The notes under the pieces are model-generated. The model was not told where the DNA came from and ran no database searches. It saw only the letters and a program-made list of their open reading frames with translations. Below, one piece after another: positions 1 to 62,957 of a DNA stretch of 62,957 nt. Position 1 is the stretch's first letter, and each line of letters opens with the position of its first letter. The DNA is from Candidatus Saccharimonadota bacterium (GTDB taxonomy: Bacteria > Patescibacteriota > Saccharimonadia > Saccharimonadales > SZUA-47). Location of the stretch: the NCBI GenBank assembly GCA_020428465.1, contig JAGQMY010000006.1, positions 1 to 62,957 of the forward strand. Direction: 5' to 3'. The position numbers and the translations under genes were made by a program.

Positions 1-20
1 AATCTTTTGTAACTTTACCC

Positions 21-141
21 CTTAAAAATCTATGATTTTGTGGGGGACCCAGTTTTCCTCAACGCGCCAGGTGCGGAATAAATCCGCCACTTGGGCTGCT
101 CTTTTCCCTTTATTTAGGGGAGCAGTCGCGCTTAAAAATCT
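21..141. repeat. family-B intergenic repeat copy bounded by the 11-bp direct repeat cttaaaaatct (21-31 and 131-141)
   Basis: Segment 57-101 (cctcaacgcgc..gcggaataaatccgcc..ggctgctc) is visibly homologous to 25321-25366. The flanking 11-mers are identical. Confidence 0.5.
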
Positions 142-167
142 GGACTCTACCACCGAGCTCCACATCC
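131..167 (-). pseudogene. tRNA 5'-half-like fragment (acceptor strand, D arm, start of anticodon arm)
   Basis: Minus strand reads GGATGTGGAGCTCGGTGGTAGAGTCCAGATTTTTAAG. There is a GCTC/GAGT D stem, but no complementary anticodon-stem strand or T arm follows inside the window. Confidence 0.35.
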
Positions 168-241
168 TAAAGCGTTTTATTTTCTACTGTCCCACGTATC
201 CGCATTTGCTTAACGCGGCTGCGTGCGATTATAGAAAAGAA

Positions 242-490
242 TTATCTTCTCAAGCCTAATTTTTTAATCAAACTAAGATAAGATGCTGAGTCATTATCAG
301 CTAGGTATTTCAATAATTTTTTCCTCTTACCAACCATTACAATAAGTCCGCGTCGAGCCATGTGGTCTTTTTTGTTGACCTTTAGGTGTTCAGTAAGCTC
401 TTTGATGCGATCAGTGAGCGCAGTAACCTGCACTTCTGTCGAGCCAGTATCTACTACTTCTTTTTTAGATTTAACTTTCGTTTCAGTCAT
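242..490 (-). CDS. rpsO: 30S ribosomal protein S15
   Basis: Typical S15 C-terminal half: [31 protein letters not shown]. The ORF-track start at 502 is TTG; an ATG lies at 490. Confidence 0.9.
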
Positions 491-513
491 TGTTGAATGC
501 AATTGTAACAGAT

Positions 514-1215
514 CTACTCTGTTGTTGCAACCATTTTTTCTAAAAGAGTCAAATTAATTTCTGAAATTGGATATGCTTTATTAACGTCAAATTCATCAAT
601 TTTAATCCTTCTAAGTTTGCTTAAATAACCTCCGCAACCTAGCTTTTGCCCCAGATCCCTAGCAATACTTCGTATGTAAGTCCCTGATGAGACTTTGGTC
701 GTAAAACTCAATTTATTACCATTAATTTTTACGTTTTCAATTGAATATATTCTGACTTTGCGAGCTTTCAGCTCTGTTGTTCCGCCTTTTCTTGCTACTT
801 CATAGGCCTTTTTGCCGGCTACTTTTATAGCGCTATACTGTGGAGGCATTTGTTCAGATTCACCTACAAAACTCATAAGTGTCTTTTCGATATCAGTTTT
901 TGACTTTCGACATTCGACTTTTGACATAACTATGTTGCCTTCTGCATCGTCTGTGTCACTCACGGCACCAAGGGTTATTTCGGCTTCATAGGTTTTATCC
1001 TTTTTCATAAAGCTATCTTGTTGTTTGGTCATTTTACCAGTTAATACGATAAGTAGCCCTGTAGCCATAGGATCAAGAGTGCCAGCATGACCGACTTTGA
1101 TTTTTCGATTACTGGTAGCTTGCCTTATGTATTTTCTTACTATGGCGACAACATCAAAGCTGGTATACCCACTAGGCTTATCTATTAGCAAAACAAGGTC
1201 ACTATTACTTTTCAT
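514..1215 (-). CDS. truB: tRNA pseudouridine(55) synthase TruB
   Basis: Catalytic-Asp motif [14 protein letters not shown], length 233 aa, adjacent to rpsO. Confidence 0.9.
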
Positions 1216-1256
1216 ACTGGTTAGTATATAAGAAGACTTTGTTTGTCGTCCTGCTA

Positions 1257-2867
1257 TTAGTTGCTAGTTGGCGTAACTAGAGGATTGTCGTTCTTACCAT
1301 CGGCGTCAAAAAATTGGGGCTGATTAGACGGTGGCATTAATGGTGGTGGTACTGGTGGTGGTGAATTTGGGTTAACTACTTGAGGAGGTGGTTGGTCTGC
1401 TGGATTAACTTGATCTGGTTGTGCTGGAGTTTCTGGTGCATGTTGTGCCGGTTTTTGTCCCTCAGAAGTACTTTGCGCCTGTTCTGTTGCCTGCCTTGCA
1501 TCGTTAATTGCCTTTTCTACATCTGATTTTGCTTCAGTTTGATCGCCCACAAAGCCGTTTTTAACCATTCCGACGAATTCGTCAGGCACTTGGGGACTGT
1601 CACTTACGTGCGGGCTATCTACTGCTTGTTCCAAATCGGTTAAAGTCTGCGGACTTGAACTTACGGGCTCGGGCGTTGTCACATTTTGAGCTGACTGTTG
1701 TGGATCGCCTTCTGCTAAAGGTTGTATGACTTTTTTGCCGTGCGAGAACATAGATTTCTCATCCTCACTTATCACTGAGGGTTGCTCATCTAGTAACGGC
1801 TGAGCTGTTACGGTGCCACTGTCGTCTTGCGCAAAAAGCTTAGGTGGCTCTACCGGTGGTATAAAGCTGTGTTCTTCACTCTCATTTGTAGGCTGTTGAG
1901 CTGTTAAAGGTTCGACGGGCTCCACAGGATTTACATCTGCAGTCTGTTGGTTTTCTGAAGCAGGCATCTCAGATGGCTGTTCTGGAAGTTTCAAGTTTCC
2001 ATTATCGTCTATGTGTATATCCTGAATCTCGTTTTCGTCATGGCTGATTTCTAATGCTCCATCATTATCGCTGTCGTCACTAGAACCGTACTGCAAAGGA
2101 GCAACTGGTCCTGAATGATCAGGTTCGTCTAGTTTTTCTGCTATAAGCTGTTGGTTAGCTCCCTGACTCATCAGTTGAGCGCTGATTGATAATACCTGTG
2201 GTGTCGTATAACCGTTTCTGAACCTATCAGTTTCGGCCACTATACCTGTCATAAGTGCTGTAGCTATTTGTCCGTCTACAAGGTTATCACCAAGTTGACC
2301 GGATATGCTTGCTATCATCTCGGAAATACTGCTCGCTTGTTGCTCCTGCCAATTAATTGCACCGATATTACTAACAATGTCGTGGTTAGTCAGTGCGACT
2401 ACAGTAGCATCATGTAGAATTCTCCCATGTGCTGTTATAGCTGTGTCGAAATCTTCTTTTTGTACTACTCCTAGGGCCACTACAGCATCGACGTTGAAAT
2501 CACCCTGGCTGAAGTCTAGATCTTTTTCGCTGATTGAAGTCTTATAAGGTGTTATAAAAATTCTGACTACATTATCTTCGACTTTATATCGCAGTTTGTC
2601 AGCCTTAGATTTATCCAGTGCAATTATGAAATCTCTCAAGCTATCGGTGTTTGAATCAATCGCCATTTCAGGCTGCAAAAACTCAATTGTTGAGGGTACC
2701 CTACCGCTAAATACCGTGATCGAATGCTTTCCCATGTGATTTAGCATTAGGGTTAGTCCGATCGCTGCAGTCAAATCGTCAACAGATGGGTTATTCTTAA
2801 CAGTCACCAATACATTATTGGAGTCCTTTAATACTTTTACTACTTGTTCGGCTGCCGGATTTTGCAT
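1257..2867 (-). CDS. DHH-family (NrnA-like) phosphoesterase-like protein with a roughly 290-aa acidic/Pro-rich low-complexity tail
   Basis: The N-terminal ~245 aa have a DHH-domain layout (PSVDDLTAAIG, VVALTNHD, GIVAETDRFR). I found no GGGH/DHHA1 region, and the C-terminus is low complexity. Confidence 0.55.
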   Translation of the reverse strand: MQNPAAEQVVKVLKDSNNVLVTVKNNPSVDDLTAAIGLTLMLNHMGKHSITVFSGRVPSTIEFLQPEMAIDSNTDSLRDFIIALDKSKADKLRYKVEDNVVRIFITPYKTSISEKDLDFSQGDFNVDAVVALGVVQKEDFDTAITAHGRILHDATVVALTNHDIVSNIGAINWQEQQASSISEMIASISGQLGDNLVDGQIATALMTGIVAETDRFRNGYTTPQVLSISAQLMSQGANQQLIAEKLDEPDHSGPVAPLQYGSSDDSDNDGALEISHDENEIQDIHIDDNGNLKLPEQPSEMPASENQQTADVNPVEPVEPLTAQQPTNESEEHSFIPPVEPPKLFAQDDSGTVTAQPLLDEQPSVISEDEKSMFSHGKKVIQPLAEGDPQQSAQNVTTPEPVSSSPQTLTDLEQAVDSPHVSDSPQVPDEFVGMVKNGFVGDQTEAKSDVEKAINDARQATEQAQSTSEGQKPAQHAPETPAQPDQVNPADQPPPQVVNPNSPPPVPPPLMPPSNQPQFFDADGKNDNPLVTPTSN

Positions 2868-3029
2868 ATTTTTGGTTTTTAAATGCTTACGTTTTTGATT
2901 GTACCATGATTTTTACCGGTATGTCTATAGTATTTACTTATCTGTTAAACTTCGGTATAATTACCTGAAAAGTTCAATAAACAATTTCGCATACATTACT
3001 AGGCGAATATAACAGGAGTGAATTAACAT

Positions 3030-3392
3030 ATGCCAATTATCAAATCAGCCAAGAAGCGTGTCCGTGTTGCTAAGCGACAATCGACTGCAAATGCAAAAAC
3101 CAAGCGATCATTACGGAACGCAATTCGCAATTTTCAGACAGTACTAACAGGCAAAAAAGAAACTACTAAGTCTCAGTCCGAAGCGTTCAGTGCAATAGAT
3201 AGAGCTGTTAAGAATGGCGTGATTAGTAAAAACAAAGCTGCTCGAAAGAAGCGACAGCTTAACGCAAAGTCAAAAGCAGCCGGTACAACCAAAGCAGGTT
3301 CTAAGGCAAAATCTTCAGTAGCGAAGCCAGCAACTAAAAAAGCAGAAGCTAAGAAGCCAGCTGCCAAGAAAACTACAGCTAAGAAAAAATAA
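3030..3392 (+). CDS. rpsT: 30S ribosomal protein S20 with Lys/Ala-rich C-terminal extension
   Basis: Typical S20 N-terminus MPIIKSAKKRVRVAKRQ. AGGAG-like SD upstream. Confidence 0.85.
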   Translation: MPIIKSAKKRVRVAKRQSTANAKTKRSLRNAIRNFQTVLTGKKETTKSQSEAFSAIDRAVKNGVISKNKAARKKRQLNAKSKAAGTTKAGSKAKSSVAKPATKKAEAKKPAAKKTTAKKK

Positions 3393-3396
3393 TCTA

Positions 3397-4305
3397 CTAG
3401 ATATTTAGTAGATACAGTTCGAGACAGGCATCGGCATCGGCGCCTGTTTTTATTTGAGCATCAAGCTCACTTAAATCTTTGATTAATTTACGTATTTTTT
3501 TCTTATTAATTCGACTTGCTAGAGCGAGTGATTTTCGGGCCGTATAGGGTGACATTCCGCCAGACACTAGACTGCTTTCAGTTTTTTCATCCGAAAATAC
3601 AGCTAGCGCTAGAGTTGTTAACTGCCACACGAACATAGAGATTATATACTGAGGATCGAGTTTTGCTTCGCGTAAATTTCTATAAGTTAAAGTAGCAAGC
3701 TCTTTCTTCCCGGAAAATGCCGAGTCTAAAAGATCAAAAATAGTATTTTGTAGCGACAAATCCGTTAGCTTGTCTATACTACTACGCGTAATGTTCTCAT
3801 CGTACAGCGCTAGCTTGTCTAACTCGCTCGCAAGTTGTTGTTGATTATTGCCTACTCGGCCAATTAGATAATTAGCATCACTAATAGAAACTTTTGCATT
3901 TATTGACTGAGCATATTCAACAACCCATTTATCTAAATCATTTTCATTGAGTTCACGAAAATCAGTAAGTTCGGAATTTTTTTGCAGAGTTTTGAATAAA
4001 GTCTTTCTCTTATCGAGATTCTGTTCGAGAAGAATTACCTCAACACCATCAGCTACCCTATCAATTAGTTCGTCGATTCTCAAGGCAAAATCACTATTGG
4101 ACTCTATATCAGATACTATTACTAGTTTCTTCGACGATAAAAATGGAAGAGACTGAACGGCTTGCAGGATCGAGTTCATATCCGTTTCAGATGCATCGAT
4201 TTGCTCTACAGAGAAATCGCCGACTTCTTTAACAAAGGAACTAATAATTTTGTTCAGCTCTGCTTTTAAGGCAAATGTGTTCTTGCCAGTAAATGTTTTT
4301 ACCAT
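3397..4305 (-). CDS. holA: DNA polymerase III delta subunit
   Basis: 302 aa. N-terminal FxGxN..L....I pattern, the SLPFLSSKKLVIV block and a C-terminal helical domain are typical of HolA. Confidence 0.7.
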   Translation of the reverse strand: MVKTFTGKNTFALKAELNKIISSFVKEVGDFSVEQIDASETDMNSILQAVQSLPFLSSKKLVIVSDIESNSDFALRIDELIDRVADGVEVILLEQNLDKRKTLFKTLQKNSELTDFRELNENDLDKWVVEYAQSINAKVSISDANYLIGRVGNNQQQLASELDKLALYDENITRSSIDKLTDLSLQNTIFDLLDSAFSGKKELATLTYRNLREAKLDPQYIISMFVWQLTTLALAVFSDEKTESSLVSGGMSPYTARKSLALASRINKKKIRKLIKDLSELDAQIKTGADADACLELYLLNI

Positions 4306-4349
4306 ACTTAACTACTAGTATCTAATATTTCCTACACACATATCCAGCG

Positions 4350-5228
4350 TTAGCGTTTTATTTTATTCTTTTGACATACTGGACAATAGTGCGTTCCTCG
4401 TCCTGCTACCCTTGTTTTTTTTATAATTGCGCTACACCTAGGACACAATTTTCCCTCTCGCCTAAACACTTTAGCAAATTGCAAATAGCTCCCCTTTTTG
4501 CCCTCAGCATCAACATAATTTTTGTCAGTACTTCCACCTTTTTCGATGGAAAGCTTTAATACGAATAACATTTCATCATATAGCGTTTCTAGCCGTGATT
4601 TATTAATCGATTTAACTAACTCGCCAGGAAATATTTTTGCGCCCCACAAACTTTCGTCCGCATAAATATTTCCAACACCAGCTAAGATAGTTTGGTCGAG
4701 CAAAACAGCTTTGATAGTAGTGTTTTGTCTTTTATGAATTCGGGCTAAAAACTCAGTTTTAGTAAAGTTCTTACTAAGTGGTTCAGGGCCTAATTTTTTT
4801 ATGAATTCATGATTATTTACTTGAGATGTCGGGATTAACTTGACCCATCCGAACTTTCTTTGATCATTGAAGAATAATTTTGAACCATCAGAAAAACTAA
4901 AAATAACTCTTGTCGATTTATCAGGTAGACTACCAACAAGCGAATTGTTTGGGTGACCTGCTCCAAAATTTTGTTCACCACGATACACTAGTTGCCCAGT
5001 CATCTTTAGGTGAATAATAAATGAGTATTCACTATTGAGGCCCAGTATCAGTGCCTTACCTCTCCGTTCGACATTTACTATCTCTGCACCAACAACGAAA
5101 TTATCTACGTCATTTGGATTATTAGGAAAACTTTTCAGCCAATCATGATCAATTGATTTTATTAACTTACCTACAATTAATCCATTAAGGCCTCGTTTAA
5201 CTGTTTCGACTTCTGGTAGTTCTGGCAT
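4350..5228 (-). CDS. mutM: formamidopyrimidine-DNA glycosylase
   Basis: N-terminal MPELPEVE (catalytic Pro2/Glu3) and a C-terminal CPRC-x16-CPVC zinc finger. Confidence 0.9.
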   Translation of the reverse strand: MPELPEVETVKRGLNGLIVGKLIKSIDHDWLKSFPNNPNDVDNFVVGAEIVNVERRGKALILGLNSEYSFIIHLKMTGQLVYRGEQNFGAGHPNNSLVGSLPDKSTRVIFSFSDGSKLFFNDQRKFGWVKLIPTSQVNNHEFIKKLGPEPLSKNFTKTEFLARIHKRQNTTIKAVLLDQTILAGVGNIYADESLWGAKIFPGELVKSINKSRLETLYDEMLFVLKLSIEKGGSTDKNYVDAEGKKGSYLQFAKVFRREGKLCPRCSAIIKKTRVAGRGTHYCPVCQKNKIKR

Positions 5229-5250
5229 ATAATAAGTTTACATTTTTATC

Positions 5251-5493
5251 ATGGACTCATTAAAGGATATATTCACTAATTCGAAATCAGCCTCTGAGCC
5301 ACCTCAATTATCTGCACTCAAAAAATATTTAAACGAAAAATATAATGATAAATTTATTGTTGGTGTGAGCAAGGATCGATATTCTGTTATTGCACCAAAT
5401 TCCAGCTTAGCTGGATTAGTTCGTATGCACCAAAATCAAATAGTCAAGGAATGTAACCTAGACAAAGAATTAGTTATCACCATTCGACATTAA
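5251..5493 (+). CDS. small hypothetical protein, possibly DUF721/DciA-like
   Basis: 80 aa. The pattern VGVSKDRYSVIAPNSSLAGLVRMHQNQIVKECN resembles the DUF721 core. Weak assignment. Confidence 0.3.
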   Translation: MDSLKDIFTNSKSASEPPQLSALKKYLNEKYNDKFIVGVSKDRYSVIAPNSSLAGLVRMHQNQIVKECNLDKELVITIRH

Positions 5494-6060
5494 CATCGGT
5501 TCAATTTCTTTGATAAATTGCTCAAAAGATTCATACTTAATAGCACTCATGCCGGCATCAATAGCACCCGTAACGTTTTTCTCCAGGTCGTCTATGAATA
5601 CACATTCACTAGCATCAACACCGAGTCTATCCGCAGATAGCTTATAGATTCTTTCATCAGGTTTTACTAGACCAACATCACTGCTAAGAACTATATCGTC
5701 GAAATAGTCGCTAGCAGGTCTTTCTACGAACATTCTTTCAATAAACCCATGACCCACATTTGATATCATGCCTATTTTGTATTTATTTTTATGATTATCT
5801 ATAAAATCTAGAATTCGTCCATCTAAACCGCTAAATTGTTTGAGCCTGCTATAAACCTCTTCTTTTGTAACTCCTACAATTTGTGCAAATTCACCCCATA
5901 GCTCATCGCGTGTTATCAGTCCAAGGTCGACTTTTTTTACTAAATTATGAAGCTCGTCTCTGTATTCGTTAATTCTCTGACCTAAATACTCATCAGCCAT
6001 CAACCAGTAAGTATCTGGATATAGCACTCCAAAGCAGTCGAAAATTATGGCCTTAATCAT
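5470..6060 (-). CDS. HAD-superfamily hydrolase
   Basis: Motif I IIFDCFGV, motif III/IV region CVFIDDLEKNVTGA. Paralogue of 8074-8655. Confidence 0.8.
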   Translation of the reverse strand: MIKAIIFDCFGVLYPDTYWLMADEYLGQRINEYRDELHNLVKKVDLGLITRDELWGEFAQIVGVTKEEVYSRLKQFSGLDGRILDFIDNHKNKYKIGMISNVGHGFIERMFVERPASDYFDDIVLSSDVGLVKPDERIYKLSADRLGVDASECVFIDDLEKNVTGAIDAGMSAIKYESFEQFIKEIEPMLMSNGDN

Positions 6061-6112
6061 ACTAATAGTCTATCAGAGAGTTAGTTACTGAATTATGAAG
6101 TTGCTCTTTTTT

Positions 6113-6712
6113 TTAGAGAGTTAGGCCTGTGTTTTTGACCAATTCGTCAAAATCTGGAACTTGCTTAGCAAACAGAACTCGCATCGTAGTCATCATACCT
6201 GCTGCTGTACCATCAGCCCTGTCACAAGAATCTGTCCAACGTCTCTCATTGTCTCCGACTTCTAGAATGTAGCGTTTTCCTCGAGGACATGATCCTTCGT
6301 CCATATAATCATCATCCGAAGTTGTGCCCGCATATCTATCTAGTGCCTTTGCCTTCTCGAGAGATTTTATAAAATTGTCGTATGATTGTACGTTATTTAC
6401 ATATGATTTTTCTGCTACTACCTTCAGTCCGTAGTCTGAAAATACTTTCATCTTGACAGTTTGGGCTGTAACTTCGATAGCGTAGCTACGATGTTCAGAA
6501 CTGGCCACAATAGGACCATCAACAATATATCGAACAACTTTAACATCATCTAAATTAGTTGTGTTTTCCTCGATATTAACTGTGGTAGGCGTATCTGATT
6601 TTTTGTTAAATACAGAACGAGCGATTGAGCTTAATCCCCAACCTACAAAAACCAAAACAACCAATAATAATAGAGTGGCTATAATCCATTTGAGCTTTGA
6701 ACCAAATCCCAT
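6113..6712 (-). CDS. hypothetical membrane-anchored protein
   Basis: Single N-terminal TM helix (WIIATLLLLVVLVFVGWGL). No recognisable domain. Confidence 0.5.
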   Translation of the reverse strand: MGFGSKLKWIIATLLLLVVLVFVGWGLSSIARSVFNKKSDTPTTVNIEENTTNLDDVKVVRYIVDGPIVASSEHRSYAIEVTAQTVKMKVFSDYGLKVVAEKSYVNNVQSYDNFIKSLEKAKALDRYAGTTSDDDYMDEGSCPRGKRYILEVGDNERRWTDSCDRADGTAAGMMTTMRVLFAKQVPDFDELVKNTGLTL

Positions 6713-6752
6713 AATGCTTATATTATATCACCAGTTAAACATAATTGCAATA

Positions 6753-7154
6753 CTATTGTAGTATTTCAGACACTATCCGTCTTATTTCGTCATTTATGCC
6801 GACTTCTGGGATATCCTCGAGCTTATTTACCCATATATATTCACTGTGTTCGTTGCTAAGCGCAACTTTTGATGGCACCTTGGCCTCAACTCTAAAAAAT
6901 ATTAATATCAAGCCTGTATTTTCTGCTACATCTACTGGTACCCTGTACGAACCAAGCATATCACCGATAGAAATTACTTTAGTTTCAGGTAATTCTTCAC
7001 TTATTTCCCGCCTCAAAGCACCCTCGAAAGATTCATCGCCATCAATCCTGCCACCAGGAACGTCAATTATTCGCGGATCTTTCAGTAATAAAACACCTCT
7101 TTCGGGGTCATTTATTATCGCCTTAACTCCTACATAAAATTTTTTCATTGCCAT
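6753..7154 (-). CDS. NUDIX hydrolase
   Basis: Nudix box GGRIDGDESFEGALRREISEELP. Confidence 0.8.
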   Translation of the reverse strand: MAMKKFYVGVKAIINDPERGVLLLKDPRIIDVPGGRIDGDESFEGALRREISEELPETKVISIGDMLGSYRVPVDVAENTGLILIFFRVEAKVPSKVALSNEHSEYIWVNKLEDIPEVGINDEIRRIVSEILQ

Positions 7155-7174
7155 ACGGCAAGTATATCAGTAAC

Positions 7175-8023
7175 TTAAGCTTTTGACGCTGATTGCGGTT
7201 TCGGTGACTGGCTTGCCCCTTGTTTATTTTTGGGTATATATTTACGAAGTATGTAAAGGACCGCTGCAATTACACCGAAAACAATCGCAGTGCCGAGCAT
7301 GTACGGACTTATTAGGTTCTGAATCGCTTTAACCGCTGACTTTATTAGTTCAGTCGTATCAATGTCGCCTTCTTTAGGAGAATTTAGTTTATTTGTAAAT
7401 GTGACCGGTAAGAATACCGTAATAACCCAGAAGAAAAACAACCAGATACTTGTGTGCAAAAATATCCTGCCGATTCTTTGTAGTTTCTTGCCTTTTTCGG
7501 CTACAAACCATTCTCCAATCAAAAGTAGTATACATATAATAACTCCGGCAATTTTTATCTTAGTAAATGTCTCGTAGAAATCATGCAGTTTATCTAACTG
7601 ACCATCCTCATTAATCTCAATCGGCTTAGTAAAGTCGTCAATCATCTTCTGGTCAACTTCAATACCTGCAGCCTGTAATTTTTGTGGGAAATCACTTAAA
7701 TCAATTGTTGGTTCAGGCGTACCTTTCTTTAGAAACTCAGACAATGATGATGTTAGGTTCGTTACTTTTGTTGTTACAAAATCTTGATCTACTATCCTAA
7801 TTATTTGTTGTTTCATATTTTCTAACTCTTCGATTGGAGCGTCCTTCGTAGCTATATCGGGCAATATATTTGTAATTTCTGTATTCACACCGGAGTTTTT
7901 TAATGCACTAGTTAGTTTATCGGTATTCAACAACACGTTATCTACCAAGAACGTGAAAAAAGTCGCTATTAAAAAGAAAACAGCTAATGTTATTAATACG
8001 TGAGAAAAAATTCGTCTCGCCAT
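7175..8023 (-). CDS. hypothetical integral membrane protein
   Basis: N-terminal TM plus three or more C-terminal TM helices. The ATG at 8023 is preceded by AGGAGA. The ORF-track start at 8074 lacks an SD. Confidence 0.5.
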   Translation of the reverse strand: MARRIFSHVLITLAVFFLIATFFTFLVDNVLLNTDKLTSALKNSGVNTEITNILPDIATKDAPIEELENMKQQIIRIVDQDFVTTKVTNLTSSLSEFLKKGTPEPTIDLSDFPQKLQAAGIEVDQKMIDDFTKPIEINEDGQLDKLHDFYETFTKIKIAGVIICILLLIGEWFVAEKGKKLQRIGRIFLHTSIWLFFFWVITVFLPVTFTNKLNSPKEGDIDTTELIKSAVKAIQNLISPYMLGTAIVFGVIAAVLYILRKYIPKNKQGASQSPKPQSASKA

Positions 8024-8073
8024 TTTTATATCTCCTATTAAATATTTGCTAAAGACATAACCGTATTGTAGCA

Positions 8074-8655
8074 CTAATTTGTTCGGGCAACTTCAGATAG
8101 CAAACTTTCCAGTTTTTTCTTAAAATCAGCAGTGTCTTTAAACAGAATAGCTTTCATCCCTACGCCTATTGCTCCGTCAATGTAAGGCTGTCTATCATCA
8201 GTGAAAACACATTCTTCGAGCCGAACACCCAAGCTATATGCTACTGCCTCGTATGCTTGAGCTTCTGGTTTAGCATATCCAAGCTTGCCAGACTCTACTA
8301 TCACATCAAAATAAGGCTCGATCACAGTTCTATCGAAAAATGCTTCCAGACCTTCAGGCCCGATATTTGTCAGCATCCCTATTTTATATTTTTTACTAAG
8401 CTCTGAAATATAACTTAGGAGCTCCGAATTATATCCTGCGTATTTTTCTCTAGCCTCAAGCCACTGCTCCTTGGTGACTCCTAGCCTTTGTTTTATACCC
8501 TCATACCAATTAATTTTTCCCTTACTAACATCAAAGAAAAACTGCTCTATATACTCCGCATCTTTAGCAGAATCACCACCAAAATGGTCATATAGCGCAG
8601 CAAAATCATCAAAATACACAACCCCAAAACAGTCAAAAATTATGGCCTTAATCAT
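8074..8655 (-). CDS. HAD-superfamily hydrolase
   Basis: MIKAIIFDCFGV has the same N-terminus as the 5470-6060 paralogue; CVFTDDRQPYIDGA. The ORF-track start at 8697 adds 14 unlikely residues. Confidence 0.8.
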   Translation of the reverse strand: MIKAIIFDCFGVVYFDDFAALYDHFGGDSAKDAEYIEQFFFDVSKGKINWYEGIKQRLGVTKEQWLEAREKYAGYNSELLSYISELSKKYKIGMLTNIGPEGLEAFFDRTVIEPYFDVIVESGKLGYAKPEAQAYEAVAYSLGVRLEECVFTDDRQPYIDGAIGVGMKAILFKDTADFKKKLESLLSEVARTN

Positions 8656-8693
8656 GTTGTCCCCACTGGAATTGTGGTGCAAAACTAGGTGCT

Positions 8694-9242
8694 TCAATCA
8701 TTAATTTCTACTTCCTTACACACGGCGTTCGGCATGTGATAATATTCATCAAATTCAGTAATTTTTCTGTAGCCCTTGGCAAGCTGTTGCAGATAAAACC
8801 CAGCTGTAACATGACCCACGACCAACACATTCCCACTTGCATCATTGCATTCTTTTTTTATCATTTCCAACGCGACTAAAAGTCGTTTTATCAAGGTCGC
8901 TTGCGGTTCAAATCCGCGTTCGGTATCGATAGTAATATACTTTTCGCTCTCCATGTCTTTTGGTTTACCTTCGCACTCTCCCAAGCTACGCTCGGTTAAC
9001 TCATCGACTACCTCAATATCCCCTACATGAAGACCCAGCTCGGAGGCAATTATTTCGGCTGTCTGACGTGCTCGGATAAGGGGTGATGTTAGGATTTTTG
9101 TGATTTTTATGTCCTTAAGGCTATTGGCTGTTTCGATAGCTTGTTCCCTACCAAGCTTCGTCAGTTTCGGCGTGCTATCAGCAATTAAACGCGCAGCATT
9201 TGCCTCGCTCTGCCCATGCCGTACAAAATAAAATTTAATCAC
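8694..9242 (-). CDS. histidine phosphatase family protein (phosphoglycerate mutase-like)
   Basis: RHGQSEAN catalytic motif at the N-terminus and a downstream GH motif (VVGHV). GTGA start/stop overlap with the upstream gene. Confidence 0.8.
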   Translation of the reverse strand: MIKFYFVRHGQSEANAARLIADSTPKLTKLGREQAIETANSLKDIKITKILTSPLIRARQTAEIIASELGLHVGDIEVVDELTERSLGECEGKPKDMESEKYITIDTERGFEPQATLIKRLLVALEMIKKECNDASGNVLVVGHVTAGFYLQQLAKGYRKITEFDEYYHMPNAVCKEVEIND

Positions 9243-9817
9243 ACGTATATCCTTGCTAATATTAATATCTGAAATAATACTGCATAAACCTGTTGAGCTC
9301 TTATAACTTGTTTATTAGACTTCTCTCCATGAAGACCCCATGTTTCTGTTATAACCATAATGACAAGGATCGCGACTCCGAAAATTTGAAATACTCCACT
9401 GACTTGAGCAGTTCTATCTGTATAATTGCCTTCGACAAGCAGTAAGGCACCGAGCGGTAACATAAAGTGTGCCAATAGCCATGATGAATACCAGTGAATC
9501 AGGTGCTTTTTACCAGGTAGTTCGGGCACCCAGGCTGTAATAATCTGCATTGTCAGTGCAAACGCATACAGGTAGTAATATAGCTCCGGTACGGTCAGGT
9601 TATAACGCATATAGCCATAGGTGCAGAGTGCGAGAAATATACCAGCCAACGAAATACCAGTAGCAAAAATGAAATAGTCTTTTTTGGATGTTACGGCTAG
9701 TTCACTTGTTGTTCTGACGTCAATGTGGCGTGTTCGCCATACCAGCCATGATCCAAAAACCCAGCTTATTAACACACCATAAAGCGCAAAATGTTTGAAA
9801 ATAGATTGCCATTCCAT
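9239..9817 (-). CDS. hypothetical integral membrane protein
   Basis: About six predicted TM helices. No recognisable family. Confidence 0.5.
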   Translation of the reverse strand: MEWQSIFKHFALYGVLISWVFGSWLVWRTRHIDVRTTSELAVTSKKDYFIFATGISLAGIFLALCTYGYMRYNLTVPELYYYLYAFALTMQIITAWVPELPGKKHLIHWYSSWLLAHFMLPLGALLLVEGNYTDRTAQVSGVFQIFGVAILVIMVITETWGLHGEKSNKQVIRAQQVYAVLFQILILARIYV

Positions 9818-9843
9818 CAACTTACTTTACCAGATATTTTTAA

Positions 9844-10347
9844 CTACTTCACTACTTTAACACTTGCTAAACTTTCCATCATTGATGGTACGAACTCATC
9901 AGGCTTAAGATTAATCCAATTTAGCAGATCCTCGATCAATAACCATCGATATGCTTCGACTTCGTCTGTCTGAATTTCGATTTTTGTCTTTTCTTTGTCG
10001 ATTTTCGATGAAAAGAACTGTACGAAAAACTTATGATTTCCATCATCAATAAATATCTTTTTTTCAATCATAAATTCAATATTGGATACACCAATTTCTT
10101 CTAAAGTCTCCTTTGCTATATTCGAATCGTAGGTTTCACCTTCCTCTACAGTGCCGCTAACCGCCATTATCCACTTGCCAGGATCGTTTTGTTTCGTCCA
10201 TTTGCGTTGAGTTATTAAACAATACTTACCGTGTAAATCTGTTAGCCACAGTGCAGTCACGCGGTAAATATCTTCATACCGAACATCTTTATATTGCTTC
10301 GAGCCGACTACTTCATCGTCGGTATTTACAATTAATATGTTGCCCAT
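9844..10347 (-). CDS. NUDIX hydrolase
   Basis: Nudix box GTVEEGETYDSNIAKETLEEIGV. ATG at 10347 with a GAGGA SD. The ORF-track TTG at 10380 would overlap polA. Confidence 0.75.
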   Translation of the reverse strand: MGNILIVNTDDEVVGSKQYKDVRYEDIYRVTALWLTDLHGKYCLITQRKWTKQNDPGKWIMAVSGTVEEGETYDSNIAKETLEEIGVSNIEFMIEKKIFIDDGNHKFFVQFFSSKIDKEKTKIEIQTDEVEAYRWLLIEDLLNWINLKPDEFVPSMMESLASVKVVK

Positions 10348-10354
10348 TTTATCC

Positions 10355-13045
10355 TCAAAGTTCGCCCCAATTATGGCCAATACTCACATCGACTTTTAGA
10401 TGAACACCTAGCTCAGGATAAATTTGCTCCATGGTTTCTTTCATCATTTTACCGATTTTTTCTGCGTCCCCCTCCATACACTCAACCATAATCGAGTCGT
10501 GTATCTGCATTATCTGCTTTGGAAAAGCAGAATTTCGGATTTCGGATTTCGGATTTCGTGCTTTTGACCAATATTCACGCTCAAATATCTCGTCGATTTT
10601 ACTCATAGCTAATTTCGTAAGGTCAGCCGCAGACCCCTGTATTGGCATATTTATAGCTGCACGGTAAGCTCCCTCGCGTACCATAAAGTTACTCGACTGC
10701 ACATCGGGTGTTGGCCTCCTGCGACCCATGACTGTTTCGACATAACCTTTGTCTTTGGCGTCCCTACGAAATCTATCGATCATTTCTCGAAGCTTCGGTC
10801 GAACCTCGAAATATTTATCGATAAACTGCTTCGCATCAGCATATGATATGCCCGTTCCTTCACTCAAACCGTGCACACCTTGCCCATACAGAATACCGAA
10901 ATTTACTGCCTTAGCTGCGTAGCGCATTTCCTTAGTCACATCATCCGGTGTGACACCCTGAATTAAAGCAGCTGTTTCGGTATGAATATCCCTATCATCG
11001 TTAAAGGCTTTAATCATTTGCTCGTCACCACTCATAGCAGCAGCAATTCGTAACTCGAATTGACTATAGTCGGCGCTTATCAGCACATTACCAGGTTCTG
11101 CGATAAATCCTTCACGGATTTTTCGTCCGAGTTCAGTGCGTACCGGAATATTCTGCAGATTTGGATCATTGCTAGATAACCTGCCGGTCGCAGCAACTGT
11201 CATGTTCATCGTGCTGTGAACACGAGAGTTTTCATCAACCATCGTCGGCAATGGATCGACATAGGTACTTTTAAGCTTGGTGTACTCCCTGTATTTCTCA
11301 ATTTCGTCAATGATTGGATGTGTACCTTTTAGTTTGCCTAGGACATTGCTAGCAGTGCTGTAGTGCCCTGCTTTACCTTTTTTAGTCACATTAGTTGGCA
11401 AGCCCAATTTATCGAACAAAATTTCACTTAACTGGCTCGGACTCGAGATGTTAAATTCCTGATCAGCATAGCCATAAATCGTTTGTTCCACATCACTAAT
11501 CTGATCTGTTAGTTGTTCAGATAACTTGCCGAAGAACTTTGTATCAAGTTTCATCCCGACTCTCTCAAGTCGAGCTAGTACCGGTATTACCGGCCAATCA
11601 ACAGTCTCTGCCATTTTAATTAAGCTCGTAACTTCACTCATCTGTTCACCCTGCAAATTAGCGAGCTCCCTGATAACTGCAACGATTTCGGCAGATTTGC
11701 TCAATAGCTCATCATCGTCCAAGTCTTCTAGCTCTACCTCGTAACCTAAATCATTTGATGCTTGTTCACTCAAAGTTTGATCACGTCTAAGAGCATCTAC
11801 AGTAAAAGCACCTATTAGAGTGTCGTGTGAAACACGAGGTAATTTATCTACGCCCAGCTCCAACAAAACCTTAAATGAATTTTTTAAGTCATGCCCGATT
11901 ACAGAAGTTGGAAAGTTGAAGGCTGATCCGCCAGCTGGCGGACGAAAGTCTAAAGTACGTAAGTCAATCGCATAGCAGGTTTCTGAATCAGCTAGTAGCA
12001 AAATGGTCGGGTTCTTGCCGTGCTTACCAGCGCAACGAGCGTGCAGTACGACATCACCCTCGAGCTTTATATTCTTAATTTCGTCGCTAGATTTTACATA
12101 TACGACTTTAGGTAGGTGTAGCTCATGCGTACTTTCCGCTGGCGCGATAGATTCGACATTATGATTCTGCATACCCGCTGGTAAATTTCGAAGTAAACTC
12201 TTGAACTCCAGTCTCTTCAAAATCGCCGCTAATTCTGCTGTGTCTAGTTTATCGACATCCATTTCCTCGAGATCTAATGGCACAGGCGCGTCATCATAGA
12301 GTTGCGCTACTTCTCGGCTAAGATAAGCCGAATCCTTCCCCATCTCTAGTTTTTTTGACACAACTGGTTTAATTAGTGCTAAATTCTCGTAAACACCGTC
12401 GAGTGTTCCGTATTCTCTGAGTAACTCACTAGCAGTCTTCTCCCCTATGCCCGGTACTCCTGGGATGTTGTCACTTGAGTCGCCCTTCAGAGCCTTTGAG
12501 TCAAGAAATTGCTCAGTTTTGATTCCGTATTTTTCTTCGAAACTTTTTGGATCAAATTTTTCTATATTAGTCAGGCCTTTTTTCAGCGCATACAGATGAA
12601 TATGCTCATCGATTGTCTGCAAAGCGTCCAGGTCTGATGTGATTAACATAGTTTCTAGTCCAGCCTTTTCGGCCTTTTTAGCCAGAGTATGCATAATGTC
12701 GTCAGCTTCATAATCGTCGTACTCATATAGTGGCCAATTAAACACTTCTAAAACCTCGTGAAGTATCGGGATCTGTGCATAAAAATCAGGGGGAGCAGGC
12801 TTACGTCCGGCTTTGTAATCTGGATAAATCGCCAGACGCTTTCTAATGTTAGTCTTAGGTTTATCCCACGCCACGCACACATAATCTGGTTTCAAGCGCT
12901 TAATTAGCTCTAAAGCCATGGCACAGAAACCATAAACTCCACCAGTAGGAGTTCCATCTTTAGTGCTGAGATTCGGCATGGCATAGTAGCCTCTATAAAA
13001 GACGCTTTTTCCATCTATTATCGCCAACTTTTTCCGCTCACTCAT
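10355..13045 (-). CDS. polA: DNA polymerase I
   Basis: 5'-nuclease N-terminus (LAIIDGKS..GVPGIGEKTA), motif A DYSQFELRI, motif B RYAAKAVNFGILYG, motif C QIHDSIMVE. Confidence 0.95.
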   Translation of the reverse strand: MSERKKLAIIDGKSVFYRGYYAMPNLSTKDGTPTGGVYGFCAMALELIKRLKPDYVCVAWDKPKTNIRKRLAIYPDYKAGRKPAPPDFYAQIPILHEVLEVFNWPLYEYDDYEADDIMHTLAKKAEKAGLETMLITSDLDALQTIDEHIHLYALKKGLTNIEKFDPKSFEEKYGIKTEQFLDSKALKGDSSDNIPGVPGIGEKTASELLREYGTLDGVYENLALIKPVVSKKLEMGKDSAYLSREVAQLYDDAPVPLDLEEMDVDKLDTAELAAILKRLEFKSLLRNLPAGMQNHNVESIAPAESTHELHLPKVVYVKSSDEIKNIKLEGDVVLHARCAGKHGKNPTILLLADSETCYAIDLRTLDFRPPAGGSAFNFPTSVIGHDLKNSFKVLLELGVDKLPRVSHDTLIGAFTVDALRRDQTLSEQASNDLGYEVELEDLDDDELLSKSAEIVAVIRELANLQGEQMSEVTSLIKMAETVDWPVIPVLARLERVGMKLDTKFFGKLSEQLTDQISDVEQTIYGYADQEFNISSPSQLSEILFDKLGLPTNVTKKGKAGHYSTASNVLGKLKGTHPIIDEIEKYREYTKLKSTYVDPLPTMVDENSRVHSTMNMTVAATGRLSSNDPNLQNIPVRTELGRKIREGFIAEPGNVLISADYSQFELRIAAAMSGDEQMIKAFNDDRDIHTETAALIQGVTPDDVTKEMRYAAKAVNFGILYGQGVHGLSEGTGISYADAKQFIDKYFEVRPKLREMIDRFRRDAKDKGYVETVMGRRRPTPDVQSSNFMVREGAYRAAINMPIQGSAADLTKLAMSKIDEIFEREYWSKARNPKSEIRNSAFPKQIMQIHDSIMVECMEGDAEKIGKMMKETMEQIYPELGVHLKVDVSIGHNWGEL
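10532..10559. repeat. heptanucleotide tandem repeat (atttcgg x3 plus atttcgt) inside polA
   Basis: Read directly from the sequence. It encodes RNPKSEIRN in a loop just upstream of motif C. Confidence 0.9.
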
Positions 13046-13114
13046 TACTACTAGTATACCCCTCAAGACTTATGAGGGGTAATACTTATGCTTTATGCTA
13101 CACAAAATTCTTAC

Positions 13115-13621
13115 TTAAGCCGAAGGTGGAAGGATTTCTGGACTAGGTGACGCAGGAACGCTATTGCCATTTTCCGCTTTGCTTGCTTCATAAGCAGCTG
13201 CTTCTTGTGAGTCTACGGGTAATTCTACAGTAGCAAGTCCTTCAGTTCCTGGTAATTGATCCCTAATTTCTGCATCGGGGCCTGTTCCCAAGTTCACACT
13301 AACATCCCCTCCTCCCTTTGATGCTTCGTATTTCCTGGCAGAACGTGCAGCCTCTGCACCAAACATTGCCATTAGTACACCGCCACCTGAATTAGGGTGT
13401 TCATTAAGCTTAGCTAATGTCTCAATTACATCTGCGGGTGCTGGCTCACCATCGGGTCCCACCAAGTTTCCGTTCGCGTCTGGATGATAATCAACAAATA
13501 AAGTTCTTACTTTATCGTCTGGACCAGAGGCTACAGCGTCGTTTGCTGCTTGGTTATTTGCAGCTTCTGTAGCATCTAAATCTACAGGCACTGCAGGTGT
13601 TTCACTTGGTATATTTGTCAT
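13115..13621 (-). CDS. hypothetical protein (Ala/Pro/Gly/Asp-rich)
   Basis: 168-aa ORF with an AAGGAA SD. Last gene of a three-gene operon. No recognisable domain. Confidence 0.5.
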   Translation of the reverse strand: MTNIPSETPAVPVDLDATEAANNQAANDAVASGPDDKVRTLFVDYHPDANGNLVGPDGEPAPADVIETLAKLNEHPNSGGGVLMAMFGAEAARSARKYEASKGGGDVSVNLGTGPDAEIRDQLPGTEGLATVELPVDSQEAAAYEASKAENGNSVPASPSPEILPPSA

Positions 13622-13711
13622 TTTTGTTATTCCTTTTTTTTATTTTTATTTAGCTAGTTTTTATTTTTCTAACTTGCATACATCTTATCACGTTTATGCT
13701 TAAATGTCAAC

Positions 13712-14815
13712 CTAGTTGCCTGAATTATTTTTCGTGATTACACAGTTGGCTAGAAAAGTTTTCAGATCTTCTAATAATGCACCTAATTCTTCACCTAACA
13801 GTTGGTGATCGTTATTGGGCTTATCTGTATCTCTATCAAGTGCAAAAGCTGTTAGAAATTCTTTTGCGGTTATACCTGGATATATATCCCTTTGGGGTTT
13901 ATTTATTCTGTTACCATTATCGTCATACTCATAGACAATCTCCTTAAACCAAACAAAACCATTTTGATCTATTTTGTACTCTTTTATTGTTCTTGTCCTA
14001 TTACCAGAGTCATTTATTCCAGCTTCTAGTTTTCTTAGCACTACTGTAGGTGCTACCGTAAAATTCTCATCTAGCTCATCCGCCTCTTCAAAACTAAAAT
14101 TCCAAGCCTCAGTACTATTAGGTTTATAGGCTAGTCGAGCACCGACTTTTTCATGCATCAATGCTTCTATCTTGTCTTGAGGTTCTCCGTAAAGTTCGTT
14201 GTCGCTAAACTTATCTACTATTTGTTCAGCAATTAGACGGCAATTCCCTACAGTTAATTTATCCTCGTCAGTGAGGCTTGGATGCCAATCGTATTGAGCA
14301 CTAATACGTTCACTCACTTCTTGTTGCTGATTCTTATAGTGGGAAAATGCTCCTATACCGTCTTGGTTTTTTATCTCACTAAAATCGTTTAAAGTTAGCA
14401 GAGTCATCAAAACTTGATCAACTGCTTTTTCAAGACCTAGTTCCTCCAGATCACCGTCTAGTGTAATAGTGTCCCCATCTTCAAATGCTAAAGATGAATT
14501 AGGTGTAATCGATGACTCATCAGCAAAAAATGAAACATAGTATTGTACATTAGTAGCGCTCTCAAATATCGTACTACCACTCATTGCTTCTAGATCAACT
14601 TGTGTAATTGGGTTTGTGTGTGCATTTTCGAAAAAATGGCAGTTGGCACGCAAACTTACTACTCTACCGTCCGATAGTTTATGAAATGCGATTCGGTCAT
14701 ATTCATCAGGAAAATCCGTTGGCAAGCTAACACTATTACTTAGTAGTCTCTGCATTTCCGATTCTATGCCCTTTCCAGGAATTTCAGCCCCCGTGTAAAT
14801 TGGTAAATTATTCAT
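13712..14815 (-). CDS. hypothetical protein
   Basis: 367-aa ORF, soluble, acidic. No recognisable domain. Confidence 0.55.
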   Translation of the reverse strand: MNNLPIYTGAEIPGKGIESEMQRLLSNSVSLPTDFPDEYDRIAFHKLSDGRVVSLRANCHFFENAHTNPITQVDLEAMSGSTIFESATNVQYYVSFFADESSITPNSSLAFEDGDTITLDGDLEELGLEKAVDQVLMTLLTLNDFSEIKNQDGIGAFSHYKNQQQEVSERISAQYDWHPSLTDEDKLTVGNCRLIAEQIVDKFSDNELYGEPQDKIEALMHEKVGARLAYKPNSTEAWNFSFEEADELDENFTVAPTVVLRKLEAGINDSGNRTRTIKEYKIDQNGFVWFKEIVYEYDDNGNRINKPQRDIYPGITAKEFLTAFALDRDTDKPNNDHQLLGEELGALLEDLKTFLANCVITKNNSGN

Positions 14816-14842
14816 ATTAATTAATCCGTTCTTAATAGTTAA

Positions 14843-15637
14843 TTATGATAGTTTGAATAGTCTTTTTGCAATTCGAATTTGGTTAATGTCTTTTGCCTGC
14901 TCATCTGCTGGTAATTCTACAAATGAAACTTCTAGACCTGGTTCAATCCAGCCACCGTTATCCTGCTGTCTTTGAAGCCAAGCAGAGTGAATTTCATCAC
15001 CGATTTCAGCAAACACTTGTTTGTCATTCAGATTAATATCACCATTTCGCGTTAATATTATTTCAACAACCTTTTTTGCTGCTTCATAATTATCTTTCTG
15101 CCAGTGAGGATGTAGATTTTCGAAATTGGTATTAGCTATATCTTGCGAAAATAATTTAATTTCACCAGATTCAGTTTTATCCTCATTAATCCACTTTTCA
15201 AAACCGTCACGAACTACTAGGCATTTCACTCTAGGCCTAAAAGTACCATCAGGATTTCCAAAGTTTTCCGTACGCCATTCATCGTGTAGAACAGAAGCAA
15301 GTAGAAATGACGCGCTTTCAAGCAACTCGACTTGTTCGCGCTCAATAAACTCCTTCACACCCTTAAGAGACACACCCTCAGGCGTAACAAATCCTGAATT
15401 CTTTAAAGACTCTGTTATCGAATCAGCCCATACTCTATTTACTGCTTTTTGTTTTCCTAGTGCGCCAATTGCGCCAGCAAGCCCTGATTCAGAACTAGTA
15501 GGAATCAAGCTACCATTACACTCAGCAATTTCCCATATTGATAAATTAGCTAGGCCCGATAATTTTGAGAGTTCTTCGCCAGCTCTACCAATCTCTACCC
15601 CTTTGTCTAATTGTGCTTGACTTGGTTCATATTCCAT
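14843..15637 (-). CDS. hypothetical protein with two RyR-domain-like repeats
   Basis: LHDEWR..IANTNFENLHPHWQKDNYEAAK and IHSAWLQRQQDNGGW..FVELPADEQAKDINQI resemble the RyR consensus iHe.W...GW...y.eLpeeeK..dr. Strong AAGGAG SD. Confidence 0.45.
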   Translation of the reverse strand: MEYEPSQAQLDKGVEIGRAGEELSKLSGLANLSIWEIAECNGSLIPTSSESGLAGAIGALGKQKAVNRVWADSITESLKNSGFVTPEGVSLKGVKEFIEREQVELLESASFLLASVLHDEWRTENFGNPDGTFRPRVKCLVVRDGFEKWINEDKTESGEIKLFSQDIANTNFENLHPHWQKDNYEAAKKVVEIILTRNGDINLNDKQVFAEIGDEIHSAWLQRQQDNGGWIEPGLEVSFVELPADEQAKDINQIRIAKRLFKLS

Positions 15638-15849
15638 TTCAATTTCTCCTTTTTTGGCATCAGAAAACAGACCTTCAAATAATTTATTAGGCTTACAAAG
15701 TTGTCTGAATCGTTAATTACTAATAGATTTTGTTGTGATTTTACTTGCTTTTTAAGGCAAGCCCACCCTATTAAATTTTTAACCTTCACCTAGATGTAAG
15801 TCAGAATGTAGGTATAGGTCTTTTGGTCCCCTCATTAGGAACTAAGTAT

Positions 15850-15878
15850 ATTTTACGATTTTAGTTACATATTGTCAA
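15850..15878 (-). promoter_or_regulatory. sigma-70-type promoter for the 15637-13115 operon
   Basis: On the minus strand: TTGACA, 17-nt spacer, TAAAAT. Confidence 0.45.
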
Positions 15879-15939
15879 TTTTAACTTATTATATGGTCTT
15901 AATAAGGTGTTTAGACTTGCTTTTTATGTCATTTGTTAC

Positions 15940-15968
15940 TTGACATAAAGATTTCGTTTTGATATAGT
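15940..15968 (+). promoter_or_regulatory. sigma-70-type promoter placed for a leaderless TrmB-like mRNA
   Basis: TTGACA, 17-nt spacer, TATAGT, then 7 nt to the ATG at 15976. No SD. Confidence 0.5.
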
Positions 15969-15975
15969 TTCATTT

Positions 15976-16761
15976 ATGAATGTACAGATTCTTACCGATA
16001 TTGGCCTAAGTGAAACACAGGCAAAGATGTATATTGCCTTAATCAAAAATGGAAACCTTACACCACCCAATGCTGCTGAATTGTTAAATATTAAACGTAC
16101 AAATGCATATGCAGTGCTTGAGCAATTAGATAATTTGGGCTTAGCGAAGAAGAAGGAGCTTAATAAAAAAGTAAGCTACTGGGCTGAAAATCCTACAGCT
16201 ATTGAAAAACTGGCAAGAGACAACCGTTCGCTAGCGCTTGAGCATGAGAGACAAGTCCAAGCTTCGATGCCTACCCTTCTTAACTTTTATTACACTTTCT
16301 CTGACCAGCCAGGAGTCAGATTTTTTCAGGGCCTAGAAGGCATAAAAGATATTTATAATGATATTCTCAGAACCAATAAAGATGTCTACGTGGTTAGATC
16401 TGCACATGACCAGGACTTAATGAGTGAGGTATTTTTCACCGAATTCAAGAAAAAGAAAGCCGACAGAGGTATAACAACTCACATGATTAATCCCAAAAAC
16501 GATCCGGCATACTGGAACAAACAAACCGACAAGCATCACCGAACAATCAGGACTCAAGTCCATCCGGAGCTTTACACGGCAAATGTAGAAATATGTAGTT
16601 ACGGTGATAAAGTATCAATCATATCATTTGGCGAAGAAGCTATAGGTATGATTATCGATAGTCCACAGATTGCCGAAGCTAATCGGCAGCTTTTTCACTT
16701 AGCAAAACTTGGAGCCGAAACGGCTAGTAAAAACCACAAAAAAAATGGTATTTATGCTTAA
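15976..16761 (+). CDS. TrmB-family winged-helix transcriptional regulator
   Basis: The N-terminus LSETQAKMYIALIKNGNLTPPNAAELLNIKRTNAYAVLEQLDNLGL is a typical TrmB-type wHTH. Confidence 0.7.
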   Translation: MNVQILTDIGLSETQAKMYIALIKNGNLTPPNAAELLNIKRTNAYAVLEQLDNLGLAKKKELNKKVSYWAENPTAIEKLARDNRSLALEHERQVQASMPTLLNFYYTFSDQPGVRFFQGLEGIKDIYNDILRTNKDVYVVRSAHDQDLMSEVFFTEFKKKKADRGITTHMINPKNDPAYWNKQTDKHHRTIRTQVHPELYTANVEICSYGDKVSIISFGEEAIGMIIDSPQIAEANRQLFHLAKLGAETASKNHKKNGIYA

Positions 16762-16792
16762 TTTCTATATACTTTAAAGTGAAAACCAAATT

Positions 16793-19108
16793 ATGAAACA
16801 TTATTTTGAGCTATACCTAAAATCAAATGTAGCAACTTCTGAACAGTGGCAAAGTTTCTTTTCGGCTCTTACGGCTCATATAGGATATATGAACAAGTGT
16901 CAGGTGATAATGTCCGTACAGGACAGTGTTATTCGGTATTTTGTCGGTTCAGATAAAGATTTAGGGGTACTAAGTAATAACATAGACATTGGAGTATTGA
17001 GACCAATAACTGAAGAGGCTATAGGAATTCCAAAAACAAAATCATCTGAGAGATTAGTTTTCTTCTCTGGAAATTTCTTAGATTTACGTGAGCGCATGAA
17101 GGTTAAGCGCGGTAAAGAACTCGAGTACATAGTCGTAAATTGCAGAAGAATCAACGCCGAAAAAACCTTTGCCAATACGTCCCTGTATTTCAAAAATCCT
17201 GCTGGTCATTTCAGTGTTAATAAGAAAAAGACGCTTTCCTTTCCAGCTCGTCAGCTTACGGTAAATTTTGACGAAAACTCACGTTACCTAAAGAAGGAAT
17301 TCCCTAAATATTTAAATATAGAAAAAGCTCTGTCAGTATTATCACCAGTCGCTAACAATGCTCTTTTTGAAGTAAATACTTTTCCCTATTTCGCGAACGA
17401 TTATTATCTCAACCTACTTGACTATGAGTTCGATAAACACTCCTTCATCGTGGGAGCAAGTGGCTCTGGAAAGTCTAAACTAATTGAGCTATTTATAGAC
17501 CGACTCTCGAAGTCGGCTTATCGTAACAACTACCGAGTTTTAGTCATTGATCCGCACGCATCACTCGGCAAAGAGCTACAAAATATCGAGGATTCTCAAG
17601 TGATAGATTTTTCAGGCGATAGTGCGCCAGAACTTTTCGGAGATTCAGCCAAGACAGACGTATCAGCATCAACCGAGTTGACTACTACATTAATGAAAGC
17701 GTTACTAGGTGATCAGTTCAATCCTAAAGTTGAGCGAGTGCTTAGATTTAGTTTGTTCGTATTGTTTACAGCACAAACTATGTCACTTGGTATGCTCAAA
17801 AGATTTCTAACTGAACTAGAGCTACGGAATCAGATTCTTGAACACGTGGCTGGGAACATTCCTCCTAATATCGAGAAGTTTTTTGGCGCTGATTACAATG
17901 AAATCCGCACGACTCATTATACCGAAGCAATTTTACCGATAATTTCACTAGTTGATGAAATGCAACTACAGCCTGGTATGGTTGGTGAAAGTGAGCTTTC
18001 CCTCTCAAAAGCTATTGAGCAAAATTTTTTGACTGTATTCTCGTTGAATAAAGTCAGTATGGGAGAGAAAGTAGTAAAAACTGCGGCGGGTATTTTAATG
18101 CAACAAATATTCTTACTTGCCCAAGCTAGATCATTTAACGAGAAGGTAATCTTGTTCGTAGACGAAGTATCGGTAGTACAAAGTCCGGCAATGGCCTCAA
18201 TTTTATCCGAAGCGCGAAAATATAATTTGTTCATAATCCTTACCCAGCAGTATTTCGGACAGGTTGAAAAACAGCTAAAAGACGCAATCTATGCAAATGT
18301 ATATAACTACTATGTTTTCCGCGTATCTGAAGAGGATGCTGAAGGTCTTATCGGTAACTTAAATATTGAGATTCCTAAAGAAATAATTGAGGAAGAGCAT
18401 AAAAAAGGTATTAAAGAAGAAACAATCAAAAAGCAGTTAATGACAGAGCTGCACCCCCGTGAAGTGTTGGTAAGAATTTCTGCTAATGGGCAAATAATCC
18501 CTGTGTTCAAAGGATGTACTCTCGACATTGGTACTGGCTCAAATGAAAGAATTAAAATTGACCCAGATAAACTAACTGCAGTTAACGCGCAGGAGCCTAA
18601 GGTTAAAAAGTTTGTTGAAAGTGAAGCTAAGTCTCTTAACGATGTGCCACAACTAAATAGCACTGAATCAAATGAAAAATCTCTAAATTTAGCAGAAATC
18701 TCCCATTTAGAAGTAGCATCGCCAAATCCAACACCTAGTACCGAAGAACTTGCTAAGGATTCCTATTCGGCATGGGAAAATGGCCCTAATGGTAATACAG
18801 TTAGCGAGAATTATGCCGAAAAGCCTTTTAACCCAGAATCTGAAGAATCATACTTAAATAACCCCGAAGTTGATCCGATTGAACGACGGCAGACTAAAGC
18901 CAGAAAAAAGCAGAATGCTGGTATTGTTGCATCTGTAATAACCAGGAGTGAGATTTCACTAGAAGCTGCTGAAGCCAACCCGATATCAGCAGAATTCTTT
19001 AAAACTTCAGGCTCTCCGTCAACATCATCTGGCTTTGGAAGTGGTAATCTGGCAAGTATCTTAGCGTCACAATCATCAAATAACGATTTAGCATCTAAAA
19101 GGAGTTAA
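16793..19108 (+). CDS. HerA/FtsK-superfamily (DUF87-like) P-loop ATPase with a disordered C-terminal tail
   Basis: Walker A DKHSFIVGASGSGKSKL, Walker B VILFVDEV, and EARKYNLFIILTQQ (the RKYG..TQ motif of HerA/VirB4-type ATPases). The last ~190 aa are low complexity. Confidence 0.7.
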   Translation: MKHYFELYLKSNVATSEQWQSFFSALTAHIGYMNKCQVIMSVQDSVIRYFVGSDKDLGVLSNNIDIGVLRPITEEAIGIPKTKSSERLVFFSGNFLDLRERMKVKRGKELEYIVVNCRRINAEKTFANTSLYFKNPAGHFSVNKKKTLSFPARQLTVNFDENSRYLKKEFPKYLNIEKALSVLSPVANNALFEVNTFPYFANDYYLNLLDYEFDKHSFIVGASGSGKSKLIELFIDRLSKSAYRNNYRVLVIDPHASLGKELQNIEDSQVIDFSGDSAPELFGDSAKTDVSASTELTTTLMKALLGDQFNPKVERVLRFSLFVLFTAQTMSLGMLKRFLTELELRNQILEHVAGNIPPNIEKFFGADYNEIRTTHYTEAILPIISLVDEMQLQPGMVGESELSLSKAIEQNFLTVFSLNKVSMGEKVVKTAAGILMQQIFLLAQARSFNEKVILFVDEVSVVQSPAMASILSEARKYNLFIILTQQYFGQVEKQLKDAIYANVYNYYVFRVSEEDAEGLIGNLNIEIPKEIIEEEHKKGIKEETIKKQLMTELHPREVLVRISANGQIIPVFKGCTLDIGTGSNERIKIDPDKLTAVNAQEPKVKKFVESEAKSLNDVPQLNSTESNEKSLNLAEISHLEVASPNPTPSTEELAKDSYSAWENGPNGNTVSENYAEKPFNPESEESYLNNPEVDPIERRQTKARKKQNAGIVASVITRSEISLEAAEANPISAEFFKTSGSPSTSSGFGSGNLASILASQSSNNDLASKRS

Positions 19109-19110
19109 AA

Positions 19111-19824
19111 ATGGCCGATATAAATAAAAAACCCGATACTTTAGAAGAAATACTTGATAAAATTTGTGCGAATGTATTTGGGTATAGAAATCCTTTCACT
19201 CCTGAACAATTTTTGCAGAAATTCGGGTTTGACATACGTCTTCCTAAGCCGATAAATGACTCGACAGACGGTAGCCAGACGTGGGCACAGTCAACTAATC
19301 CGACAAAATTTATAACATTTAAGAATGCACAAAAGCGAGCTGAAATTGATGATTTCATGATACCTAAGCGACCTATAAATTCGGTCGAAGATATCTTGGC
19401 AGCCTGGCAAGAAACAAACTATATGGCAACCGAACGCCAACTCGAGTCAATCGATATATTCGAATCAGACAATATTTATAATTCGCAGAATGTTTATCGA
19501 TCTATGGATGTTCATTTTAGTAAAAATGTTTTTGCTTGTGATGGATGTCATAAATTTGAGTATGTAGCCTGTTCGCAAAGGTCTAATTCGTCTACTTATT
19601 GTTTACGTATTGAAGACTCCAAGGAATGTAGTAACAGTTTCAATATCATTTGGTCTGGCAAGATTACTAATTGTCTATTTATAAATGATTGCTATGACAT
19701 GTATAAATGCATGTTTTGCTCGCATATGGCCGGTAAAAAATTCTGCATTGCTAATATGCAGTTTACCGAGGAGGAATACAATCACTGGGAAAAAATTATT
19801 AAACAGTGGATATTGAGTAATTAA
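19111..19824 (+). CDS. Cys-rich hypothetical protein
   Basis: Strong AAAGGAG SD, 2 nt after the ATPase stop. The C-terminal half carries about 12 Cys in repeated C-x2-C / C-x-x-x-C spacings (CDGCHKFEYVAC..CLFINDCYDMYKCMFCSH..FCIANMQFTEEEY). Confidence 0.55.
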   Translation: MADINKKPDTLEEILDKICANVFGYRNPFTPEQFLQKFGFDIRLPKPINDSTDGSQTWAQSTNPTKFITFKNAQKRAEIDDFMIPKRPINSVEDILAAWQETNYMATERQLESIDIFESDNIYNSQNVYRSMDVHFSKNVFACDGCHKFEYVACSQRSNSSTYCLRIEDSKECSNSFNIIWSGKITNCLFINDCYDMYKCMFCSHMAGKKFCIANMQFTEEEYNHWEKIIKQWILSN

Positions 19825-19841
19825 AATACATAGCCGAGACC

Positions 19842-20534
19842 TTAAAGATTATCTAAATTGCTCTGCTTTTTTTGTTCTTTCATGGCATACATTTCTCTAT
19901 CAGCACGAGCAATAAAATCATTAACTTTTTCGCCTGGTTTATGATCAACAATGCCATAGCTAACTCCTAGTTCTGGTATGCCAATCCTAATAGCTATATC
20001 TCTTATTTTATCGTTAATTCTTTGTGTGAAACCTTTAATCGCTTCTTCCTTTGAAATTGCTGGATTTCGTTTTCCGTTATGAGGGTTATTTGTGTTAATG
20101 ACTATACAGAACTCATCTCCGCCCCACCTTGCCGCGACTTCTCCAGACCTTAATTCTAAACTTTTCAAAAATTTTCCAAATTCAACCAGCACCTCGTCAC
20201 CAGTTTCATGACGCCCCGTTGACCTATCATTAACAGCTTTGAAATTATCCAAATCAATGAATACTAAGGATATATCCTCTGGATTTACGTTACTATTCGC
20301 ATTTAGTTGAGCTAACCTATCTTTCAGCCCGTTTCGGTCTAAAAGACCCGTCAAATGATCAGTCTCTGCCTTATCTCTGGCTAAAATCGCATTTGCTCCT
20401 ATAGGCCCTGCTAATTCCTGTATAAACGTCCATCTTTCCATTAAATCACTCGTTGGATTCAATAAATTACCCGGTGATATTTCTTGCAACATCGGAGTCT
20501 GTGGCATTGGGATATGACTTTGATTTTCTGGCAT
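19842..20534 (-). CDS. GGDEF-domain diguanylate cyclase
   Basis: LTGLLDRNGL, FIDLDNFKAVND and an intact RWGGDEFCIV active-site motif. Only a short (~60 aa) N-terminal region. Confidence 0.85.
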   Translation of the reverse strand: MPENQSHIPMPQTPMLQEISPGNLLNPTSDLMERWTFIQELAGPIGANAILARDKAETDHLTGLLDRNGLKDRLAQLNANSNVNPEDISLVFIDLDNFKAVNDRSTGRHETGDEVLVEFGKFLKSLELRSGEVAARWGGDEFCIVINTNNPHNGKRNPAISKEEAIKGFTQRINDKIRDIAIRIGIPELGVSYGIVDHKPGEKVNDFIARADREMYAMKEQKKQSNLDNL

Positions 20535-20598
20535 TTTCTAATTTATTGATTTCTAATTTATTGATAAGTAATTTTGTATGTTTTGTTAAGACACTTAT

Positions 20599-20628
20599 AC
20601 TATAGCATAGATTCTATTATTTTGTCAA
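20599..20628 (-). promoter_or_regulatory. sigma-70-type promoter of the GGDEF gene
   Basis: On the minus strand: TTGACA, 18-nt spacer, TATAGT. Confidence 0.4.
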
Positions 20629-20646
20629 TTTTAGATTATTATTACT

Positions 20647-21210
20647 TTATTCGACTAGTCTTGCTATTGCTTGTTCTAAATCAGCAATATTATCAAATTC
20701 ATTAGTTAGAAATTCATCAGCCTTTTCCTTAACGTCACCCATACTAAGTGTTGCAGAGTCTCCGCTATGGCTCATCTCGGCTTGTTCATGCTCTAAAAAT
20801 TCTTCATAAGTAATCTGATCATCAGCTCGCTGTCTAGATGTTATGCGCTCGTAACGAATTTTTGGGTCTGCATCAATCCAAATAACCTTACCTCCTAGAT
20901 CGTGAACCCGGTCATTCTCGCCAGGATTTCTCAGACTTGCGACAACTAAACCGGCGTACCTGTTGTCACCTCCCTGTTTTTCATAATAGTCAACAGATTT
21001 ATTTATAAGCACTCCTAGACCTGATTCCCTACGCCATTCAGCGCTAATAGTTCGCAAGACTTCCCTACTGGTATCAAGTTTTCTACTCAAGGCTTCTTCT
21101 CTCAACATGTCAGTCATAGAAATGAACAAAAAATTGTGTTTATCGGCTAAAATTTGTCCAACTGTATCCTTACCACTGCCGTTAGTTCCCGATAATCCAA
21201 TAAGCTTCAT
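20647..21210 (-). CDS. P-loop nucleoside/nucleotide kinase family protein
   Basis: Walker A GLSGTNGSGKDT. Size and layout match small dNMP/adenylate-kinase-like kinases. Confidence 0.6.
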   Translation of the reverse strand: MKLIGLSGTNGSGKDTVGQILADKHNFLFISMTDMLREEALSRKLDTSREVLRTISAEWRRESGLGVLINKSVDYYEKQGGDNRYAGLVVASLRNPGENDRVHDLGGKVIWIDADPKIRYERITSRQRADDQITYEEFLEHEQAEMSHSGDSATLSMGDVKEKADEFLTNEFDNIADLEQAIARLVE

Positions 21211-21243
21211 ATTACCTAGTTTACGACTTTAGTGTCGTTCAGT

Positions 21244-21618
21244 CTATTGTCTACTAATAGTCTGCAGCGCTGGAGCGGTATTTGTAACTGACAAAGTCAC
21301 CCCACCGAATAGTGCGAATTGTGCCCAATCTATTTCACTACCAACTTCTAAAGGTGTTTCAAGCCCAATTACAGAAACCGTAGTGTCTAGATCTAGCAGT
21401 CTTGGGCTATGAGTGCGAATATTTGTATCAACTTGTAAAATTTGTGTTTCGCTACCCCCATCATAATAGGCATCCAAAAGCAGTATTCCGTCTGGACCCT
21501 CATGAACGCTAACACTCCCTGTTAAAAATCCGTGGTGCGCACTAGACCCCTTCACCGTACTAATAGTTAACGAACCTTGGCATTCAATGCTTATCAAAGG
21601 AATTTCTCTACGTCTCAC
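21244..21618 (-). CDS. hypothetical protein translationally coupled to rpoD
   Basis: The GTG start overlaps the rpoD TGA (GTGA). 124 aa. No recognisable domain. Confidence 0.4.
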
Positions 21619-22760
21619 TTAAGGTACTCCATAAATTTACGAGAGTCTTTGTGCTTCTTTAATTTAGCAAGCGCCTTAGCCTCAATCTGACGGATACGCT
21701 CACGAGTAACGCTAAATTCTTGGCCAACTTCCTCTAGTGTGTGTTGTTTACCATCTTCGAGTCCAAAACGAAGTCTCAATATCTTCTGCTCTCTTTCGCT
21801 TAGACTGCTCAACAAATCACGAACTTGTTCTTTAAGTAGTTGCCCAGTTGCTGACTCCTCTGGAGTAACCGTATCTTCGTCTTCAATAAAGTCTTGTAAT
21901 ACAGAATCTTCCTCGTCATCACGCACACTAGCATCTAACGAACTGATATCTTGTTTGATTTTCATAATGTGTTCGACTTTTTCAACGTCGATTTCCATCG
22001 CTTCGGCGATTTCTTCGTTGGTTGGTTCACGATTAAGATCCTGTGTAAGTCGTCGCTGAGTTCTGAGCAATTTATTTATTGTTTCGACCATATGAACAGG
22101 AATTCGGATAGTACGTGCCTGGTCAGCAATCGCCCTGGTAATAGCTTGTCGAATCCACCAAGTAGCATAAGTTGAGAATTTGAATCCTTTGTCTGGATCG
22201 AATTTCTCAACAGCTCTCAACAAGCCTGTGTTTCCTTCTTGAATAAGGTCGAGCAAATCAAGTCCACGACCGACATACCTCTTAGCTATAGACACTACCA
22301 GTCGCATGTTAGCTTCAGCCATTTTGTCTTTGGCTCGTTTATCACCCGATACCACTTTTTGTGCTAGTTCAAGTTCTTCTTCTGCTGAAAGTAGTGGAAT
22401 TTTACCAATCTCTCTAAGGTATAGACGGACCGAATCATCAGCAATGTCTTCTAGGTAAGAAGTATCCTGCACATACGTATCTTCTTCGATTTCGGCGTCT
22501 TCCTCATCTGCCCATTCGTTAGTAAAAAGTTCTGGGTTTGGCTCGCCTACCCCTGTAACGTCCACGCCTGCTTCAGCTAAATCGTTATATAGTTTATCTA
22601 ATAAATCTAAATTTTCAGGCTTTTCTGGGATGTCTTTGACAATGTCTTTATTGTCGATTTTTCCATCCTTAACACCCTTTTCCAATAATTGCTTAGCTGA
22701 TTCAATTAATGCTGGGTTTTCTTTAGCTGGTTTATCTTTTTTTGCCATAATAATTCTCAT
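21615..22760 (-). CDS. rpoD: RNA polymerase sigma-70 factor RpoD
   Basis: Region 2 ([37 protein letters not shown]), region 3 and region 4 ([20 protein letters not shown]). Confidence 0.95.
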
Positions 22761-22798
22761 TTAACTTCCGGGAGATTGCCCGGTCGTAATACTCCTTC

Positions 22799-24532
22799 TT
22801 AATTGTGTTTCGAAAACTGAGAAACCAAATCATCTAGCTGTTTAATCGCAAGCAAAATAGTTTTTTGGTTACCGTCTTCGGTAGTTGATAATTCTGATGC
22901 AAGAGTTTTCTTTTTGTCTTTTGCGTATTCTGCAACCAGTCTGGCGAGAAGCATTTTAGCCTGATAGACTAATTCGTCAAGCGCAGTATGCTGGTAATAT
23001 TCCTCGAATAGAAGTGTTAACATCTTAGCATACTCTGATTCAATTGGCGATACCCCTGGATGCTGTTGTATGTAGGAAGCGGTTTCGCGTGATTCATCTG
23101 AGAATACGTCTAATGGTAATCCAACTAATAACTTACCGACTTCTTCGGTTTTCATCCCCATAGCAAGCAAATGTTGCTCGCGTATTCGTTGTTCTAGCAC
23201 ATTGCTTGGTTCATTGACTTTGTTTTTAATTTTCCTGAGGTATTTATTAGCATTACCTGCTGATTGTTGAAATTTTTCTTTTATAGTTTCGTAGCTGGTG
23301 TTAGTGCGTTTTGCAATTAGCTTTAAGTAATGTTCCTGTTCAATGGGATCTTTCAGCAATTTTACTAATGCCATGACTTTGGCGCTAAATTGACGCTTAC
23401 CCTGAGCTGTTGTTAAGTCTTCGTTACTTGCTACCTTTTCTATCATCCAATCAACCATATATTGAGATTGTTCTATGATTTTTTGCCATGATTTTGAATC
23501 TTTGCGTATTAATTCATCTGGGTCTTTGCCTGAAGGTATGCTTATTATTCCCAGCTCGATACCGAGTGACTGGGCAAGTGGAATTGAACGTTCTAAGGCT
23601 TCCTGACCCGCCCTATCTTCATCGAAACATAGTCTAACATCACCCGTAAATCTTTGTAGGCTTTTCAAATGATAAGTCGTAAGCGCCGTTCCTGCTGAAG
23701 CAACGACTTGTTTTATGCCTGCTTGATGACTAGCTACAACGTCTAAATTACCTTCAACAACCACAACAAACCCGCTCTTGCGAATCGCTTCTTTGGCTTG
23801 CGACAAACCAAACACTTGTCTTCCTTTGTCGTACAGAATTGTAGCAGGCGTATTTATGTACTTTGGAGAATTATTATTATCCTTGAGCTGTCTAGCTGTA
23901 AATCCTACAGGTCTGCCCTGCGCATCAAGAAGCGGTATCATTATTCTTCCTCTAAACATATCACGAAGCTCTAAACCTCTTTTTGTAACCAGCCCGGCTT
24001 TTAATAACTCCTCGTTCGTAAAACCTCTTGAAATCAAAAAATTATAGAGAGCAGTTCCGCTTTCTGGCGAATAACCAAAGCGAAAATCAATCAATGTCTG
24101 TTTTTCGAAAGCCCGTTTTTCTCGTAGGTACTTAAGAGCTGTTGTGTTTTTTGTTAATTGCACCTGGTAGTAGCTAACAGCCGTCTCAATTGCTCTATAG
24201 AGTCGGTCTTTGAAGTTTTTTTGTGAGCTCTCTGAATTATTTTTTGTTCGGAAATCATCTAAATCTACACCGGCTTTACGTGCAAGCAATTCGAGTGCTC
24301 CCTTGAAATCCAAACCTTCGACTTCCTGTATAAAACTGAATATATCACCGCCTTTTCCTGAGCTGAAATCATGCCATATTTGCTTCTCTGGACTTACCAT
24401 GAAACTAGGTGATTTTTCGTTAGTAAAAGGACTTAGACCTTTAAAGTTTCTGCCAGAACGCTTCAACTGGACATATTCACTAACTACGTCTTCGATATTA
24501 ATTCGTGATTTTATTTCAGCAACTGCATCCAT
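22799..24532 (-). CDS. dnaG: DNA primase DnaG
   Basis: The N-terminal domain aligns with the zinc-binding domain (NEKSPSFMV..EKQIWH). TOPRIM VVVEGNLDV..DEDRAGQ. Lies upstream of rpoD as in the classical operon. Confidence 0.9.
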   Translation of the reverse strand: MDAVAEIKSRINIEDVVSEYVQLKRSGRNFKGLSPFTNEKSPSFMVSPEKQIWHDFSSGKGGDIFSFIQEVEGLDFKGALELLARKAGVDLDDFRTKNNSESSQKNFKDRLYRAIETAVSYYQVQLTKNTTALKYLREKRAFEKQTLIDFRFGYSPESGTALYNFLISRGFTNEELLKAGLVTKRGLELRDMFRGRIMIPLLDAQGRPVGFTARQLKDNNNSPKYINTPATILYDKGRQVFGLSQAKEAIRKSGFVVVVEGNLDVVASHQAGIKQVVASAGTALTTYHLKSLQRFTGDVRLCFDEDRAGQEALERSIPLAQSLGIELGIISIPSGKDPDELIRKDSKSWQKIIEQSQYMVDWMIEKVASNEDLTTAQGKRQFSAKVMALVKLLKDPIEQEHYLKLIAKRTNTSYETIKEKFQQSAGNANKYLRKIKNKVNEPSNVLEQRIREQHLLAMGMKTEEVGKLLVGLPLDVFSDESRETASYIQQHPGVSPIESEYAKMLTLLFEEYYQHTALDELVYQAKMLLARLVAEYAKDKKKTLASELSTTEDGNQKTILLAIKQLDDLVSQFSKHN

Positions 24533-24639
24533 ACAACTTAGAATATAGATTTTATAGCTGTTTATCTAGCATGAGCAGTTACATAATCAAGCAATATAGA
24601 TTTGTAGCAATAGCGTAAGCACGATAAAATATCTTTAAC

Positions 24640-25248
24640 ATGGAACCACAAAATCAAAATCCATATGATTTTATAGTTAATCCTAATGGACCACAACACG
24701 GTAAAAGTCCAGGGATAAATTTTAGTAGCGGAAAAAACAAGATTTTAATATATGCTGTTTTTGGATTAGTAGCAATAATACTTTTAATAATTGGCATCTC
24801 CGTAATTTCATCACTGGGCAAGACTAATAACCAAGATTTAGTAGAGGTTGATGCTCAGCAGACAGAAATTGTTCGAATTATTGAGCTAGGACAAAAAGAT
24901 GCTAGAAGCGCAGACGTATTGAATCAATTAGCCACACTAAATGTATTAATATCTTCAGATAAATCAGCGGTAGAAAGTCTGCTAACAAAAAGATCTGTGA
25001 AACCAGATAAAAATGCATTAGCCAGTGCTAAAAACTCAGATACCGATAGTGCCTTAGATAAAGCTAAGCAAATCGGCAATTACGACGATGTTATTATTCA
25101 GCAAATCTCAAAGCAAAGCAACGAGTATTACCAATCATTAAAAACTGCTCTACCAGATGCTTCTACGAGTGCAGAAAAGAATTTACTCAACACAGCTATT
25201 TCTAATATCGAATTATTCGCAAAAAATATTAGCGTTAATAGTAATTAA
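24640..25248 (+). CDS. hypothetical membrane-anchored protein
   Basis: One TM helix (ILIYAVFGLVAIILLIIGISVI) followed by a soluble domain. No family recognised. Confidence 0.5.
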   Translation: MEPQNQNPYDFIVNPNGPQHGKSPGINFSSGKNKILIYAVFGLVAIILLIIGISVISSLGKTNNQDLVEVDAQQTEIVRIIELGQKDARSADVLNQLATLNVLISSDKSAVESLLTKRSVKPDKNALASAKNSDTDSALDKAKQIGNYDDVIIQQISKQSNEYYQSLKTALPDASTSAEKNLLNTAISNIELFAKNISVNSN

Positions 25249-25257
25249 TTAAAATTT

Positions 25258-25425
25258 GGGACGTGGTCTTTGTTTCCGATGACTAAGTTATAGCTATGGT
25301 TTTTGAGAGGGGAGTATACCCTCTCAACGCGCGGTATGCGGAATGAATCCGACATTCCGGCTGCTCACCCCTAATTTATATTCGGGACGTGGTCTTTGTT
25401 GCCAATGACTAAGTTATAGCTATGG
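25258..25425. repeat. 42-bp direct repeat (25258-25299 and 25384-25425, 2 mismatches) flanking an 84-bp family-B insert
   Basis: Both copies encode HSYNLVIGNKDHVP of the yjbR-like gene in frame. The insert segment 25321-25366 is homologous to 57-101. Confidence 0.85.
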
Positions 25426-25730
25426 ACTATTAAATCTTTAATTTCTTCATCAGATAACTGCCCTGTTAGTAATATGGTATTCCAATGTTTTTTATTTAGA
25501 TGATAACCTTCCATCACTGACTCGTATTTATTACGCAATAGTACTGACAATTGCGGATCGCATTTTAAACTAAGCCGAATAGGCTCGCCTTTCTCTTGAA
25601 CTAAAGCGAACATTTTATCGTCTTCATCTAGTGGCACTTTAAAAACTGCGACTTCATCGCCAAATGGATAATCTAACCGAGCATTCGGCATAGATAGTAT
25701 TATTTCTTCGAGCTGTTTACGATTCACCAT
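25371..25730 (-). CDS. MmcQ/YjbR-family protein
   Basis: 119 aa. Pattern YPFGDEVAVFKV..KMFALV..LSLKCDP..HLNKKHWNTI is typical of YjbR. Confidence 0.7.
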   Translation of the reverse strand: MVNRKQLEEIILSMPNARLDYPFGDEVAVFKVPLDEDDKMFALVQEKGEPIRLSLKCDPQLSVLLRNKYESVMEGYHLNKKHWNTILLTGQLSDEEIKDLIVHSYNLVIGNKDHVPNIN

Positions 25731-26277
25731 GGTTTTTAAACCATTCTAAATAATATTGAAGTTCAGCGATGCTGGCCTGTATATCTTCAAAAGCTCTATG
25801 GACTTCTGGTTTTTCGAACTCAACGCCGTATTTACTCTGCATGACCAGTTTCCAGCTAGACACATCAAGCATTCTATAGTGAAGTTTGAGATCAAGTTCC
25901 GGCATCCATTTTTTTATGAATGCTCTATCGCTATGTATGGAATTTCCTGCTAGAACAGCCGGCTCACTGCCAAAATTATGTGCGACAAACTGAATTAATT
26001 CTTTCTCTACTGCTTCTAGTGGCTTACCAGAAGACAGGTTTTTTAAAAATTCATCACGGTTATCTGGGAAATCTTGCCACCAAGTATTATCCTGCATTAA
26101 TTTTGCAACTAACTCTCGCGAGTATTGTATGTGCGCTTCATAGCTATCAACTGTTTCGAAGTTCTCATCCGTAATTTCTGCTGCCACTTCCAAAATTACG
26201 TCTTTATCCGGTATTAATCCAGTCATTTCTAAATCAATCCATAAAAACTTATGCGGGATAATATTATTTTTTACCAT
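25717..26277 (-). CDS. orn: oligoribonuclease
   Basis: DEDDh exonuclease motifs WIDLEMTGL, GNSIHSDRAFI, HRAFEDI. 186 aa. Confidence 0.85.
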   Translation of the reverse strand: MVKNNIIPHKFLWIDLEMTGLIPDKDVILEVAAEITDENFETVDSYEAHIQYSRELVAKLMQDNTWWQDFPDNRDEFLKNLSSGKPLEAVEKELIQFVAHNFGSEPAVLAGNSIHSDRAFIKKWMPELDLKLHYRMLDVSSWKLVMQSKYGVEFEKPEVHRAFEDIQASIAELQYYLEWFKNHGES

Positions 26278-26322
26278 TACATTAGATTATATCTTATAAA
26301 AGTAGTTGTAGGGGTAGATTAG

Positions 26323-26703
26323 CTACATTTTGTTTTTAATAAAGTCTAGAGACAAGGAATTTATACAGAACCTCATGCCAGTGGGTTGATCAGGAGCATC
26401 GTTGAATACGTGACCTAAATGTCCATCGCATTTGCGACATACTACCTCAACTCTGTGCATTCCATGGCTAGTATCCTCAATCAGCTTGATAGCTTTAGTA
26501 TCTCTTACATCATAGAAACTCGGCCAGCCACAGCCAGCATCAAATTTGGTTTCAGCACCAAATAGAACGCTTCCACAATTTGCGCACACATAATCGCCAT
26601 CTTCCTCGTTATATAGAAAAGTACCGGTAAATGGCGCCTCTGTGGCCTTGTTAAACAAGACATCTTTTTGTTCATCTGTCAGTTTTGGGTTAATTTGTTT
26701 CAC
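26323..26703 (-). CDS. msrB: peptide-methionine (R)-S-oxide reductase
   Basis: CxxC pairs (CANCGS, CRKCDGHLGHVF) and the RFCINS catalytic-Cys motif. Confidence 0.9.
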   Translation of the reverse strand: MKQINPKLTDEQKDVLFNKATEAPFTGTFLYNEEDGDYVCANCGSVLFGAETKFDAGCGWPSFYDVRDTKAIKLIEDTSHGMHRVEVVCRKCDGHLGHVFNDAPDQPTGMRFCINSLSLDFIKNKM

Positions 26704-26715
26704 GCTGAGTTTTTG

Positions 26716-27039
26716 TTAGTCTTTCTTCTTATCAATTTTGTTAAGTCCAGCTTTATCGACAATTAGATAAACAACAAATGCAGTTGCTACTAAGGTGATA
26801 GCTGCTTGGATAATTTCACCCCATCCGAAAACTTGTTGCTCACCTTTAACTTCTACGACTGTTCGGATTCCGCTCAGGTCGGTACCCTGAAGAAGGATGC
26901 CGACAATTGGATTAATAAAGTATTCAACCACCGCTGACACTAATGCTGCTGCCTGAATTCCTATTGCTAAGCCGACGGCAAGTCCTATAACTCCTTGCTC
27001 TCTAATAAAAACAACTAGTTCTTTAGCTAACTTTTTCAC
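26716..27039 (-). CDS. mscL: large-conductance mechanosensitive channel
   Basis: FIREQGVIGLAVGLAIG..FINPIVG is typical of MscL TM1. GTG start with an AGGAG SD. Confidence 0.85.
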   Translation of the reverse strand: MKKLAKELVVFIREQGVIGLAVGLAIGIQAAALVSAVVEYFINPIVGILLQGTDLSGIRTVVEVKGEQQVFGWGEIIQAAITLVATAFVVYLIVDKAGLNKIDKKKD

Positions 27040-27109
27040 TACAAAACTCCTTCAATTTATACACATAGATTACAACAAAATATAGTTTCTATAAATACTG
27101 AGGTTATTA

Positions 27110-28618
27110 TTATATGTAATATGCGGTTTTTTCTCGCAAGAAATCTTCAGCTCGGTATTTAGCTATACGGCGCCTGTTCTCAGGCACTCTTTCTAATTGA
27201 TGGACAAGCATTCTTGTCTGGGCATTTTTCGAGAACAGATCGCTGTTGTTACTTATAAACTCCCAATAAAGCCCATCCCACACATCGGCCCATTCGTCGC
27301 GCTCATACCAGCTCATACTAAGTATATAGTTGCTACTGCTAACATTCGGTTTGCTTAAATTTATATCCTGGAGTTGTCCAATACTGTAAACATTGGGCAC
27401 AACTGCCCAGTCATAGGCATCGACAAACATTTCCATAAACCACCTGTACATGTCATCTGGATGTATTTCACTTAAAAACATTATATTACCCAATATCATC
27501 GATCGCTCAACTGCATGCGCATAACCCCTGCTTAAGACTTTTTTAATAACATCGTCTAATGGTTTTACGCCAGTGTTTGCCGTATACCAGTCATTTGTTA
27601 AATGGCGCTGGTGATCAAACGTGTTTATCGTTCGTATTTTAACTTGCTTATCGACATAAAGCCCCCTAGCAAATTCACGCCAGCCAAGGATATCTCTGAT
27701 AAATTTCTCGAGACTTTCGAGAGGTTGAGCTGTTTCGTTGTGTAGTTTTACGGCCCTCTCAACTACCTCCATTGGGTCAAGTAGGCCTATGTTTAATACT
27801 GGAGATATTGCACTATGAAAAACCCAAGGCGCTTGACCATCAATAGCTTCTTCATAAATAGCAAAATCACGAAGTCGATTAGTCAGAAAATCATCAAGCC
27901 AATCGCTAGCTTCTTTGTGATTCGTCGGCCATGGAAAATCCTCTACACTACCTGCGTTATCTGGGAAATATTTATGTACATAGTCTTTAGCTTCATCAAC
28001 AAACTTATTTCCGCCGTAAACTTCGAATGTCGGTAGAACGAATTCTGCAGATAAGCGTTTATGTGATTTTGGCTCATGCATTAGTTTGCCACCCACTGGT
28101 TTATAGCTCTCCTGATCAATTAAGATATTGAACCTCTCTCGTTGCCACTGGTAGAAATTAACAAAGTCAGATTTATCTTTTTTAGCAAAAAAGTTCTTAA
28201 CTTCGTCTCTAGTTAAAAAGAAATTAGGTGATTCTATTTTGTTGATAGTAGGTTTATTCTCCAGACCGCTTAGCGCACTAGTAAGGTTTCTCTCAAGCAT
28301 GTCATCTGTTGGATCAAAAAACTCAACTCTCTCGATATTTGTAAGCTTATTAACAATGTCGCCAGTCTCTTGCATGTGATGAAATTCGATATACTCAACC
28401 TGGTACCCGGCCGGCCATAGTACTTCTTCAACATATCGCCTCATACTCGCACGGTGTAGTACAAGTTTTTGTTTATGAGTAAATAGTGGATATTTTGGAT
28501 CTCGCCCAAACATCAATGGGTCTTCAATCATAAAAACCCTGTCTACATCTCGTGGTAGTTTATCAACTGGATAGAGCTGATGAGGATAGAGCAAAAGTAC
28601 ACTTTGATTCTGAGACAT
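27110..28618 (-). CDS. cryptochrome/photolyase-related protein (COG3046 / FeS-BCP-like family)
   Basis: GYAHAVERSM, DAYDWAVVPNVYSIGQ and SSSNYILSMS blocks resemble the PhrB/CryB-type family. 502 aa. Confidence 0.7.
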   Translation of the reverse strand: MSQNQSVLLLYPHQLYPVDKLPRDVDRVFMIEDPLMFGRDPKYPLFTHKQKLVLHRASMRRYVEEVLWPAGYQVEYIEFHHMQETGDIVNKLTNIERVEFFDPTDDMLERNLTSALSGLENKPTINKIESPNFFLTRDEVKNFFAKKDKSDFVNFYQWQRERFNILIDQESYKPVGGKLMHEPKSHKRLSAEFVLPTFEVYGGNKFVDEAKDYVHKYFPDNAGSVEDFPWPTNHKEASDWLDDFLTNRLRDFAIYEEAIDGQAPWVFHSAISPVLNIGLLDPMEVVERAVKLHNETAQPLESLEKFIRDILGWREFARGLYVDKQVKIRTINTFDHQRHLTNDWYTANTGVKPLDDVIKKVLSRGYAHAVERSMILGNIMFLSEIHPDDMYRWFMEMFVDAYDWAVVPNVYSIGQLQDINLSKPNVSSSNYILSMSWYERDEWADVWDGLYWEFISNNSDLFSKNAQTRMLVHQLERVPENRRRIAKYRAEDFLREKTAYYI

Positions 28619-28743
28619 TTAAATTACACCCACATTACATTTACTTTATATTTTGCCAGTGATAAGTAATATACACAAGCTTATTTCACATTTGCTCCGG
28701 ACAAAAACTGCAAATAGTATTTGGTGTAATCTATAATTTTTTA

Positions 28744-29103
28744 CTACCAAATTATGGGCAAATCTTGACTTGGATTCGGTGACCTAGGAACTTGGTCTTT
28801 ATGACCTAATGCTAGTCTTCCCATATCTGACGGCAGTAGATTAGAGGGATGTAATTTAGAATATTTATCCGGGTTGTCTATCTCTAACGGTTTATAGTCC
28901 GAACCTTCTACAAGATTTACTAGATCGCAAAAGAACTGTGGTGCGTCGTGCCAGGGTATCAATTTAACATTTTTAAATCTCGCTTGCATGATATCAAAAA
29001 CCTTCATATATTGCTCGCCTATTATTACGTATTTGAAGCCTTCTTTCCCACTTCGGTCATCCATACCAAAAACCGTCACAAGACCACCCTTAACGAACGG
29101 CAT
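28744..29103 (-). CDS. hypothetical protein (possible C-terminal part of a frameshifted gene)
   Basis: ORF of 119 aa. Its frame stays open upstream (SGGAIGAD-M) to a TGA that lies inside the overlapping 29076-29594 ORF. Confidence 0.4.
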   Translation of the reverse strand: MPFVKGGLVTVFGMDDRSGKEGFKYVIIGEQYMKVFDIMQARFKNVKLIPWHDAPQFFCDLVNLVEGSDYKPLEIDNPDKYSKLHPSNLLPSDMGRLALGHKDQVPRSPNPSQDLPIIW

Positions 29104-29594
29104 ATCAGCACCAATAGCACCACCGCTTCAGGATTGTACATTAGTTCCGTTGTATAAAAAATTCTGTCAGGCTCTACACCATTTTGCAACAAAGTATCTA
29201 GCTCGGTACTGGAGGAGCCACTTTTTCCCGTAATTCCATGACCTTGAAACCTACTGCCGACTTCTTTTGGCATCTGGTTTAATGCTTTTGTTAACCCTTC
29301 GTCGATATGTGCTACCCCGGGTAAACCTGTTTCTGCTCTAATTCTTCTTTCTTCAGTCGTTCGTACAAAATCAAACAAAATCCGCTCTGCATTAGCCTCT
29401 CGTTCTTCTGGCGTCTCGGTATTCCATGGCTCTCCTTCTCTCCACTCTGGCCATAAGCTATCGAGGTCGGCTACGGTTAATTGATCGACTGGATTATATC
29501 TTGTAATATCTACAAGTTCACTATCCTGTTCCATTAGTGAATCTGTGGACACGTCTATCGTCGCGTCTGTCGGTTGTGCTATATTATCGGACAT
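29076..29594 (-). CDS. hypothetical protein (possible N-terminal part of a frameshifted gene)
   Basis: 172-aa ORF with an acidic N-terminus. It ends in an implausible hydrophobic tail (VVLLVLICRSLRVVL) that overlaps the next ORF by 28 nt. Confidence 0.4.
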   Translation of the reverse strand: MSDNIAQPTDATIDVSTDSLMEQDSELVDITRYNPVDQLTVADLDSLWPEWREGEPWNTETPEEREANAERILFDFVRTTEERRIRAETGLPGVAHIDEGLTKALNQMPKEVGSRFQGHGITGKSGSSSTELDTLLQNGVEPDRIFYTTELMYNPEAVVLLVLICRSLRVVL

Positions 29595-29653
29595 CTTTTT
29601 GTTTTAAGTTTACGAGTATTATTTTAGCAATTTTTGATTGTTTTGTCAATACA

Positions 29654-31315
29654 CTACATCTTTTCTGGGGCGTGGATACCTAGCAAGTTTAATCCATTTT
29701 TAAGCGTTTCTTTATATTGCTTAACTAAAGCCAGTCTAATTTCTTGACGTGCATCGCCTATAACTTTGTTTTGTTCGTAAAAACGGTTAAATTCTTGAGC
29801 TAGTTCATACAAATATGTACAAATATGATGAGGTGCTAATTCAGCAGTAGCAAGTTCGACTACATCTGAAAACTGAGCCAACTTGCGAACTAAAGTTCTC
29901 TCCCCCACCTCAAGATTTGATTTTTTAGATTTTAGATTTGAATAGTCTTCGACTTTCAACAAGATGCTACAAGCTCGGGCGTGCGCATACTGCAGATAAG
30001 GCCCACTATTGCCCTCGAGAGCAATTGAATCGTTTGGATCATATATAATATCTCCCCCGATACGATTTTTAAGTAGAGCATACTTTACTGCGGCAAGTAC
30101 CGTGTCCTCGCTCGCACTACTTCCTGCTACATCTCGTGCGGCTTGCAAAATATCAAATGCGCTCAAAATATTTCCTTTTCGTGAGCTCATTTTTACTCCG
30201 CCGGATAACTTTACTACTCCGTGAGTCAAATGTCTCGTCGTTTTAGATGCCTCAGGTGCGAATTGCTCCAGGGCTTTCATTACTACTTGCATATACTGGG
30301 CTTGTTCGTTGGCTGTAATGATTATTGATTGATCAGCGTGATATTCGTTCCATTTAAGTAAACTTAAGCCGACGTCCTTCGCCTCGTAGGTCGGTAAACC
30401 TTCATTATTAATAAACACTCTAGTATGAAATCCGTAAACCTCACCATTAAAAACTACTGCTCCGTTACTGTTTTCAAAAACACTTCCGATATGCTTCCTG
30501 ACTGCTTGCAAACCCGGTTCTGAGACTTCACTCTCAGGGATAAATCTATCGAATGGTACAACCTGAAGTTCAGAATACAATTTTTTAAAAAACTCATAGC
30601 TTTGATCCCGCAAATACCAGTAAATTTGTGCAAAAGCAGAATTATGATCGTTCTCTTTATGAATTTGGTAAACTCTTTTGTTCACTGTTCTTATTTCATC
30701 GCGCGCAGTTTCATTATCTTCGTAGGCGTTATTACCTTCTACATACCGCTCGCCCATCCAAACACCAAGGCTATCAATCTGTAAATCTTTAACTGCTTGT
30801 ACGTCTTCACCGCCTAATTTGTTCAGAATTGCCCACATGGTTTTACCGACATGCATACCAACGTCACCGCCAAAATTAAGGCGAATTGTTTCGGCGCCAG
30901 CTGATTCAACCATTCTAGCCAACACATCGCCAACCAAAGTTGTATATAGATGCCCCGCATGCAACGGTTTGAATGGGTTCGGGTCTGAATACTCAACTAG
31001 TACTTTTTTCCCAATAAGAGGCTTGGGCGGTTCTGAATCTACAAGGCTTAAAAGATACTCATCTCTGAATCTGATGTTTATAAACCCCGGCCCAGCTACC
31101 GATACATCCTGAACGCTGTCTTCTTGTTGCAGGTTTTTTGCAATAAGTTCCGCAATCTCTCGAGGTTGCTTACGCACCTGTTTAGTTAATTGCAAGGCTA
31201 TATTACTGGCAACATCTCCAAATTTTTCCTCGGGAATATCAGTAGCAACGTCAATTGAAATATCGAAAAGCTCACTAGCTACTCGCTCTATAGTTTGTTT
31301 AATCTTTAACTCCAT
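29654..31315 (-). CDS. argS: arginine--tRNA ligase
   Basis: HIGH-type motif PLHAGHLYTT, class I architecture, typical ArgRS N- and C-termini. Confidence 0.95.
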   Translation of the reverse strand: MELKIKQTIERVASELFDISIDVATDIPEEKFGDVASNIALQLTKQVRKQPREIAELIAKNLQQEDSVQDVSVAGPGFINIRFRDEYLLSLVDSEPPKPLIGKKVLVEYSDPNPFKPLHAGHLYTTLVGDVLARMVESAGAETIRLNFGGDVGMHVGKTMWAILNKLGGEDVQAVKDLQIDSLGVWMGERYVEGNNAYEDNETARDEIRTVNKRVYQIHKENDHNSAFAQIYWYLRDQSYEFFKKLYSELQVVPFDRFIPESEVSEPGLQAVRKHIGSVFENSNGAVVFNGEVYGFHTRVFINNEGLPTYEAKDVGLSLLKWNEYHADQSIIITANEQAQYMQVVMKALEQFAPEASKTTRHLTHGVVKLSGGVKMSSRKGNILSAFDILQAARDVAGSSASEDTVLAAVKYALLKNRIGGDIIYDPNDSIALEGNSGPYLQYAHARACSILLKVEDYSNLKSKKSNLEVGERTLVRKLAQFSDVVELATAELAPHHICTYLYELAQEFNRFYEQNKVIGDARQEIRLALVKQYKETLKNGLNLLGIHAPEKM

Positions 31316-31328
31316 AACTTATCTGTTA

Positions 31329-32612
31329 CTATACGCTATCTTCACTGTTTGGACCAGATTTATGATTTGCCAGCGCGACGGAATAGGCTGTTTTCTGAGC
31401 CAAAGCATGTAGTTCTATAAAACCAGCTGAGGCGTTTTGGTTGAACTCAGCGTTTTTATTGAAGGTTGCCAGATTTTCATCAAATAATGAATATGGTGAA
31501 CCAAGTGCTACAACTGTAATTTGTCCTTTAAACAATTTAACTTCAACCCAACCACTGACCTTCTTATTATGGTCTTTAATATAGGCGTGCAAATGCTCCA
31601 TAACTGGATCGAACCAGTTTGCAGCGTAGGTTAAATAAGCCCACTTGCTGTCGAGGAAATGTTTTAGCTCGTTCTCTTGTCTGGTACTGACTAATTTTTC
31701 TAGTTTGTCGTGGGCGGCAATTAAAATGCTAGCCCCTGGGTTTTCATACACTCCCCTGACCTTCAAACCTACCATCCTGTCCTCAATTAGTTGTGTCACT
31801 CCCACGCCGTGTTTTGAGCCGATTTTGTTTAAAGTTGCAATGAGCTTGCTCAGTTTCATCTTCGTGCCGTTTATTGATATTGGTACTCCTCTTTTAAATT
31901 CGATCTGCACAGTTTCCGGTGAGTTCAGGCTTTTTTCGACCGTATTGCACCACTGCAAAATGTTATGAAGTGGCGGAATTAGTTCTGGGTTTTCTATTGA
32001 ACCGCCCTCGCCGGTATTACCCCATAGATTTTCGTCGTAGCTGTAGGGTTTGTCGCTAGTTTGTTTGACCGGAATTCCATGCTTTTCGGCATAGGCGATT
32101 TCCTCATCTCTACCCATCGACCACTCTCTAACTGGTGCGACAATTTTAAGCTTCGGTGACAGCGTGGTGATATAGGTTTCAAACCTTACTTGATCGTTAC
32201 CTTTACCAGTACAGCCGTGAGCAATGACCTGGCAATTTTCTTTGGTGGCAATATCTACCGCTATCTGCGAAATCACTACCCTACCGAGTGGCGTACTCAG
32301 CGCATAGCCGCCCTGATAATCAGCATTTGCCATGATCGCCAAGGATAGAAGCTCATCAGCAAATTTATCTTTCGCATCATAAACAATAGCTTTAACAGCG
32401 CCAAGGTTTAGAGCTTTTTGCTTTATTTTCTCCAAATCATCGGCTATCTGACCGATATCAAGAGTCAGTGTCACCACTTCGCATTCATATTCTTCCTGCA
32501 GCCATTTGAGCATTACACTTGTGTCCAAACCGCCTGAATATAACAGTAGACATTTTTTAAATTCACCTTTTTTCGCCTCGTATGATGTAACTTTTTTATA
32601 GTTAGATTTCAT
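31329..32612 (-). CDS. argG: argininosuccinate synthase
   Basis: LLYSGGLDTSV ATP-binding motif, GCTGKGNDQVRFE. Confidence 0.95.
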   Translation of the reverse strand: MKSNYKKVTSYEAKKGEFKKCLLLYSGGLDTSVMLKWLQEEYECEVVTLTLDIGQIADDLEKIKQKALNLGAVKAIVYDAKDKFADELLSLAIMANADYQGGYALSTPLGRVVISQIAVDIATKENCQVIAHGCTGKGNDQVRFETYITTLSPKLKIVAPVREWSMGRDEEIAYAEKHGIPVKQTSDKPYSYDENLWGNTGEGGSIENPELIPPLHNILQWCNTVEKSLNSPETVQIEFKRGVPISINGTKMKLSKLIATLNKIGSKHGVGVTQLIEDRMVGLKVRGVYENPGASILIAAHDKLEKLVSTRQENELKHFLDSKWAYLTYAANWFDPVMEHLHAYIKDHNKKVSGWVEVKLFKGQITVVALGSPYSLFDENLATFNKNAEFNQNASAGFIELHALAQKTAYSVALANHKSGPNSEDSV

Positions 32613-33799
32613 TTCAAATACTCCTTCTTAACTTTCATATATTCATCCCTAAACGAACCGCCGGCAGCCACCGAATTATTAACTTTTTCAGTCGCATGTA
32701 GTTCAGGCGTCATCGCCTTGTCCAAGGATTTTTTATTAACTTCTAAATTTTCAACTACCTTTTCCCAGATATTCAAGACATCTTCTACCAACTGTATGGC
32801 CTCTATTAACGGCTTTTTAGCTAGCTGTAAATCTCGCTGGTAGCCGCTGGTTTTTTTCTCAATTATTCCGTGGATTTGCTCGACATATCCCCAATAAATT
32901 GACTCTTTGCCCCGCATAATTTCCAGCACGTCGTAGTTATGTTTTTGTGGCATAATCGACGATCCGGTAGTAAACGAAACCGGCAGCGAAAAGAAATTGA
33001 ATTCAACTGTTGTATACAGCAGCAGGTCACTGGCGAAACTGCTAGCCAGCAATACTAGGGGTTCCAGATTTTGCAGCAAGATTATTTCAAAATATCCTCT
33101 GCTTAGGCCTGCATACATGGGATTTTGCTGAACTTCCGAAAAGTTCAGTTTTTTAGCCGTAAATTCTTTGTTCGGCTGCAGTTTCTGACCGTCAAATCCG
33201 AATCCGGCTCCCGAACCGAGCGGGTTCTGGTCCAGGATATGCTTCGTAGCCTCTTGCAGAATCAACGAATCCTCTAAGGCATCAAGATACGATCCCAGCC
33301 ATGCTCCAACTGTTGTCGGCATAGCTTTTTGCATATGCGTGTAGCCGGGCATTTTTTGCGATTTATGTATCTTCGACTGTTCTGCCAAGGCTTCGATTAC
33401 GCTAGCTGTTTTGGTAGTCATTAGTTCCAATTTTTGTTGCATGAATAATCTAATCATCGTTAGCGATTGATCATTTCTACTCCTTAAAAAATGAATTTTT
33501 CTAGCTAACTTGTTGCATGATTTATGCAATTCGAACTCAATGAAACTATGTCCGTCCTCGTACTTTTCTGGAATTTTAAATCCTTTTTTGCTCACTATTT
33601 TTGATAGCTCATTCAGTCCATTTTCTATATCGGCAAGTTCATTTTTGCTTAACAAATTCAAACTTGCAAGCATCTGCACATGCGCAAGCGTGGCTTTGAT
33701 ATCATGCGGTAGCAGTTTGGTATCTACTGCTAAATCATCACCGACACAAAACTTCTCTAATTCTTTATCCGGGGTTATATCACCCCATAGTTTATTCAT
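32609..33799 (-). CDS. argH: argininosuccinate lyase (short form)
   Basis: Fumarate-lyase signature GSSIMPQKHNYDVLE. ATG at 33799 with a GGAGG SD. The ORF-track GTG at 33808 lies inside that SD. Confidence 0.9.
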   Translation of the reverse strand: MNKLWGDITPDKELEKFCVGDDLAVDTKLLPHDIKATLAHVQMLASLNLLSKNELADIENGLNELSKIVSKKGFKIPEKYEDGHSFIEFELHKSCNKLARKIHFLRSRNDQSLTMIRLFMQQKLELMTTKTASVIEALAEQSKIHKSQKMPGYTHMQKAMPTTVGAWLGSYLDALEDSLILQEATKHILDQNPLGSGAGFGFDGQKLQPNKEFTAKKLNFSEVQQNPMYAGLSRGYFEIILLQNLEPLVLLASSFASDLLLYTTVEFNFFSLPVSFTTGSSIMPQKHNYDVLEIMRGKESIYWGYVEQIHGIIEKKTSGYQRDLQLAKKPLIEAIQLVEDVLNIWEKVVENLEVNKKSLDKAMTPELHATEKVNNSVAAGGSFRDEYMKVKKEYLK

Positions 33800-33845
33800 T
33801 ATTATCACCTCCGTCAGGTATGACTTTTCATTTGTGCAAAACCTG

Positions 33846-33885
33846 AAAAATTAAAATCGCCCTCGTAATTCATTAACGAGAGCGA
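33846..33885 (-). terminator. intrinsic terminator inside the argH leader (attenuator segments 3:4)
   Basis: RNA reads UCGCUCUCGU, 9-nt loop, ACGAGGGCGA (10 bp), followed by UUUUAAUUUUU. Confidence 0.65.
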
Positions 33886-33906
33886 CGATGAAGGCGAATT
33901 AATTAT

Positions 33907-33981
33907 TTAAATATTACAAGCACCGCTCTCGAAAATACGAGTGCGGCGTACTGAATTAAACTTGTAATTTATGTTAAACAT
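33907..33981 (-). CDS. candidate 24-codon leader peptide MFNINYKFNSVRRTRIFESGACNI
   Basis: ATG lies 7 nt after a -10 box. Codons 12, 13 and 15 are CGC CGC CGU and form the 5' strand of the first leader hairpin. Confidence 0.45.
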   Translation of the reverse strand: MFNINYKFNSVRRTRIFESGACNI

Positions 33982-33988
33982 AAATACT

Positions 33989-34016
33989 ATATTATCACGA
34001 ATCTAATCTTTGTCAA
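33989..34016 (-). promoter_or_regulatory. sigma-70-type promoter of the arg operon leader
   Basis: On the minus strand: TTGACA (34016-34011), 16-nt spacer, TAATAT (33994-33989). Confidence 0.55.
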
Positions 34017-34025
34017 ATTATTGTT

Positions 34026-34053
34026 TTGAAACCCGTTTTCTCTACTGTAAAAT
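34026..34053 (+). promoter_or_regulatory. sigma-70-type promoter placed for a leaderless mRNA of the 34060 gene
   Basis: TTGAAA, 16-nt spacer, TAAAAT, then 6 nt to the ATG at 34060. Confidence 0.45.
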
Positions 34054-34059
34054 AAGCTC

Positions 34060-34710
34060 ATGAATGATCCAATTGAAAATATTGTCAACGGTGTGCGAGT
34101 CATGATGAGTCGTCTTGCTCATATACTAAATGTCATTTTTAAAGGTAAGCTTAAACCCTCACATATTACATTATTTTCTCTGCTCGGTCATATTCCGGCT
34201 GCTTGGGCTCTTTGGCAGGGACGAACTGTACTGGCTTGCATTTTTATTGCCGTTTTCGGGCTTATGGATGCTCTTGACGGTGCACTTGCCCGCGAGCAAA
34301 AGTCACCTAGCAAATTTGGGATGTTTTTTGATGCCGTGACTGATCGAATCAAAGAAATAATTCTTTATTCAGGATTAGGAGTTTATGCTTTCAGATTTGA
34401 ACCTCGAGTTGCTGCTTGGGTAATTCCTGCGCTAGCCGGAACAAGTATTTTGGTCAGTTTTGTTAAGGCTAAAGGCGAAATGGCGATCGCTGAGTCTACT
34501 AATGATAGACAGACGCTAAATCGCACTTTCTCTAGTGGTTTTGCTCGATATGAAATACGAATGAGCTTATTGATAATAGGTTTGTTATCCAACTACTTTG
34601 CTTCAATCCTAAATTTGATTATCGCCTTAAATCTAATAACTGCCTCTGAGAGATTTAGCGAAATTGCCAAACAGCTAAATAAAGAAGATTCAAAAAATCG
34701 AAGCAAATAA
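34060..34710 (+). CDS. CDP-alcohol phosphatidyltransferase family protein
   Basis: Signature D-x2-DG-x2-AR...G-x3-D-x3-D, seen as MDALDGALAR..FGMFFDAVTDRIKE. Multi-TM. Confidence 0.8.
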   Translation: MNDPIENIVNGVRVMMSRLAHILNVIFKGKLKPSHITLFSLLGHIPAAWALWQGRTVLACIFIAVFGLMDALDGALAREQKSPSKFGMFFDAVTDRIKEIILYSGLGVYAFRFEPRVAAWVIPALAGTSILVSFVKAKGEMAIAESTNDRQTLNRTFSSGFARYEIRMSLLIIGLLSNYFASILNLIIALNLITASERFSEIAKQLNKEDSKNRSK

Positions 34711-34713
34711 TTA

Positions 34714-35367
34714 ATGATAAAGACTGACTTTCATACTCATTCTATTGCTTCACCGGACGGAAGTATAACCAGTGAGCAGTACAAAAATTTAATAAATTCC
34801 GGCGTAATTGACTGTGTTGCCGTCACTGATCATAACCGCATCGATTTTGCTCTAAAATTACAAAACGATCTCGGAGCTGAAAAAGTAATCGTCGGCGAAG
34901 AAATTGAAACAACTGAAGGTGAAATTATCGGCTTATTTTTAACCGAAAAAATAGCTCCCTATCTAAGCCCAGAAAAAACTATTGAAGCCATAAAGGCTCA
35001 GAACGGAATTGTCTACATCCCCCACCCTTTTGAAACTGTTCGCAAGGGTATTAGTCGTGAAACATTAAATCGCATAAAAAGTAACGTCGATATAATTGAA
35101 AGCGCCAATGGTCGAGCTTTTTTCCAAAATTTTGGGCCGGAATCTCACGCTTGGTCACACATCAACAGAGTCGCTTCCTTTGCATCGAGTGACGCTCATC
35201 GCAGTAAAGCATTATGTAAAACATATACAGATCTTGCGGAGTATCCAAATCGCAAAAATATACTCGAACTCTGTGCAACCGCACGCAAGCACTACTCACG
35301 CCCAAGCTTGCTTGATATACTAGCACCAAAGCTTAACCGTATACGTAAAGCTTTAAATTTATTATGA
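34714..35367 (+). CDS. PHP-domain metal-dependent phosphoesterase
   Basis: N-terminal DFHTHSIASPDG, later VTDHN and IPHPF motifs typical of the PHP fold. Confidence 0.8.
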   Translation: MIKTDFHTHSIASPDGSITSEQYKNLINSGVIDCVAVTDHNRIDFALKLQNDLGAEKVIVGEEIETTEGEIIGLFLTEKIAPYLSPEKTIEAIKAQNGIVYIPHPFETVRKGISRETLNRIKSNVDIIESANGRAFFQNFGPESHAWSHINRVASFASSDAHRSKALCKTYTDLAEYPNRKNILELCATARKHYSRPSLLDILAPKLNRIRKALNLL

Positions 35368-35918
35368 AAGATATACTATCAATTATTTGGATATTCCTGC
35401 CCGCCGGCATAGCGAATATGAGTCCTGTCATCGCCAATAACATCCCAGTACTTAGAAATTTAAAAACACCCCTAGATTTTGGTAAAACTTTCCGAGGTAA
35501 AAGGATTTTTGGCGATCATAAAACTTTTCGTGGGTTATTCGCCGGTATAATTGTTGGTTTATTGGTAGCGGGGCTACAAATGCTCCTTGCAAAGTTATTT
35601 AGTTGGCCTAAGGATTTATCGTTAAGTCTAGATTATTCTTCCCCGGTAATTTTAATTATGGGCATGGCATTGGGGTTCGGAGCATTAGCTGGAGATGCAA
35701 TAAAAAGCTTTTTTAAGCGCCAGATTAATATAGAGCCAGGTAAGCCCTGGGTACCTTTTGATCAACTAGACTTTTTGCTTGGAGCAATATTGGTAAGTCT
35801 ATTATTTTTCCAATTACCTATAAGGTTATACGTGATAGGACTCCTAATAGGGCTTTTCCTACATCCGACCGTGAATATTATCGCTTGGCTTATGCGACTA
35901 CAGGATAAGCCGTTTTAA
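35364..35918 (+). CDS. CDP-archaeol synthase (CarS/DUF46)-like membrane cytidylyltransferase
   Basis: PAGIANMSPV..PLDFGKTFRGKRIFGDHKTFRG..GDAIKSFFKR matches my recollection of the CarS family consensus. ATGA overlap with the PHP gene. Confidence 0.55.
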   Translation: MKDILSIIWIFLPAGIANMSPVIANNIPVLRNLKTPLDFGKTFRGKRIFGDHKTFRGLFAGIIVGLLVAGLQMLLAKLFSWPKDLSLSLDYSSPVILIMGMALGFGALAGDAIKSFFKRQINIEPGKPWVPFDQLDFLLGAILVSLLFFQLPIRLYVIGLLIGLFLHPTVNIIAWLMRLQDKPF

Positions 35919-36589
35919 GCTTTATAGATGTACTTAGGCGAACTTTTCAGTTCAGCTAAGTATGATTCTAGTTTCTCTAGATAATTTTGACGTTCGTCAT
36001 CCATTGCTGTTGTTATACCGGTAGCAATATAAGGTTTTAACACATTCAGACCAGCATGAGCCAGTGTGCTATGTAGTAGTGGATATAAGTGTTGTTCTAC
36101 TGTAGCACCGTGAATTCCTTCAGGAGTGTAGTGTTTATTCGGATCACCTGCACTAACGATTACCAAAACCTGCTTGCCCTTTAGTAAGCCTTTTGAATAG
36201 CGATGATCACTATCCCATGCTACTCCTAGAGCAAAAACCTTATCAAACCAGCCCTTGAGAACTGCTGGTGGTGCACTCCACCAAAGCGGAAACTCCACTA
36301 AAATTAAATCTGCTTGCCTTAGCTTTGTAATTTCTTCTTTAATGTCCTCGGCAAAGGCATTCATGTCGCCAATATCGGTAATTCTCTTTTGTTCCTGAAG
36401 GTAGTTCTGATGAGGACCGCCACTAGTTTTAAAATCCCACTTAGCGGCTACAGCCTGAAATCCTGAGGCATATAAATCACTAACAACAGTAGTGTGACCT
36501 TCCCTCTCAAAATAACTTAATGCTCTATTGTGCATAGCCGCACCAAAAGATATTGGGTCTTCGTGAGCATAAACGAATAATATATTCAT
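35915..36589 (-). CDS. flavodoxin-like NAD(P)H dehydrogenase (quinone) family protein
   Basis: MNILFVYAHEDPISF, FPLWWSAPPAVLKGWFDKV are typical of the Flavodoxin_2/NQO1-like family. The ORF-track start at 36607 is TTG. Confidence 0.75.
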   Translation of the reverse strand: MNILFVYAHEDPISFGAAMHNRALSYFEREGHTTVVSDLYASGFQAVAAKWDFKTSGGPHQNYLQEQKRITDIGDMNAFAEDIKEEITKLRQADLILVEFPLWWSAPPAVLKGWFDKVFALGVAWDSDHRYSKGLLKGKQVLVIVSAGDPNKHYTPEGIHGATVEQHLYPLLHSTLAHAGLNVLKPYIATGITTAMDDERQNYLEKLESYLAELKSSPKYIYKA

Positions 36590-36609
36590 GAGTGTATTAT
36601 CGCACAACC

Positions 36610-37056
36610 TTAAGCATGGTGATAAGGGTGATTTTCGTGAATTGCATATGCACGATAAATTTGTTCAGCGAGCATTAATCTAACAATTTGATGTGGAAAG
36701 ACTAACTTTCCTAGCGACCAAACTATATCTGACTTATTTCTGACCGCATTAGTAACTCCGTAGGCCCCACCTATAACAAATGTAATGTCGCCTCCAGTAA
36801 ATAGCATTTTTGAAAACTGAGTTGATGAAAATTGTTCACCTTTTTCGTCCAATAAAATTACCCTACTATTATTTGGCAAGTTTCTCAGAATCAACTCAGC
36901 CTCTTGTTGTTTACTTTGCTCATTAGACCCATGACCGTGTTTAATATACAGCCATGAGAGTTTAATATTTTTTGGTAAACGACCAGTGAACTCATTTATT
37001 AATGAGCTCGATGCTGGTTTAGATTTATCACCGACTGAAATAATTAAAACTTTCAT
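36610..37056 (-). CDS. rlmH: 23S rRNA (pseudouridine1915-N3)-methyltransferase
   Basis: SPOUT fold with typical RlmH size, the FVIGGAYG motif and an HPYH C-terminus. Confidence 0.8.
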   Translation of the reverse strand: MKVLIISVGDKSKPASSSLINEFTGRLPKNIKLSWLYIKHGHGSNEQSKQQEAELILRNLPNNSRVILLDEKGEQFSSTQFSKMLFTGGDITFVIGGAYGVTNAVRNKSDIVWSLGKLVFPHQIVRLMLAEQIYRAYAIHENHPYHHA

Positions 37057-37091
37057 TAATTATAATTTTAACAGATAAAAAAGTTGTAATT

Positions 37092-37118
37092 TTAGCACTC
37101 CCCACAAGGTATTGCTAA
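37092..37118. promoter_or_regulatory. half-degenerate CIRCE-like inverted repeat overlapping a candidate promoter
   Basis: TTAGCACTC, 9-nt spacer, TATTGCTAA. The left arm is perfect and the right arm matches 6/9. TTGCTA-17-TATCAT follows and overlaps it. Confidence 0.3.
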
Positions 37119-37190
37119 TAAACTTCAGTTGGTGTATCATACTTTGACGAACGCTACTCAGGCTATAAAAAGCCGGTACAAGGAGGGAAA

Positions 37191-37634
37191 ATGTATTCAG
37201 CAGCAGTTAATGCACATATACGCGAACTAATTGAACAAGTAATGGAATACCGCGATCAAGGTCAGTGGACTAAACTTGAACAATTATTCACTGAAACGCC
37301 TTATATTGATGAAAGTATGTTTAATAAAGAAGCACCAGGTAAAAAACCTACACCTAGTGTTCTTTATGGATGGCGACGAATGATTAGAGATCTATATTAC
37401 AGCGCTAAGCATAAATTAGGTGCGATGGATATCGAGAGAACAGGCAAAAAAGAAGTGGCAGCAACTACAGAGGTAGAAGCACGTTATTATACGCTTAAGG
37501 AAGGCCAGCGATATGTTCACAGGATGGATGGAGTCTATGAGTACAATTTTCGTAAAGTCGCAGGTCGATGGAAAATCGATAGCTTAAAACTAAAGGTTAA
37601 TAAACAGTCTTTTGAGCCAGTTGGCGTAAGATAA
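37191..37634 (+). CDS. SnoaL/NTF2-like fold protein
   Basis: 147 aa. N-terminal helix plus a C-terminal RWKI beta-strand pattern typical of SnoaL_4-like proteins. GGAGGG SD. Confidence 0.45.
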   Translation: MYSAAVNAHIRELIEQVMEYRDQGQWTKLEQLFTETPYIDESMFNKEAPGKKPTPSVLYGWRRMIRDLYYSAKHKLGAMDIERTGKKEVAATTEVEARYYTLKEGQRYVHRMDGVYEYNFRKVAGRWKIDSLKLKVNKQSFEPVGVR

Positions 37635-37688
37635 GTTTTATATAATCCTTGGTAAATCTATCGACTAGTGAATAATCAAAAAATTAAG

Positions 37689-38345
37689 TTATCTGATTTT
37701 TTCTTTTAGTTGATATTCACGAATTGATGTTTCAAGCTGGTCGGCAGTGTCTACAATTCTATCTGGTGGGGTATCTTCTAGACCAATACGTCCTCCAACT
37801 CCCCAAGTGACGCCAATTACCTTGATGCCGGCTTTGTAGCACGCCGTTACATCGCGAGGTTCATCGCCCACATAAACTACCCTATGAGCTTCAAGCTTAT
37901 GACGTTTAATTATTTTGCGAAGTGCCTTTTCTTTGCCAAATAGAGTCTTCTCACTGACTATAAAGTCAAATACCGGGAAATTGTTATTCTTAAAAAATTC
38001 ATTAACCAAAGCTGCATTATTTGAAGTTAAAACACCAATTGAGATTCCGGCTTTTTGTAGGTTTTTCAGCATATTTACAACCCCCGGATATGGAGGTACC
38101 TCAGCCATATGTTGCTTCATTTCTTTACTAACAAATAGCACAAGCCTTGGTAAAACGGTCCACCTTATTTTGGCTTTCTTCATGGCTTTTTTATAGCCAA
38201 GTTTTCTATAAGCATCTAAGTCTGTTAGATCTACTGGGATAGCTCCAAATTCGTGAGCATGATTATTATAAATCTTACCAACTAACTCAATCGTGTTCGC
38301 AAGCGTACCATCGAAATCAAATATTACTGTAAGTTTATCTTCCAT
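37689..38345 (-). CDS. HAD-superfamily hydrolase (phosphoglycolate phosphatase-like)
   Basis: Motif I FDFDGTLANT, motif IV YVGDEPRDV. Confidence 0.8.
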   Translation of the reverse strand: MEDKLTVIFDFDGTLANTIELVGKIYNNHAHEFGAIPVDLTDLDAYRKLGYKKAMKKAKIRWTVLPRLVLFVSKEMKQHMAEVPPYPGVVNMLKNLQKAGISIGVLTSNNAALVNEFFKNNNFPVFDFIVSEKTLFGKEKALRKIIKRHKLEAHRVVYVGDEPRDVTACYKAGIKVIGVTWGVGGRIGLEDTPPDRIVDTADQLETSIREYQLKEKIR

Positions 38346-38396
38346 TGATTAAAGTATAGCCTAAACAATAGTGAAAACTGAACTATTTGATAGGAG

Positions 38397-39200
38397 TTAT
38401 TTGCTTTTTGGCAATGGGATAAGTACACTCGTTGAATTCTTGTAGTGCAAATAGTTCTTGTCACTACCCCACTTTTTGTCTGCTGCTTTTTCAAGAAGTG
38501 GAATCCCACTAATAAATAAAAGCATGGATGTTATAAATAAAGGACTAGCTAGTGCTATATAAACTTCTGGGGAATCAATCCAGTGCGCAACCGATAAGTA
38601 AACGCCCAACCACATTAGGATTTCGCCAAAATAATTAGGGTGTCTCGAATAAGCCCATAAACCTGAATCTATCCATTTGTTTTTATTAGCTGGATTCTTA
38701 ATAAATTCAAATTTTTGTTTATCTGCAAGTGCTTCGATCAAAATACCAAAAGCCGAAATAAGAAGTCCAAGAATTACCATTGATGAAATTTTTGTGTTAC
38801 CAGTTGCACTAGATAATAGGACAGACGGCAACATCACGACCCAGACTGTTATTGCCTGTAGTAACCAAAATCGAAGAAATTTCCAAAAGTATTCTCGCAT
38901 GCCATCAAATCTTTTATCACGACCCATGAAATTTATTCTAATTAATAAATACGTACCTAGCCTTATGGCCCAAATTACGATTATTGAATTAACCAGGATT
39001 CGCACACTGTCCAACTTTGTGGCCGTAATAGTGTTATAGATAACTATACCTATGAACGTTAAAGCGTATGATATATCAGTAAGTTTGTCTGTTTTATTAC
39101 GAAAAGCAATTAAAAACATTACCAAATTTAGAACTAGTGCGAAAATTAATGCAAATAACATATTTTTATTATACATTCGCTTAACTAAACTTTTAATCAT
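38397..39200 (-). CDS. DUF1295 / steroid 5-alpha-reductase-like membrane protein
   Basis: YSRHPNYFGEILMWLG motif. Multi-TM. The ORF-track start at 39209 is TTG; an ATG lies at 39200. Confidence 0.7.
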   Translation of the reverse strand: MIKSLVKRMYNKNMLFALIFALVLNLVMFLIAFRNKTDKLTDISYALTFIGIVIYNTITATKLDSVRILVNSIIVIWAIRLGTYLLIRINFMGRDKRFDGMREYFWKFLRFWLLQAITVWVVMLPSVLLSSATGNTKISSMVILGLLISAFGILIEALADKQKFEFIKNPANKNKWIDSGLWAYSRHPNYFGEILMWLGVYLSVAHWIDSPEVYIALASPLFITSMLLFISGIPLLEKAADKKWGSDKNYLHYKNSTSVLIPLPKSK

Positions 39201-39310
39201 TAATAACAAGTCAAATTTAAGCTATGCCCTTAATGCAAACATGCCTAAGATGTTTTGTCTGATTTCAGAGTAAATATACCGTGATAAACAGGAAATATTA
39301 GTTTTGCTCA

Positions 39311-39485
39311 AGAGGGAGGGATTCGGTCACCTTCGGCGACCCCCGAACTTCATTCTTGGCAACAAGTTGCCAGAAGAAGATTCGCTTCCGAACTGCCACC
39401 GGCAGTTCTCACCCTATCGGGTTCGAATTCGCAATTCACAATCCTTCATAGCTCACCCGTTGTTAACGGGATGAGCGACGAAGGA
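39311..39485 (-). repeat. tRNA-3'-flank structured element: terminator-like hairpin, inverted T-arm-like piece, 68-nt two-hairpin core, and a 15-nt copy of the tRNA-Ser(UGA) 3' part
   Basis: 39311-39325 (agagggagggattcg) equals 39492-39506 inside the tRNA. The core 39341-39408 is 55/68 identical to the reverse complement of 60092-60159. Confidence 0.75.
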
Positions 39486-39575
39486 TGGCGGAGAGGGAGG
39501 GATTCGAACCCTCGAGACCCTTGCGGACCTGCCAGTTTTCAAGACTAGTGCACTAAACCACTATGCGACCTCTCC
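39486..39575 (-). tRNA. tRNA-Ser(UGA), CCA encoded
   Basis: Manual fold: acceptor GGAGAGG, anticodon loop CUUGAAA, long variable arm, T arm GAGGG-TTCGAAT-CCCTC. Confidence 0.9.
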
Positions 39576-39615
39576 AATTCTGGAGAATTATAACAGAGAT
39601 AGATGACAAAATAAA

Positions 39616-39705
39616 TGGCGGAAGATGTGGGATTTGAACCCACGATGGAGTTGCCCCCAAACCGCCTTTCCAAGGCGGCGCCATAGACCACTAGGCGAAT
39701 CTTCC
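39616..39705 (-). tRNA. tRNA-Ser(GGA), CCA encoded
   Basis: Manual fold: acceptor GGAAGAT, anticodon stem CCGCC/GGCGG, loop UUGGAAA, long variable arm, T arm GTGGG-TTCAAAT-CCCAC. Confidence 0.9.
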
Positions 39706-39835
39706 TTATGAAAGCTATTTTAACAAAGTATCGAGCAACTACCGACATGGTTATGGTGTATGAAAGATTTTTTTTAATTTCTTATGCTTGTGTATTTATA
39801 AATAACAGATGTAAAATAAGAGTAAAGATTAATTT

Positions 39836-40699
39836 ATGACAAGCAAATCACCACTAATCAGTATTGAAGAAGTGTCCAAAGTTTATGGCTTTGGTGATGC
39901 TACAACTGTTGCATTAGAAGAAGTCAGTTTAACGATTAATAAAGGTGAATTTATAGCGATTATGGGTCCGAGCGGTTCAGGTAAGACAACACTAATGAAT
40001 ATCATCGGCTTACTCGACAGGCCAACTCACGGAAACTATAAGCTAAATGATAAAAATGTTGCGCGCATCGGTAAAATAAAACAAGCAAAATTACGCAGAG
40101 ATAACATTGGTTTCATATTCCAGTCATTTAACTTGCTCCCTAGATTGACCGTGCTTGAAAATGTAGCCTTACCGCTAGCATATAAAGGAGTTATGCAAAC
40201 CCGTAGGCTTAAAGCTGCTTCAAATGCCCTTGCAGAAGTAGGATTAAAAGACAGAGAATACTACCTACCAAGCCAACTTTCTGGCGGGCAATTACAAAGG
40301 GCAGCTATCGCTAGGGCTTTAGTAAACGGTCCAAGCATAATAATTGCCGATGAACCAACTGGTAATCTCGATAGCGTTTCAGCAAGGGTAGTGATGGAAC
40401 TATTAAGTGATATCCATAAATTAGGAAATACTGTCTTGATGGTAACTCATAACCCTTCCCTAACCAGATACGCGGATCGGATTATATATATGCTAGATGG
40501 GAGCATTGTTTATGATGAGGCTACAGCTGTTGGTGAAATACCTAAACGCGTACAGAATGCCGTCAACTCACTTCGTAGCTCGGATGAAGAAGAAAAGTTA
40601 GCTAATGTGAGCGCACTAATGGAAACAATGCCCGGACCAGATAAGGAAAAGCCAAAAGCAAAAAAGAAAAAATCCAAAAAACGAGGTAAGAAGAAATGA
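39836..40699 (+). CDS. ABC transporter ATP-binding protein (MacB/LolD/FtsE-like) with a Lys-rich tail
   Basis: Walker A GPSGSGKTT, signature LSGGQLQR, Walker B IIIADEPT. Confidence 0.9.
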   Translation: MTSKSPLISIEEVSKVYGFGDATTVALEEVSLTINKGEFIAIMGPSGSGKTTLMNIIGLLDRPTHGNYKLNDKNVARIGKIKQAKLRRDNIGFIFQSFNLLPRLTVLENVALPLAYKGVMQTRRLKAASNALAEVGLKDREYYLPSQLSGGQLQRAAIARALVNGPSIIIADEPTGNLDSVSARVVMELLSDIHKLGNTVLMVTHNPSLTRYADRIIYMLDGSIVYDEATAVGEIPKRVQNAVNSLRSSDEEEKLANVSALMETMPGPDKEKPKAKKKKSKKRGKKK

Positions 40700-41913
40700 T
40701 TACTGAATATTTCAAAATGGCATTATCGTCTATTCGGGGCGCGAAATTCAGAAGCTTACTTACGATGTTTGGCATTATAATCGGCGTAAGTTCTGTAGTT
40801 ACGATTGTCAGTCTCGGCGAAGGAGTTAAGCATCAAGTAGCTTCTAAGGTTGATGAGGTATCTGATTCCTTGGTTGTTATCCGTCCCGGTAAGAAAACAG
40901 AGGCCAAGGCATTTAACCTCGACTCACTCCGAACATTTATCGGCAACACTGGTTCACTGAGCGAAAAAGATTGGCGCGATACCGAGAAAGTTACAGGAGT
41001 TAAATCGGTTGTACCTATAGGGATTGTGAGCGGGATAGTTACATATGACAGTCAAGAATACCTGGATGGAAATATCATTGCTACGACAAAAGATTTACCT
41101 TCATTATTAAATCAAAAGCTGGCGTTCGGAGAATTTTTCGATGAATCACAATATACCCGTAATGTAGCGATAATTGGTGTAGACATAGCTGAAAAGCTTT
41201 TTCAAGAGAATGTGCCGATCGGAAAAAGCTTAAATATTCGCGGTAAAGACTTTATTGTCCAAGGTGTGTTTGAACAGCAAAAATCAGCAACATTTGCCGA
41301 GCTTAATCTTAATAACTCGATTCTGATTCCTTATGATGCTGCCAGACAAATAGGCGGGACGATTCAGTTGATGCAACTCTATGTAGAGGCAGAAAGTCCT
41401 GAGAAAATTTCTGATGTTGCAAAGAATATAACTTCGACTTTAACCAAAAACCACGCCGGTCAGGAGGATTTCACAATCCAAGGCAAAGAAGAGGCTCTTA
41501 AAACTACCAATGCGGTTTTCTACCAAATAACACTTTTTATTGCTGGCGTGGCATTCATCTCATTCATAGTCGGTGGTATTGGGATCATGAACATTATGTT
41601 TGCTACGGTTAGTGAAAGAACGCGTGAAATCGGTATTAGAAAAGCCATCGGCGCAACAAATGCTCAGATTCTCGGACAATTTATTATGGAATCGGCCGTT
41701 CTTAGTTTTGTTGGTGGTTTTATCGGAGTGTTATTTGCGCTCATAGCGAATGCTATTTTCAGAGTAACGACAGATTTACAGCCAGTTACCACTTTGAATA
41801 TTGTGTTGATAGCAGTAGGGTTGTCATCTTTTACAGGAATTGTGTCTGGTCTACTGCCTGCTGCTAAAGCTGCTCGCAAAGACCCAATAGCTTCACTACG
41901 AAGCGAACTTTAG
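40696..41913 (+). CDS. ABC transporter permease, FtsX/MacB family
   Basis: N-terminal TM, large periplasmic-type domain, and a C-terminal three-TM FtsX domain (ERTREIGIRKAIGA). Confidence 0.85.
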   Translation: MITEYFKMALSSIRGAKFRSLLTMFGIIIGVSSVVTIVSLGEGVKHQVASKVDEVSDSLVVIRPGKKTEAKAFNLDSLRTFIGNTGSLSEKDWRDTEKVTGVKSVVPIGIVSGIVTYDSQEYLDGNIIATTKDLPSLLNQKLAFGEFFDESQYTRNVAIIGVDIAEKLFQENVPIGKSLNIRGKDFIVQGVFEQQKSATFAELNLNNSILIPYDAARQIGGTIQLMQLYVEAESPEKISDVAKNITSTLTKNHAGQEDFTIQGKEEALKTTNAVFYQITLFIAGVAFISFIVGGIGIMNIMFATVSERTREIGIRKAIGATNAQILGQFIMESAVLSFVGGFIGVLFALIANAIFRVTTDLQPVTTLNIVLIAVGLSSFTGIVSGLLPAAKAARKDPIASLRSEL

Positions 41914-41957
41914 CACTTGATGCGTCATACATAATACGTGATACTAAATAGACACAC

Positions 41958-42560
41958 ATGACATTAAGAAGATTCAATAATTTACTCTCAATCTTGGTCA
42001 TTATGCTTGGTGTGTATATCGCGATTTCCCCATTCATACCAGAGATAACTTATAAATTCCGTGATAAAAGCCCCGAACATGTTGCACCCTATAGCGGTGA
42101 ACTGGCAAAGGAATATGGTAGCAGAACAGAAGTTTCACCTCCGACAGAAAATAGATTAGTTATACCTTCTATAGGTTTAAATGAGATTATCAAAGAAGGT
42201 AATTACATCAATGTAATCAAGGATGGTGGTACGTGGCATCGACCCAATACTGTCACACCAGATCAATCAGGTAATTCTGTTATAGTCGGTCATCGATTCT
42301 ATGGAAGTAATCTTTCAACTTTTTATAATCTCGATAAAGTTGTAGCTGGTGACAAATTAGCGATTTATTGGGATGGGGTTGAGTTATTATATGAAGTCTT
42401 TGAGGTGAAGGTAGTCGATCCTACGGCGGTAGAGATCGAGTCTCCAACAGCTACAAGACAACTCACACTCTGTACTTGCCACCCGTTGTGGACATCTTCT
42501 CAGAGGCTCGTTGTTATAGCTAGACCAGTAAATTTGGAGGAAAACGTCAATGCTGAATAG
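41958..42560 (+). CDS. sortase family transpeptidase
   Basis: N-terminal TM anchor, catalytic His context VIVGHRF, and the TLCTCHP (TLxTC) active-site motif. Confidence 0.8.
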   Translation: MTLRRFNNLLSILVIMLGVYIAISPFIPEITYKFRDKSPEHVAPYSGELAKEYGSRTEVSPPTENRLVIPSIGLNEIIKEGNYINVIKDGGTWHRPNTVTPDQSGNSVIVGHRFYGSNLSTFYNLDKVVAGDKLAIYWDGVELLYEVFEVKVVDPTAVEIESPTATRQLTLCTCHPLWTSSQRLVVIARPVNLEENVNAE

Positions 42561-42704
42561 AACTAAGTCGATTCTTAACAAACTTTTCAGTTGGAGAATT
42601 TCTGAAAGACAACGAACCGTAATATTAATATTACTTTTAATTTTCGCTGTTGGGTTTATATATTGGACTAAGCATAACTATTCAGCAAACTTCGTTGATA
42701 GTTT

Positions 42705-43145
42705 TTAAGATTCGCCACGTTCTTTTTTGCGCTGTTCTGGTGTTTCATCAGGTCTAGAATAATCATCTTCGAGTCGCCATGTAGTTCCGAGTTCGGGAGT
42801 TGAAACTTCGATAATGTCACAATCTGTAATTCCCTTTAAGCGATGTTTTTGACCAACTTTTGTCGTATAACCCATCCCAGATTCTAGCTTAGTTTCTATA
42901 AGCTCACCCCTGTTATTTTCCCATATAACAGCAGCTTCGCCATTTATTAAAAACCAACTTTCGCTTTTTTCGTCATGTATTTGCAGGCTTAGTCTGGATC
43001 CTGAATTAATATGTAGCACTTTCCCCATGTATGGAGCGTCTTCTGGTACCCAGTGCAGCTCATAACCCCAAGGTTTTTCGACACGTTTTACATATGAATC
43101 ATTGCTGAAATTCGTTGGATCAAATTTTGGTGCATCCTGACTCAT
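42705..43145 (-). CDS. cupin-domain protein, type II phosphomannose isomerase-like
   Basis: KPWGYE..GSRLSLQIHDEKSESWFLINGEA..HRL..IIEVSTPE matches the PMI type II cupin pattern. Confidence 0.7.
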   Translation of the reverse strand: MSQDAPKFDPTNFSNDSYVKRVEKPWGYELHWVPEDAPYMGKVLHINSGSRLSLQIHDEKSESWFLINGEAAVIWENNRGELIETKLESGMGYTTKVGQKHRLKGITDCDIIEVSTPELGTTWRLEDDYSRPDETPEQRKKERGES

Positions 43146-44188
43146 GCTGGATGTCCTAGCTCATTTTTAAATCGCTCAATAATATCATCATCACCCATAT
43201 CTATTGGGCTAGTTCCGTTAATTAAGGCAGTATACACGCTTACAAAATCACCTAGCGTGACGGCCCAGAGTAACTGCTCCAATCTTGTTTCGCCTCCAAC
43301 TTCAATGCGATGAGGCGAAGGCCAGCGTCCACTCAACAATTTATCACTCAGCTCAAAACGCTTTTTAATCCTATCATTGTCGTATGATGAAAGTAGGTAA
43401 AATATTTGATAAGGCTTTTCTACTGGATGTGATGTCCAACCGGTAAATTCATTGTGATTAAACTCGGGGAAACTATATTCCCAAGCTACGTTTTTTGCAT
43501 TTTCATTAAAGCCTATCTTCCATTTATGTGCTGCTGGTGCGAGTAAAGGACCACTATAAATTACTATCGATTTTCCAGCGCATTCATTGGCTAACTGTTT
43601 AGCTAAATTTTGCGAAGTTGGCACGTCTGCCTTCCAGCCATCAATAGCTGTTTTTACAAACTCACTAGCTCTTTCTAATTCGTTCAGGCAATCTTTCTCG
43701 ACAGTTAAATCAAGTTGCTCGGCTAATTGAACCAAACCTTTCAGGCCATTAAACATTCCGTACCTAGGCGGTCTGACTTTTGGCAACTCTATTAATGGGT
43801 ATCCCTTTTCAATTGCAATTTCAGCAAGTTTTCCGCCCGAAGCTATAACAACCACAAAAGCACCCTTTTCTTCTGCCTGATTAAGGCATGAGATTGTTTC
43901 CTCTGTATTACCAGACACACTTGCGGCAATAAATAAAGTATCCTCATTGACGTACGGAGGAATATCATAGCCTTTAACTATTTCGAAAGGTAATTTAAAA
44001 CCAGGCCAACTAGAGCCGACTATGGCCCATAGAGCAGATCCACCCATTCCGGAATGAACAACATTAGCAAATTTTCTTTTAATTTCCGGCAATTCGTATT
44101 TCTGTAAAAGTTGTTGCCACTGTTTTTCTACGACACCTAATGCATCGTATTTATCTTTTGTGTGAATATATTTTAAGTCATCTAACAT
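43142..44188 (-). CDS. bifunctional phosphoglucose/phosphomannose isomerase (SIS domains)
   Basis: About 348 aa. SIS motif GMGGSA..FIAASVSGNTEET. ATGA coupling with the downstream cupin gene. Confidence 0.75.
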   Translation of the reverse strand: MLDDLKYIHTKDKYDALGVVEKQWQQLLQKYELPEIKRKFANVVHSGMGGSALWAIVGSSWPGFKLPFEIVKGYDIPPYVNEDTLFIAASVSGNTEETISCLNQAEEKGAFVVVIASGGKLAEIAIEKGYPLIELPKVRPPRYGMFNGLKGLVQLAEQLDLTVEKDCLNELERASEFVKTAIDGWKADVPTSQNLAKQLANECAGKSIVIYSGPLLAPAAHKWKIGFNENAKNVAWEYSFPEFNHNEFTGWTSHPVEKPYQIFYLLSSYDNDRIKKRFELSDKLLSGRWPSPHRIEVGGETRLEQLLWAVTLGDFVSVYTALINGTSPIDMGDDDIIERFKNELGHPA

Positions 44189-44357
44189 ATTTTCAGTATA
44201 CCGTATTTAGTATCAAGTATTTTGTATAAATTACTGGCGAAAATTTAGTAAACCATGTAAAATTAGCGTAAGCAATATTTGTCTTTAGACAAGTAAATTG
44301 TAAAATGATAAACGTAAAAAGATAATTGAGGCCGGCTAAGGCCGTCCTGGGGGTGGA

Positions 44358-45035
44358 ATGTTAGGAGTTAATGATAATCAGTCGACATCTGGATCTACAG
44401 GGCATCCGTCGATGCTTGATAACGTTACACCTCAAGATTTTCAAACACAGCCTACTAATGACAACTCGGCCGGGGCTCAGCAAGTACCAGCACCACAACA
44501 ACCAGTGCCACAATATATGAGTACCCAGCCTCAAAACACCGTATATCAAGCACCGGCACAGAGTCAGACATCTCCGTCAGATGTCCCAGATACTTCAGCA
44601 AGCACATCCTTTAATCCTTTTAATCAAGACCCTATTGGCATGTCTTCAACTCCCCAAGAACCCCCAGCCACGGAGAACCAGACTAAAGAAGAACTCATAA
44701 GTGATTTTACAAATGGAACTAGCACGACACCGCTAGATGATGTCGCAGATAGTACATCTACCAGTCAGACTCCGGCAATTGACCTAAATAAACTAGCCAG
44801 CATGAAACAGCAGGCACTAGCACACCTTGAGCCTCTCGCTGATAAATTAGACGGGACTCCAGAAGAAACTTTCCGGACAACTATGATGATGATTCAGGCT
44901 AATGATAATCATCCTTTGCTTGAAAAAGCTCTAGAGGCGGCAAAAAAAATCGAAGATGATAAAGTTCGCGCTCAAGCAATGCTCGACATCATTAACGAGA
45001 TTAATTACTTTTCACAAAACTCAGATAATCTCTAG
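44358..45035 (+). CDS. hypothetical protein with a Q/P/S/T-rich N-terminal half
   Basis: 225-aa ORF with a GGGGGTGGA SD. The C-terminal ~90 aa look helical. No family recognised. Confidence 0.5.
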   Translation: MLGVNDNQSTSGSTGHPSMLDNVTPQDFQTQPTNDNSAGAQQVPAPQQPVPQYMSTQPQNTVYQAPAQSQTSPSDVPDTSASTSFNPFNQDPIGMSSTPQEPPATENQTKEELISDFTNGTSTTPLDDVADSTSTSQTPAIDLNKLASMKQQALAHLEPLADKLDGTPEETFRTTMMMIQANDNHPLLEKALEAAKKIEDDKVRAQAMLDIINEINYFSQNSDNL

Positions 45036-45547
45036 TTAAATAGTTTATTAAAAGCCATTTTTATTTGTTCCGGATAGCCAGGATATGAAAATTCAATTTT
45101 TCCTAAATCGGCAATTTCACAAAACATAGTGCTCTCAACATCATCCAATGCTTTCAGTTTTTCAGGATTGTGTATTTTAGCTGTGAAAACTAAATTCAAT
45201 GTATAAATATCTTCCTTACTAAATCGATAACCATCTCCGTTCCAGCTCGTGCAATAAACTGGAGATGTAAAATCACTAGCCGTTAGACCAAGTTCCTCTT
45301 CAATCTCTCGCAGAAGTCCATTTTCGACTTTTTCACCTAGATTGAGAAATCCACCCGGTAAATCATATTTACCTTTATTAGGTTCAATTCCTCTTTTGGC
45401 GAGAAGAATACGGCCCTTACTGTCAAATAACGCTATCTCCACAGTAGGAGAAGAGTTCAAAAAGTGTTCATTACCACATTTAGAGCAGAGCCAGGGCTGT
45501 TTTCTGCCTTGCACATATTTACCACCACATAAACTACAATATTCCAT
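45032..45547 (-). CDS. NUDIX hydrolase with an N-terminal zinc ribbon (NudC-like architecture)
   Basis: CSLCGG..CSKCGN ribbon and Nudix box GGFLNLGEKVENGLLREIEEELGL. Confidence 0.8.
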   Translation of the reverse strand: MEYCSLCGGKYVQGRKQPWLCSKCGNEHFLNSSPTVEIALFDSKGRILLAKRGIEPNKGKYDLPGGFLNLGEKVENGLLREIEEELGLTASDFTSPVYCTSWNGDGYRFSKEDIYTLNLVFTAKIHNPEKLKALDDVESTMFCEIADLGKIEFSYPGYPEQIKMAFNKLFN

Positions 45548-45575
45548 ATAGTAGAATTATACGACTCTCAAATAA

Positions 45576-46061
45576 CTATTGGTTAGCTTTTTGTTTTCTT
45601 AAGCTTATTCGGTAGCTTAAAACAAATACACTTGCAATCACTACTAGGGCTGACTCCCCTGGGCCGGTATTTGGAATGTTTGAGTTCGTTGTAGATGTAT
45701 TTCTGACGTTACTTGGCACACTTGTCGATGCCGCTTGATCGCTTACTACGCTTGGGAAATCAGTCGAGCTCTCTTTATTTGAGCTATTTGAAGGTGTTGT
45801 AGCCGAGTTTGTATTTGAACTGTTGCTTGAGGCAGTGCTCGTCGTCTGTGTAGTTGTTTGTTTTGTGTCGTTTCTGTGTGCAATCTTTTGGTACACCCAA
45901 CGGCCACCAAAAAACAATCCAGATACGACTGCAACCGTAATAAGAAGGCTTATTATAGCCATGATCCATGCCATAATTGGTCGGTTCTTTTTACCCGAGT
46001 AATACTCTTCTAGCTCTGTTATAGTCTTTTCTTCTGGACTTTTCTTATTAAATATCGCCAC
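45576..46061 (-). CDS. Ser/Thr-rich surface protein with an LPXTG-type sorting signal (IPNTG)
   Basis: The C-terminus is IPNTG, then hydrophobic ALVVIASVFVLSY, then basic RKQK. N-terminal TM. GTG start with an AGGAG SD. Confidence 0.55.
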   Translation of the reverse strand: MAIFNKKSPEEKTITELEEYYSGKKNRPIMAWIMAIISLLITVAVVSGLFFGGRWVYQKIAHRNDTKQTTTQTTSTASSNSSNTNSATTPSNSSNKESSTDFPSVVSDQAASTSVPSNVRNTSTTNSNIPNTGPGESALVVIASVFVLSYRISLRKQKANQ

Positions 46062-46130
46062 GTTGGGAACTCCTATTCCCCACCCTTAATGACGATATTG
46101 TACTACATTTTTATATTTTATGCAATAATC

Positions 46131-47774
46131 TTACATATCTAAGCCGGCAGATCCAGGAGTGGCTACTTTCGGTTCAGGGACATCAACTACTAAAGCACCC
46201 ATTGTCATACTTGTTCCTGCTATCGAAACAGCGTTTTGTACTGCCTGTTTTGTTACTAATACCGGGTCAACAACACCCGCTTTTTTCATATCAACCAGCT
46301 TTGAAGGATTATTTACATTGACTCCCTGACCGTTGCCAGCTTTTCTAACAAGAGGCAACCACTCGTCGGCGTTCAAACCTGAATTTTCCATTAATGTTCT
46401 AAATGGTTGTTCTAGAGCTTTTGATAGTAATTGTGCTCCGGCATTTTCGGTTTCGCCGTTTAGTTGTTTAATTTGACCTGACAAGTTTACTAATGTTACT
46501 CCACCACCAGCAACAACACCCTCTGCCATAGCCGCCTTAACAGCCGCGACTGCATCATCGACGCGGAATTTCTTCTCTTCAATCTCGGTCTCTGAAGCAC
46601 CGCCGACTTTGATAACCGCTACTTTACCTCCTAGAGCAGCTCGACGCTTCTCTAACTCACTTTTGTCGTACTTACTTGTTGTCGATTTAATTTGTTCATT
46701 GATTTGAGAAATTCTAGTTTTGATAGCACTAGCTGAACCTGAACCTTCAACAATTGTTGTATTATCTTTATCAACAATCACTTTTCGTGCCGAACCAACA
46801 AAGCTCATATCTACTTTTTCGAAGCTATGACCTTGTTCTTCAGATATTACTGTAGCGCCCGTTAAAGTAGCGATATCTTGCAATATATCTTTTCGTCTAT
46901 CACCGAAGCTTGGTGCTTTAACGGCTACTGTACTGAACACACCTTTAAGCTTGTTTAAAACAAGCATAGTTAAAGCATCACCCTCGACTTCTTCGGCTAT
47001 TAATACCATGTCTTTCTTACCCGATTGAGCGAGTTGTTCCATTAGCCCGGAAATTTCCTGGATACTACTGATTTTCTTATCAGTAATTACGATAGCTGGC
47101 TTATTAAAGGCAGCCTCCATACGACTAGTATCGGTAACCATGTATGGGCTCACGAAACCTCGATCAAATGTGAAACCTTCAACAACTTCTGATTCGAGCT
47201 CAAGTCCCTGTCCTTCTTCTACAGTAACTACTCCGTCTTTGCCGACTTTAGCCATAACATCAGCGATTAGTTTGCCGATTTCGGCGTCGCCCGCACTTAT
47301 GGTTGCGACTTCTGCGACACGTGCACTATCGCCCGTGATCGTTTCGCTCATTTTTTCGAGTTGCTTTATCACGTCGCTAGATGCTTGTTCTAAACCTTTG
47401 CGTAACAACATGGGATTATGTCCAGCAGCGATGAGCTTATTTGCCTCGTTCAATATGTGATAAGTCAGCACAGTTACGGTAGTAGTACCATCGCCAGCGA
47501 CATCGTTCATCTTGCTAGCAGCTTCTTTTATTAACTCGGCACCGACTTTATAGCCTAGAGTTTCATCATCTCCACCAGCCGGTGGATCAGCGATTTCTAC
47601 TCCTTTAGCTACCGTTACTCCGTCATGAGTTACCGTTGGAGGGCCGTAGCTTTTACTAATTACGACATTTCGACCTTTCGGACCCATGGTCGTTTTAACG
47701 GCATCATATAGAATTTTTGCACCGCCCAATACTCTTCTTCGGGCGTCTTCATCATAAAAAACTTTCTTTGACAT
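46131..47774 (-). CDS. groEL: chaperonin GroEL
   Basis: Unambiguous GroEL sequence (AVKAPSFGDRRK, GGGVTLV). Confidence 0.97.
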   Translation of the reverse strand: MSKKVFYDEDARRRVLGGAKILYDAVKTTMGPKGRNVVISKSYGPPTVTHDGVTVAKGVEIADPPAGGDDETLGYKVGAELIKEAASKMNDVAGDGTTTVTVLTYHILNEANKLIAAGHNPMLLRKGLEQASSDVIKQLEKMSETITGDSARVAEVATISAGDAEIGKLIADVMAKVGKDGVVTVEEGQGLELESEVVEGFTFDRGFVSPYMVTDTSRMEAAFNKPAIVITDKKISSIQEISGLMEQLAQSGKKDMVLIAEEVEGDALTMLVLNKLKGVFSTVAVKAPSFGDRRKDILQDIATLTGATVISEEQGHSFEKVDMSFVGSARKVIVDKDNTTIVEGSGSASAIKTRISQINEQIKSTTSKYDKSELEKRRAALGGKVAVIKVGGASETEIEEKKFRVDDAVAAVKAAMAEGVVAGGGVTLVNLSGQIKQLNGETENAGAQLLSKALEQPFRTLMENSGLNADEWLPLVRKAGNGQGVNVNNPSKLVDMKKAGVVDPVLVTKQAVQNAVSIAGTSMTMGALVVDVPEPKVATPGSAGLDM

Positions 47775-47785
47775 TTCGCTACCTC

Positions 47786-48052
47786 CTACATTTTTGCATA
47801 AATATTTTCGTTTCTAACTAACATATGCTCGATACCATCGATTTTAATCTCCGTATTTGAATAACCACCAAACACAACGCGGTCACCTGGCTTAACATCT
47901 TTAACAGCCGGGCCTACAGCCAGAACCTTGGCTATTTTAGGCTTTTCAGATCCACTGTCAGGCAACAATAGCCCGCTCGCGGTTTTGTTTTTTGCTTCTT
48001 CTTGCTGTAACACAACATAGTCAGCAAGTGGCGTGATTGGAACTTTTCCCAT
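47786..48052 (-). CDS. groES: co-chaperonin GroES
   Basis: PLADYVVLQQ..ASGLLLP..KVLAVGP. ATG at 48052 with a GGGAG SD. The ORF-track start at 48103 adds 17 residues. Confidence 0.9.
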   Translation of the reverse strand: MGKVPITPLADYVVLQQEEAKNKTASGLLLPDSGSEKPKIAKVLAVGPAVKDVKPGDRVVFGGYSNTEIKIDGIEHMLVRNENIYAKM

Positions 48053-48128
48053 TTTTATAACTCCCTCTAGTAAATTAGACTCTATAAGATAGAGAACGAG
48101 CATTCTCGCAGTAAGTGATGCTCGTTAT

Positions 48129-48155
48129 CTAGCACTCATAATATACGAGTGCTAA
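48129..48155. promoter_or_regulatory. CIRCE operator (HrcA binding site) overlapping the groES promoter
   Basis: CTAGCACTC, 9-nt spacer, GAGTGCTAA versus the consensus TTAGCACTC-N9-GAGTGCTAA. On the minus strand, TTGACT (48167-48162), 16-nt spacer, TATATT (48145-48140). Confidence 0.85.
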
Positions 48156-48207
48156 TTAACTAGTCAAGCCCTGTTTCAGTATTAATATTTATTATTGTCT
48201 GAAATTG

Positions 48208-48783
48208 CTATCCTATAACTGGCCGATTAAACTCACCATTAACTTTCATTCCATCTTCCATTCCCATCAAGCAAATTTTCACAAAAGACGTCGCCTCAAC
48301 GGCTGTAACACCGTCTTGGGGGAAAAATCTTCTTCCTCTAATTCCGCCAATAATAATTCGTTCATCAAAGAAATATGCACCTACAGCATCTAAGCCTGTA
48401 ATTTCACCCCGCTCATCACCAAAAAAGCTTTTAGTTTCCGCTGCCTTACCTCTCCGATTATGATGGTAGGTTGGTAATCCTAGATTTGGAATTACAGTTT
48501 TATCTTCGGGCCTTGCAATTATTTGTACGGCATTACCTACTCCTTTAGCAGGGCCTACAACCTGTTCAACTCCTATAACTAGACTTTTCCAATCTCGCTT
48601 TTTGTTAAAATTACAAAAAAAGCCATACCTGTTAACTCCATCAATAGTGAAAACGGGTGCTCTACAAATAGCACTATGCCCAACAAGCCGCTTTGCTCGT
48701 TCGTGAGAGTTGGATAAACTACTCGGGTCAACGGAAATCATACATCTTTCAAATGCTCCATTATCAACAGAATTAATAAACAT
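48208..48783 (-). CDS. hypothetical protein
   Basis: 191-aa ORF. No recognisable family. Confidence 0.45.
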   Translation of the reverse strand: MFINSVDNGAFERCMISVDPSSLSNSHERAKRLVGHSAICRAPVFTIDGVNRYGFFCNFNKKRDWKSLVIGVEQVVGPAKGVGNAVQIIARPEDKTVIPNLGLPTYHHNRRGKAAETKSFFGDERGEITGLDAVGAYFFDERIIIGGIRGRRFFPQDGVTAVEATSFVKICLMGMEDGMKVNGEFNRPVIG

Positions 48784-48869
48784 AGATTTTTATTTATAAG
48801 CTCTTAATTAAAAATTACTCTATCCTATTTTTAGCAAACTTGCAAGATATATGATAAAATATCCCTGTT

Positions 48870-49730
48870 ATGACTAAAATAAACACACGAGTTTTAATGT
48901 CCGGTGCGGAATTTTTCGGTGATTACGATGCTATCAACGCCTATATGGACGACCATGTTCCAGTAGATGTTAATAAAGCGGTAGAAGAACATACGGCTAT
49001 TCGTGAAGCATTCTCCGAAGCAGGAATCGAAGTAGTAAAAATCGAAGCTCCTGAAAGATGCCAAGATGGTGTGTATACGGCTAACTGGGCACTGATTTCA
49101 GGCAATAAAGCTATTATGTCGAACTTACCGAATAAGCGACTAGGTGAGTCGCCCTATGCCGAAAAAGTACTTAATGATTTAGGTTATGAAATTGTGAAAA
49201 TACCAGAAAAATTACGTTTTAGCGGTCAAGGGGACGCACTTCCTTGTGGTCGATACTTATTTGTTGGTTCTGAATACCGTACATCTAAAGAGGTTTGGCC
49301 GCTTCTGGCAAGAGAAACGGGATTGGAAGTTGTAGGTGTACAGGCTGTGCCTGCTCTAGATGAGCACGAAAATCCAGTGATTAACCCTGTGACCGGCTGG
49401 CATGATAGCTTTTTTTACGATTTAGATTTAGCTATTGCTGTTATTAAACCCGACCTAATAGCCTGGTGTCCAGAAGCACTAACACTAGAGAGCCAAGAAC
49501 GGATCAGAGCTTTGAGAGATTTAGATAAAATTGAAGTTTCGCTGGATGAGGCGATGCATGCTAGCGCTTGCAACTTGGTTTCTACCGGAGAAGTCGTGGT
49601 TATGGGCAACCGTGCACCAAATTTGCAAAAAGCCCTCGAAGACAAGGGATTGGTTGTACGAACAGTTGATGTAACCGAGCTTATGAAAGGTGGCGGATTC
49701 ATCCGCTGTACATCACTAAGTTTGATTTAG
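48870..49730 (+). CDS. amidinotransferase-superfamily (guanidino-group modifying) enzyme, DDAH/arginine-deiminase-like
   Basis: The C-terminal GGGFIRCTS catalytic-Cys motif and the overall 286-aa layout fit the superfamily. Confidence 0.7.
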   Translation: MTKINTRVLMSGAEFFGDYDAINAYMDDHVPVDVNKAVEEHTAIREAFSEAGIEVVKIEAPERCQDGVYTANWALISGNKAIMSNLPNKRLGESPYAEKVLNDLGYEIVKIPEKLRFSGQGDALPCGRYLFVGSEYRTSKEVWPLLARETGLEVVGVQAVPALDEHENPVINPVTGWHDSFFYDLDLAIAVIKPDLIAWCPEALTLESQERIRALRDLDKIEVSLDEAMHASACNLVSTGEVVVMGNRAPNLQKALEDKGLVVRTVDVTELMKGGGFIRCTSLSLI

Positions 49731-49949
49731 AGTTTATTATTTTCATAAAAAATGTTACAAAATAATCATGGAATCAAACTTTAGTACAACTAATTTAGAC
49801 CAACGTCATGCAAGCTATATGGAGAGAATAGATGGTCTAACTAAAGTAGTTTTTGGCGGTTTAAAAGTTCATGAAGTTGATGAAATTTTACAAACCACAA
49901 CAGATGTAGAAATACAGAAAATATTAGATTAATTCTATAAAGCTTATAC

Positions 49950-49978
49950 TTGCATTTTTAGCAATAATATGCTAATAT
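49950..49978 (+). promoter_or_regulatory. sigma-70-type promoter placed for a leaderless mRNA of the 49985 gene
   Basis: TTGCAT, 17-nt spacer, TAATAT, then 6 nt to the ATG. Confidence 0.45.
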
Positions 49979-49984
49979 TATGCT

Positions 49985-50737
49985 ATGTCAAGTGCACCCA
50001 CTACCCCTAATCAAGAATTTCCAAATTTTGACCAAGCAAATAGTTATGTTGAGACTGTAAGAGAACTATACCGCAATGGCGCCGGAGAATATAGGGGCAG
50101 AAGAAATGAAGATCAACAACTTATTGCCGAAGTTACAAGTGACGAGGCGCGTTTGTTGGTTGATGGTGTGATGCTAGGACTATTAGCTTTAAGTGGAACA
50201 GATGATAAAAAAACAACAGCCAATCTAGATAGTGACGAACAGATAATAGGAAGCCACTCATGGAAAAGTTTCCGTGGAGAGTTTGAAAGACTATTAGTTG
50301 GTTTCGGCGTTCTAACTAATCGATTACATAGGGATGGATTCGGTGTCCCAAGTTATGCTGACCTGGGTGAAGCAGATAGAATAAAAGCAGCCTCGGTTAT
50401 GTTGACCGACTTTTTAGCACACAATGCATTGCGATTCGGAGTAGATACATCTGGAGTACATAAAACTGACTTTAAAACCATACATACAGATGACGGTGGT
50501 ATTAAGCACGAAAGAATTACGTATGATAAAGATAAAGCTAAAACTCGCCACGAACTTGATAAAAATATAAGAAAAAGAGGATTTTCTTCATCACCCGCAA
50601 CGCATCAAGCTGGTAAAATATCTCCTAAAGAATATGTAAAATTAAGAAGAGAGCATCCAGAAATGGACGCGGATGATTTTAACCAAGCTGTAAGTTTTTA
50701 TACAGATGTACGTAAAGAACTTGAAAATAGGGAGTAA
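49985..50737 (+). CDS. hypothetical protein
   Basis: 250-aa ORF. No recognisable family. Confidence 0.5.
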   Translation: MSSAPTTPNQEFPNFDQANSYVETVRELYRNGAGEYRGRRNEDQQLIAEVTSDEARLLVDGVMLGLLALSGTDDKKTTANLDSDEQIIGSHSWKSFRGEFERLLVGFGVLTNRLHRDGFGVPSYADLGEADRIKAASVMLTDFLAHNALRFGVDTSGVHKTDFKTIHTDDGGIKHERITYDKDKAKTRHELDKNIRKRGFSSSPATHQAGKISPKEYVKLRREHPEMDADDFNQAVSFYTDVRKELENRE

Positions 50738-50741
50738 ATTG

Positions 50742-52127
50742 TTACCTTTTGGATTTTAAAGCAAGCGTAGCTACAGTTACTTCATCATAGTCACGTTTCA
50801 ATACCCGGCGCTCATCGCCATCATCCTGTGGCAAATGTCTTAACTCAGTAGCTTGAGGGCCGTTATAGAGTATTGATTTCTCGTGACCTTTACCTAATAG
50901 AATTACTAGGTCGTCTTTTTTTGCCATATTAATAGCTGTCTTAACTGCCTCTTCCCTATCGTGGACTAAAAACAAATCTTTTTCACGGATTTTCCCAGAT
51001 TTCTCAGCGCCACCAGCAATCTGATTCATGATCTCCATGCCATCTATATCACGGTCGTCTTCCTCTGTAACAACAACTATATCGCACCACTTTCCGGCAA
51101 TAGCCCCCTGCTTTGCCCGCTTTTCTTCATCACGTCTTCCAGCCGAACCAAATACGCAAATTAATCGGTTCTTAGCTAGAGGCTTAACTTCAGCGAATAT
51201 CTTGTCAAAACTTTCTGGGGTATGCGCATAATCGACGATTACTGTAAAATCCTGCCCCTCATCCACGCGTGTCATTCGTCCTTCAACCGATTTTAAGCTC
51301 CCAATACCGTCAATAATATGCTCTTTATTCAGGCCTTCGACTACGCCGACAGTTAAAGCTGCCAAGCTGTTATAGACATTAAAGCTTCCTGGCAGATGAC
51401 ACTCTACATGATATTCGGTATTTGTAACATCGTCGTTATCAGCCCCAAAACTAGGTACTTTAGCTACATATCGGCTACCAGCAGGTGTTAGTTTAATACT
51501 AGTTGCTCTTATTCCTCCAGATTTTATCCCATACAGTACGGGAGATTCTATATCACTTGCGAACAATTCCGCTGAAGGATCATCGGCATTTATAATTCCC
51601 GTGCGCAGACCTTTTTTATATTTATTTGCGAGTTTAAATAGCATTCTTTTTGCGTCACGGTAATTTTCGAAAGTACCATGATAGTCTAGATGTTCGTGTC
51701 CGACGTTAGTCATAACTGCTACGCTAATCGGAACGCCCCAGATTCGATGTTGGTGAAGCGCGTGCGATGTAACTTCCAGCACTAGATATTCGACGTCTTC
51801 CCTTTTCATTCTTTTGAGTGAATCAGTAAGTTGTTTTGCACCGAAAGTAGTTAGTCTGGTTGGATTCGGTCTTGCTCCTTCTCCGTCCCCGAAATCTACC
51901 GAAATTGTAGTCATCATTGCGACTTTCTTACCCGCATTCCTCAACATCTGGGTGATAAGTGTACTAGTGCTTGTTTTACCATCTGTTCCAGTAACGCCAA
52001 TTACCTCTATATCACGAGCTGGGAAGCCAGCAATTAATTGATAGAATACTGAATTTAACAGATGCCAATACGGCATTAACCTCTTAAAAAGTCCAGATGG
52101 GATCAAACGTTTTAGTAATTTTCTCAT
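50742..52127 (-). CDS. murE: UDP-N-acetylmuramoyl-L-alanyl-D-glutamate--(2,6-diaminopimelate or L-lysine) ligase
   Basis: GVTGTDGKTSTS P-loop, DYAHTPES, FGSAGRRDEEKR. Confidence 0.85.
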   Translation of the reverse strand: MRKLLKRLIPSGLFKRLMPYWHLLNSVFYQLIAGFPARDIEVIGVTGTDGKTSTSTLITQMLRNAGKKVAMMTTISVDFGDGEGARPNPTRLTTFGAKQLTDSLKRMKREDVEYLVLEVTSHALHQHRIWGVPISVAVMTNVGHEHLDYHGTFENYRDAKRMLFKLANKYKKGLRTGIINADDPSAELFASDIESPVLYGIKSGGIRATSIKLTPAGSRYVAKVPSFGADNDDVTNTEYHVECHLPGSFNVYNSLAALTVGVVEGLNKEHIIDGIGSLKSVEGRMTRVDEGQDFTVIVDYAHTPESFDKIFAEVKPLAKNRLICVFGSAGRRDEEKRAKQGAIAGKWCDIVVVTEEDDRDIDGMEIMNQIAGGAEKSGKIREKDLFLVHDREEAVKTAINMAKKDDLVILLGKGHEKSILYNGPQATELRHLPQDDGDERRVLKRDYDEVTVATLALKSKR

Positions 52128-52163
52128 AGCAATATTGTACCCGATATCTGTAAACTAATATCT

Positions 52164-53219
52164 ATGATTGTTCTGGGTATTGAGACCAGCTGCGACGAGA
52201 CAGCGGCTGCAGTCGTTCAAGACGGTAATATTTTGCTGTCTAATGTAGTTGCGAGTTCTATGGACTTGCATAAAGCTTACGGTGGTGTTGTGCCAGAGAT
52301 TGCAGCGCGCTCCCATATAGAATCGATCTTGCCCGTTATCGATGAAGCTGTTTCGGTTGTTGGGTGGGATCAAATCGATGCTATTGCTGTAACCTACGGC
52401 GCTGGACTTGGTGGCAGTTTGCTTGTCGGAGTTATGACGGCCCGTACACTAGCAATAGTTAAAAACAAGCCACTTTATGCCGTTAACCATGTTCATGGTC
52501 ACGTCGCTGCTAATTTCATCACAGAAACTGATTTAGAAAATTATTCACTCCCAAACAAACAGCCAGAATTCCCGCTAATAGCCCTTATAGTAAGTGGTGG
52601 ACACACGCAACTAGTACATTTCAGGAGTATGTTTGATTACGCCCTTCTAGGGAAAACACGCGATGACGCAATTGGTGAAGCATTTGATAAAGTAGCCAAA
52701 ATTATAGGCCTCCCCTACCCTGGCGGGCCAAGTATATCTAGTACTGCTAAAAATGGTGATGCACAAAAGTACAATTTCCCAAAAGCAAAATTAGATCATC
52801 CTTATGAATTCAGTTTCAGCGGCTTAAAAACAGCCGTTTTAAGACTAGCTCAGAGCGAAATTGGGGAAGATTTCACATTTCCATCTAAAGCCTTGCCAGA
52901 GAGACTATCAGAAGCCCAGAAAGCAGATATTTCGGCTAGTTTTCAGCGTATTGCTATAGAAACTGTCGTAGATAAGGCTGTGAAAGCATGTATGGAATTT
53001 AGTCCAAAATCATTTGTGATTGCCGGAGGTGTCGCAGCAAATCAAGAACTACGCAAACAATTAACAGAAAAACTACCGATAGTGCCCACATATACTGATA
53101 TAAAACTTTGTACCGACAACAGTGCCATGATAGCCGAACTTGGCTGTCTAATGGCGATGTCCGATCAACCGACTGCCGACCCCTACTCTCTCGATATACA
53201 GCCGAATTTAAGTATGTAG
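52164..53219 (+). CDS. tsaD: tRNA N6-adenosine threonylcarbamoyltransferase
   Basis: ILGIETSCDETAAAV, HVHGHV and SGGHTQL motifs. Confidence 0.95.
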   Translation: MIVLGIETSCDETAAAVVQDGNILLSNVVASSMDLHKAYGGVVPEIAARSHIESILPVIDEAVSVVGWDQIDAIAVTYGAGLGGSLLVGVMTARTLAIVKNKPLYAVNHVHGHVAANFITETDLENYSLPNKQPEFPLIALIVSGGHTQLVHFRSMFDYALLGKTRDDAIGEAFDKVAKIIGLPYPGGPSISSTAKNGDAQKYNFPKAKLDHPYEFSFSGLKTAVLRLAQSEIGEDFTFPSKALPERLSEAQKADISASFQRIAIETVVDKAVKACMEFSPKSFVIAGGVAANQELRKQLTEKLPIVPTYTDIKLCTDNSAMIAELGCLMAMSDQPTADPYSLDIQPNLSM

Positions 53220-53277
53220 TTTCTGGTTTACCAACACTAGTGGAGTTTGTTATTTAAGATTTTTAATATTTTTAAAA

Positions 53278-54189
53278 TTAATTAAATTCATAGACAGCAT
53301 TAAACGTACTAGTAGTATGGAAAGATCCGTCTTCTGCCTTGGTTTTGGTTGGTATTGGTACGTTAACCTCTTTGGCCCCGTCAATAATTTTCACAGTGAA
53401 TGGTTGCATCGCCACTACATTGCCACCGCTATCGATTATTCGTATTGGGTTTGCTGGATCGTACAACACACGTTCTCCTTGAGGATTATTAAAAGTTATG
53501 AATACGTGGGCTTCAGTGGTCGGCTGTCTATCTGCATTTTCTTTATATAAACTTCCAACTTCTAATCTCGAGTCGACACCAAGAATCTTAAGTGCGTTAT
53601 GAACAACCCCCGATCTCTCCATGCAAACTGCAACTTTTTTCAAATTTGCGATATGTGTTCCATCGATTTCTGGTGGATCATCGTTTAAAAAATCACCCGT
53701 CATCGAAACTAGCGCATTAAGATCGCCATAATATGACCCAAAATAGGATGCTTGCCCGTGATAGGTCCCATTAATTGTTGCCTGGTAAAAGGCTCTGATT
53801 GGTGGTAAACCCTTGTGAATGAACTTATCGTATGAACTTCTAGTAAATCGAATTAATGTTGCATATGCTGTGGGATCATCCAGGTAAAACTCCTTGTCGA
53901 AATCATTTCTAATCATTTTTGTATCAGATGATATAAAACTCCCAGTGGCTTCGCTATCATTTTTTATTGTATCGGGAGAATGTTCTTCCTTTGTTAATAC
54001 TGAGGCTCTTTTTTCAATAAATCCTGGTAGTGCCTCTTCAAAATCTGAATCGCCCAGACTAAATAGCTCAATGGCTTCGTCTATTGGGTTCTTTTCTTTC
54101 ATCTCAATTTCAGGGTTATTAGTAATATCAACTCCTACTGTAGATAGTCCTTGCACGTCAGTAATTGGAGGTTGTACTATGTCGTTCAT
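53278..54189 (-). CDS. hypothetical protein, possible transglutaminase-like Cys-His-Asp fold
   Basis: The spacing VCMERSGVVHNALKILGV..EAHVFITF..VLYDPAN is compatible with a transglutaminase-core triad. Weak. Confidence 0.35.
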   Translation of the reverse strand: MNDIVQPPITDVQGLSTVGVDITNNPEIEMKEKNPIDEAIELFSLGDSDFEEALPGFIEKRASVLTKEEHSPDTIKNDSEATGSFISSDTKMIRNDFDKEFYLDDPTAYATLIRFTRSSYDKFIHKGLPPIRAFYQATINGTYHGQASYFGSYYGDLNALVSMTGDFLNDDPPEIDGTHIANLKKVAVCMERSGVVHNALKILGVDSRLEVGSLYKENADRQPTTEAHVFITFNNPQGERVLYDPANPIRIIDSGGNVVAMQPFTVKIIDGAKEVNVPIPTKTKAEDGSFHTTSTFNAVYEFN

Positions 54190-54243
54190 CTTGTTTGTTT
54201 CGATTAATCGTAGATTTATTTTAACATATTAATACCATATTTG

Positions 54244-54999
54244 TCAATACTCAACTGGCAGTGTAACCCTGCCAAGCGCTACCGATCGGGAAAGGCTTGT
54301 AGTCGTACGCCATTCCCCACTTTGTTCGTCGCTAACAACTACATTTGTCGTGTGAGTTGCAAAAATCCTTGAACACGGGTCTCCAATACCGTTAAAAAAC
54401 ACAGCGACATCGCCAAAATTTACCCGAGCCTCTGTCTCCCGTAGTGTAATAAATTCGAAGGGCTTAATTTGATCGGACAAAAATTCTTTGTCTATCCCAG
54501 ATTCTTGCCCAGTTGAAGGGTCTGCTGGTCTTTGTACTAGAATATATTGATCATAATCATGAACATCTAAGTCATCAAAGGTCCTTAAGAGGTCTCTAAT
54601 GGTCTTAGGGTGAGGTATACCGACTAATTTTAGTTTAAAATCGACTGCCCTATTAATTCCATCTTTTACTCTGTCATACTTTTTATCTGCACAAGAAGAG
54701 TTTAATTGTAAATAAGTTTTAGCTTTACCATCAACATGCTCTGAGACTCCAGTAGATAATTTCTTGTTACCAATTTCAGGTTTATAAATTCCTCCTAGCA
54801 TTTGAGCTATAGTTTCTCCGACAATCCTCACCCTATATTCACACTCCCCCGGCTGAGCTTTTGGTTTTAAGCCATCAAAACCCTCAAACTCAATAATCAC
54901 TAAGGGTGCAGTCGCTAGAGCTTCAGGGGTTATTCGAGTTAGTTCAGCACGCGGGACACGTAAAGCTCCCCAAGGCATATCTGGGCTTAAATTAATCAT
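54244..54999 (-). CDS. hypothetical protein
   Basis: 251-aa ORF. No recognisable family. Confidence 0.5.
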   Translation of the reverse strand: MINLSPDMPWGALRVPRAELTRITPEALATAPLVIIEFEGFDGLKPKAQPGECEYRVRIVGETIAQMLGGIYKPEIGNKKLSTGVSEHVDGKAKTYLQLNSSCADKKYDRVKDGINRAVDFKLKLVGIPHPKTIRDLLRTFDDLDVHDYDQYILVQRPADPSTGQESGIDKEFLSDQIKPFEFITLRETEARVNFGDVAVFFNGIGDPCSRIFATHTTNVVVSDEQSGEWRTTTSLSRSVALGRVTLPVEY

Positions 55000-55369
55000 A
55001 ATTTTACTTATATTATAATATTATTAATTATTTTACAATTTTACGATGCGTTTCTCTCTGTTATAATGGTTATGTAAAACAAAAATGTGAGTAATGCTCT
55101 GCCAGCTAACAGAGTTGTACATTCTAAACAAAAAGCGAACACTTTTCACGAAGAGAGTTCGTATACAATTTGGGCACATGTATGAGGGGTTTTGAGAAAT
55201 AAACTTTTGATGTAGTTTGCCAAAATTTCACGTGAAAACATAACCAGAATCAACAATAAGTTATTTATCCTTTTTAACAGAGGTTAGACTTTATTTGGTA
55301 AAGCGTGCAGTTAGAATACTACAATTACCCCTGTTAAATCCGCCCGTAATGGTGTAGACTGTTAGTAAT

Positions 55370-57931
55370 ATGAAATTACCAAAAACATACATTCCAAAAG
55401 ATTTTGAGTCTGATATTTACGATTTATGGGAAAAAAGTGGAGCATTTACGCCAAAGGGTAAGGGTGAACCATTTACTGTAGTGATGCCACCGCCTAACGC
55501 CAATGCTTCACTGCACATTGGTCATATACTTTTTTTTAGTATTCAGGATACAGTAATTCGTTACCAGAGAATGAAGGGTAGGGATGCACTATGGTTACCG
55601 GGTGCTGATCACGCCGGATTCGAGACGCAAGTAGTTTATGAAAAACATCTAGCCAAAGAAGGTAAAAGTCGGTTCGATTACAGTAGGGAAGAGCTATATA
55701 ACCAAATCTATGACTTTGTCGGCCAAAACCGCCAAAATTTTAATGATATTTTTAGAAAATTAGGTGCCAGTTGTGACTGGAGTAGATTTACTTTTACGCT
55801 TGATGAAAAAGTTGTAACCACAGCCTACCAAACGTTTAAAAAGCTATGGGATGACGGCTTAATTTACAGAGGTGAGAGACTTGTTAATTACTGCACGCAT
55901 CACCGAACTGGTTTCGCCGATATTGAAGTCCAGTACGAAGACCAGACGTCTCCACTTTATTACCTCAAATACGGCCCATTTACCCTCGCCACCACCCGAC
56001 CCGAAACAAAATTTGGGGATACAGCAGTAGCAGTTCATCCTGACGATGATAGGTACAAAGAATTTGTAAACAAAGTTATTACCGTAGAAGGGGTTAATGG
56101 GCCATTCGAAATTAGAGTTATAGCTGATGAAATGGTTGACAGAAAATTCGGAACTGGTGTGGTTAAAATCACCCCTGCCCACGACTTCAACGATTGGGAA
56201 GTCGCCCAGCGACATAACCTAGAAGCAGTTAGAGTAATTAATCACGACGGTACCATGAACCACAGAGCAGGGCGCTTTGAAGGCATGCCTGTAGCAGAAG
56301 CCCGAAAGGCTATCGTTGAAGCCATGAAAGAAAAAGGCTTACTCGAGAAGGTCGACGAAAAATACCAGAACCGGGTAGGGAAGTGCTACAAATGCGGTAC
56401 TACAATTGAGCCGATGCTAATGGACCAATGGTTCATAGATATGCGCAAAATTGCCGAACCTGCTATAAAAGCTCTGAGGGATAAGAAAATTAAATTCTAC
56501 CCTGAAGCCAAGCGAAACCAGACTATAGAGTATTTAAAAAACGTTAAAGACTGGAATATTAGCCGGCAGATTGCCTGGGGCATCCCTATTCCTGCTTTTC
56601 AGAATATTGATGATAAAGATGATTGGATTTTTGACGAACGCGTTGATCAAGAAATAATTGAGATTGATGGCAAAACCTATAGTCGTGACCCTGATGTTTT
56701 TGATACCTGGTTCTCAAGTGGACAATGGCCTTATATCACTACAAATTACCCTGAAACAGAAGATTTCAAGCGATATTATCCAACCAGCTTGATGGAAACA
56801 GGTGTGGACATTCTATATCAATGGGTCGCTCGCATGATTTGTCTCGGTCTATATGTAACTGGAGATATTCCGTTCAAAGAAGTGTACTTACATGGAATGG
56901 TCCGCGCTGAAGATGGACGAAAGATGAGTAAAAGTCTAGGAAATGTTGTCGATCCACAACCTTTAATCGAAGAATTTGGTACTGATGCCGTGCGCATGGG
57001 TATGATGGCAGGCAGAAGCCCGGCTGATAGTGCAGCATTCTCTCCAGGAAAGATCTTAGCTGCCCGAAATTTCTGTAATAAGCTATGGAATATTGCCCGT
57101 TTCACAGAAGTTATCCTAGAGGGTAAGCAAGTTGATTTAGGCAAAGTCAAAGCAGTAACACCAGCTGATAATTGGGTGTTGAGCAAATTACAACATGCAA
57201 TTGAATCTATTTCTAACCATCTAGACAATTACCGTATGAATGATGCCTATGAAGCCTTATACCATTTCGTTTGGGACGACTTTGCCGATTGGTACATAGA
57301 AGCAAGCAAGAAGGAGCTTAACCCGGATTTATTAGTACACTGCCTTGAGTCAGTTCTTAAATTAGCACATCCTTTCGCTCCTTTTGTAAGCGAGACAATC
57401 TGGCAGACTCTCGAAATATCAAATGAGTCTATGTTAATAAGTCAAAATTGGCCCGAAGCAATTTCATTTGATCAGAAAATGGTAGATGAATTCGAGGAAA
57501 TCAGAAACATTGTCACCGAAACCAGAACAATCATGTCGGCAATGCAATTAGAAAAAAGTACCCTATACCACACTGGTGTCGAGTTCCTAACTCAACACTC
57601 TGATCTAATAAGTCAGCTTGCTCATATAGAAGGAGTACATGAAGTCGAAGACGGGAAGGGGCTTCACCTAACCACTACGAGTCATCGTTGCTGGCTAGAC
57701 GTAGATCGCGAGCGAGCTGCGAAATATACACAAAAGCTAACAAACACACGAGACGAAGCACAAAAGCGCTTAGAGAGCCTAAAAAAGCGTTTAGAGAATA
57801 AGAATTATGTTAAGCAAGCCCCCAAAGCGCTGGTTGATGAGACAAAACAACAATTAGCCGATACAGAACAGATGATAACGAACATAAGTAATGAAATCGA
57901 AAGAATTTCAGCAGCTGAGAACTTAGGCTAG
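55370..57931 (+). CDS. valS: valine--tRNA ligase
   Basis: HIGH (PNANASLHIGH), KMSKS, and a C-terminal coiled coil. Confidence 0.97.
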   Translation: MKLPKTYIPKDFESDIYDLWEKSGAFTPKGKGEPFTVVMPPPNANASLHIGHILFFSIQDTVIRYQRMKGRDALWLPGADHAGFETQVVYEKHLAKEGKSRFDYSREELYNQIYDFVGQNRQNFNDIFRKLGASCDWSRFTFTLDEKVVTTAYQTFKKLWDDGLIYRGERLVNYCTHHRTGFADIEVQYEDQTSPLYYLKYGPFTLATTRPETKFGDTAVAVHPDDDRYKEFVNKVITVEGVNGPFEIRVIADEMVDRKFGTGVVKITPAHDFNDWEVAQRHNLEAVRVINHDGTMNHRAGRFEGMPVAEARKAIVEAMKEKGLLEKVDEKYQNRVGKCYKCGTTIEPMLMDQWFIDMRKIAEPAIKALRDKKIKFYPEAKRNQTIEYLKNVKDWNISRQIAWGIPIPAFQNIDDKDDWIFDERVDQEIIEIDGKTYSRDPDVFDTWFSSGQWPYITTNYPETEDFKRYYPTSLMETGVDILYQWVARMICLGLYVTGDIPFKEVYLHGMVRAEDGRKMSKSLGNVVDPQPLIEEFGTDAVRMGMMAGRSPADSAAFSPGKILAARNFCNKLWNIARFTEVILEGKQVDLGKVKAVTPADNWVLSKLQHAIESISNHLDNYRMNDAYEALYHFVWDDFADWYIEASKKELNPDLLVHCLESVLKLAHPFAPFVSETIWQTLEISNESMLISQNWPEAISFDQKMVDEFEEIRNIVTETRTIMSAMQLEKSTLYHTGVEFLTQHSDLISQLAHIEGVHEVEDGKGLHLTTTSHRCWLDVDRERAAKYTQKLTNTRDEAQKRLESLKKRLENKNYVKQAPKALVDETKQQLADTEQMITNISNEIERISAAENLG

Positions 57932-58785
57932 AATTCTAAAGCACTTTTAATTCTTCTAACTGATTCTTCAGGTCGTAAATCGTCAAACCACATAACTTTC
58001 CATCCGAACTGTTCTGCTGCCATCAAATTGGTCCTACTATCGTCTATAAACAATATTTCGTCGCCCGGAACACCCGCTTTACTACTGGCAATAGAGTATA
58101 TCTGTGGCTCGGGCTTTATATAGCCTACCTCAGAAGAATCAATGATAACGTCGTAAGAGATTCTCGGGAGGAGACCTCTGTCAATCATTTGTTTAATGTA
58201 ACCCGGCATAATATTTGATAGTAAACCAACTTTGTAGTTTTTCGACAGCCAGCTCATCAGCTCAATCATCTCCGTAATAGGCTCGACGGAGTCCATGTAA
58301 TAAGAAGTCCAGTCAATAGAATCTACCCTAAGTTGACGGGCAAAACTCTCATTAAACGCCTCTAGTGACATCTCTCCTTTACAAACTGCGTCGTTGTAGT
58401 GCCAAAAAGCAGTTTCTACCAATTCTGCAGAGACTCCCTTGTCCATTGAAATTCTGGAAAATGCCGAGTGAAAAAAGTGCACTAGACAGCCATTGATATC
58501 TACATACACAAATGATATGCCTGAGCGACTGCGCTTTTTTATCATTGGCTGAGTTGAAATATCCGAGCCATCTAACAGAGAATCAAGCGGTACGCCCAAG
58601 GAGGATGCAATTCGCGCAACGGTGAATACCGAAGGCGTCTTTATCGCTCCACGCTCGATTTTTGTTAGGGTTGAATATGATAAACCAGCAACATTACACA
58701 ACTCTTGTTGCGTCATCCCAAAGGCCTGCCTAGCTCGCTGAATAGCCTTGCCTAGAGCCTTTTCCGAAGCCTCACTCCCACTCAT
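57928..58785 (-). CDS. XRE-family HTH domain fused to a HAD-like hydrolase domain
   Basis: The N-terminus IQRARQAFGMTQQELCNVAGLSYSTLTKIERG is HTH_3-like. The C-terminus ILFIDDSRTNLMAAEQFGW is HAD motif IV-like. Confidence 0.65.
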   Translation of the reverse strand: MSGSEASEKALGKAIQRARQAFGMTQQELCNVAGLSYSTLTKIERGAIKTPSVFTVARIASSLGVPLDSLLDGSDISTQPMIKKRSRSGISFVYVDINGCLVHFFHSAFSRISMDKGVSAELVETAFWHYNDAVCKGEMSLEAFNESFARQLRVDSIDWTSYYMDSVEPITEMIELMSWLSKNYKVGLLSNIMPGYIKQMIDRGLLPRISYDVIIDSSEVGYIKPEPQIYSIASSKAGVPGDEILFIDDSRTNLMAAEQFGWKVMWFDDLRPEESVRRIKSALEF

Positions 58786-58847
58786 ATAGGCCTAATAGTA
58801 CCAGTTTTCCTGTTCTATTTCTAGTAAATTAGTATTAAACGGCTAGC

Positions 58848-59018
58848 TTATCCAACGAGGGAAAGTACGCTTAGCATTATTAAGAATATTAATACTCCAG
58901 CTACTGCTGCTGCGGCAAAACTTGAGCCACTGTTACCGCCGGTTTTTTTGTAAAACATACTACCAATCCATACAGCTGCACCAACGGAAAGGATTAATGC
59001 AATTAAGACATTGCTCAT
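58848..59018 (-). CDS. small two-TM hypothetical protein (56 aa)
   Basis: Not in the ORF track because it is under 60 aa. ATGA overlap with the stop of the TM2 gene. Two hydrophobic helices. Confidence 0.35.
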   Translation of the reverse strand: MSNVLIALILSVGAAVWIGSMFYKKTGGNSGSSFAAAAVAGVLIFLIMLSVLSLVG

Positions 59019-59218
59019 TTAGCATTTCTTTCTAGCTCGCCGAGTTCTTTGGTCCACATAAGTGCATCAATAATCCACCATACACCAACGCCTCCGACTG
59101 TTAGTAGCTTCAATACACCTAACCCAGTCTCACCTTTATAGAATCTGTCAGCACCGAAATAGCCGAAAGACCAGCTAATGATTGTCCCAACTAATGTATA
59201 ACGCCATTCATTTTTCAT
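59015..59218 (-). CDS. TM2-domain membrane protein
   Basis: FGADRFYKGETGLGVLKLLTVGGVGVWWIIDA is the TM2 domain pattern. Confidence 0.75.
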   Translation of the reverse strand: MKNEWRYTLVGTIISWSFGYFGADRFYKGETGLGVLKLLTVGGVGVWWIIDALMWTKELGELERNAK

Positions 59219-59264
59219 AAGTATTCCTTTTTGTTACTAGTTATATATTATCACTATAGAAAAA

Positions 59265-59318
59265 TCCTCCATAGCTCCGTAAATACGGAGCGACAGAGGA
59301 TGGCGGAGAGGGGGAGAT
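59265..59318 (-). repeat. displaced tRNA-Ser(CGA) 3'-end copy (18 nt) with its conserved terminator hairpin
   Basis: 59301-59318 (tggcggagagggggagat) is identical to 59454-59471. The hairpin at 59265-59300 is the reverse complement of 60001-60035 with 2 substitutions and 1 indel. Confidence 0.8.
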
Positions 59319-59453
59319 GAGAAGGACCTAAATAATCTGTGCGCCGAGCATGTTAACCCGGGCAACAGACTATTTAGCGAACTCGCCTCGAGAATTCGAA
59401 TCTCTTCTCCAAAAGAAGAAAACGACCAGGATAAAACCTGGTCGCCCTTCTCC
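59319..59453 (-). repeat. 135-bp insert between tRNA-Ser(CGA) and its displaced 3'-end copy; carries its own terminator and an inverted degenerate tRNA-Ser copy
   Basis: Terminator CGACCAGG-UUUUAU-CCUGGUCG plus a U-tract (59411-59444). Then GGAGAAGAGATTCGAATTCTC...GCGCAC...GGTCCTTCTC mirrors the tRNA in reverse orientation. Confidence 0.65.
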
Positions 59454-59544
59454 TGGCGGAGAGGGGGAGATTCGAACTCCCGATAGAGTTGCCCCTATAC
59501 TGCATTTCGAGTGCAGCGCACTAGACCAACTATGCGACCTCTCC
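59454..59544 (-). tRNA. tRNA-Ser(CGA), CCA encoded
   Basis: Manual fold: acceptor GGAGAGG, anticodon stem CTGCA/TGCAG, loop CUCGAAA, long variable arm, T arm GGGAG-TTCGAAT-CTCCC. Confidence 0.9.
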
Positions 59545-59610
59545 AAGCTCTGGTAATTATACTATAATCATGCTAATATTACCCCTGTTTGAGTAAGATG
59601 TAGCTTCCCC

Positions 59611-59725
59611 AAAATCGAGAAAGGATTCTCGATTTTGAAGAAACGGCGACTTCCTAGGATCGTCATGAGTTTTAGGGAACTTGTTTTGCTAAAACTTCGG
59701 CGATCCTAGGTTTACGCGCCGTTTC
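59611..59725 (+). repeat. two strong hairpins abutting the tRNA-Arg 5' end
   Basis: 59611-59636 is a 10-bp perfect stem. 59640-59725 is a three-segment stem (9+10+8 bp: gaaacggcg/cgccgtttc, cctaggatcg/cgatcctagg, agttttag/ctaaaact) with an apical AACTTGTT motif. Confidence 0.7.
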
Positions 59726-59802
<77 letters not shown>

Positions 59803-60194
59803 ATAAAAATGACTCAAGTTATCTTGGGTCTTTTTTATTGGACCATCCAGTATCTTTGAACGTACGACCGTAGGCGAGAAAGCTCGGGGAGCTTTCGAGT
59901 TTTCCTTGCTTGGCCACCCGAGATGCTTTAGCTCTCGAGGGTGCGAAAAATAATAAGTTTCTCGTTCAATCCGCCAGATGTCGGAGTATCGGGTGTACCG
60001 TCCTCCGTCGCTCCGTGTTTACGGAGCATGGAGGATTTTACGTTCTATACAGTTTTCACGCTATCGAGCTTCAGCTGAAGGGAGTACATGAGAATGTCCG
60101 GTGGACATTCGCAAGGAAACCTTCTTCTGGCAACTTGTTGCCAAGAACGAAGTTTCGGGCCCGCGCTTGCGTGGGCAAATCGTATCGGGTGTAC
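59803..60194 (+). repeat. nested tRNA-3'-flank insertions at tRNA-Arg
   Basis: 3'-end copies at 59986-59999 (14 nt) and 60176-60194 (19 nt). Inverted tRNA pieces at 59855-59869 (15 nt, T arm) and 59938-59948 (5' end plus flank). Displaced terminator hairpin at 60001-60035 plus TTTT. 68-nt core at 60092-60159. Confidence 0.75.
59811..59836 (+). terminator. intrinsic terminator after tRNA-Arg
   Basis: GACTCAAG-TTAT-CTTGGGTC followed by TTTTTT. Confidence 0.75.
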
Positions 60195-60261
60195 TACCAT
60201 CTTTCGTAACATTCTATGTGGAGTAATAGGGGTTTTTAGATTGTTTTGATACTCTTTATTC

Positions 60262-60654
60262 ATGAGTCACCCAATAAAACATTACTCTCATCTATTTTAT
60301 AAAGAGTTAGCATTGTCTTTATTGGCACTTTTAAGTATAGCCCTCGTAATTATTGAATACCTCCTAAATGTAAGTGAACCAATTAGGGCAAGTATTATTC
60401 GTTTTGATATCCTAGTAGCTATTATATTTTTGATAGATTTCACTTGGTACTTCTCGAAGAGTAAGAGAAAGCTAAAATATATTAAATCTAACTGGTTTTT
60501 ACTACTAGCTTCTATTCCAATTGTAGATAGTTGGGCTGAACTTTTGAGGGGTCTTAGGTTATTCGAGTTAGTCAGACTGGTTCGTGCGGGAGAGCATTTA
60601 AACTATGTAATTAACGGGCAGGGAGGTAAGAATGCTAATACACGTAGGCTCTAA
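60262..60654 (+). CDS. stand-alone voltage-sensor-domain-like membrane protein (ion-transport family S1-S4 without a pore)
   Basis: Four hydrophobic segments. The last one, LLRGLRLFELVRLVRAG, has Arg at every third position like an S4 helix. 130 aa. Confidence 0.5.
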   Translation: MSHPIKHYSHLFYKELALSLLALLSIALVIIEYLLNVSEPIRASIIRFDILVAIIFLIDFTWYFSKSKRKLKYIKSNWFLLLASIPIVDSWAELLRGLRLFELVRLVRAGEHLNYVINGQGGKNANTRRL

Positions 60655-61162
60655 AAATCCGACAAAAATCAATGGAGTTAAAAATGTACTTGCTAAAAGT
60701 GAGGAGTATAAAGATGCTGAAATAGTCGGTATTGATGCGAAGGTCGAAGAGTTTGGGCACCCAAAAACTCTCGAGGAGACAATTGCGGGTGCGAAGGAGC
60801 GAGCTAAAAATGTTTTTAACGGTGCCGAGCTAAGCTTTGGCATTGAGAGTGGACTTTTCCCGGTAGAATCTGCGAAAAGTGGATATTTAGAAACGACTGT
60901 TTGTGCAATCTACGACGGGAAACAATTTCATCTAGGTATCGCACCCGCTTTTGAATGGCCGAAGGGGATGACCGAGCTAATCTTAGCCGGGCAAGACGGA
61001 AGCCAAGCTTTCAAGGCCATGGGACTAACTTCACATGAAAAAATCGGCACTGCGAAAGGCGCAATTTTCGAGCTAACACATGGTAAAATCGACCGTACAA
61101 AACTTAATGAGCTGGCCGTTATGATGGCTCTAATACACCTCGAGAACCCTGATTTATATTAG
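60632..61162 (+). CDS. inosine/xanthosine triphosphatase (YjjX/DUF84 family NTPase)
   Basis: HVGSKNPTKINGV..GIESGLF.. pattern. Strong GGGAGG SD. Confidence 0.7.
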   Translation: MLIHVGSKNPTKINGVKNVLAKSEEYKDAEIVGIDAKVEEFGHPKTLEETIAGAKERAKNVFNGAELSFGIESGLFPVESAKSGYLETTVCAIYDGKQFHLGIAPAFEWPKGMTELILAGQDGSQAFKAMGLTSHEKIGTAKGAIFELTHGKIDRTKLNELAVMMALIHLENPDLY

Positions 61163-61165
61163 TTT

Positions 61166-62116
61166 TTAAAACATTTTCTTAAGATAGTATTTTGTAACTC
61201 GTACAGTATACTCCCAGAGATCGTTTTGGTGTTTTTCTTTTTCTTTTACGAATCCCTGCTTATTTAGGTATCGCTTGATCAAGAAAAAACAGACAAGGTA
61301 CACAAATACCTCAATAATCATTACTATCCCCATACGCTCAATAACCTCGTTTTTTATAGGGACCACACTTAGTGCGCCGGCAAGTCCGGCTTTCGGGTAA
61401 ATTGAAATTCTGTTGGCCAAAAAACTCCAGAAAATATAAGAGGTAGTAAATGATATAGGCAATGAGATTATTGAATAGTAGAACATTCGTTTAATCCAAA
61501 AAAGAAGGTCGTTGCGCGATGGATGAAAGTACCACAGCGACATAGCCAACAACACAAATAAAAGTGGCGCAACCAATGTAGCCCACCAGAAGTATCTATA
61601 AAGTCTTTGCAGGAAGAGCTTTATAGACGAATGAGCTGGGTCGTATTCAACGACAAAATGACCGTCTTTCAGAAATGCTGTATCTATTTTTGGGTTGATA
61701 CTCTTAATTTTTTCTTCCTGCTTTGTGGCTAGATAGCTAAATCTGAAAGCACTACTTCCACTACTAATCCACTCGTGAAAATCTACTGAGAACTGGCTAT
61801 TGATGTCAGCTTTTATGGATGGTGTGAAGGTTTCGTCTACTGCTTGATTAATGTCTCCCTCTGATAGAACACCTTCGCTTATTTTTATGTTATTTGTCCT
61901 GATTGCCATATTGTTTATTAGGTTTTTTTCGAGTCCGCTTCGCTTAATAACGCCTGATACAGCACCAGGGGATGAAACAGTACTCCAAAATAAAATCGCC
62001 AAAAATGATAAGCTCAAAAATACCCCAAGATAAGACACAATGTAAGCGGAAATAAGCCGTTTTAATCGGGCAAATGAAAAAATGCTTTTAAATTTAGCTT
62101 TGAACCATGCAAGCAT
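61166..62116 (-). CDS. hypothetical integral membrane protein
   Basis: 316-aa ORF: N-terminal TM, extracytoplasmic segment, then about four C-terminal TM helices. Confidence 0.5.
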   Translation of the reverse strand: MLAWFKAKFKSIFSFARLKRLISAYIVSYLGVFLSLSFLAILFWSTVSSPGAVSGVIKRSGLEKNLINNMAIRTNNIKISEGVLSEGDINQAVDETFTPSIKADINSQFSVDFHEWISSGSSAFRFSYLATKQEEKIKSINPKIDTAFLKDGHFVVEYDPAHSSIKLFLQRLYRYFWWATLVAPLLFVLLAMSLWYFHPSRNDLLFWIKRMFYYSIISLPISFTTSYIFWSFLANRISIYPKAGLAGALSVVPIKNEVIERMGIVMIIEVFVYLVCFFLIKRYLNKQGFVKEKEKHQNDLWEYTVRVTKYYLKKMF

Positions 62117-62121
62117 CAGTC

Positions 62122-62634
62122 TTAGAAACGAATCCTCTTCGTGAATCTATCTATCAAATCAAGATTTCTTGATTCAAATGGCAAATATTGCTCTAGCTTG
62201 GATTGAATTTGTTCTTCATCCTCAGGAGGGAAGTACATAACAATTGTTGGTGATATCCGATTAAGCCGTTTTAGCCATATACTATCTAACGCTCCTTCTT
62301 CGACTACCGAAAAAGACCTAAATTCTGAGTAAGGGAAAAATTGATTGTCGATTTTGACTCCCGATTCATCAAGTTCATAATTTTTCTCTGATGGCTTTTT
62401 CTTAGCATATGAGCTCATTGCGAACGCCGATGCTACTATGACAATAACAGCGAGCTTGTCGTGCGATATCAGAAAAACAGCCACAGCTAAAACCGCTGCA
62501 GCGCCAAATAAAATCCCATGCCATCCCATAGATTTTTCATGAACTATATACTCTGATGCTGTCCAGGAAATAGTCTGTTTGTCGACTTCAGGTTGAGCAA
62601 TCTGATTTGTTTGCTGACTTGAAGTTTCTTCCAT
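62122..62634 (-). CDS. hypothetical membrane protein
   Basis: Two central TM helices. The ORF-track start at 62682 is TTG; the first ATG is at 62634. Confidence 0.45.
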   Translation of the reverse strand: MEETSSQQTNQIAQPEVDKQTISWTASEYIVHEKSMGWHGILFGAAAVLAVAVFLISHDKLAVIVIVASAFAMSSYAKKKPSEKNYELDESGVKIDNQFFPYSEFRSFSVVEEGALDSIWLKRLNRISPTIVMYFPPEDEEQIQSKLEQYLPFESRNLDLIDRFTKRIRF

Positions 62635-62718
62635 AAGCAATATTGTAGCATGTATTACTGTGTTGGTAAGTTTATGGTTCAAACTAAAACAACCGTGGCA
62701 AGCACGGTCATTTTAGTC

Positions 62719-62957
62719 TGGCTCAAGAGAGAGGTGAAAAAGTCCAGTGGACTTTTGCAAGACCGGAAACGCTGCGCAAATTATTGCTAGAGCTGAGGTG
62801 GGGTCGCGGAATTTGGCTTTAGCCAAATATCTGTGACTTCGTTCGAATCCCGTCCCGTGATCACGAAAAAACGTCTTTGAAAACAAGTTTTCAAGAGTTT
62901 GTTTCCTTGCAAAATGCCACAAGCATTTATCACCCACGCAAAGCACTCAATGTGCTT
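62719..62957. repeat. further copy or copies of the tRNA-flank element family, running off the window end
   Basis: 62874-62930 (tctttgaaaacaagttttcaagag + tttgtttccttgc + aaatgccacaagcattt) parallels the core at 39351-39408. An inverted partial arm lies at 62737-62769. A T-arm-like gttcgaatcc lies at 62841-62850. Confidence 0.55.

Follow-up and report, generated by a model that had tools for sequence, protein, structure and literature searches.

A three-hairpin module in the T-loops of partial tRNA copies beside tRNA genes of Saccharibacteria

Saccharibacteria live as episymbionts and have genomes of about 1 Mb, and the stretch analyzed here, hereafter the window, is a 62,957-nt contig from one of them (JAGQMY010000006.1). 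Toward its end lies an intact tRNA-Arg(GCG) gene, 100% identical in sequence in a sister strain, whose T-arm and 3′ end are the template sequence of the copies found downstream (Table 1). The 14-nt and 19-nt direct matches and the 15-nt inverted match that an earlier note on this DNA had listed were all found at the positions given in the table. These repeats of the tRNA-Arg tail are real and lie well above chance expectation: GTATCGGGTGTAC occurs three times in the window against 0.02 expected, a count reached in 0 of 100 shuffles, and 0.03 occurrences of the inverted exact 15-mer would be expected by chance. The segment from 59803 to 60194 is best read as an array, now decayed, in which partial tRNA-Arg copies follow one another in direct, inverted and direct orientation.

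Table 1. Features at the tRNA-Arg(GCG) locus and related units elsewhere in the window
Feature	Position	Strand	Basis or remark
Intact tRNA-Arg(GCG)	59726..59802	+	ARAGORN; Rfam tRNA model, 62 bits
T1, palindromic bidirectional terminator	59803..59841	.	arms reach into CCA/TGG
Inverted copy of tRNA-Arg variable-loop and T-arm sequence (GGTCGTACGTTCAAA)	59855..59869	-	exact 15-mer
Core-B, structured module: GCGAGA, hairpin 59880-59897, further hairpins	59874..59962	+	aligns with L036, L041
Direct T-loop remnant (CGTTCAATCC)	59963..59972	+	pairs with inverted T-arm, closing core-B
Direct copy 1 of tRNA-Arg 3′ end, 14 nt (GTATCGGGTGTACC)	59986..59999	+
Hairpin A, terminator-like, two-tier, followed by TTTT	60001..60039	+	passes terminator scan
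Remnant of tRNA-Arg positions ~39-53 (CTGAAGGgaGTACa vs CTGAAGGtcGTACg)	60075..60088	+	sequence reading; junction table
Core-A, ~88-nt three-hairpin module in T-loop of partial tRNA-Arg copy	60089..60176	+	covariance model, 98 bits
Direct copy 2, tRNA-Arg T-loop to 3′ end, 19 nt (CAAATCGTATCGGGTGTAC); core-A 3′ flank	60176..60194	+
Array downstream of tRNA-Ser(TGA): hairpin A 39441-39485, core-A 39325-39411, 3′ copy GAATCCCTCCCTCT 39311-39324	39311..39485	-	core-A 109 bits
After tRNA-Ser(CGA): 18-nt direct 3′ end copy (59301-59318), then hairpin A (59261-59300)	59261..59318	-
Two divergent core copies at window end, among tRNA-Ser fragments	62735..62932	.	62846-62932(-) 69.8 bits; 62735-62818(+) 38.9 bits

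Two terminator-like elements punctuate the array, both already named in the earlier note. T1 is built on an inverted repeat (59793-59818/59823-59848), and its hairpin at 59811-59830 with the T-run passes a terminator scan. Because GTACCA plus a palindromic terminator stands displaced at the far end of recombinase elements at three other loci (L049-L051), T1 is the native terminator of tRNA-Arg. Hairpin A, which likewise passes the scan, is always found directly against a CCA end, be it that of a tRNA or of a copied tRNA 3′ end, and it has paralogues at 59261-59300(-), 39441-39485(-) and L009, with compensatory stem changes among them.

As one part of the first unit the earlier note had described an inverted, internally diverged copy of the tRNA. 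The inverted T-arm stands, and it is kept at the orthologous loci of two other species (L036 and L041). The remainder does not: the 10-nt inverted stretch (59939-59948) that matches the tRNA 5′ end is no more than chance would give, the same 1.1 kb has several unrelated inverted matches of 10-11 nt, and this one is missing at L036 and L041, so that a whole inverted tRNA is without support and was rejected. An inverted arm serving as the acceptor 5′ strand of a tRNA-like fold was also rejected on reading the sequences of L017 and the window. What separates the inverted T-arm from the first direct copy is instead a plus-strand structured module, core-B. In the alignment with L036 and L041, its hairpin 1 carries compensatory changes (AAGCTC/GAGCTT vs CATGCC/GGCATG), and its six closing pairs (TTGAAC/GTTCAA) are invariant across the three species, all of which keep core-B at tRNA-Arg. 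The neighboring HAD-HTH protein is only 67-69% identical among them, thus unit 1 is an old feature and not a nested insertion of recent date. The 5′ half of core-B is related to that of core-A, the module of the second unit, of which core-B is a paralogue.

Core-A interrupts the second partial tRNA-Arg copy between T54 and C56, and the remnant at 60075-60088 is the 5′ side of the interrupted T-arm. The two-hairpin 68-nt core reported earlier is real and forms part of this module, which a third hairpin extends to the limits in Table 1. The module folds with -49 kcal/mol (z = -3.7). Eighteen distinct copies were collected from Saccharibacteria genomes and metagenomes, the exact-word searches that recovered them being biased to one hairpin-2 sequence. 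Over these 18 copies the share of pair cells that do pair is 97.4%, compared with 77.8% in shuffles, and changes on both sides occur at 21 of 32 pairs against at most 7 in slid controls; 14 compensatory pairs were already visible in an alignment of 11 copies. G.T pairs number 26 and A.C pairs 3, which indicates that the fold belongs to the tRNA-sense strand. In the alignment the hairpin loops are CUUG or GNRA-like caps, and hairpins 1 and 3 are unlike in sequence.

The borders of core-A follow the tRNA. The module runs from TGAGA to GTGACC, ends without inverted repeats, and the repeats flanking it are tRNA remnants of variable length (10-21 nt). The 5′ flank ends G-rich in all 18 copies, and the 3′ flank begins in T-loop sequence, (C)GA(A/T)T, AAAT or AAGT, in 16. 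One exception is a copy at the window end; the other (L008) sits in an anticodon loop, at a GGGGTCG sequence that resembles the usual site. Terminal inverted repeats, a fixed-length target duplication or a transposition intermediate were not found for the core-A copies. We also considered hairpin 2, a palindrome around a central TT, as a double-stranded attachment site for a serine recombinase. This was rejected, as divergent copies change both arms compensatorily (CTTGAAAAC/GTTTTCAAAG, CTTGCAAAC/GTTTGCAAAG) and the recombinase junctions described below have no similarity to hairpin 2.

The search for further copies returned 2-3 modules in the window and at least 14 at other Saccharibacteria loci, adjoining many different tRNA genes. 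The array after tRNA-Ser(TGA) has the same architecture as that after tRNA-Arg, and ahead of the unit after tRNA-Ser(CGA) lie that gene's own terminator and an inverted T-arm-like piece (59401-59453). The hosts of core-A are fragments of about 11 tRNA types (Arg GCG/TCG, Ser TGA/GGA/GCT/CGA, Glu CTC, Pro TGG/GGG, Lys TTT, Gln CTG, His, Gly TCC). The interrupted copies are 5′-truncated or decayed, and an intact copy of the host tRNA nearly always adjoins; for 15 of the 18 the cognate gene is nearby on the same strand. Twelve copies lie 63-91 nt downstream of a tRNA (the nearest tRNA of L012 is not cognate), the copy at the window's tRNA-Arg lies 286 nt from it, and one (L010) lies 4.5 kb away with cargo genes between. 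Three others (L008, the tRNA-Gly copy of L011, L051) lie 43-53 nt upstream in a mirrored layout, with the interrupted copy upstream, the intact tRNA downstream and the 5′ part or promoter duplicated. Direct repeats of a tRNA 3′ segment were seen at 14 other loci, a regular inverted T-arm piece adjoins almost every core copy, and palindromes including CCA/TGG occur at no fewer than eight loci.

The distribution of the modules is both dispersed and patchy. The cores at tRNA-Pro (L011) and tRNA-Gln (L015) are 100% identical over 74 nt with unrelated flanks, and in one genome the whole units beside tRNA-Ser(GGA) and tRNA-Ser(GCT) share 96.7% identity along 212 nt. One or a few copies per genome were seen, with at least four at four different tRNAs in the MAG HKST-UBA72. 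Among strains about 96% identical, the content after tRNA-Arg and tRNA-Ser(CGA) differs: the tRNA-Ser(CGA) unit bears a core in the sister strain and is core-less in the window, where 62727-62869 shows 97% identity with the segment that follows the sister strain's tRNA-Ser(CGA). Directly behind its tRNA-Arg the sister strain has no counterpart of window 59803-60260; a recombinase element whose far end is unassembled stands there. The core lineages at tRNA-Ser(TGA) differ between the window and L020. Over longer distances, some modules stay at the same tRNA: three species have core-B at tRNA-Arg, and two species each have cores at Ser(CGA), at Ser(TGA) and at Glu(CTC). The earlier suggestion of non-autonomous insertions is borne out in their recurrence at other tRNAs, their strain variation and their lack of a recombinase of their own, but not in the nesting of attL and attR sites.

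Searches for an enzyme, a known family or a vehicle gave the following. By Pfam, no recombinase, integrase, transposase, TnpB or reverse transcriptase was found in 30 of the 67 window ORFs (mainly 230-580 aa), all 30 being housekeeping or of unknown family; nor was a recombinase, transposase, TnpB or reverse transcriptase found in the tested ORFs of the 4.5-kb L010 segment and the fetched part of the L019 variable region. Genes for IscB or Cas12 effectors were seen neither in the loci scanned nor in the 30 window ORFs, and no Y1 transposase or TnpB was seen among the scanned ORFs. Rfam 15 returned nothing but tRNAs at the gathering score over the whole window, and between 59300 and 60500 with E up to 10 only tRNA matches were significant, the rest being noise. 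A phage or plasmid attP was rejected: among viral contigs a 19-mer gave one chance match and a degenerate 29-mer none, and distant blastn gave no match to phages or plasmids. Hammerhead ribozymes, group I or II introns and integron attC sites, compared by their consensus features, fit neither the junctions nor the size. In the full-text literature searched, no T-loop insert or such module was described in Saccharibacteria or CPR bacteria.

A recombinase does occur at the same gene in the sister strain, where a large serine recombinase element is inserted at the tRNA-Arg 3′ end; there and at four other loci tRNA-Arg serves such an enzyme as attachment site. The truncated recombinase ORF of L033 contains PF07508 and PF13408, and a full-length homologue of 547 aa, 99% identical to it, additionally contains PF00239. 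With Resolvase, Recombinase and zinc-ribbon domains the enzyme is a large serine recombinase, and in these domains and in its place at the edge of a ~5.6-6.5-kb element inserted in a tRNA 3′ end it is like integrases of the phiC31/Bxb1 type. It differs from them in that its gene overlaps the tRNA antisense with its 3′ end by about 65 nt at 5 of 5 loci, an overlap for which we found no description in the literature, and it lies outside the repeats considered here. Its crossover is within the last ~6 nt of the tRNA (GTACCA), and the far end has no core of its own. The recombinase therefore does not explain the 14-20-nt repeats that start in the T-loop; it is a separate element with a different junction. 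The contigs with the downstream NTPase gene are short and broken in or near the module.

We tentatively favor, at a little short of an even chance, the explanation that the modules are a non-autonomous, structure-dependent element that targets the GGTTCRA motif of T-loops and survives only in redundant tRNA copies. The array would be hinged on the palindromic terminator and the T-arm of the tRNA, each trailing tRNA fragment bearing one member of a structured-module family. Core-A stands in the universally conserved motif at GG|TT|CRA with T55 replaced, its three hairpins closed by the T-stem of the host, and its propagation would require the tRNA-sense strand to fold, whether as single-stranded DNA or as an RNA. 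Transfer RNA genes in Saccharibacteria are probably single-copy, so that for an insertion to persist, some part of the gene would have to be present twice. The uninterrupted copy would keep its function while the interrupted one decays, and the T-stem and 3′ end beside the module would persist and be seen as direct repeats of the tRNA 3′ end. The duplication may precede the insertion or may arise from it, for example through repair of a break in the T-loop. A simple insertion leaves the inverted T-arm pieces and the CCA/TGG palindromic terminators unexplained. Furthermore, given the retention at the same tRNA in distant species and the compensatory changes, a selected function fits as well as selfish spread.

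Known mobile sequences resemble this element in part. MITEs and the PATEs of IS200/IS605, which are moved as single-stranded DNA, are likewise short (the module is ~90 nt), non-coding, multi-copy and enzyme-less, with a one-strand hairpin requirement and a specific target sequence, and the near-identical dispersed copies (18 distinct, with 100%-identical cores at different tRNAs) are as in MITEs. They differ in that the module has neither terminal inverted repeats nor a fixed target duplication, its outer hairpins are dissimilar, all copies lie in tRNA fragments, and the copy number per genome is far below that of typical MITEs; the Y1 transposase and TnpB, as noted, were not seen in the ORFs scanned. 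Archaeal non-canonical tRNA introns, some at T-loop positions, have been proposed to transpose between tRNAs, alongside split and permuted tRNAs (PMC3218864). They too are short structured inserts at set loop positions, with related inserts in different tRNAs. The modules here differ in having a bacterial host and in standing in a truncated or decayed copy, which is not a complete and functional tRNA, beside an intact uninterrupted gene. We know of no archaeal-type splicing endonuclease in bacteria, and on that ground we see no sign that the insert is spliced.

An unlikely reading, yet one with several observations on its side, is that core-A and core-B are genes, maintained by selection, for structured small RNAs whose transcription (by read-through or from a tRNA promoter), processing or stability would rely on a tRNA-like T-stem and 3′ tail, their spread being a by-product of recombination between tRNA tails. 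The compensatory changes that keep the fold, the G.U pairs on the tRNA-sense strand only, the CUUG or GNRA-like loops and the retention at the same tRNA across species whose HAD-HTH neighbor is 67-69% identical would all suit such a function. Two upstream-type copies stand behind promoter-like sequence, at L051 a tRNA-type motif (TAcAAT-TACCCCTGTT) and at L011 a sequence containing TATAAT, and a CCA end with a terminator behind it is frequent among the 3′ copies. In most copies, however, a strong terminator lies between tRNA and module and no promoter-like site precedes the latter, presence among close strains is patchy, and sequence beside the module decays freely, with 3′ copies of 10-14 nt and loss of acceptor pairing.

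The earlier note saw in the repeats the attL/attR signature of nested insertions. In the more general form of this idea the units would be the attR side of an integrated element, a deletion remnant or a CIME-like derivative, with the core as the attP-proximal arm and the tRNA 3′ copy contributed by attP. We consider it rather unlikely. Direct tRNA 3′ repeats do stand at both borders (the 14-nt and 19-nt copies) and begin in the T-loop. Williams reportedly described the T-loop in 2002 as a classical crossover sublocation of tRNA-targeting integrases. At L010 a 4.5-kb cargo (VanY, ABC transporter) lies between tRNA-Glu and a core with a 20-nt 3′ copy, L014 equals L019 as far as the CCA of the 3′ copy and then diverges, and tRNA-Arg is a live serine recombinase site in the sister strain and at the four other loci.

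Elements integrated at tRNA and tmRNA genes, together with their integrase-less derivatives (CIMEs), offer one close parallel. In Dehalococcoides, a serine recombinase moves ssrA islands that stand in tandem, each repeating the 3′ end (PMC3146451). Such elements share with the present units 3′ end repeats that bracket DNA, tandem arrangement, units devoid of recombinase and strain-variable content, and a serine recombinase element occupies the same tRNA-Arg in the sister strain. The differences are nevertheless substantial. At a would-be attR an uninterrupted core is absent, since the T-loop of the downstream copy is split between T54 and C56 and the 88-nt module separates the repeat from its T-stem, the T-stem of the same tRNA standing on either side; an insert amid the presumed crossover is not what an integrase leaves. 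An attP with a 3′ tRNA fragment predicts none of the mirrored, 5′-duplicated layouts of the three upstream copies, and for one core family to occur at about 11 tRNA identities, attP would have to be re-specified time and again. Neither within the units nor next to them was an integrase found, and the core is on no phage or plasmid searched. The age of unit 1 and the crossover of the actual recombinase, at the last ~6 nt with a coreless far end, likewise argue against nested attL/attR sites.

It is improbable, though conceivable, that core-A and core-B represent a class of bacterial mobile element acting at the RNA level or guided by RNA and aimed at the T-loop, whose sequence all tRNA genes have in common, either as an intron-like RNA that enters T-loops and returns to DNA or as a scaffold with a guide. 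In the latter version the guide would be the sequence from T-loop to CCA and the adjacent motif GTTC, an enzyme would be directed to tRNA genes, and the inverted T-arms and palindromic terminators would be repair scars.

Very unlikely, in our judgment, is a purely local rearrangement with nothing mobile, in which snap-back or template-switch errors at the terminator and T-arm hairpins gave tandem-inversion duplications of the tRNA tail, whose pieces gene conversion among tRNA tails then homogenized. In its favor, the array runs direct-inverted-direct and its junctions fall at the terminator hairpin and next to the T-arm, as in the tandem inversion duplications that Kugelberg and Roth reportedly described in Salmonella, and palindromes at eight or more loci include CCA/TGG. 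Yet such errors account neither for an 88-nt folded non-tRNA module at one T-loop position in about 11 tRNAs and many species nor for 100%-identical cores with unrelated flanks.

The least probable of the readings, suggested by analogy, is a guide-RNA-like module in which the core would be a scaffold, the adjoining 14-20 nt (T-loop to CCA) a guide and GTTC the adjacent motif, directing an RNA-guided nuclease or transposase to tRNA genes. As in TnpB omega-RNAs and the delocalized tRNA-homing crRNAs of type V-K CASTs, a structured scaffold is followed on its 3′ side by ~16-20 nt identical to the neighboring tRNA gene, T-T-C lies directly 5′ of the matched segment in every tRNA, and the inverted T-arm pieces and palindromes might be the scars expected of repeated breaks near the T-loop. 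Against it, the 5′ flank is tRNA-derived too, which suggests that a copy of the tRNA received an insert and not that a guide was acquired, several would-be guides are worn down to 10-14 nt, no omega-RNA family of Rfam matches the module, and genes for TnpB, IscB, Cas12 or a transposase are in no locus scanned, nor in the 30 window ORFs.

Taken as inserted elements, the folded T-loop modules would amount to a sort of parasite of tRNA genes, or of RNA linked to tRNAs, that is in neither Rfam 15 nor the full-text literature searched, notable for a fold kept by compensatory change, turnover in close strains and the lack of an enzyme of its own. They provide a concrete case for testing how the most conserved motif in biology can be exploited by mobile DNA or RNA while the host survives, and they bear on the origin of the variable regions at tRNA genes of CPR bacteria. 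On the practical side, these repeats break metagenome assemblies at tRNA loci, and several contigs stop within modules.

With a GC content of ~40%, the window covers housekeeping genes of a Candidatus Saccharibacteria genome, among them ValRS, ArgRS, GroEL, sigma-70 and DnaG. Its DNA relatives are all Saccharibacteria or Saccharimonadales MAGs, and a JGI contig matches it at 100% identity across 5.8 kb of overlap. Behind tRNA-Arg, an earlier note had described direct copies of the tRNA 3' end and an inverted copy of its T-arm, and these are present in numbers far above expectation: the 13-mer GTATCGGGTGTAC occurs three times (0.02 expected) and the inverted T-arm 15-mer twice (0.03 expected). 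Both hairpins of the tail score as intrinsic terminators, as had been claimed. A 10-nt inverted match to the tRNA "5' end" was discarded, as the same kilobase holds several unrelated matches that are equally good and the orthologous loci lack it. The repeats had been read as attL/attR borders of nested mini-insertions; they are the flanks of structured modules set in the T-loops of decayed tRNA copies.

Features of the window and of related Saccharibacteria loci (L handles)
Feature	Location	Remark
tRNA-Arg(GCG)	59726-59802	
T1, palindromic terminator	59803-59841	directly after tRNA-Arg
Inverted copy of tRNA-Arg T-arm	59855-59869	
core-B	~59874-59962	module of unit 1, the first segment after tRNA-Arg
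Direct copies of tRNA-Arg 3' end	59986-59999 and 60176-60194	
Hairpin A	60001-60039	terminator-like
core-A	60089-60176 (+)	~88-nt three-hairpin module of unit 2
Divergent core copies, window end	62846-62932 (-) and 62735-62818 (+)	covariance model
Recombinase loci	L033:3-1319; L049:10001-11680; L050:10001-11659; L051:10001-11662; L052:10001-11350	
TA(T/C)AAT-TACCCCTGTT sites	window 59574-59590; L036:1593-1610; L041:678-695; L051:~11880-11895; L011:~6585-6600	

Copies of core-A were first found by exact words from its hairpin 2, and the divergent ones then by a covariance model. An exact 21-mer from hairpin 2 matched five Saccharibacteria MAG loci, and a 19-mer searched against metagenomes gave nine further true copies alongside nine chance matches. 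In each true copy among these exact-word matches, the module is preceded by the 5' strand of the T-stem with T54 at its end, and is followed by sequence from C56/R57 through the 3' strand of the T-stem and the acceptor strand, often to CCA. Window positions 60075-60088 (CTGAAGGgaGTACa) are still recognisable as tRNA-Arg positions ~39-53. A partial tRNA-Arg copy with an interrupted T-loop thus lies here, and the 19-nt "direct repeat" forms its 3' flank. The covariance model recovered three divergent copies in L011 (at tRNA-Pro, tRNA-His and tRNA-Gly) and two at the window end, and also matched copies in L036, L049 and L051.

The fold of the module is conserved. For 11 copies, RNAalifold predicted 36 pairs, with compensatory changes in 14; the structure includes the host T-stem, which closes the junction. 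Among 18 distinct copies, paired cells make up 97.4% compared with 77.8% in shuffles, and both-sided changes are found in 21 of 32 pairs, compared with at most 7 such pairs when partners are slid by 1-3 columns. The window copy has a predicted fold of -49 kcal/mol (z = -3.7). G.T pairs far outnumber A.C pairs (26 versus 3), thus the fold is that of the tRNA-sense strand, either RNA or single-stranded DNA. Hairpin 2 is invariant among exact-word copies and covaries among divergent ones; the covariation marks it as a structure and not as a protein-binding palindrome.

Host tRNAs of the core comprise ~11 identities, and the cognate tRNA is on the same strand for 15 of the 18 copies. Twelve copies lie 63-91 nt downstream of a tRNA (in L012 the closest tRNA is not cognate), the Arg copy of the window is 286 nt downstream of its tRNA as a result of the intervening unit 1, and the L010 copy lies 4.5 kb downstream of tRNA-Glu(CTC). 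Three copies (L008, L011 Gly and L051) are located 43-53 nt upstream of an intact tRNA. There, the interrupted copy, a 5' half or a nearly full-length but decayed tRNA, still follows the native upstream (promoter) sequence. The intact gene further on is preceded by new sequence or, in L011, by a second copy of the promoter. The sole copy outside a T-loop, in L008, interrupts the anticodon loop of tRNA-Pro(GGG), where the local sequence GGGGTCGTGA is similar to the T-loop GGTTCGA, thus the core target looks sequence-defined. The 4.5-kb segment L010:2230-6700, between tRNA-Glu(CTC) and the core with 20 nt copied from the 3' end of this tRNA, encodes a VanY-type peptidase, an ABC transporter and three ORFs without a Pfam family; it is an island-like insertion in which no recombinase was recognised.

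The modules recur beside other tRNAs, which the earlier note had proposed to look for. The window has three ends of tRNA transcription units, and all share one architecture (tRNA, terminator-type hairpin and, at some distance, a direct copy of its own 3' end), with the core immediately 5' of the copy in two of them. When the region was compared with the whole window by short-word BLAST, hairpin A was found again downstream of tRNA-Ser(CGA), and a 34-nt part of the core reappeared behind tRNA-Ser(TGA) with 97% identity. Hairpin A adjoins a CCA end, real or copied, in every case, and is a paralogous module common to four tRNA tails of different identity. Fragments of tRNA-Ser are densely packed at the contig end, together with two divergent cores in opposite orientations; across 62678-62957 and the continuation past the window (L001:1-260), three copies of a 57-nt repeat that contains a terminator occur with tRNA-Ser 3' ends.

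Several comparisons show signs of movement. Between L011 (Pro) and L015 (Gln), the core is 100% identical across 74 nt and the flanks are unrelated. L017 and L030 belong to one genome (548 nt at 100% identity), and their 212-nt units, 96.7% identical, are placed one behind tRNA-Ser(GGA) and the other behind tRNA-Ser(GCT). At tRNA-Ser(TGA), core lineages differ between the window and L020. Contig ends often fall inside modules. L014 is 99.9% identical to L019 and L018 from the upstream genes across tRNA-Lys and the core as far as the CCA of the copied 3' end, and entirely different genes follow; synteny is lost at precisely the point where the tRNA 3' copy ends.

Turnover was also observed in the sister strain (L032-L034; ~96% identity to the window, ValRS through TM2). 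Its tRNA-Arg is 100% identical through CCA; behind it come a simple terminator and the gene for a large serine recombinase, with nothing of window 59803-60260 directly after the tRNA. The tRNA-Ser(CGA) region (59454-59588 versus L033:1421-1557) is only 76% identical between flanking genes at ~96%, thus recombination has replaced the gene together with its tail. The sister-strain tRNA-Ser(CGA) is followed by a unit with a divergent core, 97% identical to window 62727-62869, past which the alignment picks up exactly at the 3' copy and hairpin A. Within this species, both tails are thus hot spots of recombination.

Unit 1 is not a recent nested insertion. In L036 and L041, from species at 67-69% identity to the window in the neighbouring HAD-HTH protein, tRNA-Arg is followed by the same order of palindromic terminator, inverted T-arm, plus-strand module and direct T-loop-to-3'-end copy, thus unit 1 is old. 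Core-B is alignable across the three species with a compensatory change in its first hairpin, and is closed by the inverted T-arm pairing with the direct T-arm. Its 5' half (GCGAGA, hairpin CATGCC-AGT-GGCATG, TTGAGGAATC) is, by sequence likeness, clearly related to core-A (GTGAGA, same hairpin, TTGCAAGGAAATC). An inverted T-arm piece accompanies the module in almost every unit, and terminators behind intact tRNAs are palindromes reaching into CCA/TGG. The direct-inverted-direct order of tRNA tails is reminiscent of tandem inversion duplications (snap-back synthesis at hairpins).

The truncated recombinase ORF of L033 has PF07508 and PF13408 matches, and a full-length 547-aa homologue, 99% identical to it, has a Resolvase domain in addition. 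In five of five loci examined, the recombinase 3' end overlaps the tRNA-Arg gene in antisense by ~65 nt (anticodons GCG, GCG, GCG, TCG and CCT at L033 and L049-L052). The elements span ~5.6-6.5 kb, and their far ends read "...GTACCA + palindromic terminator", which places the crossover within the final ~6 nt of the tRNA and makes tRNA-Arg with T1 in the window an unoccupied attachment site. In L051, the displaced terminator is succeeded by an inverted T-arm, then a core-B-like module, then a 3' copy; L050 has this module with a truncated 3' copy and shows no clear inverted T-arm. The units are therefore chromosomal and older than the recombinase insertion, and the recombinase is a separate layer from them. 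The ~545-aa family has >400 homologues at E <= 1e-30; a conserved trio of ~250-aa, ~50-aa and ~120-aa genes lies upstream of the recombinase, and the elements also hold variable cargo (an Mrr-like nuclease in two).

The attL/attR reading therefore holds only in part: the tRNA tail is a hot spot whose units vary and are non-autonomous, and this tRNA-Arg is used by a serine recombinase, but the repeats flank T-loop-embedded modules in decayed tRNA copies. The best-supported mechanism, which we favor tentatively and at somewhat less than an even chance, is a structure-dependent, trans-mobilised element that would target the T-loop motif and would be tolerated only in redundant tRNA copies. Its main rivals are that the module is a selected small RNA and that the units are integration scars. 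The module family had no match in Rfam 15 or in the phage, plasmid and viral collections searched, and no description in the literature searched.

Several further features surround tRNA-Arg. The usual anticodon of bacterial CGN-decoding tRNA-Arg is the ACG (inosine) form; the window gene has GCG, as do L036, L041, L049 and L050. Its leader (59592-59720), between a promoter-like motif and the tRNA, holds nested long hairpins (GAAACGGCG...CGCCGTTTC around CCTAGGATCG...CGATCCTAGG, plus AAAATCGAGAA/TTCTCGATTTT); leaders in the sister strain, L036 and L041 are different or much shorter, thus it also looks like an inserted palindromic element. The motif TA(T/C)AAT-TACCCCTGTT, a -10 box with a fixed downstream block, is conserved upstream of tRNA genes of various identities in several Saccharibacteria and probably serves as a tRNA promoter or discriminator specific to the lineage. 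A 130-aa membrane-protein ORF (60262-60654) separates the tRNA-Arg tail from an NTPase gene. L036 lacks this ORF, and its NTPase gene directly follows the tail; several metagenome contigs begin within or just upstream of the ORF, which may belong to the variable region.
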